Shown piece by piece: positions 1 to 64,000 of a stretch of 64,000 bases of DNA. Below the pieces are notes generated by a model. It did no database searches and was not told the origin of the DNA. It saw only the letters and a program-made list of their open reading frames with translations. The stretch is from positions 1-64,000 of the forward strand of contig CT868075.1 in NCBI GenBank assembly GCA_000165425.1, given 5' to 3'. The position numbers were made by a program, and so were the translations under genes. Each line of letters begins with the position of its first letter. Within the stretch, counting starts at the first letter, position 1. Source of the stretch: Paramecium tetraurelia. Taxonomy: Eukaryota.

Positions 1-2949
1 TTATACTGAAAACAAGAAATTAAAAGAACTTATATAAGATTTAGAATCATAAATTACAGAATTAAAAGTTTAATAGACATAAATTAAAGAGGAAATATAG
101 AATAAATAAAATGAAAATACCAAATTAATCAAAAACAATAAAGAGAATGAGTAGAAAGTAAACTAATAGGAAACTGAAAACAAGAAACTAAAAGAACATA
201 TTTAAGATTTAGAATCATAAAATACAGAATTAAAAGTTTAATAGACATAAGTTTAAGAATAAATAGAGAATAAATAAAATGAAAATACCAAATTAATGAA
301 AAACAATAAAGAGAATGAGTAGAAAGTAAACTAATAGGAAACTGAAATCAAGAAATTAAAAGAACTTATATAAGATTTAGAATCATAAATTACATAATTA
401 AAAGTTTAATAGACATAAATTAAGGAGGAAATAGAGAATAAATAAAATGATTATACCAAATTGCTCAAAATTAATAAAGAAAATGAGTAGAAAGTAAACT
501 AATAGGAAACTGAAAACAAGAAACTAAAAGAACATATTTAAGATTTAGAATCATAAATTACAGAATTAAAAGTTTAATAGACATAATTTTAAGAATAAAT
601 AGAGAATAAATAAAATTAAAATATCAAATTACTCAAAATTAATAAAGAAAATGAGTAGAAAGTAAACTAATAGGAAACTGAAAACAAGAAATTAAAAGAA
701 CATATTTAAGATTTAGAATCATAAATTACATAATTAAAAGTTTAATAGACATAAATTAAGGAGGAAATAGAGAATAAATAAAATGATTATACCAAATTGC
801 TCAAAATTAATAAAGAAAATGAGTAGAAAGTAAACTAATAGGAAACTGAAAACAAGAAACTAAAAGAACATATTTAAGATTTAGAATCATAAATTACAGA
901 ATTAAAAGTTTAATAGACATAAGTTTAAGAATAAATAGAGAATAAATAAAATGAAAATATCAAATTACTCAAAATTAATAAAGAAAATGAGTAGAAAGTA
1001 AACTAATAGGAAACTGAAAACAAGAAATTAAAAGAACATATTTAAGATTTAGAATCATAAATTACAGAATTAAAAGTTTAATAGACATAAGTTTAAGAAT
1101 AAATAGAGAATAAATAAAATGAAAATATCAAATTACTCAAAATTAATAAAGAAAATGAGTAGAAAGTAAACTAATAGGAAACTGAAATCAAGAAATTAAA
1201 AGAACTTATATAAGATTTAGAATCATAAATTACAGAATTAAAAGTTTAATAGACATAAATTAAGGAGGAAATATAGAATAAATAAAATGAAAATACCAAA
1301 TTAATGAAAAACAATAAAGAGAATGAGTAGAAAGTAAACTAATAGGAAACTGAAATCAAGAAATTAAAAGAACTTATATAAGCATTTAGAATCATAAATT
1401 ACATAATTAAAAGTTTAATAGACATAAATTAAGGAGGAAATAGAGAATAAATAAAATGAAAATACCAAATTAATCAAAAACAATAAAGAGAATGAGTAGA
1501 AAGTAAACTAATAGGAAACTGAAAACAAGAAACTAAAAGAACATATTTAAGATTTAGAATCATAAATTACAGAATTAAAAGTTTAATAGACATAAATTAA
1601 GGAGGAAATAGAGAATAAATAAAATGAAAATACCAAATTAATGAAAAACAATAAAGAGAATGGAGTAGAAAGTAAACTAATAGGAAACTGAAAACAAAGA
1701 AATTAAAAGAACTTATTTAAGATTTAGAATCATAAATTACAGAATTAAAAGTTTAATAGACATAAGTTTAAGAATAAATATAGAATAAATAAAATGAAAA
1801 TACCAAATTAATCAAAAACAATAAAGACCGTGAGTAGAAAGTAAACTAATAGGAAACTGAAAACAAGAAAGTAAGGAGAGGCTTTCAGTAATCCTCGAGC
1901 AATCATAAAATACAGAATTAAAAGTTTAATAGACATAAGTTTAAGAGTAAATAGAGAATAAATAAAATGAAAATATCAAATTACTCAAAATTAATAAAGA
2001 AAATGAGTAGAAAGTAAACTAATAGGAAACTGAAAACAAGAAATTAAAAGAACATATTTTAGATTTAGAATCATAAATTACAGAATTAAAAGTTTAATAG
2101 ACATAAGTTTAAGAATAAATAGAGAATAAATAAAATGAAAATATCAAATTACTCAAAATTAATAAAGAAAATGAGTAGAAAGTAAACTAATAGGAAACTG
2201 AAAACAAGAAATTAAAAGAACATATTTAAGATTTAGAATCTTAAATCATTAAAATGAAAGTATAAAACACCCAAAATGAAGAGGAATTAAAGAAAAAATA
2301 TAATGAATATACAAACTTAATCAAAAATATTAACGAAAATGAATAGAAAATACACTAAATGTAAAATTAAATATTTAAATCAAATTAATTAAACGAAGAT
2401 TTACAATCTCAATTACTTTAACTTAATATACTTAATACTAAACTTATGAACGACTTAGAACATATTAAATCCTTAAAGCTCTATTCTCTTACTAGCAATA
2501 GTTTATAAAATACTTAATAATCCCTAGAAATTTCTCAATTGCCTTAAATTTCTTAAGATTATTAACCGCCTCAACTTGATTAATTAAATAACGATTTGAT
2601 GTCTCTTAATAATATCAACTAATAAGTACCTTAAGACACAACTTAATTACCGTTTTCAAATATTTTACCTTCTAGTTTACCTTTCCAAATTTCTTAGATT
2701 ACAAACCCTTCCTAAAATATTTAATGTTAAATTTAATAAACCCAATAAAATGAGTCTCCATCAATTAAATAATTAAATGAAATTGATAAATTTTAAGAAC
2801 CATAAATATATGATATACAATTGTAATTATAATAAAAAGAAGAAATTATCTTGAATTTGGAATCTGTAGTTAAATTTTAAGAACAATAATTAATGTAACT
2901 TAACAGCCTTTTAGTTAATGCAGAGGAGGCTCTATCTAAAATTTTTTGA
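1..2949 (+). CDS. Coiled-coil protein built from 56-aa tandem repeats (5'-truncated by the window; apparent indels at 1383-1900)
   Basis: Frame 2 reads TENKKLKELIQDLESQITELKVQQTQIKEEIQNKQNENTKLIKNNKENEQKVNQQE repeatedly (8 heptads). A unique tail ends ...AEEALSKIF with TGA at 2947-2949. Confidence 0.8.
5..2240 (+). repeat. Coding tandem repeat, 168-bp unit, about 13 near-identical copies
   Basis: The anchor actgaaa(a/t)caagaaa recurs at 5, 173, 341 and onward with a 168-nt period. A more diverged copy follows at about 2240-2410. Confidence 0.95.
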
Positions 2950-2986
2950 TTTATAATATCAAACTTATTTATTAAAAATTAATTCA

Positions 2987-5900
2987 TCAACCACCTGGCG
3001 TCTAAGGCATTAAAATTCCTGGTTTTACAAAAAGAATGAAGGAGACCAATGCTGAAATAAACATAGGAAGTAGAATCATGCAGGCTTATTTGCATATCAT
3101 TCCCCATGGTATTCCTATTCCCTTAAAAAAAGCCCCTAGTCCTCTACCTTCAGTAGGTTTTTTTAAAAAAGGATCTATATTTGGCTCTTCCTAACCTTCT
3201 CCAACTGGTTTAGCCTCTGCCATACTTTTCTATAAAATTGTCATTTGTAACATGACCGTTCCTTTTTCAGCATCTGGCTCTTTGGCAGAACTTAGCTTAA
3301 TTTAAGTAGGTGCCATTTCATAAATTGCCTAAGTTTTCATAACTGTTAATACTCTGATAATATAAATTATAATACCTCTTAAGACTGATGGTGGCTTCTC
3401 CGATTATAGGGCTTGCACCAAAAACAGAAAAATCATGAACGCTAATTTTCATTCTTGGAAATTAACAAGGCGTTTTGAAATTGAATTTCATTCTCCAATT
3501 AAATTCCCCATTTCCATCAGTACTGCCCATATGTGTATCAGTTTCCTTTCCGATTTCCGATCCAGTTCCGGTGGCTGAGGAATCCATTACACATCTAACA
3601 AAGATATCAACAGCTTTTTTAACTGGGTTTAAGGGTATATTGAAAGTTTCCCAAACAATTACTCTAACTTCGTATTCTTAAGGAAGCCTTTCCACTAACA
3701 ACGCTGGAGGAATTAGACGAGAAACTTCTAAAGGTAGAACTTCAACAAACATTTCTAATTAACCCTAAGAGACTAGTTTATCTGGATGTCTCAATTATTA
3801 GTATTCTACAGGAATTTCTAGAGTCGTTATCGATTCTATCTTTTAGGTAAGATTTGCTATTTCAGCCTAGTAACTTAATTTAATATCATCAGCATTATCA
3901 GTGTATTTTAATCTTTCTAAATCATTTAAAAAATAATCTTTATATGCTTCACAAGAAAGCCTTGATTTTAGCTTCTTTTCCCCCATCAGTCTATCCTCAA
4001 TATCAATTTTAACTGCACCGATAAGCTTATTTGTTAAGCCTCCTTTATTAAATACCCTAATGTGAAGAAAGCAATCTTGAGGAAGAATTGCATCCAATTC
4101 AAATGACCTTAGAAATGTTGGATTAAGAGTATTGGAAATAAATTTGTCAGGGTCTGATACTTTTTTTACGAATTCTCCAGGATCGGCACCAGGTTCTCCA
4201 ACTTCAATTTCAAGATAAGGGTTTGCAGAATTTCTTGATTATTCTCCTGCCATATAATGATAAGCGTCTATATTTTCTGATTAGGCTGCTAAACTCAAAC
4301 CTCTATATATATAAACTCTGACTTTGCATCTAAATTGTTGTTATTTTAAATAATCATGAAAAACTGGATCGAAAAAATCAAATGGGTAATCTGCTGATCT
4401 TAATCTTTTGACATACTCAGCTTTTTCAACTAATTCAGATTTTTTGGTTTTCTTATCCTCATTTTGTTGAGACTGTTTGACAGTTTATTTAAAAGTGCTA
4501 ACATTAATTAATTTGACATCTGCTTTTAAGATGGCACTTGTTTCTTATCCTAATCCAGACCCATTTTTGTTTAACTCGTATATTTTATATCTTTAGAATG
4601 GAAGGCCCTTTTAAATCTCTGTATCATATTGTCCTTTGATGATTGAACGTCCATAATCAATGCCATCATCTGATAGCTCAATTGTTCTTTCTGTAAAAAA
4701 GGCTTATAAATCTTATACTTTAAAAATCTGTTCTAAAATAGCCTTCTTCAAAAATTATTTATTTAATTCTGTGTTTAAAGATTTTGGTAAAGACTTTAAT
4801 AACTTTGTAAGTTTTGACTATTTCTCTTTTTTGATCAATTATTCTCTTATTACATCTTCATCATCAAGAATTAATACAATTTCATCTTGTACATAAGCAT
4901 TTTCTATCCCTCTGGTTCTCATTCGTTTCTTTATAACATCACTTGATTTTTCTAAAGCTTAAGCTAAAACTTCAGTTTATTATTTTGTAGATTACTTTGA
5001 CTTTGTTGATTATTTCTCCTTAGTGCTTGGCTTTATTGATTTTTTAGTGAATATTGTTTTTGGTTCTTCTTATTCCTCTTGTTCTTGTTCTTCTGTTTAT
5101 TCTTCTTATATTTAAGGAGTTATATCTGGAGGTGGAACATTAGAGCTCAGCATACCACTTTCAAGAGTAGCATAATAATAAGCATTAAGTTTATGTTAGA
5201 CTTTTTGATCCAATCCTGGATATAGATTATATAAGGGAACAGAAAAGTAATATTTTTAAGCTAATCCTTCCTTGCTGTAGATTTCTACATTTAATTATGG
5301 CATCAAAAGAGGATTCTCAGGTAACTGTATATCCAAAATAAGAAGTGACAAGAAGTTTGGATCTGTATATCCAGGGCTAAATCTGGTTTCCTCTTCATCT
5401 CCTTGTAAATACGAATCCACTTTTACAACTGAATCTTAATTTGGATTAGATATTCTAGCAATTAGTTGAGCTTTTCTAAGTTTTCTGGGTAATTATCTGA
5501 TAGCATAGACTGGAAAAAGTAATTTATATTCTTTAAATTGAGTGAAGATTTCGGATACATTAATTTTAGGATCAATTTTATCATTTTTTTTCTTTCTTTA
5601 TAAAGTCACTCCAAGAATAATTCTTCCTTTTGACTTTCCATTATGAAGTATATGAAATATCTAATATATTGGTTCTATTTATTCCTCTTCAGAGACTCTG
5701 CAATTGATTGCTGACACATTTGCTTATCCAATAGGTCTATTGTTAAGGAAATATTTACTCTTTATTATTGAAAAAGGATATCACCAAATTTGATACAAAT
5801 TCTAAATTTTATTCCATACTAACTGGAATTCTAATACATTGATTCCAAATTGGATTCTTGCTATTTTTATTTTATTCAGATTTATAAACTTAATTTGCAA

Positions 5901-7552
5901 TTCTAACTTCATAACTCAATGAAATTTCATCATTTACTTTGTCAGGACAGAAGTCAAAGCCACAATAAAGGTAAATCTTACAAATATATGGTAGAACCAT
6001 ATTCTTTTTCACAATAATTTTTGGAATCTAGGAAATAATATTTATTTATCCGAAGAGTATGTTCATCAAAACATAACTATGAACTCCCTCTTATTCTCCT
6101 TTTAATTTTAAATCCTTAAATTCATACCATTATGGTTTGTCATTAGTCAATTCTGGGCTTGTGGCAGGTAGTCTAATATAAGCAACTCTTTTCTTTTCTT
6201 TATTCATTAACTCAAAAAACAAGTCGGTTTATTCGCTCGGATTTTTTGGAACTTCCACTTCCCATGCTTTTAGAATCACTTTGTTTCTCCAAACAAATTG
6301 CCCAGGAGACTTACAGTCAGCCTCTGAAGAATCAAAATACTCTTTTCCAACTCTCACTCTAATAAAGATAAATTCATCTAGGTCTTTTGCTTGATTCACT
6401 TCATAAGTATCCAATCTTAACATGTATTTTTCAATTGAAGGTTCTCGGTAAATACCTAATGGCTATACAAGCTTTTCAGGCTTTTCAGATGGTGTTAGAT
6501 TTAAAGATAATAGAACTCTACCCATATAGCAAGTTCCTCTTGGATTTTTCTTGTATCCAAGAACATTTGATTCATAGGTTGATGGTCGTTCATTCGTTGG
6601 AATCCCATACAGCGAAAACCATCTAAATGGCAAAACTCCTCCTTTACTTTACAAATACGTCATATTAAAAAAGTCATTTTCGGAAGGAAACTCTGGTATC
6701 TAACCTATAAAAGTATCTGCCATACAAACTCTTTTATCCCAAACTCTTATAATAATTTTATCATTTTATAAAGGGAAATTAATCGGAAACATCATTCTGA
6801 CTCTATATTACGGTTTTTATTAGTTTTTCAAAACGCTTGTAATTTAGGTTATACCATTAGCTCTAACTGAGATAAAACTATCAATAGTTGTCCCATTAAG
6901 AATTGGTAGATCTTCAGCTTTCACAATGTTAACCATTAATTAAGCAAGTTTTGTGTATGGCATTGGTTTGCACACCATAGCAATTTTCTTTTAATTTTCC
7001 CTCCTTTATTATAGTTGTTCGCCTGTTAACTGATCATCTGGAACACCCCCAAAAGGATCTGGTTCATCTTCTACATTATTTTCATTAGCATCATGAACAG
7101 GAGGAGCATCATTTTATCCAATGATATAAGCAGAGATCAAAATATATCCTTAAACTTTATTTACTTCTTTTGGATGTGTAAGTCTGAGCCATGAGTTGTA
7201 AATTTCATGAGATGGATTTCTATAAAGAGTTGCCAATCCAATTGAATGAATTCCAATTAATTCATTTTGAAAAAATTAGTTCTAATCAAAGACTTCTATT
7301 TTGGCTTCAAAATTTTCAAAATCAACATCTGACATCTTTAAACCTTCAAAAGTAAAATTCTATAAATATCAGCATAACCATTACCTAATTAAACACTGCA
7401 GTAGTGGCTTTCATTTTGGCAGTACTCACCTAGGTTGGAAGGTTGCCAACAGTAATTTTAACGAATGGATCAGATGAGCCGGAAGAATCTTTAGCCACTA
7501 AATCTCTTGCTTCAATCACAGCAATCTGAACCAAATACTCATTTTTTTTCAT
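2987..7552 (-). CDS. Ferlin-family multi-C2-domain tail-anchored membrane protein
   Basis: N-terminus is a C2 domain (MKKNEYLVQIAVIEARDLVAKDSSGSSDPFVKITVG). Further C2 domains include KVRVYIYRGL..., FELDAILPQD... and YEVRVIVWET...DIFVRC...ETDTHMGSTDGNGEFNWRMKF. The ferlin C-terminal GEGQEEPNIDPFLKKPTEGR is followed by one TM helix. Introns 3354-3375 and 7360-7384; tandem TGA TGA. Confidence 0.9.
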
Positions 7553-7923
7553 TTTATAATTTTTTCAATACTAATATAATCAAAAATCAATTAGAAGAAT
7601 ATATACATGAATTAAGCTTGAAATTAATATGTTTAAAAATCCTTTAAGATTGCAACAAATATTTTGAGTCATATTGATAAAAATTGCACTCAACTTTAAA
7701 ATAAATAATATAATAATAAACGCATTTCAAAAATTTATGTTTTTATGCATTTTAATATAAGAAATAAATCCACTTTAGTAATAACACCTAAAGTTGAGTT
7801 TCAATCTTTATTTGTTTATAAAAAAGATGATTTAGATTGGTTTTAATTTATTAATTCATTTTGTAAAAGGGATTTAATTTTACAGAGTGATTGTATTATA
7901 TTAAATAATTATTAAGTGTTTAG

Positions 7924-8757
7924 ATGGATCTAAATAGAGACATTAAGTATTCAACTTTGAAGGTTTCTGACTAAGTTCAATTCGGAGGAATTATGACAAA
8001 GGAAGAATGTAGAGCATTAGCCAGAAAAATCATGTCAATATATGATGGGGATGGAAACGGCACATTAGATTCTTTTGAAGTTGGTTACATTCAATCCGAT
8101 TGTTATAGGGCAATGAATAAAGGATTCAATCCAACTCCAACAGATATTGCTGCTTTTTCCAGAATCATCGATAGTATCGAATATACCCAATTATTTTAGG
8201 ACGCTAATGTGGCATGGTGACGGATAAAGATATTGAAGCTTTATGTATAAAATACTTTGGAGGTAATTTCGATAGAAGTGAAAGAAGCGAAAGGGTGGTA
8301 CCTGAGCAAACAATAAGTTAACAAAAAACCTATGAGACAAGCTCGTTTAATAGATAAGTATCTAGCAACCAGAATAGCAAAGTCATAACAGTTCAATAAT
8401 AAACTACGGTCACAAATTAAGTATCATCCATTCCTAGTTCCCCTCCTATCAAAAATACTTACAGTACAGTTGTATAGGAAAGGTTGGAAGTGGCAAGAAG
8501 AATCTTTAGAATGTTGGATACAGAAAAAAATGGATTCATTACAGAAAAGCATGTAAGTTTGAAAGCAAATAATTTAGGTTCCTTCATTGCTTCAGGAAAC
8601 ATATAAATTAATGGGAATGTCAATTGAACCAACACAAGAAGATGTAGAATTATGGATGGAAATGGCTGATGAAGATAGAGATGGAAAGGTGTTTCTAAAG
8701 GACTATGAAGCATTAGTAATAAGAAGTCTAAAGTAATAAGGAATTGTTTTAGAATGA
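7924..8757 (+). CDS. EF-hand Ca2+-binding protein, TCBP-25/PCBP-25-like
   Basis: Two EF-hand lobes: ARKIMSIYDGDGNGTLD...DIEALCIKY and ARRIFRMLDTEKNGFI...PTQEDVELWMEMADEDRDGKVFLKDYEALVIRSLKQQGI, resembling ciliate TCBP-23/25. Introns 8174-8199 and about 8554-8578. Start codon slightly uncertain. Confidence 0.8.
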
Positions 8758-8908
8758 TTCATATAAATCAAAATTTAATAGTTAACTTTATTAAAGATCA
8801 AAGAGAAATTGTTTTAGCTCCTCTTAAACCATCTAAGGCTTGATTTCTAATTTATTGTTTATTGAATTGATTAATTGTAATGATAAATAGTTCTTATATA
8901 TATTAGAA

Positions 8909-9364
8909 TCATTTAGGAGTCATAAATCTAATGAATTCATCATAACTAAATTTGCCATCTTTATCCAAATCGGCTTTGAGGAATAGATCATCTAAATCGT
9001 TATCTGGTAGTTTCTATTAGCCTAATTTAACTAAGCCTAATTGTATGTCTGTTTTAGAAAGAAATCCATCTTTATCTAAATCAAGTAAATTAAATGCTTA
9101 ATTCAATTCTTCATTTGTTTCTTCTTCTCTCATCCTCTTACCCATCAATCCAATAAATTCATCAAAATCCACTTCTCCATTTCCATCAACATCTACTTCT
9201 TCTATCATTTCTTTCAATTACTAAGGAGTAGGATTTTCTCCGCATTCTTTCATTAGATTACCTATTTCATTTGTTGAAATAGTTCCTCCTCCATCCTTAT
9301 CGAACATAGCAAAGAGCTCTTTAAATTACTTGATTTACTCTTGATTAAAATTATAAGTATTCAT
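8909..9364 (-). CDS. Calmodulin-like protein (151 aa, four EF-hands, divergent from true CaM)
   Basis: Intronless [73 protein letters not shown]...DLDKDGFLS...[20 protein letters not shown]. Confidence 0.92.
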
Positions 9365-10202
9365 TAATATTTTTATAATTTTGCTGGACACACAAACAAA
9401 GGCTGATGTCGATACTATTAGCTTGTAACTGATTTTGCTTAAAAAGGCAAAATTATTTGATTTATGCATTGGAGATCCTCCTGCTTTCTCTTTTTGCATT
9501 CTTATCGATCCACTGATTGAGTTAAATCAGGCATTTCTCGAAAAGAAGATTAATACATTGTTTTCATTGGAATTGATAAATTTCTAATGATTTTATAAAT
9601 TATGCATACACTTTTAATACTTAATCCATCTAATTTTACTTAAAAATAGCAGGCTGTGGTTCTATCTTCAATCTCTAATAAACCTTCTAATTCTGAGTTT
9701 CCAATTATCTTATTTTTAAAGGACCCGTATGTCTCTCATAAGGTCTTTTGAATAACACATTCTTTTATTTAGGCTTATCTGCAAAGAACTCTTAATATCT
9801 GGTGCTCCCTTCAAATGATGAATGATAAGCCACTCTAGAATTAGATGATCGAACTGGAGTTCCAGTTAAACTGAATCCTCTATATTACCTTTAATTGCTT
9901 GTAACAAACTAGTTTGGCAAACCTTACATTTACCGATAAGAATTCTCAAAAGTCTCGTAAAAGCTTCGACTTACAGTGATTGGAGTATCTCTTACGCTTA
10001 CCTTTGGAGTTAACGATCTTTTTCGATAAGATGTAGACAATTGAAATCTTGGATTTTTGCATTAACAATTTCCACATTAACAAAGTGCACACACACACAT
10101 ATTTAGATTATGTTTAAAGTAATCAAAATTATGTTTCACTGTTTTTTCATCAATCTGGTATCCAACTTTTTAGGCTTCTAGCATAACATCTTCAATGCTC
10201 AT
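9361..10202 (-). CDS. SAXO/STOP-like microtubule-stabilising (axonemal) protein
   Basis: N-terminal CVCALCQCGNCQC matches the SAXO Cys motif. Mn-like modules FEGSTRYQEFF and KTMYQSSF, C-terminal CPA. One 26-nt intron (9584-9609). An alternative in-frame ATG lies at 10247. Confidence 0.7.
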
Positions 10203-11309
10203 CTGTATTATAATATATTTTATAATAACGTAATAATTATTAAACATTTTTACTCTGATGTCATTAGCTATAATGGGTAATTAGAGATATAAAGCTAATT
10301 TTATATACATTTAAGTACTTATTCATATCTTATGATATTTATATTGGATATCTAACCGAATAAATCTTTAGAGTTTCAAAAAAGAATAAAAAGATCCTTC
10401 AAATTACCCTAATATAGTTGGTTGTGTTGGAAATCCTTTGAATTTGTTGGTTTCATTTAGGATGTGAGTATTATGGTAGTTTAATTTAAGGAAAGATTTG
10501 ATAATTTGTATTTTATAGAGTGAATAGAAAAAAGAAATTAAGAGATTTTATATTAGAAAAGATTCAAAACCTTTTTAGTGACATTCTTTTACGATTTCCT
10601 TTTTGTACTATAGATAATAATGTTTTGATACTCAATTCTACAATTTTGATTGAATAAGTTTCAACAAAGTAATTTAATTAAATATTGTTGTTATTACTTA
10701 ATATAATTATATACAAATAATTATCACACTAAATCTTTAACATGTTTTAGAATGATAATTGTAATTTATATTTGGTGTTAATTGTTTTATTATATTAAGA
10801 ATTTAAAAGAACTTTTGATAATAGAAATATTAGTTTCTGTTAAATAATAAACTGAGAAAATAAATAATATCTATTACATTATTTTGATTTATTTGATATG
10901 AAAATTAAATGAACTAAAAAAAATAAAAATATTAATAGAGCATAATATCTTAACTTTTATCAGAAACACTGGATACATACAAATCAACTTAGAAAAATGA
11001 AATGAAAATTTAAGATGCTAATTTTGTTGTTATTGGGTGAATAATATTATTTTAATGAAGATATTTATCATTGATAAAATTACATTTTTTAGCTAGATTA
11101 GGATCCTAATTACATTGCAAAAGTACTCTTTACAAATGAATTGATAACTTTAATTAATAAATAATTAAAATAATGCATTTTGAAAAGTAAATAAATTTTT
11201 AAATAAATAATCTAAATAAAAGGTTTAGATATTTAAAGAATATGATATCAAAATAACCAAAACCAGAGAAAAAGAGAAGGTAGATAATAATTTTAATATC
11301 AATAATAAT

Positions 11310-11960
11310 TATTGATTCTTTAATTATTTCTGTTTAGTAAAGGTTATGGTAACTCGATAAATTTAAACCTCTAAGAATCGTCTATTTTTGGACATTTAAT
11401 CATCAAATTATTTATGGTAAATATGTTAGATTATTGGACTTTTTTTGTTATCCTTACATAAAATTCTGTATTCCATTTATACTCAATCTAATGCTTTCAC
11501 TTGAAGGGATTTGCTTAAATTTACTATTGTCTTTTGGATAGATTGTTTTTCGAAATTAATTGATTTAAATTTACCTGTCTTTCAATTAGGTGGAGCTTGC
11601 CAATTATCATCTTGCTCCATCACTATACTCTTATTTTAACTCATCTTAATCATTCTCCAAATATGATTCAACTTGTTAGAGGTTTTTGATGACTGATCTT
11701 CTTGTTCCACTTTTCTATTATTGATGTTTATATACCGCAACTATAATTTATTTATAAAGAATTTCATAGCATTTATCTTATATTAGCGTTTAAGTATTTA
11801 AATATGAATCTTTAAGGTGTAACATTTAAACTAACCTGAACACTTATTCATATTCCACATTATTGTCATTTAAATAATCATAATGTTCATGGTAAAGTTG
11901 CCCGCGATTTAACCTGGAGTTGGCAAATAAACCAATGAATTGAGCTCAATTCGACATCTA
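11310..11960 (-). pseudogene. Probable decayed gene
   Basis: Protein-like frame ...EQEDQSSKTSNKLNHIWRMIK...WQAPPN*KTGKF...ALD*VQMEYRILC...FKFIELPQPLL, with two in-frame TGAs (11582-11584, 11483-11485) and no clean start. Confidence 0.35.
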
Positions 11961-12094
11961 AATTATTCAGATTGAGAGACCTTCGAAGTTTTTATCTTTT
12001 AAATTGTAGCGATAGATAACAAAAACTTGGTGGATTGTGTTTGATAGCTAATTTGAGTACTATTTTTTATATTATATTAATAACATAAAAATTT

Positions 12095-13991
12095 TCATAT
12101 GAGTTTTTGTTTTGAGAAATTTATTTAAATTTACTTACCATCTAAATCTAATCCATTGTTATTAGCCAAAACAGTTATAGCCACTTCTGTGCTTGGGTAC
12201 TTGAGAATGGCCATGTACTTCGTAGCATTAGTGACTAATTTTGATAATCTAATGTTTCCATAATCTTAAAGATATTGTTATAAAACTGGTATTTGACATG
12301 AATTTTTTGTTAAGTTAGAAACCTAAATAGTATCGCAAGGAGGTGCCAAAGTATAAGTACTATCAGGTTTGATTCTATGTGTTTCTTCACCTCCCTAAAA
12401 GTACTCTTCTTGAGTTTTGACATCCTAAGTAAATTCTCCAGGTTTAGTTGGTTAAGTCTTAAGTGAAATTTCTTCATAATTCGAAAAAAATATCTAATTA
12501 TGAATAATGTCCTTACTTTAATGGATTGCCCATAAAACATGATATCATTTAGGGATTCCTTAGCAATAGCAGCATGATCTTAAGTAACATATTAGATAAG
12601 AGCACTAGATCTCTCCTTTAAATATATCATTTTATCAATGTTGCCATAAATACTAAATAAGTTGTAGAGCATTTGAGAAGTGACAACTTTTTTGTCGAAC
12701 CATCTTGCATAAATTACTCTTGATTTTCTCACAGCTAGAGTATTAAAATTCTTTTACTTTGCAAAAATTTTGGATTGATGTATTCTTCAATTTTGTCTGC
12801 ACTTTATTACATTTTATCTAATTATTATTTTTCTACTTATTGTAAGGTCTGACTCTTGGATACTGGCATTCTGATGATTTTATTTTTGAATTAATCTAAA
12901 TTGGAAGATGAAGTGGGTTAGGAAGAGGTTTATGATAGATTTGATGGTTATTATTAGGATTAGAATTATTATTATTGAGATTTTTCATTATTTTGAAAGG
13001 CATTTTAGAAATTATTAATTTATTTATTGTCTGAATTCTAATCAAAATATTTGAGGAATTCATTTTATTCTTCATCTTAATTGTCATCATCATCGTCACA
13101 ATTCTCAGATCCTACGATTTCGTCATCGGATTCTCTTAAACCTAGACCTTAGAAGTTCAAATCATCATCTTCGATTTTTTACTCTTAACTATTGAATAAG
13201 CTTTCTGTATTGTTTTCTCTATAACTTTAGATAAATTCTATTTAATCTGTTTTTTTCTTCTGATCTGCTGGCAAGGTCAGTTTCTTTCGATTAGATTACT
13301 TTGATTAGATACTTACTGATTAGGTTTCTTCTTATTTGTTAACACCCTATAAGAAGTTTTGATATTAATCAGTGAGGTGTTGGAAGTTTGCTTAATATTC
13401 ATATATTTAATTCAACAACTACTATTGTTTTTCTATTTAAGACTATAAGTCAGATGAAGAAATCATGGTTGTTGAGAATCCTTCAGCACTTACTTACTAT
13501 AGTTATCCCATCAATTAATTTATTTATTGTATCTATTAGGACATTTGATGCTGAAACTGCATTTATGATTATAGAAACTATATTGGGATGGGCTATTGAG
13601 GTGGCTTAGGAGCTGGTTGCTATTATTTACGTAATAAAGTGTAATCTACATAAATTTAAGAATATACCAACACCCCCAGTATTATTTTCTTAAAATGTGA
13701 TGTATGTAAGCTTACTAGCATACACATTCATTGTTAATTATGCATCATCACAAAAAAGCTTATCATTCATTGATTATCTTGCCTTAATCGCAGATTCTGG
13801 ATTATCGAATTCGATAAATGTTTTCCATGTCAATGATCTTTCAAATATGAGCATCTATATAATTGAAAGTATCTTACTCTTTAGATGGTGCCGAATTGGC
13901 TGAAGACTTTGAAATACTTGTCATGTCCAAGAGTTTTATTAGCTTTGTTGGTAATCACAACTAAAATCACGTTGGTGGTGTCTTAATTCAT
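12095..13991 (-). CDS. PTB/hnRNP-L-like RNA-binding protein (three RRMs plus a Q/N-rich and acidic linker)
   Basis: RRM ...VFSQFGTIQRMLIFER...TFIEFDNPESAIKARQSMN...YASKLTYITFQENNTGGVDYT. Second RRM LYNLFSIYGNIDKMIYLKERSSALIQY. Third RRM PPCDTIQVSNL...QINFSK. Several tiny introns. Confidence 0.85.
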
Positions 13992-14045
13992 TAATTAATT
14001 AATAAAGTTTTTTCATGTTTTATAAAAAATTAAATAAGATAGTTT

Positions 14046-16188
14046 TCACTTTGTCTTAATAAAACTATTAGATTTCATTCCAGATCCACAATCTCTTCTT
14101 AGACCCTCAACTAATTAATTCTTGAGAACTCGAGATTCCTGTAATGAATTCTACAACTTCACTTCCAAACTGTTATTTTACTCAGCCATTTATTCCAACT
14201 ACTTCTACATTCTGCTAATCTCTAATCGCAAGCCTATAATGATTAATACATAGATTACCTTCTGCTCTACTTTATTCCCTTTCTGCTCTCTCTGTTTGTT
14301 TTTCACAATTATTAGTTGTTCTAGTAAATTTATCTTTCCAATTTTCTAACTCCTTTTATCTATCCAACAACTTATGTTCTAAAGTCTATTTCTCCTTCAA
14401 CAATTGATCCTCTACTAATCTCTATTGATCTTAGTGATTGTGCAATTATTAATTTTCATTAATTAGACCTATTATTGTTTAAGAATAATTTTACTTGTAA
14501 TCCTACTTTCTAATTGTTTGATTTCATTTTATTGTCTTTGCAATTATTATTTCACTTTTTGTTATTCTAACGCTGCTTGTTTCATTTAATCTTGAAATGG
14601 TTTTTATGCATCATTAAATAATCTCTATTACATTTGTAATTCCCTTTTCATTTATTCTTAAGTTTCTCTAATTTCCTGAGCTGATTCTAATCTGATCAAA
14701 GATACTTCATTCTCCTTTTCATATTATGCCTATTTCACTTAATCTAGTAATGAGCTAATTCTCTAATCCTTCTCTTTTACTTCTTAATTCAATTGTTCAT
14801 TTTTATCTTACAATTTTCTTATCTTCATTTCTAATTCACATGTTTATTTAGTTGAATCAACATGAAATTTGATATTTTCTAAACTTCTTTCTCTAAATCT
14901 GGGTAACTCCTTCAATTTCTGTTGCAATTCATCTATTTTAGTTTCATTTAATTATTAAACAGATTGTAATTTCTCATTAGCCTTTTCCAATTCTGCAATT
15001 CTAGCTTTATTTGTAATCTCATCCTTTTTCATCTTCTATTATAATAAGAATTGTTATTCTGTCAATTAATTATTCTTTTTGTTCAATTACTCAAATTCTT
15101 ATTAAATATTTTCTGCCTCTCCTTAGAGTGACTTATATTGTTACAACTTTAGTTTCTAGACTTCATTTTGTAGATTATTTATAGTTTATCTAGCTGACTT
15201 CAATTCTTCAATTATAGGCAAAGTGGAATTTTTCATATTTTAATTCACCTTCTAATTTAAATCAACCTTGATAACTTCCAATGTATCCATCTTATTTTAC
15301 ACCTCCACTTGATGCTATTATTTCAATTTCTCGATTTTCTACTCATTCATTTCATTCTGTTTTTCCAATAATTCTCTATATTTCTCATCCTATTGTTTGA
15401 TTAAACTCTTAAACTCTTCAATCCTGTTACTATCTTTTTGAATTGTATTTTATAAATTATTATTTTATTCTAACAGCATGGAAACCTTATTTTACAATTC
15501 CTATATTTTTAATTGTTATTCATTATTAGAATGAGTGAGAGTCTCAATTTACTTGCCTCTTTTCCTTGCCAAATGTCCAAGTGATGCATCTGTTGACCAT
15601 TGCTTCTCTGAAACAATTAATTTTTCTCTGAGGTCATTGATAATTGCGTCCTTATCCTTCAATTGCTCTTAAAGTTACAACTATAAATTCGATATCTAAA
15701 TTACATTATAGTCTTACTTGAATAGCCTTCTATTGTATATCATCGTTCATTCTCTTTTCAACCTAATAACGATCACGCACTTATTGCTCTAGAGTCTGTA
15801 TAGTCTTATTTTAATCTCCATTGATAATCTTCTAATCCTATTTGAGCTTCTCTAAGACCTTGACTACCTTCTCATTTTCTTCCAACAACATTCCTATTTA
15901 TTAATCTTTCTTTTCACTCGATTATCTTAACTAATTGATATCATTCAGAGCATCTTAAAACTACCTACCTACTTTGGCAGCCTCCATAGTAGCATCATTC
16001 AATTGTGCTTGTTGTCTCTATATAATGATCTCAGACTGTTTGATTTTATACTCCAATTCTTAGATTTTCTTCTCCTGTAGTTTCTTAGCTGCTTATTCTC
16101 TGGATAGTTCAGAAACCTCTTGCATAGTACGTGAAGGACTAGCATGGTAAGCTAACTAACTACCATCATTTTTAAAATGGTGACTCAT
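14046..16188 (-). CDS. Long coiled-coil protein, function unknown
   Basis: MSHHFKNDGSQLAYHASPSRTMQEVSELSREQAAKKLQEKKIQELE..., E/Q/K-rich heptads, ending ...NSFIKTK*. Confidence 0.75.
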
Positions 16189-16457
16189 CGTTATAACTGT
16201 AGAATTAATATTATTTGTAATTGGTTAGTTAATTGTGTTCAAACAACAATATTTCAATACTAATATTAATAAATCCCTGTTTAGATATTTGATCATCTCC
16301 ACAAATTCGATATCTATAACATCTTTGATATTTATAAAATGAGTAAAAAATCGTAGCAATATGTAGAATTAGTTATTAACTTTAATTTAATTTTTATTAT
16401 CAAATCAATTTATAATACAGTATTCATTCAAAATTTGTAGAATTAATTATAAGAAAT

Positions 16458-19400
16458 ATGCTTAAATATCAACCAGATTTACAGAATTTCAATCGTTTTC
16501 AACATCAAATTCATTAAACTAGCAAGTCTAACAACTTTTAGATGCATATTCACTTGATCTAAAAATTGGTTGAAATGCCTTTCTCTCAAAATGATATAAT
16601 CACTCTCCTACTCTAAGCACTAAATAACCTAGCAGTTAATTATTATAAGTAATGTTCTTTTCTTCTAATTGCTTAGATTTGATTTATTTGCTAATAAAAT
16701 CTTTAAGTTCATGAGATCTCACCTACTGAAAAATGATCAATTACACTGTAATTAGTTTAGACAGAAAGTGATTAAGTTTATTGTCCAATTAAACATGGCA
16801 AAGATGAAATTACAATTAGGATCATATGGCAAAGCCTTTCTTCTAGCTGAATAAGCCATGAGTACACTAGAAAAGGACCTAATTGATAGGTTGAAACAAA
16901 GAGACTCAAAAATTGAAGACGCCATGCTACTCATCAATGGCTATTTAATTTTAGCTAAATCCTACGAGTTTTCATCAGACTATGATATTCAGTACATCCA
17001 AAGCAAAAGCGTATGGGCTCAGAGAAACTAATAAGATTAATTTTGTAAATTCTATTTAAATGCAAAATAATTGGCAATTAAATATTTAGGAAACAACAAT
17101 AAGCTCATCTAAAAATTACAATATTCGTGTTCTCATCGTGTCTAAAATCCCAAAACTCCTCAACCAATACCGTAATTAATTTCAAGACAATAGTTGAATC
17201 AATTAATTTAATTATTGAAATTGGTAAAAGGTAGAGTCATTATAGTCATACAACCAGAAAAACCTCTGATCAGAAGATGCTTAAAGGGATCAATAGACAC
17301 TCATAAAACCACATCGACATAGAACAGTCAAGTCGATATGTCTAAACCATACATCAAGCAATTTAGAGTGAGATGTAAATAAAACAGTCATCACGAGATT
17401 AATTCTTCCGATGAAACTACAAAAGAGAAAATGCAGAATTGTGATACCCCTATTTCTCAATATAAATAATTAGAAACTATTATTCAAAAGAAGGTTGAAG
17501 AGTAATTGACTATGAAATTGAATGCTAAATAATAGAATAATCTTGAAGAATAAAAGAAATTGTAGGAGTAGAATTAACAAATATCTAATTTATATGATTA
17601 AATTCAACAGCTTAAGGAATAACTCAAATAAAAAGAGGTATTACAAGAGTAACAAAAAGTGCAAATTGAACTCTTACAAGCTCATAATAAGCAGTAGTTA
17701 TTAAAGAATGCAAAATCCATCTAGAGTCCTATCAAAAAGAATAATTTTATAAAGGAATTTTAAATATCAAGTGAATAAAAATAATCTCTGGTTTAAAGTG
17801 CCATCCAAATCAAAAGAGCTGAAATTAATGAATTCAATACTGAATAAACACCTATCAAATTGGTAAACTCTATTATTGGGGAATTCTAAACTCCTGGAAA
17901 TAAGAGTTCCATTGCAGAATTTTAAACCAACAAAAAAAGCACGCCTCCCTTTAGTTTTAGTTTCCACAAAAATTAATAGCAATCAATAGATGTGCCATTA
18001 ACTCCCCCTCCAAATGTCACTTAAGATAACACTCTTGATCAATCCCAACAATGGCCATCTCAAAAATTATAATACATCAGTATAATTGAATTTGAAGAAT
18101 CTATGAATTTCTCAATCACCTATTGTAAGTAAATTTATAAATTTTAGAATCCAATTAGGAACATTATTCCATTTAATTATAACCTAATGAAATCTATTAG
18201 ATTTAAGTAGAGAGTGAATTATCCTATACAATTGAAATATCTCTAGTTACTAATAAAGCAAGTCCAAAGTTAGAGGACTTTTGCATTTTAATCTAGGTTA
18301 ACATAAATTCGTAAAGAATCAGTGAATTAATAGAAATAAGCTCTTTAGCTGAAATGCTATAACACACAGTAAATAACATTTGTATTCCTTACCCTTTGAA
18401 ATACATAACTTCCTATAAGCTTTTTATTTAATACCTTTTGATTCCCTTCATTTAGGTATAAATGGAAAACAAATAATATAAGATTGCCTTGTATTCAATT
18501 CCTCAAGGTATGTTTAGCAATAGTTAATGCATTAATCTATATGGTGATCAATGCGAATGGTCTATGTTTTTTATAGAAAATTTTAAATTCAAAGTGGTTA
18601 TTTATCAGAATAAAATCAATATCTAGGACTTTGAGATAATCTTAGATTAATCGTCATTTGATGAGTATTTTGAGTATTTGAACTTTGACTAGAATAGTTA
18701 ATAGGAGATGTAAAATATATTGAATTCAATGAAGAAGATTCAATCATCCTCACATAATTATTTCAAACTTCCAAGTGTTAAAATAAAAGATAAAGATAAA
18801 TTAATAAAGTTTATCAACAATTGTCTAAACTAAATTGAAACACTAATTAACGAATAGAAATAAAAAGATGTTAAGCATTATTTAAAGGAGAATTTAATTG
18901 CCCTGAATTTAGATGTCATTGACAAATGTAAAATAAGAGCATCTTTAGTTTAAAAGATAAATGGTAGAATTGACCTAATATTAAAGAATTTCTATTAAAC
19001 TCATTTGTCTTAAGATTTACTTGGATTTGCAGGTAGTTCCATTTAGATTACAGATGAATTTATTTAAGATAAATTTCATATTGACTTCTTCACATTAAAT
19101 GAAAGTGAGAAATAATTCATTCTTAAAAAAATTACTAACTATTTCAAATTGCATGCTTATAATAGTTTGTAAGATGGTACTGATTTGGATTGGAAAAATG
19201 AGAATCCAATATAATAAATAGACTAAAACTTCGGTGGAACGCATAAAATCATGATAGTAGATCAATATAGAACTCCTATTAACTTTACTTTGATAGGAGT
19301 TCATGATAGGCCAGAATTCGTAAGGGTGGACATGTTTGACACTGAAAAGGTTCAATAAAATGGGCTCTTGTTCTTTGTCAATGAGGATCTATGGAGAAGG

Positions 19401-19619
19401 AGAGAGGTTCAACCATCTGTGAAGAAGAGCAAATAGTCAAAATACAATAAGGAATTCGCAATTGCTGAAAAATATTATTTGAATGAGGTGCTGTAGGAGG
19501 GAGGTTGGAGAGTGATTGAAAAATTGATAATACCTAAGAATTCGATCTAAATAAATCAAGAGGGGAAAATACATCGGTTAGAATAATTTTTGAATTGGAA
19601 ATCAATTTACGAAAATTGA
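16458..19619 (+). CDS. Large hypothetical protein, N-terminal TPR-like helices and central coiled coil
   Basis: MLKYQPDLQNF...QALNNLAVNYY..., LNMAKMKLQLGSYGKAFLLAEQAM (TPR-like), ending ...WKSIYEN*. Tiny introns near 16649 and 18125. Confidence 0.65.
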
Positions 19620-19632
19620 TTATAATTAATAT

Positions 19633-20515
19633 ATGTATATATGTAGTATTTGTAATTGCTTTCTTGCTTATAAATAAGATGAAATTTACAAGTACCCTTT
19701 GAGGGAAGGAGAACAATTGAAGTATTTATTGAGAGTTTATTAGTTTTTTGACATTTAAGATGATAGAGAATTGCAAAGAAGATCAATTCAAAAAATATGA
19801 TTTATTTAGTCATCTATATTGTAAATTCTGCGATTAAGAGATAGGAATGAGAATAGGAAAGGATTTCTCTATTTATAAATGCCAACTTTAAGAGTCTTTG
19901 GGGTCTATAAATATTGGAGTGTATTCATTGAAACAAGAACTCTTGCAAAAGATATCACAAATGCTCGACAAAACTTGTTATTAGTGTTATCTCTAACCCT
20001 TACTAAAGAAAGAATTAACTAATGTATAAATCATTCCAAATGTAAATGCAGCAATCATAATCCATTAAGTAGAATCCCGAGTATTGCTATTGGGGAAAAA
20101 TGGCTTATACAATGATTTAGCATAGAAGTTATGGAAGTAAACATCTGGAAATGTGTTGTTGATTTTGTATGACAAAGAGGAAACTAATTAAGAAGAATTA
20201 GTACACAATTTAGCTACTCAAGGAGAGTAGCCATAGATTGCTGAACTGTTTCAATCTTAGAATTTAGTATTTTTCACTAAGCTTCTAAATTTGAATTCGA
20301 TCTTATAGAAGTATTTTGCAAAATCGTATAATCAATGTTACCCAATTGATATTGTAAAGAAGGAAGAGGATGTCACAAATGAAAAGTGTCTTCTCTTGAC
20401 ATACTATTACTAAAGATATAAATAAATAGATCATCCAACTCAAGATGATAAATTGACACTGTCTTTAATAAAATAGTCTCGTAAGTAGTTAAAATTTGAA
20501 TGTAAAGTTTAATGA
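19633..20515 (+). CDS. Yippee/Mis18-like Zn-binding domain protein with an unknown C-terminal domain
   Basis: MYICSICNCFLA...HLYCKFCDQEIGMR has two CxxC pairs with Yippee-type spacing. A 22-nt intron (19722-19743) gives 287 codons. Confidence 0.65.
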
Positions 20516-20680
20516 ATTAGTTAATATAATAATAATAATAATAAAAGAAAATATTAAGAATAATTAATTTTAAAAGAATATTTATTATTGCATGATTTTC
20601 ATCTTTAATCTATACAAATATGTATTAATATTTACATAAATTGGTTGTGCCTTTGTGTTTTATTATCATTATTAATTAAA

Positions 20681-23063
20681 ATGTTACTTGAGAACATTAA
20701 AGTAATTAGAATTAATTATTTTAGGTTGCCATTCGAATAAGACCTTTAAACGCCAGGGATCTTGAGATTTCAGATAAGAGTACCCTCAAGGTTACAGATC
20801 AAGAGACCTTAGTAGCAATTCCTCCGGTAGAGGCAGAAGTTAAGTAGGTCAAAAAGACCTATAAATTCAACTGGGTTTTTGACTAAATAGCCTCTCAAAA
20901 GGATTTATTTGAAAAGTCCCTAGAATATTAGGTGCTTTCCGTGTTGGATGGAATTAATGTTACTCTTTTTAGTTACGGTGCTTCTGGAACAGGAAAAACA
21001 CATACGTAATTATTTTGAGTATTTTAAGACTTATGAAAATGAATGACGATTATGGATTATTGATACGAGCACTTAATCAACTCTTTTAAACGATTCACAA
21101 CAGAAAAAGGAAGATTCAGATGAAATTTTCATATATAGAAATCCAATCGGAGTAACTCTATGATCTATTAAACAATATGAATGGAAACCTCGACATTAAA
21201 GACGATGTAGAGAAAGGAGTAGTAATAAATGGAATGCGAGAAATTGATGTTACGAGTACTTAAGAGGTGATCAACTTGATATAGTATGGAAAACGACAAA
21301 AATCATCAAAGTAACATGAAGTTCTAATATTTACTAACTACATACAGGATATGGTTGGTTAAAACAATGAAATCTAGGTTTCTAAATTTATAGTCGCAGA
21401 TCTAGCTTGTCTTGATAAAGGTGGACAAAAGTCTGCTTCAATATAGGTTCTTAATGACTGTATTTCATTACTAAGTGAGGCTTAGACTAAAAAGATTTAG
21501 CCTTTCATTCCCTATAGAAATAGCAAATTAACTAAAATACTCAAAGATTCTTTCGGTGGGAATTCCAAAACTTTAATTATTGGATGTGTCTCTCCTTCAG
21601 TGGCAAATTATGAGGAAACCATCTAAACCCTAGAATATTGCTAGATGGCTGTTGGGATCTTCAATTAGGGGACCATCAAGACCATACAATAAAGTAACCA
21701 GCATGAAGATGTTAAATCAATTTACAATTAATTAGTAAATGAGAATGCAGAGCTAAAGAAGCAATTAAATAACAAGTCCAATTAAAAACCATAAAATAAT
21801 GAAAAGGAATAAACCAAATTGTATGAAGAGAATATAATTGAACACTTTAATAATGAATAAGATATCAATTAATCTATTTTCAAGTACTAATGGGAAATAG
21901 AGTAGATTAAATTCAATGTGAACGAAAACTAAGAAAATCTATAGCGTGTTGATGGAATAGACAGAAATTCAGCAGATTCTTTAAGGTTTTAAATTGAATA
22001 GGATCTTAAATAAATACATAATTATTAGGAATAACTAGTTAAGTTTTAAAAATAAGCAAGCAATTTCTCCATCCAAAGAAGAGCTTTAGAGGAAGTAATG
22101 TTATTTAATTAAATTTAGAATGTCAATTAAAGTAATTTATCTAATTCTTATAAATTATACTTAACAAATCTGATTGAAAAACATATTCTAAGATTAGAAG
22201 TATTTGAAATTAAACTTAAAGAATAAATAAATGAGTTGCATAGGTCATAACACGAGAGGATTATGGCTATATAAAGAAGTTAAATTACTTTGAGAGATAG
22301 AATTATTGCTGATCAGAGGAAACATTTAATATCACATGGCAAAAACCGATCAGTTTAACATTATTCTCAAATTGACACCACAACTGAAGTCATTGAGGGA
22401 ACCAAGGCCAAACTCAAGCATTATCCATTGCCAAAAGTTAAAGGTATTTATGATTGTTATCATCTAGACCATTATTTTAATAAACAAGCCTATTTGTAAA
22501 GAAAGGAATCCCCAAAATCAATCTTCAGCCCAAGGCTTCAAACACCTTTGCAACTGAAAGAGAAGAAACCGTATATCCCTAAAACACCTCACACAAAAAT
22601 ACTTGATAATCTTTCCACACCTATTATACCTAAATCAAATCCTTTGGCAAAAGCACCTCCTTAAAAATTGATTGATTCTTAATCAATGGTAGCCTTACCT
22701 TTAATAACAACCAATAGAAATTTATCTAAATTTGTTTATGACTGGAGAGGTGGTGGTTATAAGTTTATAGAGGACCAAAAAAAAATACCTTCATAAAGAG
22801 AACTTAAGAAGGTTATTTCATCAAAACAACACACTTAGTAAAGTCTTGACAAATCATTTTTCACTACTTCAAGTCGAAGTAAATAAATATTATAATTATT
22901 AGGCACTTCTGCAAAAAGAGTATCCTTTAAGCAAAGTCTTTTGCTACCTGGAAAAGTGCACGAGTCCCCTTATGTTAAAGGATTTATTAATAAAGAAATT
23001 CAAAGAAAGATGAAATTAAAATAATTGAATTAAAAAATGATGAAAGCTACTAAAAATAAATGA
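20681..23063 (+). CDS. Kinesin-like protein (kinesin-8-like) with degenerate switch motifs
   Basis: [16 protein letters not shown]-loop [10 protein letters not shown] and [23 protein letters not shown] are present. Switch I reads SSKQH and switch II reads DLACLD. Coiled-coil stalk and basic tail follow. Confidence 0.88.
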
Positions 23064-23399
23064 TTTATCTTATATATCTTGTTTATATATATGTATTATT
23101 CATAGTTGATATTATTCTAAGAATACAGATTAGTCAACTGATTAGATAATGATAATTATTATTATAGTAAATTTATCATTGTGATTGCTCATAGTAGTCT
23201 CATCTTATGTTGTATATCTATAGGATATGGAATATAGCATTTCTTTCATTTAAAATATAATTCTTACTACTAAAATACTGAATCATTTTCAAAATTTGAT
23301 TTATTTAATGTCAAGGCCGACTTAATTTCGATTAAGCGAAATATTCTTTTTTTAATTTTAACTAAAAAATTACAAATATTCATGATTTCAATGAACTCT

Positions 23400-23930
23400 A
23401 GTATTATAAAATTTATCCATTAGCTAAAGCTGATTCTTAATTTAATTAATGATTAAGAGAAAGCAAAATAAAATTAGATTCATGAATAAAATTATATTGC
23501 TCAAATAAATCAATTTACAAACATCTTTGATATACTTCCTAGAATCAATAAGTAAATGCGACCATATTTATAAGAAGTGCATATTAATGTAGATGGCTTT
23601 TTAAGATAATTGACACATTGATATAAATAATCATAAATCGTCTTCTTTGTAGGCTGATGTTATCACTTTGATCTCTTATTCAATTACTGTAATTTCATTA
23701 AGCAATTCTTCATATTATTTTGGAGTAAGATTCCTTGGAATTAGAATAATGTTATTACTTTCCCTATTCAGTATCTAAATAGGCAATAATGTGATCGACC
23801 TATTGAATCATTTCTTATAATTTCTCATAATCTTATTTAAATTGTATTCTTTCCCTCCATGACTTGATTTCATCAAAGCCTTGCTATGACTAGGCCACGG
23901 CAATTGTAATTAAAACGATAAATACAATAA
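23400..23930 (-). pseudogene. Possible gene remnant
   Basis: Short protein-like stretches (MEERIQFKQDYEKLQEMIQQVDHIIAYLDTEQ; LLNEITVIEQEIKVITSAYKEDDL*) broken by stops and frame changes. Confidence 0.25.
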
Positions 23931-24094
23931 TAATTTTCATTTGATAATTTAAATAGTTATCAATAAAAAGGAAAATATGAAATAATGGAAAGACTTAGTT
24001 ATGAGGATTTAATTGGAGATTAAGTTTCTTGTTTTATCGTTTTGAGAATCCAATTTTGTATAAACTATAATATTCGAAAAATAATATAATTAAA

Positions 24095-27000
24095 ATGAGT
24101 GGCGTATAAATCAAAGGACCACAAAATATTTTGAGAAAACACAAAACAGAACCTGATAAATTGAGTAGATTTCATTCCAGTGATATGAGAGGTACTTTGT
24201 AGGTTCTTATTTAGGACCATTTAAGTACGAACCTCTATAAAACATCTCTCACCCTATACAACCTGATGATGATGTTTCCGTCAGAGATCCAACTTTAAGG
24301 ACAGTGGATAAATCAAAGCTTTCGCAATCCCAATATTAAATTAACTCTATACGATCGAAGACTCCAATTAGCGAACCAGATGAGAGTCCGTTTATGTTGA
24401 CATTTCCATAGAGGTAACTGGAAACCACACGAAAAAGAAGCAAAAGCAAACTAATTATGTACTTTATAGAAAGGATCAGAAAAAGATTTAAAATAGATAG
24501 TAAGGCTAAATAATTTTAATATTTGTTCGATTAAGAAACCAATTCAAAAGATTATAATTGTACACTTTATGAATTTAAATAGAGGGACTTTGTTACCTTC
24601 GTCATGGATCTTACAAGCTTGGAACTTGACATTTTATTTAATTTTGAATTTGATGATTGTCCATGTTCCTCTGTCAACAACTTTGATCGTAAAGGATTTG
24701 AATTACGTTTTCTTGGTATTTAAATGTCTGGACGTTGGAGTTCAATTGTGCAGTTCTTTCACAGAGAATGGACAATTCATTACAAACTTCAAATTGATTT
24801 AAATCCGATATAACAAATAATTGTTGTTGCATGACTCAGTATAATATCCAAAGTTATTGCTTAGTTCACTATTTTAGGATTGATCTTCTTGAATACCTTA
24901 GCATCGAGTTTTAAATTCTACGTACTCACAGCAGTATTGTTGAGTTTAATCAAGCGATTTTATGAGATTGAGATACACTTGAAATTTGAATTCAATTTAT
25001 TTCATCCTATAGTTTTGGTGATAAATTCAATAATTAAGATGATTCTAATCTTCCATGTGATCACTTGCTATCAATATGGATTATTCAACCAATATCATGA
25101 ACACTTTGGCTCTTACTTATCCTCTCTTAATATGATTGTATCAATCTATGCTTTCAATTCCAACTATGTACCTGATGAATAGGAGGAATTGCTATTCAAT
25201 TGTTTAGTCAATTTTAGTGCCATCATTATTTTTGCTTACTTTTTAACCCAATTTATGTATTTATTCAAGAGCAATAGAATATCTGAACAACTCAGTGAGT
25301 TTTTAGCAATAAATAAATTAGATTCCAATTTGAAATTCAAAATTACTAACCATATCTTTAATCAACCAAAATTCTATCACAATTAATTTATATCCAAATT
25401 GTCAGGTTAACTGCTTCAAGAATTCAATCACATTCAGAGATCCTAATTACTTACTAAATATTTTAAATTCTATAATCAACATACAATAAACACACTCATC
25501 AATTATTGCGAAGACATGATATGCTAGCCTAACTAAGTCATAGTGACTGAATCAGAACACGATGATTGTTCTTTGTACTTCATCTTGGAAGGCAATTTTA
25601 AAGTAGTCAATAAGATGGGAGTTTAATTATAAATATTGGGAGTATTTCAAATTATTATTAATAGTCAACCCAAACTTTTGGTGAAATTTCTTTTTACACT
25701 CAATTGCCCAGATCTGCAACGGTAATAAGTGAAGGTGTATGCAGATTGCTAAGAATCAGAAGGGAAGTCTTCCTTAAATTGCTAACATTTAGTGACAAAG
25801 TACATTTTACACCTATTCACTAAGCAATACTTCTATAATCTTAAAGATCGCATATTGATTCACAAGGACATGCCTTGTTTATGTTTCTGTTGCCAACAAA
25901 GTGATCATCTAGTGACTAAGTGTCCTTTATTGACCTATAGACCAGACAAGGAAAAAGTGATAAAGACCTACATCTACCCTATTAAAAACCTCAGGAAAAA
26001 ATGTAAGATTCTATTCCTCATTTCTAGTTGATAGAAAGATAAACAGAGAAATTAAGGCTTATGATTTCTTGAAAGATGCCGAGGCTAATCAGGATTATTT
26101 GTTGTAGTTGTATTCGGATAACCATTTTCAATCCTCCAATCAGTTTAGTTAATCCAATCTACCATATGATGATGTATATATTAAAGATTCCTATGCTTCT
26201 GCATAGAGTTTTAGTAGAGTAAGCAGAGAGAAATCGTTGTTGAAGAGCACCTCGTTACTAAAGGAGAAATCTATCTATGAATAACAACAGTCTTTGATAA
26301 ATGACGTGTAAGATATATATATATAATTTTATCTCAAAGCTTTTTGGAAACTGCAGACAATCAGTATATTGTACATTAAGGAGAGTTGGACGATGATAAG
26401 TTTGTCAGTTTGGTGAGAAAGGATTAATAAAAGAATACCTTTGCCACTGCTGGCTTTGGCAATCTGGGACAGCAATCAATTAAGGATCAAAAATCATTGA
26501 ATGTCATTATCGAGAATGAGAGTTCAGAAAACTCTCCTTCCTTAGAGAATGTGTTAGAATAAGGCAATTAACCCCAAAGAAACAAAGATCCTAAGTTGAC
26601 CTTCAATTACAATTTTGATAATCAGATGAGTGAATTACAGAATAAGTACTAATAGTATTAGAGGAATGTTTCAGAATCTATTAATAATTCTGTTCTTAGA
26701 CAAGAAAATAGACAAACCTCCATCAGATAGAACTCTTCTAGATCCCAAACTTATAGTCCTCTTACTTCCAACAACATTACTGCTAATTCATATCGCTCAC
26801 AAATCAAATAAAATGAAAACACTCAGACTCCTTCAGGAAAACCGAGGAGATCCTCCAATTCCAATTACACTGTCAGATCCATCTCCGGAATCAATAGGCA
26901 ATATACTGATAGTCCAGAGCTACAAAGCAGAAAAGGAACCAATAGGAAAAAATCAACCAGAACTGGAACCAAGGTATCCGTTGCACCTTCTCAATTCTAA

Positions 27001-27341
27001 CCTTTTAGTGGATTTGATGTAAATATTCTTAATAAATCATTAAAGAATCCTGTCATAACTGTGTTTGGGGACGACGACTTTGAGAAACTATACTTATTTG
27101 AAGTATATCTACCTTACAACAATTATGATATTGTCATTTACAAGTATACTCTAATGACCATCATTTTAGGTTTAATCAGTACAACAAACAAAATAGATTA
27201 AAGAAACTATCGAAATACTTTTTATCCTTTAAATTAGCAGTATAAATCTAGAGATTGAAAGCAAAGTAATAGTATATAAATTACGAATTAGACAAATTAA
27301 ATAATGATGTTGATGATGATGATATATTTATTATGTATTGA
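24095..27341 (+). CDS. Cyclic-nucleotide-binding (KCNH/CNG-type) channel-like protein with a degenerate pore
   Basis: Multi-TM region at about 24590-25270, C-linker, CNBD (LYFILEG...TFGEISFYTQLPRSATV), Zn-knuckle CFCCQQSDHLVTKCP and C-terminal DFEKLYLFEVYLPYNNY motif. No GYG filter. Several introns. Confidence 0.82.
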
Positions 27342-27456
27342 TAATTGTAGCTTTTATTTGTATTTTGATTTCTATTCTAAATTCTATAATAATTTATTGT
27401 TCAATTTTAATCCTAAACCCCTAAAAAATAAATAAAATTAATTCATGTTTATGCTA

Positions 27457-28341
27457 TCAGTTTATCTCAAGAACTTTCACCAATTTATCATCTTCCCATT
27501 AAGCAATCTACACTTAACCTTTTTCATTCTTACTCTTCCCTATACCATGTCTTTTATTGTTTTTGAATTGCCCATCATAAAAGCTTTCGTCATTGCAAAT
27601 AAATATCCCTTTTCCATCCATCTTGCCTTCCTTCATCTATCCTATGTAATTACCTTTCAGACTTCTAACATTCCCTTCAATCATCTAATCCTCATAAAAT
27701 TAGCCTTCCAAAATAGTCCCTCCCTCTTAAATTATCATCACATCAGTACCAATATTCTACTTAACTTTGTTGGTTTTGGCAAAAAGTATCAATTTCCCTT
27801 ACCCATGCATCTAGCCATCTTTTACCTATCCCTTGTAATAGAGAGAGTTGGTTATGAATATTGATCCTTCCCCTGTAATCTGTCCTTATTCCCAGTCTCC
27901 TTGATACTAGGCGCCTTCATTGAATACAATCGTCCCTTTTCCATGAGCTACCCCTTTGGAATGTTGACCATAGTAATATTGATAGTCCTAATCGCTCATG
28001 TAAATTGTACAGCCTTTACCTTCAAGCACATTATTTTTCCAAAAGCCTAAAAAGTACCTGTCCTGCCTATCAGAGACAAGCTCTCCATAACCGCTCTGTA
28101 TAAATTCCTTCTCCCTTTAACCGCGATAGGACCCATTGAGTGCAAGAGTAAAGTCCTCTTTTTAATTTATTTTTTCTTTCCAAATTTATTTTAATTCAAT
28201 GTCCTTTTCCAAAACTTCCATTATACATTCCTTCAATCGTTCATTTGTAATTTATGAGATCACCAAATTCTTATTTCTTTAACGAGCTACAAATAACTTT
28301 TGTTCTGTTTGAAATTAGTTTGTCGCCACAGTTGATCCCAT
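27457..28341 (-). CDS. MORN-repeat protein, possibly N-myristoylated
   Basis: Intronless 295-codon ORF starting MGSTVAT. Repeats such as YYGQHSKGVAHGKGTI, YQGDWEQGQITGEGSI, YKGQVKDGQMHGQGKL. Confidence 0.88.
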
Positions 28342-28480
28342 TTTAAATAAATTTATTATAATGAAGGTGAAAAACAAATACATTAATGAAATTAAACACT
28401 ACAACTACTTATTCAAGCGTTTGATTATGGATATACGGCATCGAGTAAAATGAAATGAAAACAATATAATACATAACCAT

Positions 28481-29940
28481 TCAAGATTTATTCTTTTTTT
28501 CATCCTTTAAGGCTTAAATTCTCCAACTTTCAGAAAATTCATTTATTCTTGACATGAATTCCTAATGAAAGCCAACAGAACCCTAATTAACTGGTACCTT
28601 AAGCTTTGATTGATGTACTTATATTGTCTATGATTTATTATTTTATTGTCTTATTTGATTATTAGATTAAGATTTTGATTGCAAATTTGATAGATCTAAT
28701 TTGAATTTAACACTATTGGTTTTAATTTCGAGATTTTTGTATTGAAATTTCCTCACACTCTCCAAAATGGAATCATTCTCAAATCTGTTAAGAAAGCAAA
28801 AACTAGATTCATCAGAATCATTTACAATAGAATTATCAGCATCATTGTCATTTCTTTCAAAATTATGTTGTTAAAATCCTTGCAACTTATCCTCTGATTC
28901 TAGGACACTTTCATCATTAAGCACTTCTTCATTATATATTTTTTCAATGTCAATCCCACTTCTCTTGATCGCTAAAACTAATTTGATTAACTTGGCTTCT
29001 TTCTCACTCATTTCTTGTAATTTAATCTGTATCTCTTTCAATTAGACAGTATCCTCACTATCAATTTGAATCGGGTTAATTGCATTAATGGTATTGATGG
29101 CATTAGTTGATTATTATTATTTCGATGATTTAAGTTGATTAATTGAATCAATCAAGAGATCTCTTTCTTTTTCAATAACTTTGTAATTGTTTAGACATAA
29201 TTCCTTTTCTCGATTGATTTTGTCAATGATTTCGTTGAACTTAGATTCTTATTCGCACAATATCTCAATTGATATATTGTTCATCATTTCAAATAAATTA
29301 TTGATAATTCTAATAGAGATGTCATTGATAGGAGTAGATTGGATGAATTGATGTTTGTACACATGTAATAGATTGCTTTATTTGAATAATTATTCTTTAT
29401 AGATTTCCCATTTTGAATGATATTTTTTCTTGATGATGATCGATTGAATTTAAGTGTTAAGATTATGCAGTTCCTGATTTTTAGGTTTCCTTTGTGCTGG
29501 ACTTTAAGAATCATTAGTGAGATTGGTATTTAGATTCTATTTGGATCTATATAATGAAATTTGAATTACAGTTGCTAAAGTAAAGTTGTTGAGAACAAAT
29601 GACTATCACCAACAATCTTCCTTAATTTCTAGCCATTTTGCGAGGATTGAAGAGAATCGTCTTCAAATTACATGGTGCCCATTACACGACTTTTGGAGCT
29701 ACAATTGGTGCGATTATTGGTGTTTTCTGAGAAGTTGTTTTTGGGTTATTTGTAGCGTTTCTCTTCAATCGATTTGGAAGTGGACACAGGTTGTTTGATG
29801 GTCAAACGCGATTGTTGAAACTTAGGAGGAATATGAAAGAAATTATTTTATTCTGGATAAATGTTAGGTTGAGATGACTATTTGGGTATCACTACTCTGA
29901 CCAAGGTCTCTTTTACAGTGTTTTGAGGAACTCGTTGCAT
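28481..29940 (-). CDS. Hypothetical coiled-coil protein with C-terminal GFHQEFM...EFSESWR motif
   Basis: MQRVPQNTVKETLVRVVIPK...KEAKLIKLVLAIKRSGIDIEKIY...GFHQEFMSRINEFSESWRIQALKDEKKNKS*. Confidence 0.7.
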
Positions 29941-29965
29941 TTCTGGTAAATTTAATTAAAAATAT

Positions 29966-31593
29966 TCATTCTAATAGAGGTGGTAATGCTGAACGGCAAG
30001 TGGGACACTGCATTTTGATGTCGATCCAACTGCGAAGACAAGAGGGATGGAACCAATGATTACAAGGAGTTTGCATGGCTTGTTTGAGTATCAGTTTTTC
30101 AGTGGGGGCTTCTGCAGTTAAGGGGTCTTCCATTAAGGAGGTCAAGCAGATTGCACATTCTTCCTAGAGAAATGAGAAAATGATGGGTACATGATCGTCT
30201 TATATATTAAGTGTTCTGTAATAATTGTACTGTTTAGGCAGGAAACATTTGGGGATGAATGATCTTGGGCCCAATTTGAATTGGATATAAAGGACAATTA
30301 TTTGGAATAGGTACTCACTCAAATAGATCATGCAAAAAGCAAAGGAGGGTTCAAGGCCATGCAAGTTACTTGGACATCCTCTATTGTAGATCTAAAATAT
30401 GATAATGATATACTTAGTAGAACATACTTGGGACCAAGATACCAAAAACAAAATAAGAGATGAATTTAGGGTTGTTACCAAGACGAATATTATGGATAAT
30501 TTGTGGGAGTAGAATTAAGCCAGTTAAACAGATGAACCAATTATAATTGGAAAGGAAGTACATCAATACAAAATAGATGATGAGACTGAAATCTAATTTA
30601 ATTTAGAGTGGCTTACAGAATTAAACAAAAAAGTAGGTGATTGCTCTTCTCATTCTTTGTTGGTCGAATAGGTCTTCCAGATGTCGACTTCTCCACACTA
30701 TCCAAATCAACTTCATGTCACAGGTGGTTGCCAACAAGAAGTAGAAGAAAGCAGGTAAAACAAAGTATTAGAAGTATTGCTAGGGTTGATCACATAATTT
30801 ACATAATTGATTAATGCTGAATAGAGATTTTGAAGACAGATGTAGGAATCTTGAACAGTCAAAAAACCAACTGCAAAAAAGGAGATCTAACATATATTTG
30901 ATAGGTTTTACTTTGTTTGAGTCTTCGACATTCTCAATTAAAGCTTTGCACAGTTTTGTGACGAATAAAAATTAAGTAAAGCATATCATCACTGACATTG
31001 CACAATACATAATAATCCTTAATAAATAGTTTGTGGTGTCTAGAGTCAGATCCAGTTCAATATCAACGTCGCAACTTGAATCCAATGATTTATTATAAGT
31101 TTGTAAATGCGCTTTGATCTTAGCATGTTCCTTATCGTAGTTTTCACCTTCAAATTCGATATTGACAGTATATGCTATTTCGCATCTCTCTCTCGAATAA
31201 TGGGTTCTCCTGAATTTGTAGGCCGTAGAATAGTTCAATACACTAATGTTCTCGAATGAACTAACATTAAATCACTCTTTACATATCACTCTCAGTGTAA
31301 TTGGTCAATTTAAATATGCCGAATACCTGTCTCTATTCTTGGTATTTGGGGTTCAACAACTAAAACTCGAATCTGTCGATGAGATCATCACTATTTTGTT
31401 GTGAGCTATTTGACAAGAATATCATATAGGCATCTCCCTATTCAACTGACAAGTATTGGAATTATTGATCCTTTTTCAACGATGTCCACAATCCCTTGTA
31501 TTCATACCCATACAGAATCTTCGACAAATCAGCAACATTTTATGGACGCTCCCCGAGTCCTACAACTAATTGCAACAAAATTAAGCATAACAT
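29966..31593 (-). CDS. Transmembrane RING-H2 E3 ubiquitin ligase, Tul1/Dsc1/FLY-like
   Basis: Signal peptide MLCLILLQLVVG, lumenal domain, multiple TM helices, then FLPKQYNYYR and a C-terminal RING-H2 ECAICL...TPCNHWFHPSCLRSWIDIKMQCPTCRSALPPL. Confidence 0.85.
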
Positions 31594-31658
31594 TATAAAA
31601 TTATTTATAATCTAACCTTCCCCTTTATTCACACCTATATAATTTAAATTTCAAATAA

Positions 31659-32673
31659 ATGAAAACAATCTCAGAAAACAAGTCATTTGTTCAACACATC
31701 AAACAAAAACAAGACGAATTCAAAGTATATCACATACATATCCAAGAAAACCCTTCAATTCCCTGCCAAAAAAGAACCACTCCTCCTCCAATAACCTAAT
31801 TTTACCTCGCTCACATCACCTAATCAACGAAGAGAACAAACACCCAATCAGAGAAAAGCCAAAATTGAAAGTACTCATCCCTTGTAAATAGGCGAAAACT
31901 CATGCTCTCCTACTCTCTTTCGCACTCCACAAATCAGTTTACATCATGAATACAACAAGAAGGGTGCTCATTAAAGATAACCTAGTCACAATAGAAGTCG
32001 CAATGAAAATATCTCCACTATCAAAGAAAGAAGAGAACATAATGCCGACTCTGTTACTAGGGATTACTCCAAAGTCTTAGAAGAAGTTATGAAAAAATAT
32101 CGCCTCCTCAAAACAGAATTAGTTACTAAAGACAAAGAAGTCCAAAAAACACAATTCTATAAAGACGAATGGCTTAAAGAAAAGGTATGCACTCATTCTA
32201 TCTAGAAACGCAATGAAATCATCTAAGAGAGAAACAAGAATTTGAAAATGAAATTGCTCAAAATCATGGAACTAGTCCAATAAGATTAATTACAATCAAA
32301 TTTTGAATCTGAGGTACTTTTGTATTTGTATCGTGATAGTTAATAGGGTATCATAGCTGGTCTTTAGACAGAAAATAAATATTTACGTTAGATGTTGCAT
32401 TTATATGATGTTACTGATGTTTCTGAATAACTCTAATAACTCGAAAGCGAACAAGATCATGAGGTTGATTAAATAGACAACATACTTAATGTATTCTTAG
32501 GTGATCTTAGAACCATTGAGAAAAATAGAAAAGAAAAGAAAGACAACTCATAACAAGGTTTTTATTTACAATCATCTTTAGCCCAATTTAATTCCTTATC
32601 CTTAACAGTACTTAACAAGCAATCCAGTTTAGTTGATTTATCAGAAGATAAATTGTTAATGGAATAATAATGA
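31659..32673 (+). CDS. Hypothetical coiled-coil protein
   Basis: MKTISENKSFVQHIKQKQDEFK..., several tiny introns, heptad region KVLEEVMKKYRLLKTEL...LQTENKYLRQML, TGA at 32671-32673. Confidence 0.65.
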
Positions 32674-32975
32674 AATATTAAAATAGAATTTTTATAATTA
32701 AACTAAATAAATTCAATTCTTAAAATAATTCATTTCAAATTTAGGATAACTTTTACAATTAAGATATTAATCAATAATAGTTTCCAATGATTATTAATCA
32801 AACATCAGTTACCCTTATTGTTTTTATACAATTATGTGTAAATCAAACATTCAATTAAGATTAGGTAAAATGTACTAGAAGATGATTTCACCCTTTAGAA
32901 ACTCAATTAATATAAAATTAGCAATATATATGATTTTATATCAACTAATGTTAAATGATCACTTCAAGATATATA

Positions 32976-34282
32976 TCAACATTATAATAAGTATGGCAAA
33001 GTATTATATTTCAAGTTAGATTTGTAGTGCTTGTAGGTAGGAGTTCTTTACTTTTGTTATGTAAATGATCTAACTGGCAATGTTTTGTTGGGAGATTAAT
33101 TAGTTTAAATGGTCATAATTCTTGGTCTAGGCTTAATATATTTCATGGTATGTTTTTATTTAATTTATTTTAATAATATTCCTAATTAATAAATGATTTA
33201 AATACCTTCATATTTAGTAAAAGAGTCAATATCTCGAAACAATTAATTATACTATATTTTTGAACCCTTATGTATCTCCTTAAATACATATTCAGTTTCT
33301 CTGTCCTTTGTAATGTTAAATTATTTCTCATTGAAACCAAACTCTTATTTTTTTTTCTCGTATTCGCTGTTTAAGAAAGTAGTGTATTACTTAACTACAT
33401 CATCGTTGATGGAATCCATTAATTGAAGTGGGTTTAGTTGTTTTTAATTTAATTTTTTATCCTCAATAACAATATTTTAAAAGCTGACATTCTATGAGTC
33501 CACAAAGTAATAATGCCTTAATTTCTCTATGCTCCATTTGAAGATTCCATGTGTTATTTTAATATTCCTTACTTTTTCAAGAAAGTGTATTATTTTGTAA
33601 GTGTAATATTGACACAATGACTCTTAAGTTAGGCTTCTTTCATACTGATCTTCCTCCTCATCTGTGATAAATTGAGATGAAGCAATTACAATGTCCTTTG
33701 TCAAGATGCCTACTTCAATGTATGCTCGTTTGTATAAAGTTGTGGAATCATCTTATTCTGCCACATATAGAACTCTTTGATCCACCAAATATTATGACTG
33801 TAAATAGAATATTTCCTTCCAAATTGTTTCATTTCTTCTCTTGTTGAGTAGAATGGTGAATTCAATATCCGTCATCATTTAAAGATTCTAATCGACATAT
33901 TTACAAATGCAGCCATTTTTAGGCATCAATGCTTTCAGTCTATAGTGTGGCAGATTCCTGAGTTATTTATATTGACCATTAAGATTTGTTCTTCTTTAGG
34001 AGATGAATAATTCTACTTCACCTTAATTAAAAATAGAGATCTCAGGAATATTGAATCTGAATGTCTTAAGACTCTGAGGCTAAAGGGCTTTTAGAATTTA
34101 TGTATAGGTAAGTTGCTATGATTAATTTTAAACAATGAGTGTTTCTCGTGCAAGTTCATCATTCATTTAATTAATAATGTAATTACAGATAAAACTGTTA
34201 ATATTAAAGATCGTTCAAAAGAATCTAATTTATGAAGAATTTAGTAAAACAATCGATATCGAATGGATCCACATATATCCAT
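32976..34282 (-). CDS. Hypothetical protein
   Basis: Long code-6 frame MDICGSIRYRLFYQILHKLDSFER...WKEIFYLQSQ...YKIIHFLEKVRNIKITHGIFKW...TLPYLLQC*. Probable intron near 33180-33205. Confidence 0.6.
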
Positions 34283-34662
34283 TCATTATTATAACTTAAT
34301 AAATAGTTAACTCAATATCTAATAATATCATTTTAGATTATAATTACTGGTTTAAAATTGCAATCAATTATATTTTGGTAAAATAAATTCTCATTAAAAA
34401 TTAGTTAGATTATATTATATTTAAATTAATTGTCACTACTTTGGTAGATATTAGGACTCAGAGGCTTAATGGATAAGTTAATAGTAAGAATTTTAAAATA
34501 ATTTGTGAAGAAATTATTATATCAAAAACTAAAGTTTCCAACCATTCTTATTTAAAAAAAGTAAATTAATTTAATATTTAGATAGAATTGTATCAACCAT
34601 TTCTTTAGAATAACTTAGATATTAATCTGGAAGTAAGTTTAAAATGTATTATATTCTCAATT

Positions 34663-35757
34663 TCAGTTTAAGATCCTAGAATAATTTATAATTAATTCGT
34701 CATCTAAAATAATAAGCTCTTGCTTGTAATTATCATAGTTAGGACCAAATAAATTATGCTTAATAAAATTTTAGAGTTCTATCTTTGAAGTATTTATTGG
34801 TATATATTCTTCAAAATAATACCAAATTTAATCTATAATGCTCCTAATTTTATATTTCTTCTAAAAATCTCCAAAAAAATAGTATTTTTATTCCTAAGAT
34901 TCATCTAACTATAAGACTTCAAGCTTGAAATCATTTATAGCATGAATATTTTCGAGTTCAAATAATATTACATCATTTATAAAATATATTTGTCTAAAAT
35001 ATTAGGTTTATTTAATTGTAACATGTTTTTGAATTAATTCAACTAGTGGAAGGTCATTATAGTCATACACTTCCATATCGTCATTCAATTATATTTTTAT
35101 CTGTTTTTTCGAAAATCGTTGAATCTTCTTACTTTTATATAAAGCAAATTGGAATTTTTCAATAGAACTTTTATTGGGTTTTTAATTTGGATCGATTGAT
35201 TTTATTGTGATTGTGATACCTTTGCCGGTTTAAAAATCTATTATTTATCGAAGATCATATGGTTGAATTTCTGTTCCATTTATAAAAATAGCCAATGGAC
35301 GAGCAATTTTGAGTTGATGATTTTAAAATAATTCGACTAAAATATCATGAAAAACACAGGATATTGGAGTAGTTATAATTTATTCTATAAATAGTTCTAT
35401 TTTCTTAACTTTCAACTCTACTTATACTTTATATATTCTTTTATTAATAGTGTTTTGTATAAATGTTAGAAAGAGTGTGCAATAATTTGTAAAACCCAAA
35501 GTTTTAAGAGTCCTTGAGTCATTCTGTGATATATATACATCATTAAGCAGTAAACCTTTTAATTTAAACTAGGTTAGATCTACTTGGCAGTTTATACATT
35601 CTTTTATTCCATTTATGAATACATTAAATAACCATTCAGGATCAACACACGTTTAAAGATTAAACTTTTTGTCACCGTGACTTACAGCAATATTTACTGT
35701 AATATTTGATTCATTGACTTTGCTGCGTCGTTAATTTTAACCCATTAGTTGATTCAT
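34663..35757 (-). CDS. Hypothetical protein with possible tandem ubiquitin-like folds
   Basis: Intronless 365-codon ORF MNQLMGQNQRRSK... Segments LLNDVYISQNDSRTLKTLGFTNYCTLFL and FINGTEIQPYDLRQIIDFQTGKGITITI resemble Ubl C-terminal halves. Confidence 0.55.
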
Positions 35758-35861
35758 TTTAATTTTTCTTAATTTTTATACAAATAATATACTTTTGTTT
35801 AAATAAATTTTAGTTTGAGGAAGAGTATAAAATAAATATATAAAATACAATTAATAAAATA

Positions 35862-37075
35862 ATGTTTGATGAAGATTATTATCGAAGATTAATAGTTTAA
35901 TCATCAAATTAATCAATGAGAACAATAAATACTGATAGGCCATGGTATCCTAAGATGAAATAAAAACCTGCAGTGAGACCTTTGTTTAGTGAAGATTTTA
36001 AATTCTTTGTATTACCTCCTAATAAGATGATTTCATTATTAAAAAGACATAAAATAACAATTCCAACAGATGAATAGATTAGAGAATTTCTTAGGAATCA
36101 TTCTTTGAAGAATATCGTAAATTATGGAGTCAAATTGTAGAGTAGTACAGAAATAAAAGTGCATCCTCCTTCAGTGATCATTCAAAATCCAAGAAAGAGG
36201 GCAAATACTAAATAATAAATCAACATTAATAAAAAGACAATGAATATCTTACCTATTCGTAATGTAACAGAACCCAGTAAACATTCTACTTCTCAATACA
36301 AACCTTCATGTCATAAAACTTTCAGAATGTATAGGAGTGACTATTGCGATAAAGATGTTTATGGCATGTTAAAGAAATTAAATTTTTCACCTATGCAAAT
36401 GGATGAATCACCAAGACAAACCAAAGAAAACACTAACTTTAACACTTTGCCATCCTAAACATATGTAAAACCAATTGTGCCAAAAAGTGTATTGCCTTAT
36501 CCTCCTCGTTCAAAAAAACAGCTTCGATAATTACTGTTGAGAGCCATTAACAAGATCAAGAAATTGGGTCTGACTATTAAGTATGTGATGCAAAATAAGA
36601 TATTTTCAAAGAAGCCATATGAGAAACCACTTTCAAAACAATTTATTCATGCAGCCAAAAAGAATGAAATAGATGAAGTCTCAAACTTTCTATCAATCAA
36701 TCCTTATCTTGTTTTTGATTTTGATTTTTATAATATGACTGCTCTTCACTGGGCCTGTAAAAAGGGTTATGTTCAACTAGTAGAATTGCTGTTGCAATAC
36801 CATTCTGATGTTGATGGAGTTGATATCCTATACAGAACACCATTAATATTATCTATTGAGGAAAATCATTTGGAAATCACTCATATTCTATTGGCTCACG
36901 GCGCATATCCTTGGAGTACTGCTATTACTGATTTGAAAACTGTCTTAGAATCTAATGAAAAGGCTAAAAATCTCTTGACTAAAGTTAGAAGGGTAATATC
37001 TATTCTCATTATCTATTTTAGTTGCAAATTATGGCCAAATGGACTTAATAAAAAGATTACCTCAGTTTAATATGA
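35862..37075 (+). CDS. Ankyrin-repeat protein
   Basis: MTALHWACKKGYVQLVELLLQYHSDVD and YRTPLILSIEENHLEITHILLAHGAYPW. Upstream in-frame ATG at 35862; intron at about 36993-37021. Confidence 0.88.
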
Positions 37076-37118
37076 TCTTAATTACTTATATTTATAAAAA
37101 AAAATATCTAATAAATAG

Positions 37119-37343
37119 TCACAACTTCCTTCTGCGATATGGAACTGGAGAATAACTTCTAGATATAGCAAACCATTTTTTTCGATTCTCAACTATTTCG
37201 ATATGTTTGCGAAATTCCTTCATTTAATCTTTGAAGTTATAGAAAGGTCTTCTGTCTATTTACGCTAATCTTTTTAGTATCAAATGATTGGCTTCAGAAA
37301 TCTCAACCGAATTAGGGTATTTCCAAGGTTTTAAGGCTTTCAT
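37119..37343 (-). CDS. Small basic protein (74 aa), weakly CFAP97/KIAA1430-like
   Basis: MKALKPWKYPNSVEISEANHLILKRLAQIDRRPFYNFKDQMKEFRKHIEIVENRKKWFAISRSYSPVPYRRRKL*. Confidence 0.55.
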
Positions 37344-38114
37344 AATAATTATTTTTATATATAATTTTAGTTGTGCACTTAAATAAATATGTAATACGGA
37401 AAAATCTAATTAAATGGAATATATCTAAGATATTATAATTAATCATCTTCACTTAAAGTATAACCTAAATCTAAGTAATAGCAAATTAAGAATTGCAAGA
37501 GTTACGAAATATAAAAATGATGTTCTGGAGACCAATCTGTTTGTATTAGATATTAACAACCATAAGAATGTATGGTTAAATGGGTATGGACTTGGAAAAG
37601 GTGATTATAAAACTGTTAATAATTAACAATCTAGAAATTCATTTGTTGTATTATATTGATAAATAAAATAAAAAAGATAAATATCCCCCAAAAGAAGAAT
37701 GTTCTATTTATTTGTATTAAATGGTGTTTATTTGAGATTAGAGATGCAATAGATTTCTAATAACATAAGAAACTCAAACCCTTGGAATTCATAAAGGTTC
37801 ACTGAAAGCAATAAAATATTAATCTAAAAATAAAATATATTACACTTAAAATAAAATAAAATTATACATTTTAGTAAATAATTTTATACAATTTTGAAGA
37901 ACTTTTGTATATGTCCTAAAATGAGGAAATCAGATGATAATTTATGTGGAAAATTATCAATATTTAATTGATTTCTTTTTAAACCTTTTTTGAAATATGA
38001 GAGACTAAAATCCATAATTTATTCAAAACATTTGATGTTTCTCATTAACTACATATGATATTTTTTGTGTAATACATTTAGTCTTATAAATAAATATAAA
38101 TATTTATATTAATA

Positions 38115-39639
38115 ATGTTTTATGAACACTTAAAATAAGTATTTTGTTAGAGATAGAAAAAAAAGGAAAGTGTTGACTAAATTAGTAAAATAGTGGCAGA
38201 TCTTAAGTTTTTTAAAGAGAAAAGAGAAATATTTGACAGCATTTTGTATTATCAAATGTTGAAAAAGTTAAATTTAATAGAAACAAAATAAGAAGATGTT
38301 TTATTTCATTATGGTATAGACATGATAATAACTAATTAGGATCTAATAACGTTGAGTTGTTTTATATTATAATGTAGGGAAAAGTTGCGATCTTATGCCC
38401 GAAAAATAGAATGATAAGTCATAAATAGATTTTGGATGAGTATCATTAAAGTGATGTTTAAGGGAGTCCAAAATCTTCAAATGACTCGTTGAAAGATATT
38501 ATCATATAATAGGCATATTCAAACTTTTTGGGAATGAAGAACTTAAAACAGTTTGATTAAGATGCAATTATAGATGAATATAATCATAATCCAAACAACT
38601 TTTAAGTTGATAAAGCATTGGATCAATTAATTAAAAAGAGATTTCCCAGTTTGAAGATTGTAAATATGTGTCAATAAGGTGATCAATTTGGAGAAATAGC
38701 ATTAATAGGGCATGTAAGAAGAACAGCAACAGTTCTATGTGTGACTGATTGTTTACTCTTAACACTAACAAATAATGACTTTTAAAATATTCTATAACAA
38801 TATCATTAATAAGTAAGAAATGAAAAGATTTAATTGTTGAGAAATTATTCACTGTTTAGATAATTATCTGATGGTAAATTAAAAGGAATGATCGAACACA
38901 TTATAGTATAAAAGTTTTCTATTTTTTCAGTGATATATTATGAAAACTCAATACCAGAATATATTTACTTCATAAAGTCAGGAGAAGTTGAATTGCTAAA
39001 GGTAGTCAATAAGAATAAGCAAATATCAATTTCTCTTTTGCAAGTGGGTTGTGTATTTGGACATTAAGATATTGGACACTAATAATTTCGATAGTACAGA
39101 GCCATTTCAAAGTCATGCTAATGTGAATTATACATGATTCCTGTCAATATAGTCTTATAATTTGATTAATAAAACGAGAATAATCAAGCAGAGAAAGAGT
39201 TTCATTAATCTAGATTAAAGAGATTGTTGAGTGATCGTATGTCTCTTCATGATAGGAAAAAACAAAATGTGTCTCCGTAATCAATTGAGGAAAGATACAA
39301 GGGAGACAAAGATTATGAATCTTTTCTAAGCTATGCATTTGCTACAAAGAGGTATAATAAATTTAATATAGAGTTCTTTCGCCAAAGCATAAAAAACTCA
39401 TTTCTGAGCCATTTATTCCATTTTTTGAATTAAATCATTCTAAACAAAAGAAATTCAGACAACACACTTCACTCTCGAAAAACTAAAGTGTTGAAAAATA
39501 AACCCTTCATAACTTAGATCATTTCAATAATTCTAAGAATTAATTAATAACAACTCAAGTTAATTATCATAGACATCTCTTCAGTCCAAGAACAACTAAA
39601 AGACATTTGGATACATTTATGCCATTTAAAAGATTATGA
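38115..39639 (+). CDS. Soluble protein with two cyclic-nucleotide-binding domains
   Basis: FYIIMQGKV...GDQFGEIALIGHVRRTATV (CNBD1, with a long insertion) and YIYFIKSGEVEL...GCVFGHQD...RQYRAIS (CNBD2). Intron near 38314-38339. Confidence 0.85.
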
Positions 39640-39782
39640 TCTATTCAATATTATTGAAATACATTCATATTCAAACCAACTATAGAATTCTAATTATAAA
39701 TGAGGAAACGGTTTACAAAAATAACAAAATTAATACATTCTACTAAATTTATATTAACAATTTCTAAATAACAATAAATCAT

Positions 39783-41656
39783 TCATTTTTTTAACAATTT
39801 ATGTCTTTTATAAATCTTTCTCATAATCATTGGAATTTATTTTGGTTAATTTTCATTTTAGGTTTCATCTTCATTTAAATCTAATTCATCATCATCATCT
39901 TCATCCATACTCAAATCTATTTCATCCTCATCTGAAAAGTTTCCTTTTTGTAATTCTTTCTCGAACAATTCATCTGCAAATGCATCCTCACTTGTTATAC
40001 TACTTTTTCTTTAAGGTTTGCTTTATTATTTAAGTTTATTGTCCTATTATCTTTATTTTTCATATTTTAGTTTAAACTATTCTTCATTAATAACAGATCC
40101 TGATAAATTAGATATTCTATTTGTAACTCTATTTTTTGCTTCTACAAATTTTGCCAAAAATGCACTTTATGAATATTCCAAAAGAGGATTAACCTTCTAT
40201 GAAATATTTTGATCTTTATCCAAAATCTACTTGGCAATCTATTGTGCTTTATTATGATAATGTGAAGTAAATGCTTTGATTTCATTCAAAAATGATGAAG
40301 CTCCTGAAAATAAAGGATCTCTTTTGTAATATTGATACTCCTAATCTTCATTGGTCTCTTCCAACAATTATGGTATTTCTATGCAAAGCTTTTGAACACA
40401 AATCAATGCGGTAATTGTGAATGATAGATTAGAATGCATTGATACTTGTAGTAATCTCTTAATGATTGCTTTTTATCTAACAATTTCATTATCTTGTTTT
40501 ATAGATAAAAATAACAAATCAAAGAATAACTCGCCTAAGCTTGTGCTTTGAATTTCCTAGGATAACAACTAAAAATATATTATAATAAAGATACAATTTC
40601 ATAAAGACTTCTATAAAAGTGAGCATTGAGATCTGAAATTTAATACACAAAATAGAGAGTCTAGATCTTTATTTTAAAGTTGTCTGATGTTGCAATTAAT
40701 TTATATATGAGTTTTTCATTTTCCTTATATAATTCTTTTAATTAATCTAAAAATGATTGTCCATATGGAAGTGTCTTATTAATTCCCTTTAAAATCTGAC
40801 TAAATAATTTTGAGCATTTTTAATCAGCTTATGGAATCTTCATGATCTTTTTGAAAAAGATGAAGAAAATTTTAAGCATATATGCTACACTGCTGGTTTC
40901 TTGAGTTTATAAATTGATGGTGTTAATAAAATTAAGGCAATAGTACTAAGCATCTTGGGATAAATTGGGTCTATACATGAATCCATAAGCCTCTTTTAAG
41001 AATGGATAAGTTAATGCAGGTTTTTTCTAGTATTAATAAGAAATATTACTGATAATTCTCCCGAAAGTTTCTTTGTTAGTAAAGTGACTAAAGTTTTCTC
41101 TTTGTCTCCGAATTTGTTGACAAGTTCCTTAACTAATTCCTTTGTATAGATTGGATGAGCACAATGCAATTCAAGCATCATTAAAATAATTTGTCTTCGC
41201 ACATATGGTAAAACATCTTCGGAAGCCTTGATGAGAATTTCACAGGTCTTTATTAACACTTAGTTAATTCCATGCCAATAATATTTCTATAATTCATCTG
41301 TTAAGTTGGATTCTTCAAAATTGCATGGAACACCTCTCTTTAAAATTAAATGAACAAATAAATCCTTTAGTTAAAATAAGGCTTTTAAGCTTTTCTCCCT
41401 TGAAGGTAATGCAGCCTAAACATATTAAAAATGGGTATACAATTTCTAGTAGTTTATTTAATGAGCCTAATGCATGATCTGGGTGTTCTTTAATTGATAT
41501 TGACAAGGCTGATATTTTATCTGCAATGGTTCCTGAATGAAGTAACTTCTGCATCAATTATGTATCAGAGGCTGGCTTGTCCCTCCTTATTTTCTTCTCC
41601 TAATACTCATATAGTTTTTAGGCATGATTAAAAGAATCCTCAATTTTTTTTACCAT
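39783..41656 (-). CDS. NOC1: CBF/Mak21 (NOC1/CEBPZ) 60S ribosome biogenesis protein
   Basis: SGTIADKISALSISIKEHP motif, ILKGINKTLPY, a CBF/Mak21 region (FYRSLYE...RVKAIIKRLLQ...YKRDPLFS...HYHNKA) and an acidic C-tail. Confidence 0.8.
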
Positions 41657-41670
41657 AATTTATATTAATT

Positions 41671-42700
41671 ATGGAATCGGATCGATTGAGTTAATCTATC
41701 AAATTTGAAATAGAACAAAAATAAATCAAATAAAAGGCTCAACTCCTGTCTATCATAGACAAAGAGTTGTTATCGATCAAAGAAAAGTTAGCCAATCAAG
41801 TCTTCGAAGATAATAACAATATACTGAAATACAATCTTAAATTGCTCCAATTGGAAAAAAAAAATGCTGAAAAACACGATATTATGGTTGAATAAGAAAT
41901 GATTCTCAGAAAATAAGCTACAATAGTGGAGAAATAATAAAAGGCTTAAGTCTAAAATGAGTAAAAGGAAATTCAACAAATTAATAAGGATGATAAAGAA
42001 GAGATAAGCATTACTTAAGATTTAACTGTTGAAATAGAAGGGTTAAGAACAAGAAATTTATATTTATCTCATAAATTATCTTAATTGTTATTCTACTTTG
42101 TAGATTTGCAATTATATGATAAAGAATTTGCAAAATAAGTTGCGCTTGATGATTTCCCAATTGATTAGCTTTACAAACCGAGTCTGTCACAACCAATGAA
42201 CTTGTTTTTAAATATAGAAGACAATGAGAAAAAAAAATTAGAAGCAATTATTAAATCAAAAGTATCTTTATTAAATATCATTTGGAAGTCTTGTTAAAAT
42301 AATAAAAAATAGAAATTGAACAGTTATAATAAAAAAATAAGAAATTAGAGAAACAGTTATTTTTTTAAGACCAAAGCACAGAGATAAAACCTGATTAATA
42401 AAAAAGGACTGTATTTACATACGAAGACGAACACTTTGAAGATTAGTAGTACTTAGAACAATTATCACAACTAAAAAGAGTAAGTATTTACATTTGAAAT
42501 AGGATAATCAACCGAAATGCAAAACATTGAATGATATCATATTGAAAAAGAGAAAATATAGTTTTGATACTGCATAGCCAGCATTAGATTTTTATAAATT
42601 GAACAGAAGATTAATAGCAGAGAGATTCCAATAGCCATCACTATAATTTGTAAATTACTAAAAATTTAGAATTCACTCCTAGTCAATTAAAAATTAATGA
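41671..42700 (+). CDS. Hypothetical coiled-coil protein, possible frameshift at an A9 run
   Basis: MESDRLSQSIKFEIEQKQIKQKAQLL... The more protein-like downstream frame (QKIEIEQLQQKNKKLEKQL, intron 42480-42502, TGA 42698-42700) needs a shift near 42229-42237. Otherwise the ORF stops at 42534. Confidence 0.55.
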
Positions 42701-42872
42701 AGTAGTATTATTATTATTAATTAAATTAATAATAATGATGCTTTTATAATCTTATACTATTCTTTTAGATATTAGTTCTTATCATATATTATATTGTTTA
42801 TCATAGACAAATAGAACTTGAATGCTTTCGAGGTTTTTTTAATTGGTTATTAAAATTATTTCTTGATTAATA

Positions 42873-43424
42873 ATGGGAGGAGCTTTTGGAAAAAGGAAAG
42901 TATAAGTATTGGTAGTCGGTTTGGATAATTCAGGGAAAACAAGTATCATAAATGCACTGAAAAATGAGAAAAATGCAACAGTGGCCCCCACAGTTGGTTT
43001 TAATAAGGATTCTGTAGAGAAATTTAACTTGAACTTTTAATTCTCTGATATGAGTGGACAGAATTAATATAGAGGAATGTGGGAATAGTACGCAACAAAA
43101 GTATTAGAAGATTGATATAGATAGATTGATGGTCTTATTTTTGTCATAGATTCATCTGATAAAATCCGATTTGGCATAGCTCTTGATGAATTCAAATTGC
43201 TATTGGAGACTCCAGGATTCAGTAAAGACCTACCGATTCTTGTTTATGCTAATAAATAGGATTCTCCAGATGCACAAAATCCATAATTTTTTATTGATTA
43301 TCTGGAATTGAAGTAGTACAAGAATCCTTCTTAATGTTTTGCAGGAAGTGCTAAGACTGGAGTTGGTTTGGATCAAGGACTCGAGTGGTTAAGTGCCAAG
43401 ATTTAGCAGGTCAAACCAAAATGA
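42873..43424 (+). CDS. ARL6: ARF-like small GTPase ARL6/BBS3
   Basis: MGG start, [20 protein letters not shown] (ARL6 signature), FVIDSSD, ANKQD, GSAKTG. One 24-nt intron (43101-43124) containing an in-frame TGA. Confidence 0.85.
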
Positions 43425-43573
43425 GATGCTTTTTATTCAAATTTTGGATTAATATTTTACATTACTAATCATCTTGTATAAGTGTTTGAGTGTAAAACTA
43501 ATTTCTTGATTGCTCATTATTCTAAAATGAGAAAGCATAAAATTAAAAGTTGTCGTTATAAATTTAAATATAA

Positions 43574-46500
43574 ATGATAGACAGTGAAACATTTTTTGCA
43601 AAATACTTGTTGTCGCCAAGACTCTAACATACTGAATCTGACTAAAGACTTATATCCCTTAATGCTGCCCAAATTAGATTATCTCCAGATAGAAAGATAA
43701 AATCCTCTTTTCTTTAGGATGAAATGTCATTCACTTCTAAGAATTCTTAATTGCTCAGTCAAACCATCAGATCACTACTCAAAAACAGTTGGGACTTTGT
43801 TGAAACTGTTCGAGAAAAGAACTTAATTGATCCTCATTTACAATATCATTTAAGGAAATTCAAAAATGATCATGAAAGTGTCAGCGACCTTGTAAACAGA
43901 AAGGTTTTCGACAATATCGAGCATCTAAATTAATACAAGGATTAGATTAATTCTTTGTAATAGGAAATAGTGAACTTGAATGAAAAATGCAAACACAGAA
44001 AAGTATGTTTAAAAAAATTGAATGATATTTTAAATAGGAAAGATGATGAACTATTGCAATTGAATCAATAATTATAAACATTTTAGACAGAAAATTAAGC
44101 ATTAAAAAACCAACAGGAAGAACTAAATTGTTAAAATATCCAATTAATTGAAGAACTATAAAATGTAATAAGTTCCTCGTAATAAACAATCAATTAACTC
44201 AATTTGAAAATCAGAGAAGGAGAAACTCATTATGAGTAGTTAAAATCAGATAAAGATTATGAAATTTAAATTCAATTAAGTCAAACTGATAAATTAGAAG
44301 AAGAATACGATTCCCTCAAATTGAAACTCAAGAAATAAGAATCTTAAATAGGCCTATTGATTGAAAAAAACCAAGAACAAAAATTTGAAATTGAATCACT
44401 CAACGCCTCATAAGTTTAGAATAAAGATTAAATCAAATTAAATGAAGCTGAAATTAAGAGATTAAAAGATTTATGTGCATTTTAAGAAGAATAACTGAAT
44501 TAATATTGTAATCAATAAACATAGACTCTCTTACAATTTACATAAAGATAGAATGAATTGACACAATAATTTAATCAGAAGTAAAATGACCTACTATCAT
44601 AAATTGCATAGTAAGAAAATGAAAAAGCAGAATTATAAGGAAAACTTACTTCATTCATTTAAAAGGAAGCTTAATTGCATAAAAAAATCTAGCAGTTCGA
44701 GGATAGTTAAACTGAGCTTGAATAAACCAAAAACTCATACTATGAAACAATCCAATAATAAAAGAAGTAAATCACTCTATTGACATCACAATGTTAATAA
44801 TATCTTTCAGAATTGGAAAATAATCAAAATGAATAAACTATCTAACAACTACAAAATCAGTTATCATAATCTAAAGTTACGATTAATGATTTAAACAATA
44901 AAATTAAGGAAGAAGAATAAAAGTTAGAAAAATTGAAATAATAAAAGGATGATGACATATTTGCACAATTAAATTAAATCTACAAATTAGAAGAAGAATT
45001 GGAAACTCTAAAATAAAAATTAAAGAAATCAGACTCCTAATTAGTCATTACATCTGAAAAGAATCATGAACTTAAAGAGGAAGTTGAGTCATTAAATGCT
45101 GAATCACTAACTTTGAAAGATTAGATAAAGCTTAATGATTTAGAACTTAAAAGACTAAAAGACTTAACTTTAGTTTAAGAGGAATAATTAAACGTTTATT
45201 GCAACTAATAAGCATAAACTTATTAATAATTTAGTGCTAGATAAAATGAATAAGTTCAATAATTTAATACAAAGTAAAATGAATTGTTAGAGTAGATTGC
45301 TACTTAATAAAAAGATTATGCTGATTTATAAGGAAAACTATCTTAGATTATGTAAAAAGAGATTCTATCACATTAAAAAATTAAAATTCTAGAAGATTAA
45401 GTAAATGAACTTGAAGAATTAAATAAGAATTTACTTGAAACCAATACAAAATAGAAAAAACAATTAAGTAATCTTAATTAAGTGTGCTAATAAAATGACG
45501 TTTAATTGGAACAATAATAATTGGAAAGGTAAAATTTAGAAGAAGCTATTCAATAAAATAAATAAAAACTAAAATAACTTGAAGATAAACTAAATTAATC
45601 TAATTTAATTATTACGTAATATGAATAATAACTGAATGATTAGCAACTGTAACTATCTATCCTTAATCAAACTCAACAAGAATTGTAATAATATTAATAA
45701 AAAGTCTAAATTTTAAACAATAATTTGGATGAATCAAGAGTTTAAGCAGAGTCTATATCAAAATAGAAGGAGGATCTAGTAGTATAACTTTAGAATACAA
45801 TACATACAAATAGTTAATTATAATAATTCAATAAAACACTTGAAAATCAATAAAAATTGATTGAAAATAATTATTCAAGTTTGACTTAAGAAAATAGAAG
45901 ACTTTAAAATTAATTAAGTGAATCTATTTGTGTAAGTAAATAAAAAGAACTTGAAAATTAAGAATTACAGAAATTAAATGAAACTTTTAATTAATAAATA
46001 TCCTAATTATAACATCAATTTACTCAATTAGAATAATCATATCATCAAATAGAGTCAGATAAAAATGTTATGAATTAATAATTGAGTGATAATTCCCACT
46101 TCTTGGAGTAATCTATGGTAGAAAATGAAAGTAAATTAACAAAATTATAGACATAAAATTAAAATCTGAAGGAGGAAATAAAATAGTTAAAAAAAAATTA
46201 GAATGAAAAAGAACATCAATTTGCATAGACAGTTAAACAGTATCATTAAAAACATTAAGGTATGATAACAATTTTAATTATTTTAGAACATAATACAAAA
46301 ATGAGCGAGATCAATAAATTATTAAAGGAAAGAAACGAGGAAATATAAAAAATGAAGTTGTAAATGGATGATGCTTAAATAAAATCGTAGTTACTTAAGA
46401 TGAAAGGTAATTTATTAATCTATTTTAGATGAAACATATAGAAGATTATTAAATAGAATAATAAAATCAATTGATCCATTTTGTGATACAAAAAAGATTA

Positions 46501-46649
46501 ATGATGTAGATACTCTACTTGAAACTGCAGTTGAAAAGGTTCAAACCCTTGTTAAACTCAAAAGAAGAAATAAAGAGAATGATGAATTTTCTTTAAATAG
46601 TTAAAAAGAACCATTTAATTTGGAATTGTCTCAAATAGTATAAAATTGA
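43574..46649 (+). CDS. Very long Gln/Glu-rich coiled-coil protein with an internal duplication
   Basis: MIDSETFFAKYLLSPR..., continuous heptads, a duplicated block at about 44438 and 45131, an intron near 46406-46428, TGA at 46647-46649. Confidence 0.78.
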
Positions 46650-47177
46650 TTAAATTATCAAATAAAATTCATTTCAATTAAGAATTAATTTATATTCTTC
46701 AATAAATGTAATTACATTCTTTTGTAAAATTATTTGCTATCCTATATCACTAATCGAAAATGCTAATATCTTTTTTATAATTTAAATAAAAATTATAAAT
46801 TGCAGTTTGATCCTTAACAATAAAGTATTTAGAATAAAAATTGTATTAATTGTTCATTAAAAAGATAACTTAAGATATAAATTTGAATTTATTAACTTAT
46901 CCGAGCTTAGTATTAAGAAGATTTTTAAAGAAATCTCGAATCTGACCTTTAAATCAATTAGGATTGACAAAGAGCTGTAAATTTAATGCTTGACTCAAAT
47001 AGAAATGAGAAAATATTTGTATGTATCAAATAATTATTCTATGTGTATATATATAACAGTGAATATCCTATTTTATTGCTCTGACTGTTGAATTTCAAAT
47101 CTTTTGTGCTAATACATAGTTTATAAATTATTCTGTAGTTTTTAAATATTGAAAATTAAATAAGAAAGTAAATTATA

Positions 47178-48749
47178 ATGAATGTGAGGCCAAAATTTGG
47201 AAGGTCAACTCCACCTAGTCATACTTCATCAAATCCACATTCTTAAATTACTTAGGTAAGTGAAGAAAATGATAATTTAGCCAGTTAATTAAGACATGTA
47301 ACAAAATCAAATGCAAATACCTCAGAACTGTGGATCCTATCCAAGTATTCCAATGCCTCCACCTGCCAATCCTCATTTAATTAGTCCATAGTATTAAGTT
47401 TAAAATTCCTAACATTAACCATATATTCCAGAATAAAATTATACTTATCAATAGAATCCATACAATCATTATTAGCAACCTATCTCTAGAGAAACTGCAG
47501 TGTTTGGATAAGTTCAGAATTAATAGGGGTACAATAATGGCCCAGATATCTACAAATCCGCAGATATATATCATTAGAGCCATAAACATTATCATTATAA
47601 AGAACCTTTATAAGTGGAAAGCGTAATCCTTCCTACTAGTGATGTTATTTAATAATCAAAGGAGTACTAATACTCTTCAGTCATTTTGAAAACATGTGAA
47701 CTTTCAAATACATAGAATTCATAAATATTAGAGAACTTTAAAATAATTTCTAATTCTTAGATCAAAGATATGGATATAAGCTCAAAAACTCACAATATGA
47801 TTACAATATAAGATAAGTCTAATGAGTTTCAAATTTAACCTTTTGATGAAAATTTGAAAAAGGAGAAATAGAAAAATAAATAATTGGTAATTATTGTTGT
47901 TTACCTTAGATTAACTCGAATCTCCTTATAATTTAAAACAAAAATACAAATATACCTAATTTTGAGTGTCTAGAAAGGCTATGTTAAATGCATCAAAAGC
48001 CAATAGAAAAGATCTGTGCTGAAAAGGAGTGCAAAGAATTAAATGAATTATTGTTGTGTTAAGAATGTGCTAGAGAACACAAAGGCCACAATCTATTCGA
48101 CATTCCAGAGGCATTATTTTTAATACTAAAAAGTTAATAAAACCTAGAAAAGGATGATTAATTGATATAAGTTATTTAACAAAAAGCTTAGGAATAATTT
48201 AAACATCTAAAATCAAACATAACTTGGTAATTAAGTCAAATTGAAGAACAATTACATGATGGATTTAATAATTTTAAGAATTACCTTTTGGAGAAAAAGA
48301 ACTCCTATCAAAAAGCCTTTGAGGATCTTCAACTAGGAGGTTTAAGCAAGATGGTTGAATAAGCAAATTTGCTTTTTGATTAAGGCTTATTCTAGGAAGT
48401 CAATTTAAATTAAAATGAATAGGAATACCTTAAATTATCAGATGAATTAAATAAGGTAAAATAATCAATGAAAAAGTTCTTATAATTTGTTGAAGATGAT
48501 AATTAAGAGTATACATAAATCAAACTCAATAATGTAGATATATAGATTGAGAGTTAAAAAATAGACGATCTTAATTAGCTCTATTATTAAATCAAAATAG
48601 ATTCTTTAAATTAGAAATTTACAAATATTCTAGATTAGGAACTGCTATTATTGTAAAATAATAAAGCAATAAGATTGAAAGAAAATTATTCGAAAATTAA
48701 TCTGAAGTAATAATAGAACATTTAAATTGTTTCATATCAACAGATTTGA
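47178..48749 (+). CDS. Protein with a Q/P/Y-rich N-terminus, B-box-like Zn finger and coiled coil
   Basis: CQMHQKPIEKICAEKECKELNELLLCQECAREHKGH followed by heptads. Introns near 47256-47280 and 47887-47909. Confidence 0.7.
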
Positions 48750-49150
48750 TTATCAAATATATATCAAATTAAAAATCAAATTTACGACTTTAATATATAA
48801 TATATCATTTTCTCAATAGAGGCGGAAACTGAATTCATTATTGTAATTTCTTAAAAATGGATTAAAATAAATTGAAGGAAATAAAGTCTAGATCAATTTT
48901 TGGTGGTGTTTTTAGAATAAATTTAATCGGAGTATATGATTATATGCATCTAAGATATATTAATTATATTTTCATAATTCGAATATATGATAATTTCAAT
49001 AGCATAATATGATAATATCCTCTTTTACATATATTTAACCCAGATTTTATCTATCTCACCCAATTTAAGACTTTATTTTATAAAATTTGCTTATCAATTA
49101 AAATTATTAGACAACATAGTTAGTTTTCAACCTTCATTCTTTCATTCCTT

Positions 49151-51851
49151 ATGGAGAACCAAAGTTATAATATTTTCTTATTGATAATTAGCTGTTTTGT
49201 TATGAATAAGAATAATTATATAAAATTTTAGGAAAAATACTAGGTTCTTAATAAATTAAATAATGAAAGTTAATGCTATTGTTAACCAATTAAAAAATAT
49301 AAAAACTAAAAATAAATCATTAAATGGAGTAAGTTATATAGAAAAACATTTAAGCTTATTCGCGAGATGATTGCAGATTTAGACAAACCAGAAGTGAGCA
49401 AGGAAATACTTGAAAATCACACTATAAAACTCATCAACAATACTAAGGAACAAGATTTGAAGGTCATTCTTTAATTGTTGATCTAAATACAGCATTTAAA
49501 TAAGTTAAATAACTTAGATGAGCATATTATAATGTAAGAAAATTTATATAGATTGAAAATAGATTGATAGAAAGAAACTAAAAACAGCATAGCTATCATG
49601 CGTAAATCATTTAGTTATTGCATACACTTAAGGAAAACGTTTCTATATAAAATTTACCATACACATATAGGTTCCTAAGAATATGTTATAGAATAAAGTA
49701 ATTATCAAATAATAAAATAATTATTGTGAACACATAAGTGTTGAATGATGAAGTGCTTACTCAGATTGGGTAATCATGCAAAGGTTATTTGATGAATAAG
49801 TAAGAGTCAGAAAAAAATATATTGGCCATATTAAATTTTTTTATGAGAATAGCAGATGGTTCTTTAGACACTGATTTCGATGATGCTTACGCTCTTAAGG
49901 CATTGAGTTTGATTTTAGAGGAGTTCTAAAAGCTGAAGATATTGTTGGACATCAAAATAGCAGAAGTAATTAATTCTAACTTAAGTGCTTTGCTAAAGAG
50001 TAATCTCAATAAAACAACATAATCAATACAGAAATGTAATCAATTTATACTAATATAGTGTAAAGTATTTTCAAGTTGATAGAGATCCTATTGTTGGGGA
50101 ACAGCTGTTACTTTTTTGATTTTCTCGATACACTCAAGAAACACTTATTTAGCGAGTGTCATTCTATATAAAAATAGCTTTCTTACTAGACAATAGTGAA
50201 TTGCACAGATGCTTTCATTGAATATCTGGGGAATGATAAGTATAAAAATGAGTTTGTAGCATTCTACACTGAAATAACAAAGCAGACATAGATAGAGAAC
50301 ATCAATATCCCCCACAAATTGAAGCAGATACATGAAGTGGTTGGACATTTCATTTAATTAGAGAATATTTATTAGGAATACTCTGATAATAAATAGATTC
50401 TGAAGTTTATTGCAGAATTCAATTTAAGATTATCATAATAGATGCAGAAACCTCAGTTGTTATTATAAAAATAAATTAAAAAGTGTATGAAGAATCTACT
50501 AAGTAAGATAGAGTTTGAATAAATTAACCAAACTTATTACAATTACATATAAGTTATGGATACTGATGTGAGGAACTCAATGATAATTCATTTGATTGAA
50601 CAGAATCAGATTGCTTTTGTGACGTAGCTCTTATATCAAATGAATGATATATCCACGAGCACTTGGCAAAAGTATATTCAATACTATTTGAAGATAAAGG
50701 AGTCTAATGAATAAACAGAATAGCTTATGAAACAGTTGTTATTGAATGAGAAATTGTTGCAAATTGAGGTTCTTCTCTTTAGTCTGTTCTCCTGCAAATG
50801 CTATTAACTTATCATCTAATTATGTAATATTCATTATAATGCATTGTAATTTGATTTGGTATTGTAGTTCCTGTATCAAGAACTTATGAATGATATTGAG
50901 TAGCAACACACTGTTGAATTAATATGTTCGTTAATCATTTTGATATAGGAAAGATCAAATCACTTCTAATTCGATTATATGTTGAAGATGATACAACTGA
51001 AGAATCACAATGAATTGCTGCTGCATTATCTCTAAACAATATCAAACAAGGTGGGAATGGATCAATTGTTAAGTCTATTAACTTAATGTCTACCTTCTCA
51101 ATTAATCTCAACAATCCTGTACGATTGTGTTTAGACAAAGGAGATTGATGAATCAGATTTGGACTTAATCCTATACATTCTATAGAAATAGGATGTTATT
51201 GATGATCACTTTATAGCTCATTTAATGGACATGATCGCAAACAAAGAGGAATATGCTGTTACTCTCTTCAATATCATATCATAAAAGAAGGTTCCAGTGA
51301 AATTAATATTTTATATTGGACAATAAATTTAGAATTAGAAGTATTACAATAAAGACACAAACCAACAATTGCTATTCAACCATTAGGTGGACATAAACTA
51401 TTTGTATGAGTTATGCCAATTCACATACGGTGCTGGACAAATAGATGCCAATTTCATAGAGAGTTAATTGCCGTACTTTGAAAAGTTGATAGAAACTCAA
51501 CAGAATGAATTACTGGAGGAGGTTACCAGGGTAATTAAGTTCTATCTCCAGAACTTCCCAACTTAATAATGCTTGATTAAGTTGATTTCAAAATACGAGT
51601 ATCTATACAATCATGGGAATTCAAATCTCACCTAGACATTGATTCAAATAGTACCTGATTTGAAGATAATTTTGAGTCTTTTGGAGAAGGATGACTAATA
51701 ATTTTAATAATTCGAAAACAAATTGGATAATCTACACGAGTATGCTGAATTTGCAGAATATATGGAGAAGCATTAAATAGCTTTGAATTCTAATACTGAA
51801 AGTATTGAACAAAGACCTAAGATTTAACTCTCTGAATTAGAGTAACAATGA
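49151..51851 (+). CDS. Large all-helical (HEAT/ARM-like) hypothetical protein; start uncertain
   Basis: Long Leu/Ile-rich amphipathic-helix frame in code 6 with several tiny introns, ending ...RPKIQLSELEQQ*. Confidence 0.6.
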
Positions 51852-51876
51852 TATTTGAAAAAATATTTATTTATTA

Positions 51877-54690
51877 ATGTCATATAAAATTTCATTAGTA
51901 GGTTTGGAGGGTAGTGGAAAGACCACATTAGCTAAGGTGTTGAATGATCAGCATCAAATAAACAATATACCTTTGGAAGTCAATGAAGATATGCCAAATT
52001 CAGATGTGATGATCTTCTGTTTGGATGGAAGCAACATGCAACAGTTGCATCATAGTAAAGCAGCATTAGAGTAAATAAATGGCAAGGAATAATTAATTAT
52101 CTTGCAAACAAAAGCAGACATTCAGACTATTGAAGAGGGAGAATTGAGAAATTTCTTGGGTGTTGGGGAGGTGCCAATCCTACCAATTTCTGCCATAAAT
52201 GGAGATGGATTACCTTAATTACTCACTTTGTTAAGTTAATAGGTATAACCAACACAATAGAACTTTTCAGCAGAACCAAGAGTAGTACCTAGTAGAGGAA
52301 AATATAGAATAAACGAATAAAATCAAATATCAAAGCCGATGCAGACTTTTCAAAATTTAATGAAGGATCACGTATGTATGTATAAAAATTGTAGAAAATC
52401 AAGTAACGTACTCCTATGGAATAAGAATAGGAATATATACGTTTGGAGAAAGAGCGTATTAAAGTAGAGAATATGTCAGCTTAATTGAATAATTTTAAAA
52501 GGAAACTAAAAAAAGAAGGTAATTTCTTATCTTATCCTAAGACACTTATGATATTAAAGCAACAGCCAATCCAAGAATACAAGTCAATTTGGAATTCTTT
52601 TTAACAGACACTCTAGCTCAATGTGAATAATAAAAAAATACTCTTTCCACTCAAACTGATAAATTGTAAAAGAAACCTGAGGATCCTCCTTTCATTCCCA
52701 AGAAAACAGGAATAGATGCTGCCACTTAAGTAGAGGATTATGAACTATTCGATTTTGATAGAGAAGTGACTCCAATTCTGAATGTTATTTGCACAAAGAC
52801 TTTAGAATAAGCCTGTTTAGAAATAGAATAAGAAGAGGAATTCCTGGCTATGTATAGATTTAAGGAGGCATTCGAGAAGAGAAGAGTTAATGATAAAACT
52901 AAATAGCAAGTCACAGTGGAGAGAGAAAAACAATTGATTGATTAAAAGACTGAGGTGTTGAAAAAGTACTCCTAGAAATAGGAGAGAATGCAAAAGGTCA
53001 TCTTCAAAGCCTAGGCTCATGCAATAGCCAAAGAATATTTGAAACCCTTGTAAGGATAGATAATGCAACAAGTAATCTCAAGTGGATTTTATCCCAATGA
53101 ATTCATGAATCAATTATAAACAATGTTCATGGACTATTTAGTTGGGAAGACTCAAGAAGAAGTCATAAAACTGGTTGATCTTAATAATTCAATGAAAACA
53201 GCATTTAATGTTACTAATTTCGAAAAAATTCCAAAAGTCAGAAAGCCATACGATTAGTAAATACAAAAGAAAAAGGATAGGTAGGCATTGAGAATGATCA
53301 ATTACTCAAACTAAAGAGCAATTCGTATCTTCTATTAGGACTTGGTTCCTCTTTAGAGTGTTGTTTCAATGACATTGCCTAAATTCTTGGATGGGTCTTT
53401 TGATGAGTGGAAGAGGACTTACGATCAGAGAGTGGCTGAATTGGAATAGAAGGCTGAGAATAATGAAATAAATGAGGAAGACTTTGCAAATCAAAAAAGA
53501 GCTGAATATCCTGATTTGTAGGAAGGATACTTTGGAGCATCAGTGAATAATTTTACTAGATTCGCATTTTCAATGGCCCATGATTAATATTACTTAACGA
53601 GTGATAAACGATTACAAATAGTTGCATATGTGTTAAGGAAAGATGGAACATATGAGATTGTAAATCAAGAATCCAAAAATTATGGAAAAGTATTTAAATG
53701 GAAAAAATTTAGATTACCAATTAAATAAACTGATGATGAGGCATTGTTATTAAGGTTGCAAGAATTGGATTCCGAAATCATCGCAATAGTTTTTGGATTG
53801 CTATTGCCAAATTTATAAAATAACATCAAGGCTTTGGAATGGGTGTAAAATGCTAGATTTGGTTTGTATGATGCATAATATTGTATTCCGTTTGCTCAAA
53901 CCAATGTAAATAAGGCATTTAAATTAGAAGAACTTGTGAAATAAGTTGACGATCCAGAATTAGCTGAAGCACCTTAAACTGTGTTTATGAGTTGTTTCAC
54001 ATTGATGAAGCGATTCAAATAATTTGGCGGTTGGTACATAGAAAATACTCAAGCTGCCACTAAAGGCATGCTAGATTAAGAAATCGAACCCTTTTATGAG
54101 AAGCTTTCACAATTTCTGATTGAGATGAATGAGTTTACACTCGAGAGAGACAGAGATTTCATTTAAACTATTCAAGACAAAGAGAAAGAAAGAGACACCA
54201 TCTTAACCAATCAAGAATTATAAATGAGTAAATTATTTCCTTTAATTTATAGTAATTACTAAATCAAAAATTCCCCAATAAAAAAAAATGCCCACAGAAC
54301 CCAATGTTACTGATTCTGCTCTGCCCTCAGCGAGACCACTTGAAGAACCGTCCGATTACACTAAAACTTAATTCAATTCCATGATCATCGAACCAATAAT
54401 ACTGGATATGAGTGATTCCTTTGAAACTGTGGAATCCTAATTGATTAACCATCTTACTAATGTTGCTTAAAGGTTAGTGAACAGTTGTACATGGGGATTT
54501 GAGTTGAAGGCCAGAGGCAATTCATTCCTCAGAGTGAAATAATTAATTAGAGTAATTATAATAGCGATATAATTAGATAAGGAGTGTTGGTGAAATGACG
54601 ATTGTAAGAAAGCCAGAACCTCCTAAGGAAGAAGTTCCAGTGCAACAGGAGGAGAACAAGGACAATGATGATAATGATAATGATTCCTGA
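51877..54690 (+). CDS. RSPH3: Radial spoke protein 3 paralogue fused to an N-terminal ARL-like GTPase domain and a C-terminal TerD-like domain
   Basis: GLEGSGKTT...TKAD...ISAING, then RSP3 motifs FSAEPRVVPSRGKYR and TQTD...PFIPKKTGIDAATQVEDYELFDFDREVTPILNVICTKTLEQACLEIEQEEE, then DDEALLLRLQELDSEIIAIVF...WVQNARFGLYD...GGWY. Confidence 0.85.
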
Positions 54691-54706
54691 AATGATTTAA
54701 TATTAA

Positions 54707-55057
54707 ATGAATTATTATGAATTATTAGGGGTGGATGACAAATGTTCTGCTGAAATTATTCGGAAAGCCTTTCTCAATAAGATTCGCTTTTGCCATCCCG
54801 ATAAAAATGGGGATGCCAAAGAAGCTTAATCTCTAATTGAAGCCTACAAAGTACTCATGAATTGTAGGGAAGAATATGATTAATCATTGAGATCCCAATT
54901 CAAATACTGTTTTGACACTATGACGGTGAAATGCAATTATGTTGAGTATGAATGTGAGCAGTGTGGAGAAGAGAACCAGATTGAATTAAATAGTTAAACA
55001 AATGTGATTGTTGAATGTCGAAGTTGTAATTTGAAGTTACAAATATTCCAATAGTGA
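54707..55057 (+). CDS. DPH4: DnaJ plus CSL Zn-finger protein, DPH4/DNAJC24-like (116 aa)
   Basis: MNYYELLGV...CHPDK J-domain followed by YECEQCG...IVECRSCNLKLQI. Confidence 0.78.
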
Positions 55058-55135
55058 ACCATATTAGAGGAATTTGTGAAATTTACAATCAGTGTTCCTA
55101 TTTCATTTACTTTAACAAATAATTTATTTATTTTT

Positions 55136-57021
55136 ATGGATAAATTCGAGAAGCGTCTAAATCAAGTTAATATGATCACGCCCAAAGGTACTCTAAACTA
55201 GCAATCCACGTTCAAACAAAATGATCATGCCAAGAGTTATGCCTCTCTCAATGAATTCAATAGAATTGGAGAGTAATTTGATAGTGAGGCTGTCAATTTG
55301 AGATCCTAAGTTCAAATCTTGGAAGGCAAGTTGTAATTTTACGAAAGGGAATTCTAAATCAAAGTAAATTTACTTGCAAAATACATTCTAGTAATCTTCC
55401 TTGGAAAAGCGAATTCAACAATTGATATCTACATCATCTTAGCTCACTCAATAAAATACCTAATTAAAATTGTAATACTAAGCTTTATTAAATGAATATC
55501 AAATTCAACAAGACAAGATGGCTCACTCAGACAAAGGCCAAAAGGAATATGAAGAGAAAGTGAGATCCCAATTAGATAATTATAATAAATATTAATCTGA
55601 AAAAGAACAATTAATACAATACGCAAACAAGTGCAGAGAGAGATCAAAACAAAGGAAACTCAAAATTAAAGAAATAACCACAACCAATTCTCAACTGATT
55701 GACTAAATCCAATAATTAGAATAAGAGTTAGAATAGGCAAATCATGAAAAACAATAGATATACGAATAGTGTTAACAATAAATCATGATTCTCACTGAAT
55801 AAAATGAAGATTGGCAAATGAAATACGAGTCCATCGTTCAAAACTTTAAGAATCATCTTGCAGACTAGAATGATAGCCAACAAGAAGAGTAACTATTAGC
55901 CAGTCACACAATACTGGATCAAAGAGAAGCCTAGACAGTTTAATAGCAATTAGAAAACTTTAGCATCTTATAAAAAGATCTAAATACTCTCTTAAGCTAA
56001 ATCAAAAATACTAGTGTGACCAATCCTTCATCCTTTGAAATGCAATAAGTGATAGAATTTGCGGAAATCTTCAATAGGATGGCTGAAAAAATCTATGAAT
56101 TACAATAAAAGAAATCAATGCTTAAGGAGTAACTTAAAGTAAGAGTGTGATAGATTATTGTATTAGGATCTCCAATAAACGTAATTATAAACTCAAATGC
56201 TGTCAAATAAATCTATTTCCAATAATTAAAGTCCAAATATGATGGACGATAGAACCAAATTACTCTTTGAATAAAGAATATTAGAATTAGAAGAGTATAT
56301 ATGTTTTTTAATTAGGTATTATTAGAAAGAGAGATAACAAGAAAAAAATAAGCCTGCTTAAAGAGGAAGAAATTAGGATCGCAAACTCAAGTAGATAATT
56401 TCAATACTTACTTAATTCTTAGAAGAATTTTTGGAATAATAAAACCATCTAAAAACACTGAATTATTAGATTAATGATATGCAATTTGAGTATAATGATA
56501 AAAAATGCAATCGCTCCTTTAAGAAGGCTTCATGGGCAATAATTGCTATTTATAGAATTAAAACAATTCAGAATTAATAATATTATCAATAAGTAGTATA
56601 ATTTAATCAACTAAGAATTGAAATGCCTATTGTTAATTCACTCAATTAATTGCTTGAACTAGTGTCGGGATAGTAATAATTAATTGATACATTGTAAAAA
56701 TAAATGGATCGAAGGGGATCGGATGTATTTTAAGAATAAGACATTCAATCCATAGTTGATTAGGAATTAAAACAATAATTAAAGAGTGTATAGATAGAGT
56801 TGGATATGAATAACAAAAAGATGTTTGAGTATAAATTGTAATCGGAGAAATAAATTGAAGAGAGAGATCGTATAATTAATGAATTGGAATAATAATTAAG
56901 GGATTTTCCTAATGATTATAATTAACAGCTTCTGGAACATTTAGAAGAACAAACTAATCGTGTTAAAAGCATTGAAAATGAATTTAATGTGTTAAATGAA
57001 CTTGTTAATTCATTAATCTGA
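55136..57021 (+). CDS. Coiled-coil protein, possibly centrosomal/basal-body
   Basis: MDKFEKRLNQVNMITPK..., long heptads, motif RSFKKASWAIIAIYRIK, several introns, TGA at 57019-57021. Confidence 0.68.
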
Positions 57022-57043
57022 TATTGATATATATTAACTATTA

Positions 57044-58087
57044 TCATCTCTTGTCTAAAGAACTGATCTTCTAAAATATGCACTCTATATTTTGATGGAC
57101 TCTGGTAACAATCTTACTCATTCTCTAGGTTAAAATGTGGATTTATTATGAATAATTGAAGTATTTCTGATTCTATTCTATAATTTCATTGATCACTTGA
57201 AATTTATGTTCAATTTTCTTAATTTCAAATAAATATTTTCTCTTTGAAGCAGCCAATTAATATTTTAAAGAGATTAATTTTTCTTCTAGATATAAGCTTT
57301 CCCTTTGAGTTTGCTGTGGGTCTAATGTTGAGATTGATTCCCTTTATTACTCGAAATAATCCAATTCATATAACAATCTAAAAGTATTTTCATTCTCGTA
57401 ATGATCTAATTCTTCAATGATGGTCTCCTATTCCAAAAGATTAATGACGAAGAGTTTATCGTCCGGACTGACATTCATAGCCTGGATCTTTTAGGTGACT
57501 TTATTCTTCTTAGTGTTGTTCATAATATATTCAAGGTCGCATCTTAATCCATTGAGTTCCTGGAATATGTTTATAAGTAATTACTTTGTAAATATTTTTG
57601 TATTCTAATTACACTTCGCTTCTAAAATTATTCAATTCTTCAGTAACAAATTATTCTAATCTCTAGATATCTTGGGTATCTGAAAACATTCTGAATTGCT
57701 ATTCGACTCTTCCTTGACTCTTCTTCTACAATTCCTGTAATTGACTATCCAAGTAGTTCATCTTCAATGTCAAATCATTCAACTGTTTTTCGTATGGCTT
57801 GTTTTGGCTATTGCTTTTGAAATCACTGAAACTTGTGTTGGTTGATGTTTCTCTTGATTTGTCTCTGATCTTTTCTAGTTCCTCTTGTTTTTTTAGTAGT
57901 ATTTTTAATTGTTATTCAAGTTTTTAGACATGAGGGATTTCATTGACAATGGGCATCAAGGCATCATGTTACATGCAAACTCTATTCAAATTAGCTTAAA
58001 TTAATCGACGAAATTACTTTCCAAAAGGTTCAATCGGCTGTCAACAGATATATTTTCTTTTTGTTTAATGCTCTTTTTGTTCGACAT
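57044..58087 (-). CDS. Hypothetical coiled-coil protein
   Basis: MSNKKSIKQKENISVDSRLNLLE...NLNRVCMQHDALMPIVNEIPH...ECIFQKISSLDKR*, with two tiny introns. Confidence 0.75.
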
Positions 58088-58529
58088 AAAGTGTTGATCT
58101 TTTTATTTTAAATATTTATATTCGTTAAAAACAATAAAACTTTATTTCTCATTTAATTAAATAATTTATGAAGACAATCAAACTAAAATTTAATGACTCT
58201 CAAAGTGTAATTATTGAATTAATAAAAATATAACAATAACGTATTGTAAGGAGTGGGAAATATCTTTGGCTCATATGATTAATTTAAGAATCAACTCCTA
58301 TAAATGAAAAGAGATTTTAGGAATAGTTTTGTTTCTAAAAATGGGTGTAAAATAAACATTTAAATAATAATAAAATAAGTAGGGTTTAGAATTAAATATA
58401 GATAAAAGGGCATAATAATAATATTCTTTAATTAATATTATTATGAATAAGAATATTATTTATTGATTAAATACAAGGGAATGAATTGAAAAGATATGAA
58501 AAAATTACAAATTAGATAAAAATAAAGAA

Positions 58530-59110
58530 TCAATTGTCTGGTTTTGGTATGCTGGAGTGGTTATTGAGTTCTGATTCTTGTTGATCTTGATTTTCGACTC
58601 TTCGTTTTTTATTATATTGATTGATATAGCAATTCTAACAGAGTCCACCTTGAAGATTGAGATGATAATTACATGCATATAATTTTTTGTGTGAACATAG
58701 CCAAGGCTGTTTGTTTCTGCCTAAACGATGATAACAATTGTTGCACATTCCCTTGGCATAATGTTCTTTGTCTGGATGGCCACAAGTGTTGGTTTTTTTG
58801 CTTCTAGGAGATATTTAAACAACATACATTTTCTTGTTAATAGCTTTAGGTTGCTCTTGCTATTGGGGAAGAGTCTACATTTACATTCCGAGAGGTTTGG
58901 AATCGGCCATGTGTCTTTGTAGTAGTTCCTATTACGTCATTTAATAGATGGGAGGAAGGAGTGGGTCATTCTCTTCAAGTTTGATCTGTGGGTTGAGGAG
59001 ATTAAGAGTAGTTTGTTATCGATCAGCACTAAGATTGAAACGCATGACTAAAATTAAAAATGCAGATCCTTACATTGCAAAGTTTGTAGAAGTGGATGAA
59101 AGAAATTCAT
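58530..59110 (-). CDS. Small protein with two tandem C-x-H...C-x2-C Zn-finger-like motifs
   Basis: CGHPDKEHYAKGMCNNCYH and CSHKKLYACGLCQNCY after removing intron 58649-58672. First intron near 59048-59073. Confidence 0.72.
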
Positions 59111-59155
59111 TTTTGTGTATAATTATTAATTAATATATTTTAAATTTTAACGATC

Positions 59156-61614
59156 ATGAATACCTCTTTTCCAAAGATGTCCACCTCATCATTAAGTTAA
59201 ACGACATCTCAAACCAACTTTTACGATTCAAGTCCAATGTCATCATATTCAGCTAAGCAATTAACCTCAAATGACAATTTTAAAGTTGTGGTTCGTGTAA
59301 GACCTCCCCTATAGAGAGAAGTGATAGATGGACGTTTCATTTCCACCATTCAAGTGTCTCCTGATCATAAAAAAATCTGCCTCTACGAATATTACAACAT
59401 CGACTTAGTGGATCCAGAACATCTTGAAGAGTACCTCAACAATCCCAATAGTTATACAATGCACACCTTCTCATTTGATTACGTGTACGATCAAGATAAT
59501 ACACAAGAAGAAGTATATGATAATACAGCGAGACATGCAGTGCTCTCTGCGCTTCAAGGTTTTAATGCCACTATCATGGCCTATGGATAGACTGGAACAG
59601 GCAAGACATTTACAATGGAGGGCTTCAAATACAATTGTGTAGATCCTTAAAGAGGTATAATTCCAAGAGCAATCGAGGAAATCTTTAAGCACATTTCAAA
59701 TGGATCCAATGAATCTACCACCTTCATGGTCAGAGTGAGTTATCTTTAAATTTACAATGAAGTCATAAGCGATTTACTGAGAAGTGATAGATAAAATTTG
59801 CATATCCGAGAAGACAAAAAGAGAGGAGTGTTTGTTGAAGGCCTCTCCGAATGGGCTGTTCGAAATCCTTCAGAAATCTATTCCTTAATCTAAAAAGGAG
59901 CCTAATCTAGAGCCACAGCAAGTACAAAGATGAATGATGTAAGTAGTCGATCTCATGCAGTTTTTATAATAATAGTGGAATAAATGACAGAAATTGACAA
60001 TCATAAATCTATAAAAGTGGGAAAACTCAATTTAGTAGATTTAGCAGGAAGTGAGAGAGTTCGAGTCACCGGTGCCACAGGTAGAAGATTAGAAGAATCC
60101 AAAAAGATAAATTAGTCATTGAGTTGCTTAGGTAATGTTATCTCTGCATTGATTGAATAAAAAACTCATATTCCATATAGAGATTCCAAAATTACACGTC
60201 TCTTAGAAGATTCCTTAGGTGGTAATTGCAAAACTACTATGATGGGAATGATATCACCAGCTATTGATGCTTTTCTTGAAACCTTGAGTTCAGTCAAATT
60301 TGCCAACAGAGCAAAGAATATTAAAAATAAAGCCACCATCAATGAGGATGTGGATCAAAAGGCACTATTAAGGAAATATGAATGTGAATTATAAAGATTA
60401 AGAAAGGAACTTTCAGAAAAGAATAAAACAATTGTAGATTCATCAAAATTAAGTCAATTGGAAGAAGATAAGAAGAGAGCAGAATAGGATAAGAATGCTG
60501 CTATGGCCGCACTTGAAGCGAGGAGCAAATAGTTTTTCATTGAAAGAGAGGAGAAGAAGAAGTTAGAAGAAAAGATTCGATAAATCAATAGTTAAATGTT
60601 AATAGGTGGATGTAATATTGAAAATAGTCCATAATTTAGAAATGCCATTGAAGAATAATAGAAGTTGATTAGAGCCTAATATGAGAAAAAGATTACAGAA
60701 TTAGAAAAGGAAAGATCATAATTAGAAGAAGATAAGGTTCAAGTAGATAGATACAAACAATTAACTCTCAAACAAAGAGATATTATGATTGCCTTGACAA
60801 CCAGGTTGAATGAAAGAGATGAAACAATAGTATAATTATAAGATGAACTTGATGCTTATGATAGAATCCATAGAGAAACAGAAACCATGCTTGATTAGAA
60901 ATTATAACGAGTTTAATAATTAGAAGAGTATGTTAATTCAATGGGCGGCAACCTACCCAATGTTTAATAGATTTAATCAATTAGATAGAGTAAAATTAAA
61001 GATTGTGTCACCCAAGATGGCCAAGAAACATACAATATAACAAAGGAGAACTTATAGGATTATGAATCTTAGATTGAATAATTGACTCTAATTAATTAAG
61101 AGCAGGATTAAGAGATTTAAAGGTTAAACAATCTGTTATTGAATCATGAGAATTCAAATTTAATGGAATATGTGAAATGTATTTAATTTTCTAATTTCTT
61201 AGCCTCTGTTGACAACATAATCGATGCTTTATCCTAACCAAATGATGGATTAAAATTGTAAAGTGTAGCCAAAGATCTAATTAGTCTCTAAAAGATTCTC
61301 TCAGGAGAATAATAATAATCAAGTCATGCTTTTTCAAACATCTAAAATATTGTTCATTCCAGAAAAGAATCTCCAATGCATACTAATTAATCCAAAAAGT
61401 CTTTAAATAATTCATAAAATTATGATGATGATGAACAACCTCGTTAGTTAAATAACTTTTATACTTTTTCCAAGTATCTAACATATATATACATCTTAGT
61501 AAATCGTAGACTTCTTCGATGAAAAAATAAAAGGATCCTTCTCTTCCAAAGCCGTAAATCAATGTTTAAGAAATTATAAAAATGAGAGAAGTAAAAAGAA
61601 ACCTCTATTCTTGA
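59156..61614 (+). CDS. Kinesin motor protein with canonical catalytic motifs and coiled-coil stalk
   Basis: [80 protein letters not shown]. Confidence 0.95.
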
Positions 61615-62233
61615 TTAATAAAATATATATAACATTAATATTAAATTAAATTGAATTAAATTGAGTAATGAGGAATACATTATTGATTTAACTTAATTAT
61701 AGAAGCTTGTTTGTTCATTGAAGACCAGAATGATTATGAAAATTTCTAAGTTAGGGGTTAGATTGAATAAATAAGATAAACTAAATGCTTAAGAAAATAT
61801 TAGGCATTCTAAACAATGCATCTTGCCATTGTTTGAGTGAATAATCCAATATGGACAAGGAATTTAGATTTGCGATAAATTATGCAGATCATATTTTCTC
61901 AAATTTCATAAGAAGTCATGAGTAAGTATTGTGAATTTTACCTTTTTGTTGTAAAGGATAAAGCAAACATAGCTCAATAATATAGAGATCTATATTATAA
62001 CCCAACTCTTCTTAAGGGCAATTATATATTTGAGATTTGTTCATTAAGGCTGGACATATATCAATGAAGAATCATGATAAGTGGAAACTAAGAAGGGAGG
62101 AAAGATGAAAATAGATTAAGACACTTCAAATCTGAAAGAAATTAAATCGACAAAAGAAGATTCAATACTCGCAAATTTGTATTAGTAGGATTGCCTAATT
62201 TAGGACTAAATTTGATTTATTTTATTAATAATT

Positions 62234-62657
62234 ATGTTCACAGAGTAACCCTATTACGAAGCCAAGGTGTTTCTTAAATCTTACAATGATGCTATTGCAT
62301 GTTTAAAGTAAGCTAAATGCAATTACAATCTTTTAGAGAGGCTGCTGAGTAAAAAGCCCACATTGAATTCTAAGAACATGTGTTATAATCACTTGCGACT
62401 GCTCGTACAAGATAGGAGGTTGATATTGTTATTATGTTAGCTGGATGTGAGAGATGGTTAAGTGGTGCCAGGATTAAATTTTGGGTAATCAAAGTAGACC
62501 AAGCTCTTCTAATTTTCAAAGTATAAATTTGTCATAAATGCCAAGTCATGTGTTTTAAAAATATTTCAAAGGATTTGAGGAATACAGCGGAAATTTCAAG
62601 GGCTTCCAATAGGTTTTAATAGAGGGACTGAAAAAGATTAAATCAGATGTGAAATGA
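62234..62657 (+). CDS. Small hypothetical protein (about 115 aa, three introns)
   Basis: MFTEQPYYEAKVFLKSYNDAIACLKEAAEQKAHIEFQEHVLQSLATARTRQELDVRDGQVVPGLNFGQSKQTKLFQFSNHVFQKYFKGFEEYSGNFKGFQQVLIEGLKKIKSDVK*, after removing three tiny introns. Confidence 0.72.
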
Positions 62658-62945
62658 GATATGAATAATGAATATATATACATTATCTAAAAGATAATTA
62701 TATAAAAGGATAGAATTAATAATGCTTATTGTGAGAGCCTATTGATAGGATTGAATCTTGGGGGAGTTCATAAATAGAAAAAGTATTCTAGATTAAATAT
62801 TGGAAAAAGTGAGGAGTGTAGGAGGGAAGGAGATGGTTGAATGGAAGAAATGAGAGAGAGAGATCATGTAATTAATTGATAAATCGCTTATTTAAATTTT
62901 GAATATCCTTTATGAGAATATCTAAAAATTATTTAAATAAATAAA

Positions 62946-64000
<1,055 letters not shown>

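Follow-up and report, generated by a model that had tools for sequence, protein, structure and literature searches.

A Paramecium Rsp3C-type radial spoke protein with a switch-less ARF-derived domain and a TerD-like domain

Does the gene at 51877-54690 of this Paramecium tetraurelia window (the whole 64,000-nt stretch analysed; 28.2% GC) encode one protein, and what could that protein do in the cilium? The initial annotation had read the locus as a fusion of an ARL-like GTPase lacking its switch regions, radial spoke protein 3 (RSP3) and a TerD-like domain. Its product is GSPATT00038306001 (XP_001437601.1, A0CHD7), to which the spliced translation under ciliate code 6 is identical over 905 aa. 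The coding sequence contains 36 in-frame TAA and 14 in-frame TAG codons, and its sole TGA is the stop. The gene model is as follows.

51877..54690, forward strand: whole gene, ATG to TGA, five exons, 905-aa product
51877..52371, forward strand: exon 1, residues 1-165, G-domain and RSP3 N-terminal motif in one frame
52372..52394, forward strand: intron 1, 23 nt, GT..AG; absent from the X3/X10 RNA contigs and required for protein identity
52395..52518, forward strand: exon 2, residues 166-207, from the spliced translation
52519..52541, forward strand: intron 2, 23 nt, GT..AG; a 23-nt gap in the X3/X10 contigs, placed at 52516, and the spliced translation
52542..54227, forward strand: exon 3, with RSP3 core, helical linker, TerD-like domain and long helix
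54228..54252, forward strand: intron 3, 25 nt, GT..AG; required for identity with GSPATT00038306001
54253..54551, forward strand: exon 4, from the spliced translation
54552..54576, forward strand: intron 4, 25 nt, GT..AG, from the spliced translation
54577..54690, forward strand: exon 5, ending in the TGA stop (54688-54690), from the spliced translation

No contig bridging intron 3 was found among the RNA contigs listed, and intron 4 is weakly supported by five X21 reads whose loose ends at 54555 look, mismatches apart, like the beginning of exon 5. Because the gene has four introns, the earlier description of one TGA-free frame does not hold literally over the full span; it does hold across the junction between the G-domain and RSP3, which lies inside exon 1. 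There the G-domain runs into ...QQNFSAEPRVVPSRGKYR in an unbroken frame, with no stop and, as had been described, no Met. Stranded oligo-dT reads (X21, X22) covered every bin between 51908 and 54715 and dipped at 51804-51907, and RNA contigs spanned 52095-52368 and 52347-53698 with both 23-nt introns removed. Separate transcripts for the GTPase and RSP3 parts were not seen, as poly(A) reads and spliced contigs continue unbroken across the junction. Intergenic spacers in Paramecium are tiny, and the gene is flanked by only ~25 nt and ~16 nt.

The predicted protein comprises the following parts, and the three-part architecture of switch-less ARF-type G-domain, RSP3 and TerD-like domain proved to be real.

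51877..52242, forward strand: ARF-derived G-domain without both switch regions, residues 1-122 (Pfam Arf; alignments)
51901-51927, forward strand: P-loop GLEGSGKTT, residues 9-17
52108-52119, forward strand: TKAD, residues 78-81
52186-52191, forward strand: SA, residues 104-105
52264..52310, forward strand: RSP3 N-terminal motif FSAEPRVVPSRGKYR (alignment)
52565..53203, forward strand: Radial_spoke_3 domain, residues 215-427 (Pfam PF06098)
53540..54118, forward strand: divergent TerD-family beta-sandwich, residues ~540-732
53732-53740, forward strand: conserved DDE in the TerD-like domain
54074..54226, forward strand: long predicted alpha-helix after the sandwich (DSSP on an AF2 model, model residues 231-280)
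54345..54612, forward strand: conserved C-terminal module, residues ~800-880, spanning intron 4 (alignment)
54613..54687, forward strand: acidic C-terminal tail ...EEVPVQQEENKDNDDNDNDS, residues 881-905 (sequence)

The central portion is a well-preserved RSP3. Its Pfam match (PF06098) reached E 3.5e-48 and 164.4 bits (cut-off 26.4), and a profile search against solved RSP3 chains retrieved six full-length chains at E 7.5e-46 (7jtk_E) to 1.3e-37 and a seventh, partial one at E 2.1e-21. The motif FSAEPRVVPSRGKYR aligns with the extreme N-terminus (MSYRFEAEPKVV...) of long RSP3 relatives that lack the ARF domain, and a conserved TQT motif at residues 243-245 may be an LC8 site. Canonical RSP3/RSPH3 proteins (Chlamydomonas, PDB 7JTK chain E; human RSPH3) share the Radial_spoke_3 domain but have neither the G-domain nor the TerD-like C-terminal extension, the solved chains being 332-606 aa long.

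The N-terminal domain exceeded the Pfam Arf cut-off (PF00025, 22.3 bits) with 35.4 bits for exon 1 and 29.5 bits for the whole protein. Arf was the best family for it, with the C-terminal half aligned to profile positions 80-173; the match was split in two stretches and profile positions ~45-80 were missing, while an alignment with TrmE skipped ~40 residues. The P-loop, TKAD and SA lie where the initial annotation had placed them: GLEGSGKT (residues 9-16) satisfies the G1 consensus GxxxxGK[ST], the G4 motif NKxD has become TKAD by an Asn-to-Thr change, and G5 (SAI) is present. The reported loss of both switches was likewise confirmed. In P. tetraurelia, alignment with the ARL of the window and Tetrahymena Rsp3C leaves a 15-residue gap in place of switch I (PTxGF, with its conserved Thr), and a 13-residue gap replaces switch II (DxxGQ) in all four Paramecium species aligned, P. 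bursaria included. Compared with the intact window ARL (42873-43424), with which it shares the P-loop and G5, the domain lacks switch I, switch II, the amphipathic N-terminal helix and Gly2 and has TKAD for NKxD, its N-terminus (MSYKISLVG) being 7 residues shorter. Tetrahymena Rsp3C, in contrast, has a full-length G-domain with the switch I Thr, EVGGE at switch II and NKQD.

Since both switch regions are gone, GTP/GDP switching by this domain is impossible. The domain is conserved as much as the remaining protein: its identity to the counterparts in octaurelia, sonneborni and bursaria was 93, 92 and 47%, and that of the TerD-like part 95, 92 and 52%. The ohnologue GSPATT00017500001 (P0070), 94% identical, likewise has the truncated G-domain. 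The Paramecium orthologues offer a natural experiment: several species, and both ohnologues, have kept the G-domain constrained with both switches deleted, which argues for a conserved structural or nucleotide-holding role rather than switching. Its conservation suggests that the domain may still be folded, and as a pseudo-GTPase it may retain guanine nucleotide through the P-loop, TKxD and SA. As far as we searched, the switch loss in Paramecium was not found in Vargova 2021 or PMC12399478.

TerD is mainly a bacterial stress-response domain. The TerD pattern proposed for ~53560-54070 received strong backing from fold and profile tests. TerD (PF02342) was the sole Pfam family matching this stretch, at E 0.0099 and 15.8 bits, under the 25.3 gathering cut-off. 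At E up to 1, 4 of 13 and 5 of 17 relatives matched Pfam TerD, again below the gathering score (best E 1.7e-5). When the domain profile was searched against PDB, TerD structures were the only matches (E 6e-4 and 9e-4). The family HMM scored 33.9 bits with TerE and 27.9 bits with TerD, compared with 10.8 bits for the best of 2000 shuffles (TerD/TerE/TerZ references from E. coli O157 Sakai), and hhalign with TerD gave E 7.8e-5 at a probability of 61.5%. The C-terminal segment clearly matches the TerD beta-sandwich fold, at a sequence identity to TerD structures of just 12-16%, and the extension carries a divergent TerD-family domain, homologous at the profile level.

The differences from bacterial TerD proteins (Klebsiella 2KXT, Streptomyces 3IBZ/2QZ7, E. 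coli O157 TerD/TerE/TerZ) include the below-cut-off Pfam score and the setting of the ciliate domain inside an axonemal scaffold. A phmmer search with residues 488-768 against 1.84 billion representatives gave 22 matches, mostly short fragments, and reached no stand-alone TerD protein; an NCBIfam scan of 17 domain fragments found no match to a TerD model. By a word-based search, which is weak evidence on range, the TerD-like module was seen only in Paramecium (4) and in Tetrahymena and Ichthyophthirius (2). TerD was not mentioned in the text of PMC12399478 or its 7 supplement files, and no description of a TerD-type domain in the Rsp3C tail was found in the literature searched.

The Ca2+/metal sensor that the initial annotation had suggested for this domain fared poorly, because most published TerD Ca2+ ligands are lost. 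Klebsiella TerD binds Ca2+ at two sites (Ca1: 40, 41, 42, 78, 79, 89; Ca2: 29, 82, 84, 88). Here D605 and E606, equivalent to D88 and E89, are the only ones of these ligands retained, and Leu is still found at the backbone position L41. In place of D40 there is R, of D42 Q, of N79 K, of G82 P and of G84 K; D78 falls in a gap, and W29 lies beyond the alignment. Across the 13 members, the D40 equivalent is acidic in none and the D42 equivalent in 3, and Lys stands at the G84 position in 10. The bacterial Gly-rich loop GDNxTGEGDG has turned basic, and the DxD ligands have gone. The D87 equivalent is Asp in 12/13 and the D88 equivalent Asp in 10/13 and Glu in 3/13; the DDE motif together with the D38-equivalent Asp is kept in 12/13. 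An acidic cluster (D561, D604, D605, E606) remains and is conserved, and it may bind one metal ion.

Further along, G850 of the C-terminal module is nearly invariant. The module has no Pfam family, and a structure-atlas search with residues 795-885 gave no usable match. The acidic tail, Asp/Asn-rich in Paramecium, corresponds to the Glu-rich tail of Tetrahymena Rsp3C (PMC12399478).

That protein (TTHERM_00418270, Q22NW8) aligned over 93% of exon 3 at E 9.5e-93 and has the same order of modules: ARF-type domain, RSP3 N-motif, Radial_spoke_3, TerD-like region, C-terminal module and acidic tail. Identity per module was 29-53%, but fell to 9% in the poorly conserved 733-799 linker and to 20-24% in the last two modules. 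An in-frame ARF and RSP3, an RNA-bridged junction, an acidic tail and orthology to Q22NW8 together mark the Paramecium protein as Rsp3C-type. The suspicion of the initial annotation that extended RSP3 proteins had already been described in Tetrahymena was correct: the ARF-RSP3 fusion was published in Vargova 2021, and Tetrahymena Rsp3C in 2025 (PMC12399478), where Paramecium is named among its holders. In Tetrahymena, Rsp3C is among the core proteins in a subset of the RS2 spokes and was shown to define a spoke subtype, a signalling role was proposed for its ARF domain, and knockout cells swam at 56% of wild-type speed (PMC12399478). The idea of a specialised spoke subtype is consistent with this work, and by analogy GSPATT00038306001 would be expected in RS2 with an effect on motility. 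What is already known is the ARF-RSP3 fusion; the switch loss in Paramecium and the TerD-type domain are added here.

We consider it most probable (roughly 85%) that the protein is the Paramecium Rsp3C orthologue, a stalk scaffold of an RS2 subset with a pseudo-GTPase and a structural TerD-like domain. The tiny intergenic spacers of Paramecium could have favoured an annotation artefact in which a small GTPase remnant and RSP3, as neighbouring genes, were joined. This has been refuted in practice by the junction lying within one exon without stop or Met, by the RNA contigs and reads that bridge it, by the same fusion in at least five Paramecium species, three Tetrahymena species and Ichthyophthirius, and by the tagging and detection of the Tetrahymena protein as a single product (PMC12399478).

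Two further alternatives concern function and homology. The proposal that the protein defines a spoke subtype, in which an active nucleotide-binding module is regulatory and the TerD domain senses Ca2+/metal and couples Ca2+ to beating, would make sense of the G1, G4-like and G5 motifs conserved in all Paramecium copies, of the real TerD homology with a Ca2+-binding Klebsiella protein, and of the DDE and D38-equivalent Asp. However, deletion of switch I and II means that the gamma-phosphate cannot be sensed, Tetrahymena itself has EVGGE instead of DxxGQ, and the side-chain ligands D40, D42, D78 and N79 are lost along with the Gly-rich loop, which makes this proposal unlikely. A generic similarity among beta-sandwiches, or convergence, in place of true TerD homology would fit the low identity to TerD structures, the Pfam matches under the gathering score and the hhalign probability; beside the TerD-only matches in PDB and the scores above those of the shuffles, this reading seems quite improbable.

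As the Paramecium Rsp3C orthologue, the protein would act as a paralogue-specific scaffold in the radial-spoke stalk and build or stabilise some of the RS2 spokes, its central RSP3 domain providing the conserved scaffold function. The N-terminus of RSP3 lies at the spoke base, an orientation known from Chlamydomonas. By analogy with that orientation, the ARF-derived domain would also be located at the base, most likely in a non-switching role as a fixed element for docking or structure, and the C-terminal extension, comprising the TerD-like sandwich, the long helix, the small conserved module and the acidic tail, would be directed to the spoke neck and head. There, in the distal spoke, the sandwich would most likely have a structural or protein-contact role and not that of a canonical Ca2+ sensor. 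The known radial-spoke picture is unchanged, and one recently described component is refined. Furthermore, the TerD-family assignment gives a testable identity to ~190 C-terminal residues previously unannotated and ties a mainly bacterial domain to the axoneme.

Ciliary Ca2+ is the signal that reverses beating in Paramecium. A more speculative joint reading, which we think unlikely as a whole, is that a TerD-type sandwich is an old, so far unrecognised distal-spoke block present in some RSP3 proteins and RSP1, and that the RS2 subset is Ca2+-responsive. Ciliate Rsp3C-type proteins and ARF-less long protist RSP3s would then bear the sandwich on their RSP3 scaffold; the Chlamydomonas head protein RSP1 would contain it, apparently in two copies; and D561/D604/D605/E606 would bind one divalent cation, so that the RS2 subset would sense ciliary Ca2+ directly. 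A similar fold in RSP1 would connect two spoke subunits. RSP1 (814 aa; PDB 7JTK, 7JRJ, 8GLV), which we infer to be chain A in the Chlamydomonas spoke structures, is a different spoke subunit with 8% identity, and the ciliate-domain profile gave no match to its structure chain at E up to 10.

At the gene itself, part of the RNA reads carried other letters; these reads probably derive from the 94%-identical ohnologue.

The gene under study lies in a window with a G+C content of 28.2% and was translated with the ciliate code (table 6), in which TAA and TAG encode Gln. Splicing yielded a product of 905 residues that is identical to the stored protein P0001 (Paramecium tetraurelia GSPATT00038306001; XP_001437601.1; A0CHD7).

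51877-52371, 52395-52518, 52542-54227, 54253-54551, 54577-54690, + strand: the five exons of the Rsp3C gene
Between these exons, + strand: four introns of 23, 23, 25 and 25 nt, all GT..AG

The spliced coding sequence contains 36 TAA and 14 TAG codons in frame, and its sole TGA is the stop codon; the TGA-free reading of the initial annotation thus holds up to the stop, spread over five exons. In the stranded oligo-dT RNA runs X21 and X22, reads were present in every bin from 51908 to 54715, and the first mates of all pairs mapped to the minus strand, as expected for plus-strand mRNA in most stranded libraries. Depth dropped to 0.18 and 0.49 (X21 and X22, respectively) in bin 51804-51907, between the upstream open frame and the Rsp3C gene, and was 4.17 and 11.1 in bin 52220-52323, which holds the junction of the G-domain and RSP3. 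Contigs from RNA runs X3 and X10 covered 52095-52368 (from the G4 motif through the end of exon 1) and 52347-53698, and they represent spliced RNA because both 23-nt introns are absent from the latter. Consequently, the predicted continuity of the transcript across 52200-52300 is borne out by both the X21/X22 depth and contig 52095-52368. None of the RNA contigs listed bridged introns 3 and 4; both are placed by the match of the product to P0001, and intron 4 also by loose read ends. Such ends, carrying mismatches, occurred at three exon borders. Variant letters were found at 53705, 53722, 53876, 53890 and 54535, in one-third to two-thirds of X21 reads and a lower share in X22. The ohnologue P0070 (GSPATT00017500001) shares 94% identity with the product (840 of 896 aligned residues), and the variant reads fit cross-mapping from this copy, which is the probable source, or a strain difference.

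In Pfam, Arf scored 35.4 bits on exon 1, against a cut-off of 22.3; the match is split in two, and its second stretch aligns residues 40-122 with profile positions 80-173. Radial_spoke_3 was matched at residues 215-427 (E 3.5e-48). On the C-terminal piece, TerD was the only family matched (E 0.0099; residues 581-667 vs profile positions 64-150), at 15.8 bits, below the cut-off of 25.3. The fusion itself is already known: ARF-RSP3 was published by Vargova et al., whose main text does not mention Paramecium. A 2025 Tetrahymena study (PMC12399478) gives the name Rsp3C to a protein with an N-terminal ARF domain and a C-terminal Glu-rich tail, and lists Paramecium, Ichthyophthirius and Pseudocohnilembus among its holders. 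There, Rsp3C is placed in a subset of RS2 spokes; its knockout almost completely removed Rsp4B from cilia and lowered swimming speed to 56% of wild-type. The accession labelled RSP3C in its supplement (Q22NW8 / TTHERM_00418270, our P0005) could be aligned to the window protein in all modules.

The G-domain was aligned with the Rsp3C copies of Tetrahymena and Ichthyophthirius and with an intact ARF-like GTPase of the same window.

42873-43424, + strand: intact ARF-like GTPase of 175 aa, matched by Pfam Arf (exons 42873-43100 and 43125-43424; 24-nt intron)

This neighbour, a putative ARL6 in the initial annotation, keeps PTVGF, DMSGQ, NKQD and SAK, and its exon 1 scored 72.7 bits with Pfam Arf. 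Relative to it, the three copies from the aurelia complex lack 15 residues including switch I (PTVGF in the neighbour) and 13 residues including switch II (DMSGQNQYRGMW in the neighbour), so the proposed loss of both switches was confirmed. The P. bursaria copy has the same 13-residue gap at switch II, and its switch I segment is longer but has no PT motif. In contrast, Tetrahymena and Ichthyophthirius Rsp3C have a full-length G-domain, with EVGGE and EIGGS at the DxxGQ place, and the G4 motif is NKQD in Tetrahymena, but in Paramecium it reads TKAD or TKSD. Every aligned Rsp3C copy retains an intact P-loop, and none has the N-terminal helix or the Gly2 of ARF proteins. Between query residues 33 and 37, a phmmer alignment with the TrmE G-domain likewise passed over about 40 residues of the target. 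The G-domain of the window protein is 93, 92 and 47% identical to the copies of octaurelia, sonneborni and bursaria, respectively, compared with 95, 92 and 52% over the TerD-like region. Judged by these identities, the shortened G-domain is not decaying.

Residues 488-768 were modelled with AF2 from a 25-row alignment (mean pLDDT 84.1, pTM 0.78). The model consists of an 11-strand sandwich together with two short helices and, at the C-terminal end, a long one. The first five rows of a Foldseek search against PDB were 3ibz, 2qz7 (two chains), 2kxt and 2qng (E 3.5e-7 to 2.7e-6, probability 1.00, target TM 0.63-0.69). Three of these four entries are titled TerD or TerD homologue, and the TerD profile also hits the untitled 2qng (E 4.3e-8). 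Row 6 was 9a6r_B, with an uninformative title but apparently SCP2, a TerD-type stress protein of Bacillus, and row 7 was 7jtk_A. Rescoring of the best 998 Foldseek chains gave 13.4 for 3ibz, 13.0 for 7jtk_A, 12.9 for both 9a6r_B and 2qz7_B, 12.6 for 2qng and 12.0 for 2kxt, with the next falling to 4.4. Against PDB sequences, the whole-family profile placed 2kxt (E 0.007) and 3ibz (0.032) right behind RSP3 chains, and a profile of 17 domain-only sequences found solely 3ibz (6.3e-4) and 2kxt (8.8e-4), the next E being 0.93. Alignment by hhalign to E. coli O157 TerD/TerE/TerZ gave E 7.8e-5 (probability 61.5%, 91 columns). After removal of two rows with <100 residues in the region, the remaining 23 of 25 gave a local HMM that scored TerE at 33.9 bits, TerD at 27.9, TerZ at 12.5 and TerA at 0.9; among 2000 shuffled Ter sequences the top score was 10.8 bits. 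Pfam TerD was matched by 4 of 13 full-length relatives and, among the fragments, by 5 of 17 (best E 1.7e-5); no other family had hits in two or more members. A language-model search with residues 535-735 put TerD clusters on top (score 0.92; 18 of 30 matches). We regard the domain as belonging, in divergent form, to the TerD superfamily, below the Pfam threshold for single sequences; the TerD-like assignment of the segment is upheld by Foldseek, the PDB profile, hhalign and the local HMM alike.

The suggested role of this domain as a Ca2+/metal sensor fared less well. According to PMC8779313, which cites the structure paper, Klebsiella TerD has site Ca1 at residues 40, 41, 42, 78, 79 and 89 and site Ca2 at residues 29, 82, 84 and 88. 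The hhalign alignment equates D40, D42 and N79 of Ca1 with R563, Q565 and K595, and D78 with a gap; G82 and G84 of Ca2 correspond to P599 and K601. None of 13 family members has an acidic residue at the D40 position and three have one at the D42 position; ten carry Lys at the G84 position. These losses across the family indicate that the canonical two-site Ca2+ loop is gone. TerD D87-D88-E89 corresponds to D604-D605-E606, with Asp at D87 in 12/13 members, Asp (10/13) or Glu (3/13) at D88, and Glu or Asp at E89 in 9/13; the D38 equivalent is Asp in 12/13. The smaller acidic cluster that persists could conceivably bind one metal ion. Overall, the observation behind the initial annotation was confirmed, and its interpretation was supported only in part.

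Full-text searching, with most subscription journals outside its coverage, gave a single, unrelated paper for TerD and radial spokes and no paper for TerD domains and cilia. 'TerD' and 'tellur' had no occurrences in the seven supplement files of PMC12399478, and the legend of its SMART domain figure gives radial spoke 3 and ARF domains only. Within this scope, neither the missing switches of Paramecium nor the TerD-family domain was found in the literature.

Four metagenome records (P0006, P0007, P0008 and P0010) are ARF-less RSP3 relatives of 771-802 aa. Their N-terminus, MS(Y/F)(R/K)FEAEPKVV, coincides exactly with the join of the G-domain and RSP3 in Paramecium, and the TerD-like region is present in them, as are the C-terminal module and an acidic tail. 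The extension is also present in more distant relatives (P0017, P0018 and P0020; 587-730 aa). Because ARF-less relatives carry it, the RSP3-TerD architecture is probably older than the ARF fusion, and sequence comparison suggests that the ARF domain was added onto a pre-existing RSP3-TerD protein. The deposited P0009 of Ichthyophthirius multifiliis (838 aa) is probably a chimera or a faulty gene prediction: it has an extra N-terminal part of ~165 aa resembling AAA_18/adenylate kinase, and it is missing the greater part of the RSP3 domain's C-terminal half and a portion of the C-terminal module.

By orthology, the window protein would be a stalk scaffold in a subset of RS2 spokes. From Chlamydomonas work, we assume that RSP3 has its N-terminus at the spoke base and its C-terminus toward the head. 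Given this orientation, the switch-less ARF domain would form a fixed module at the base, and everything from the TerD-like sandwich through the helix and the C-terminal module to the acidic tail would lie distally. The acidic tail was suggested by the Rsp3C authors to tune electrostatic contact with the central apparatus (PMC12399478).

Three further genes or open frames were noted in the window.

54707-55057, + strand: small DnaJ gene, 116 aa (DnaJ domain, E 5.5e-12)
49884-51851, + strand: upstream open frame of at least 655 aa, Leu/Ile/Gln-rich
43490-46432, + strand: open frame of 980 aa, very Gln/Glu/Lys/Leu-rich, with internal repeats of ~330 aa

The DnaJ gene starts 16 nt past the Rsp3C stop and encodes, after the DnaJ domain, a Cys-rich tail (CEQC...CRSC) reminiscent of the CSL zinc finger found in DPH4-type proteins. 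The upstream frame (49884-51851), matched by no Pfam family, ends 25 nt 5' of the Rsp3C ATG, with a dip in RNA depth in between. The product of 43490-46432 looks like a coiled-coil protein.
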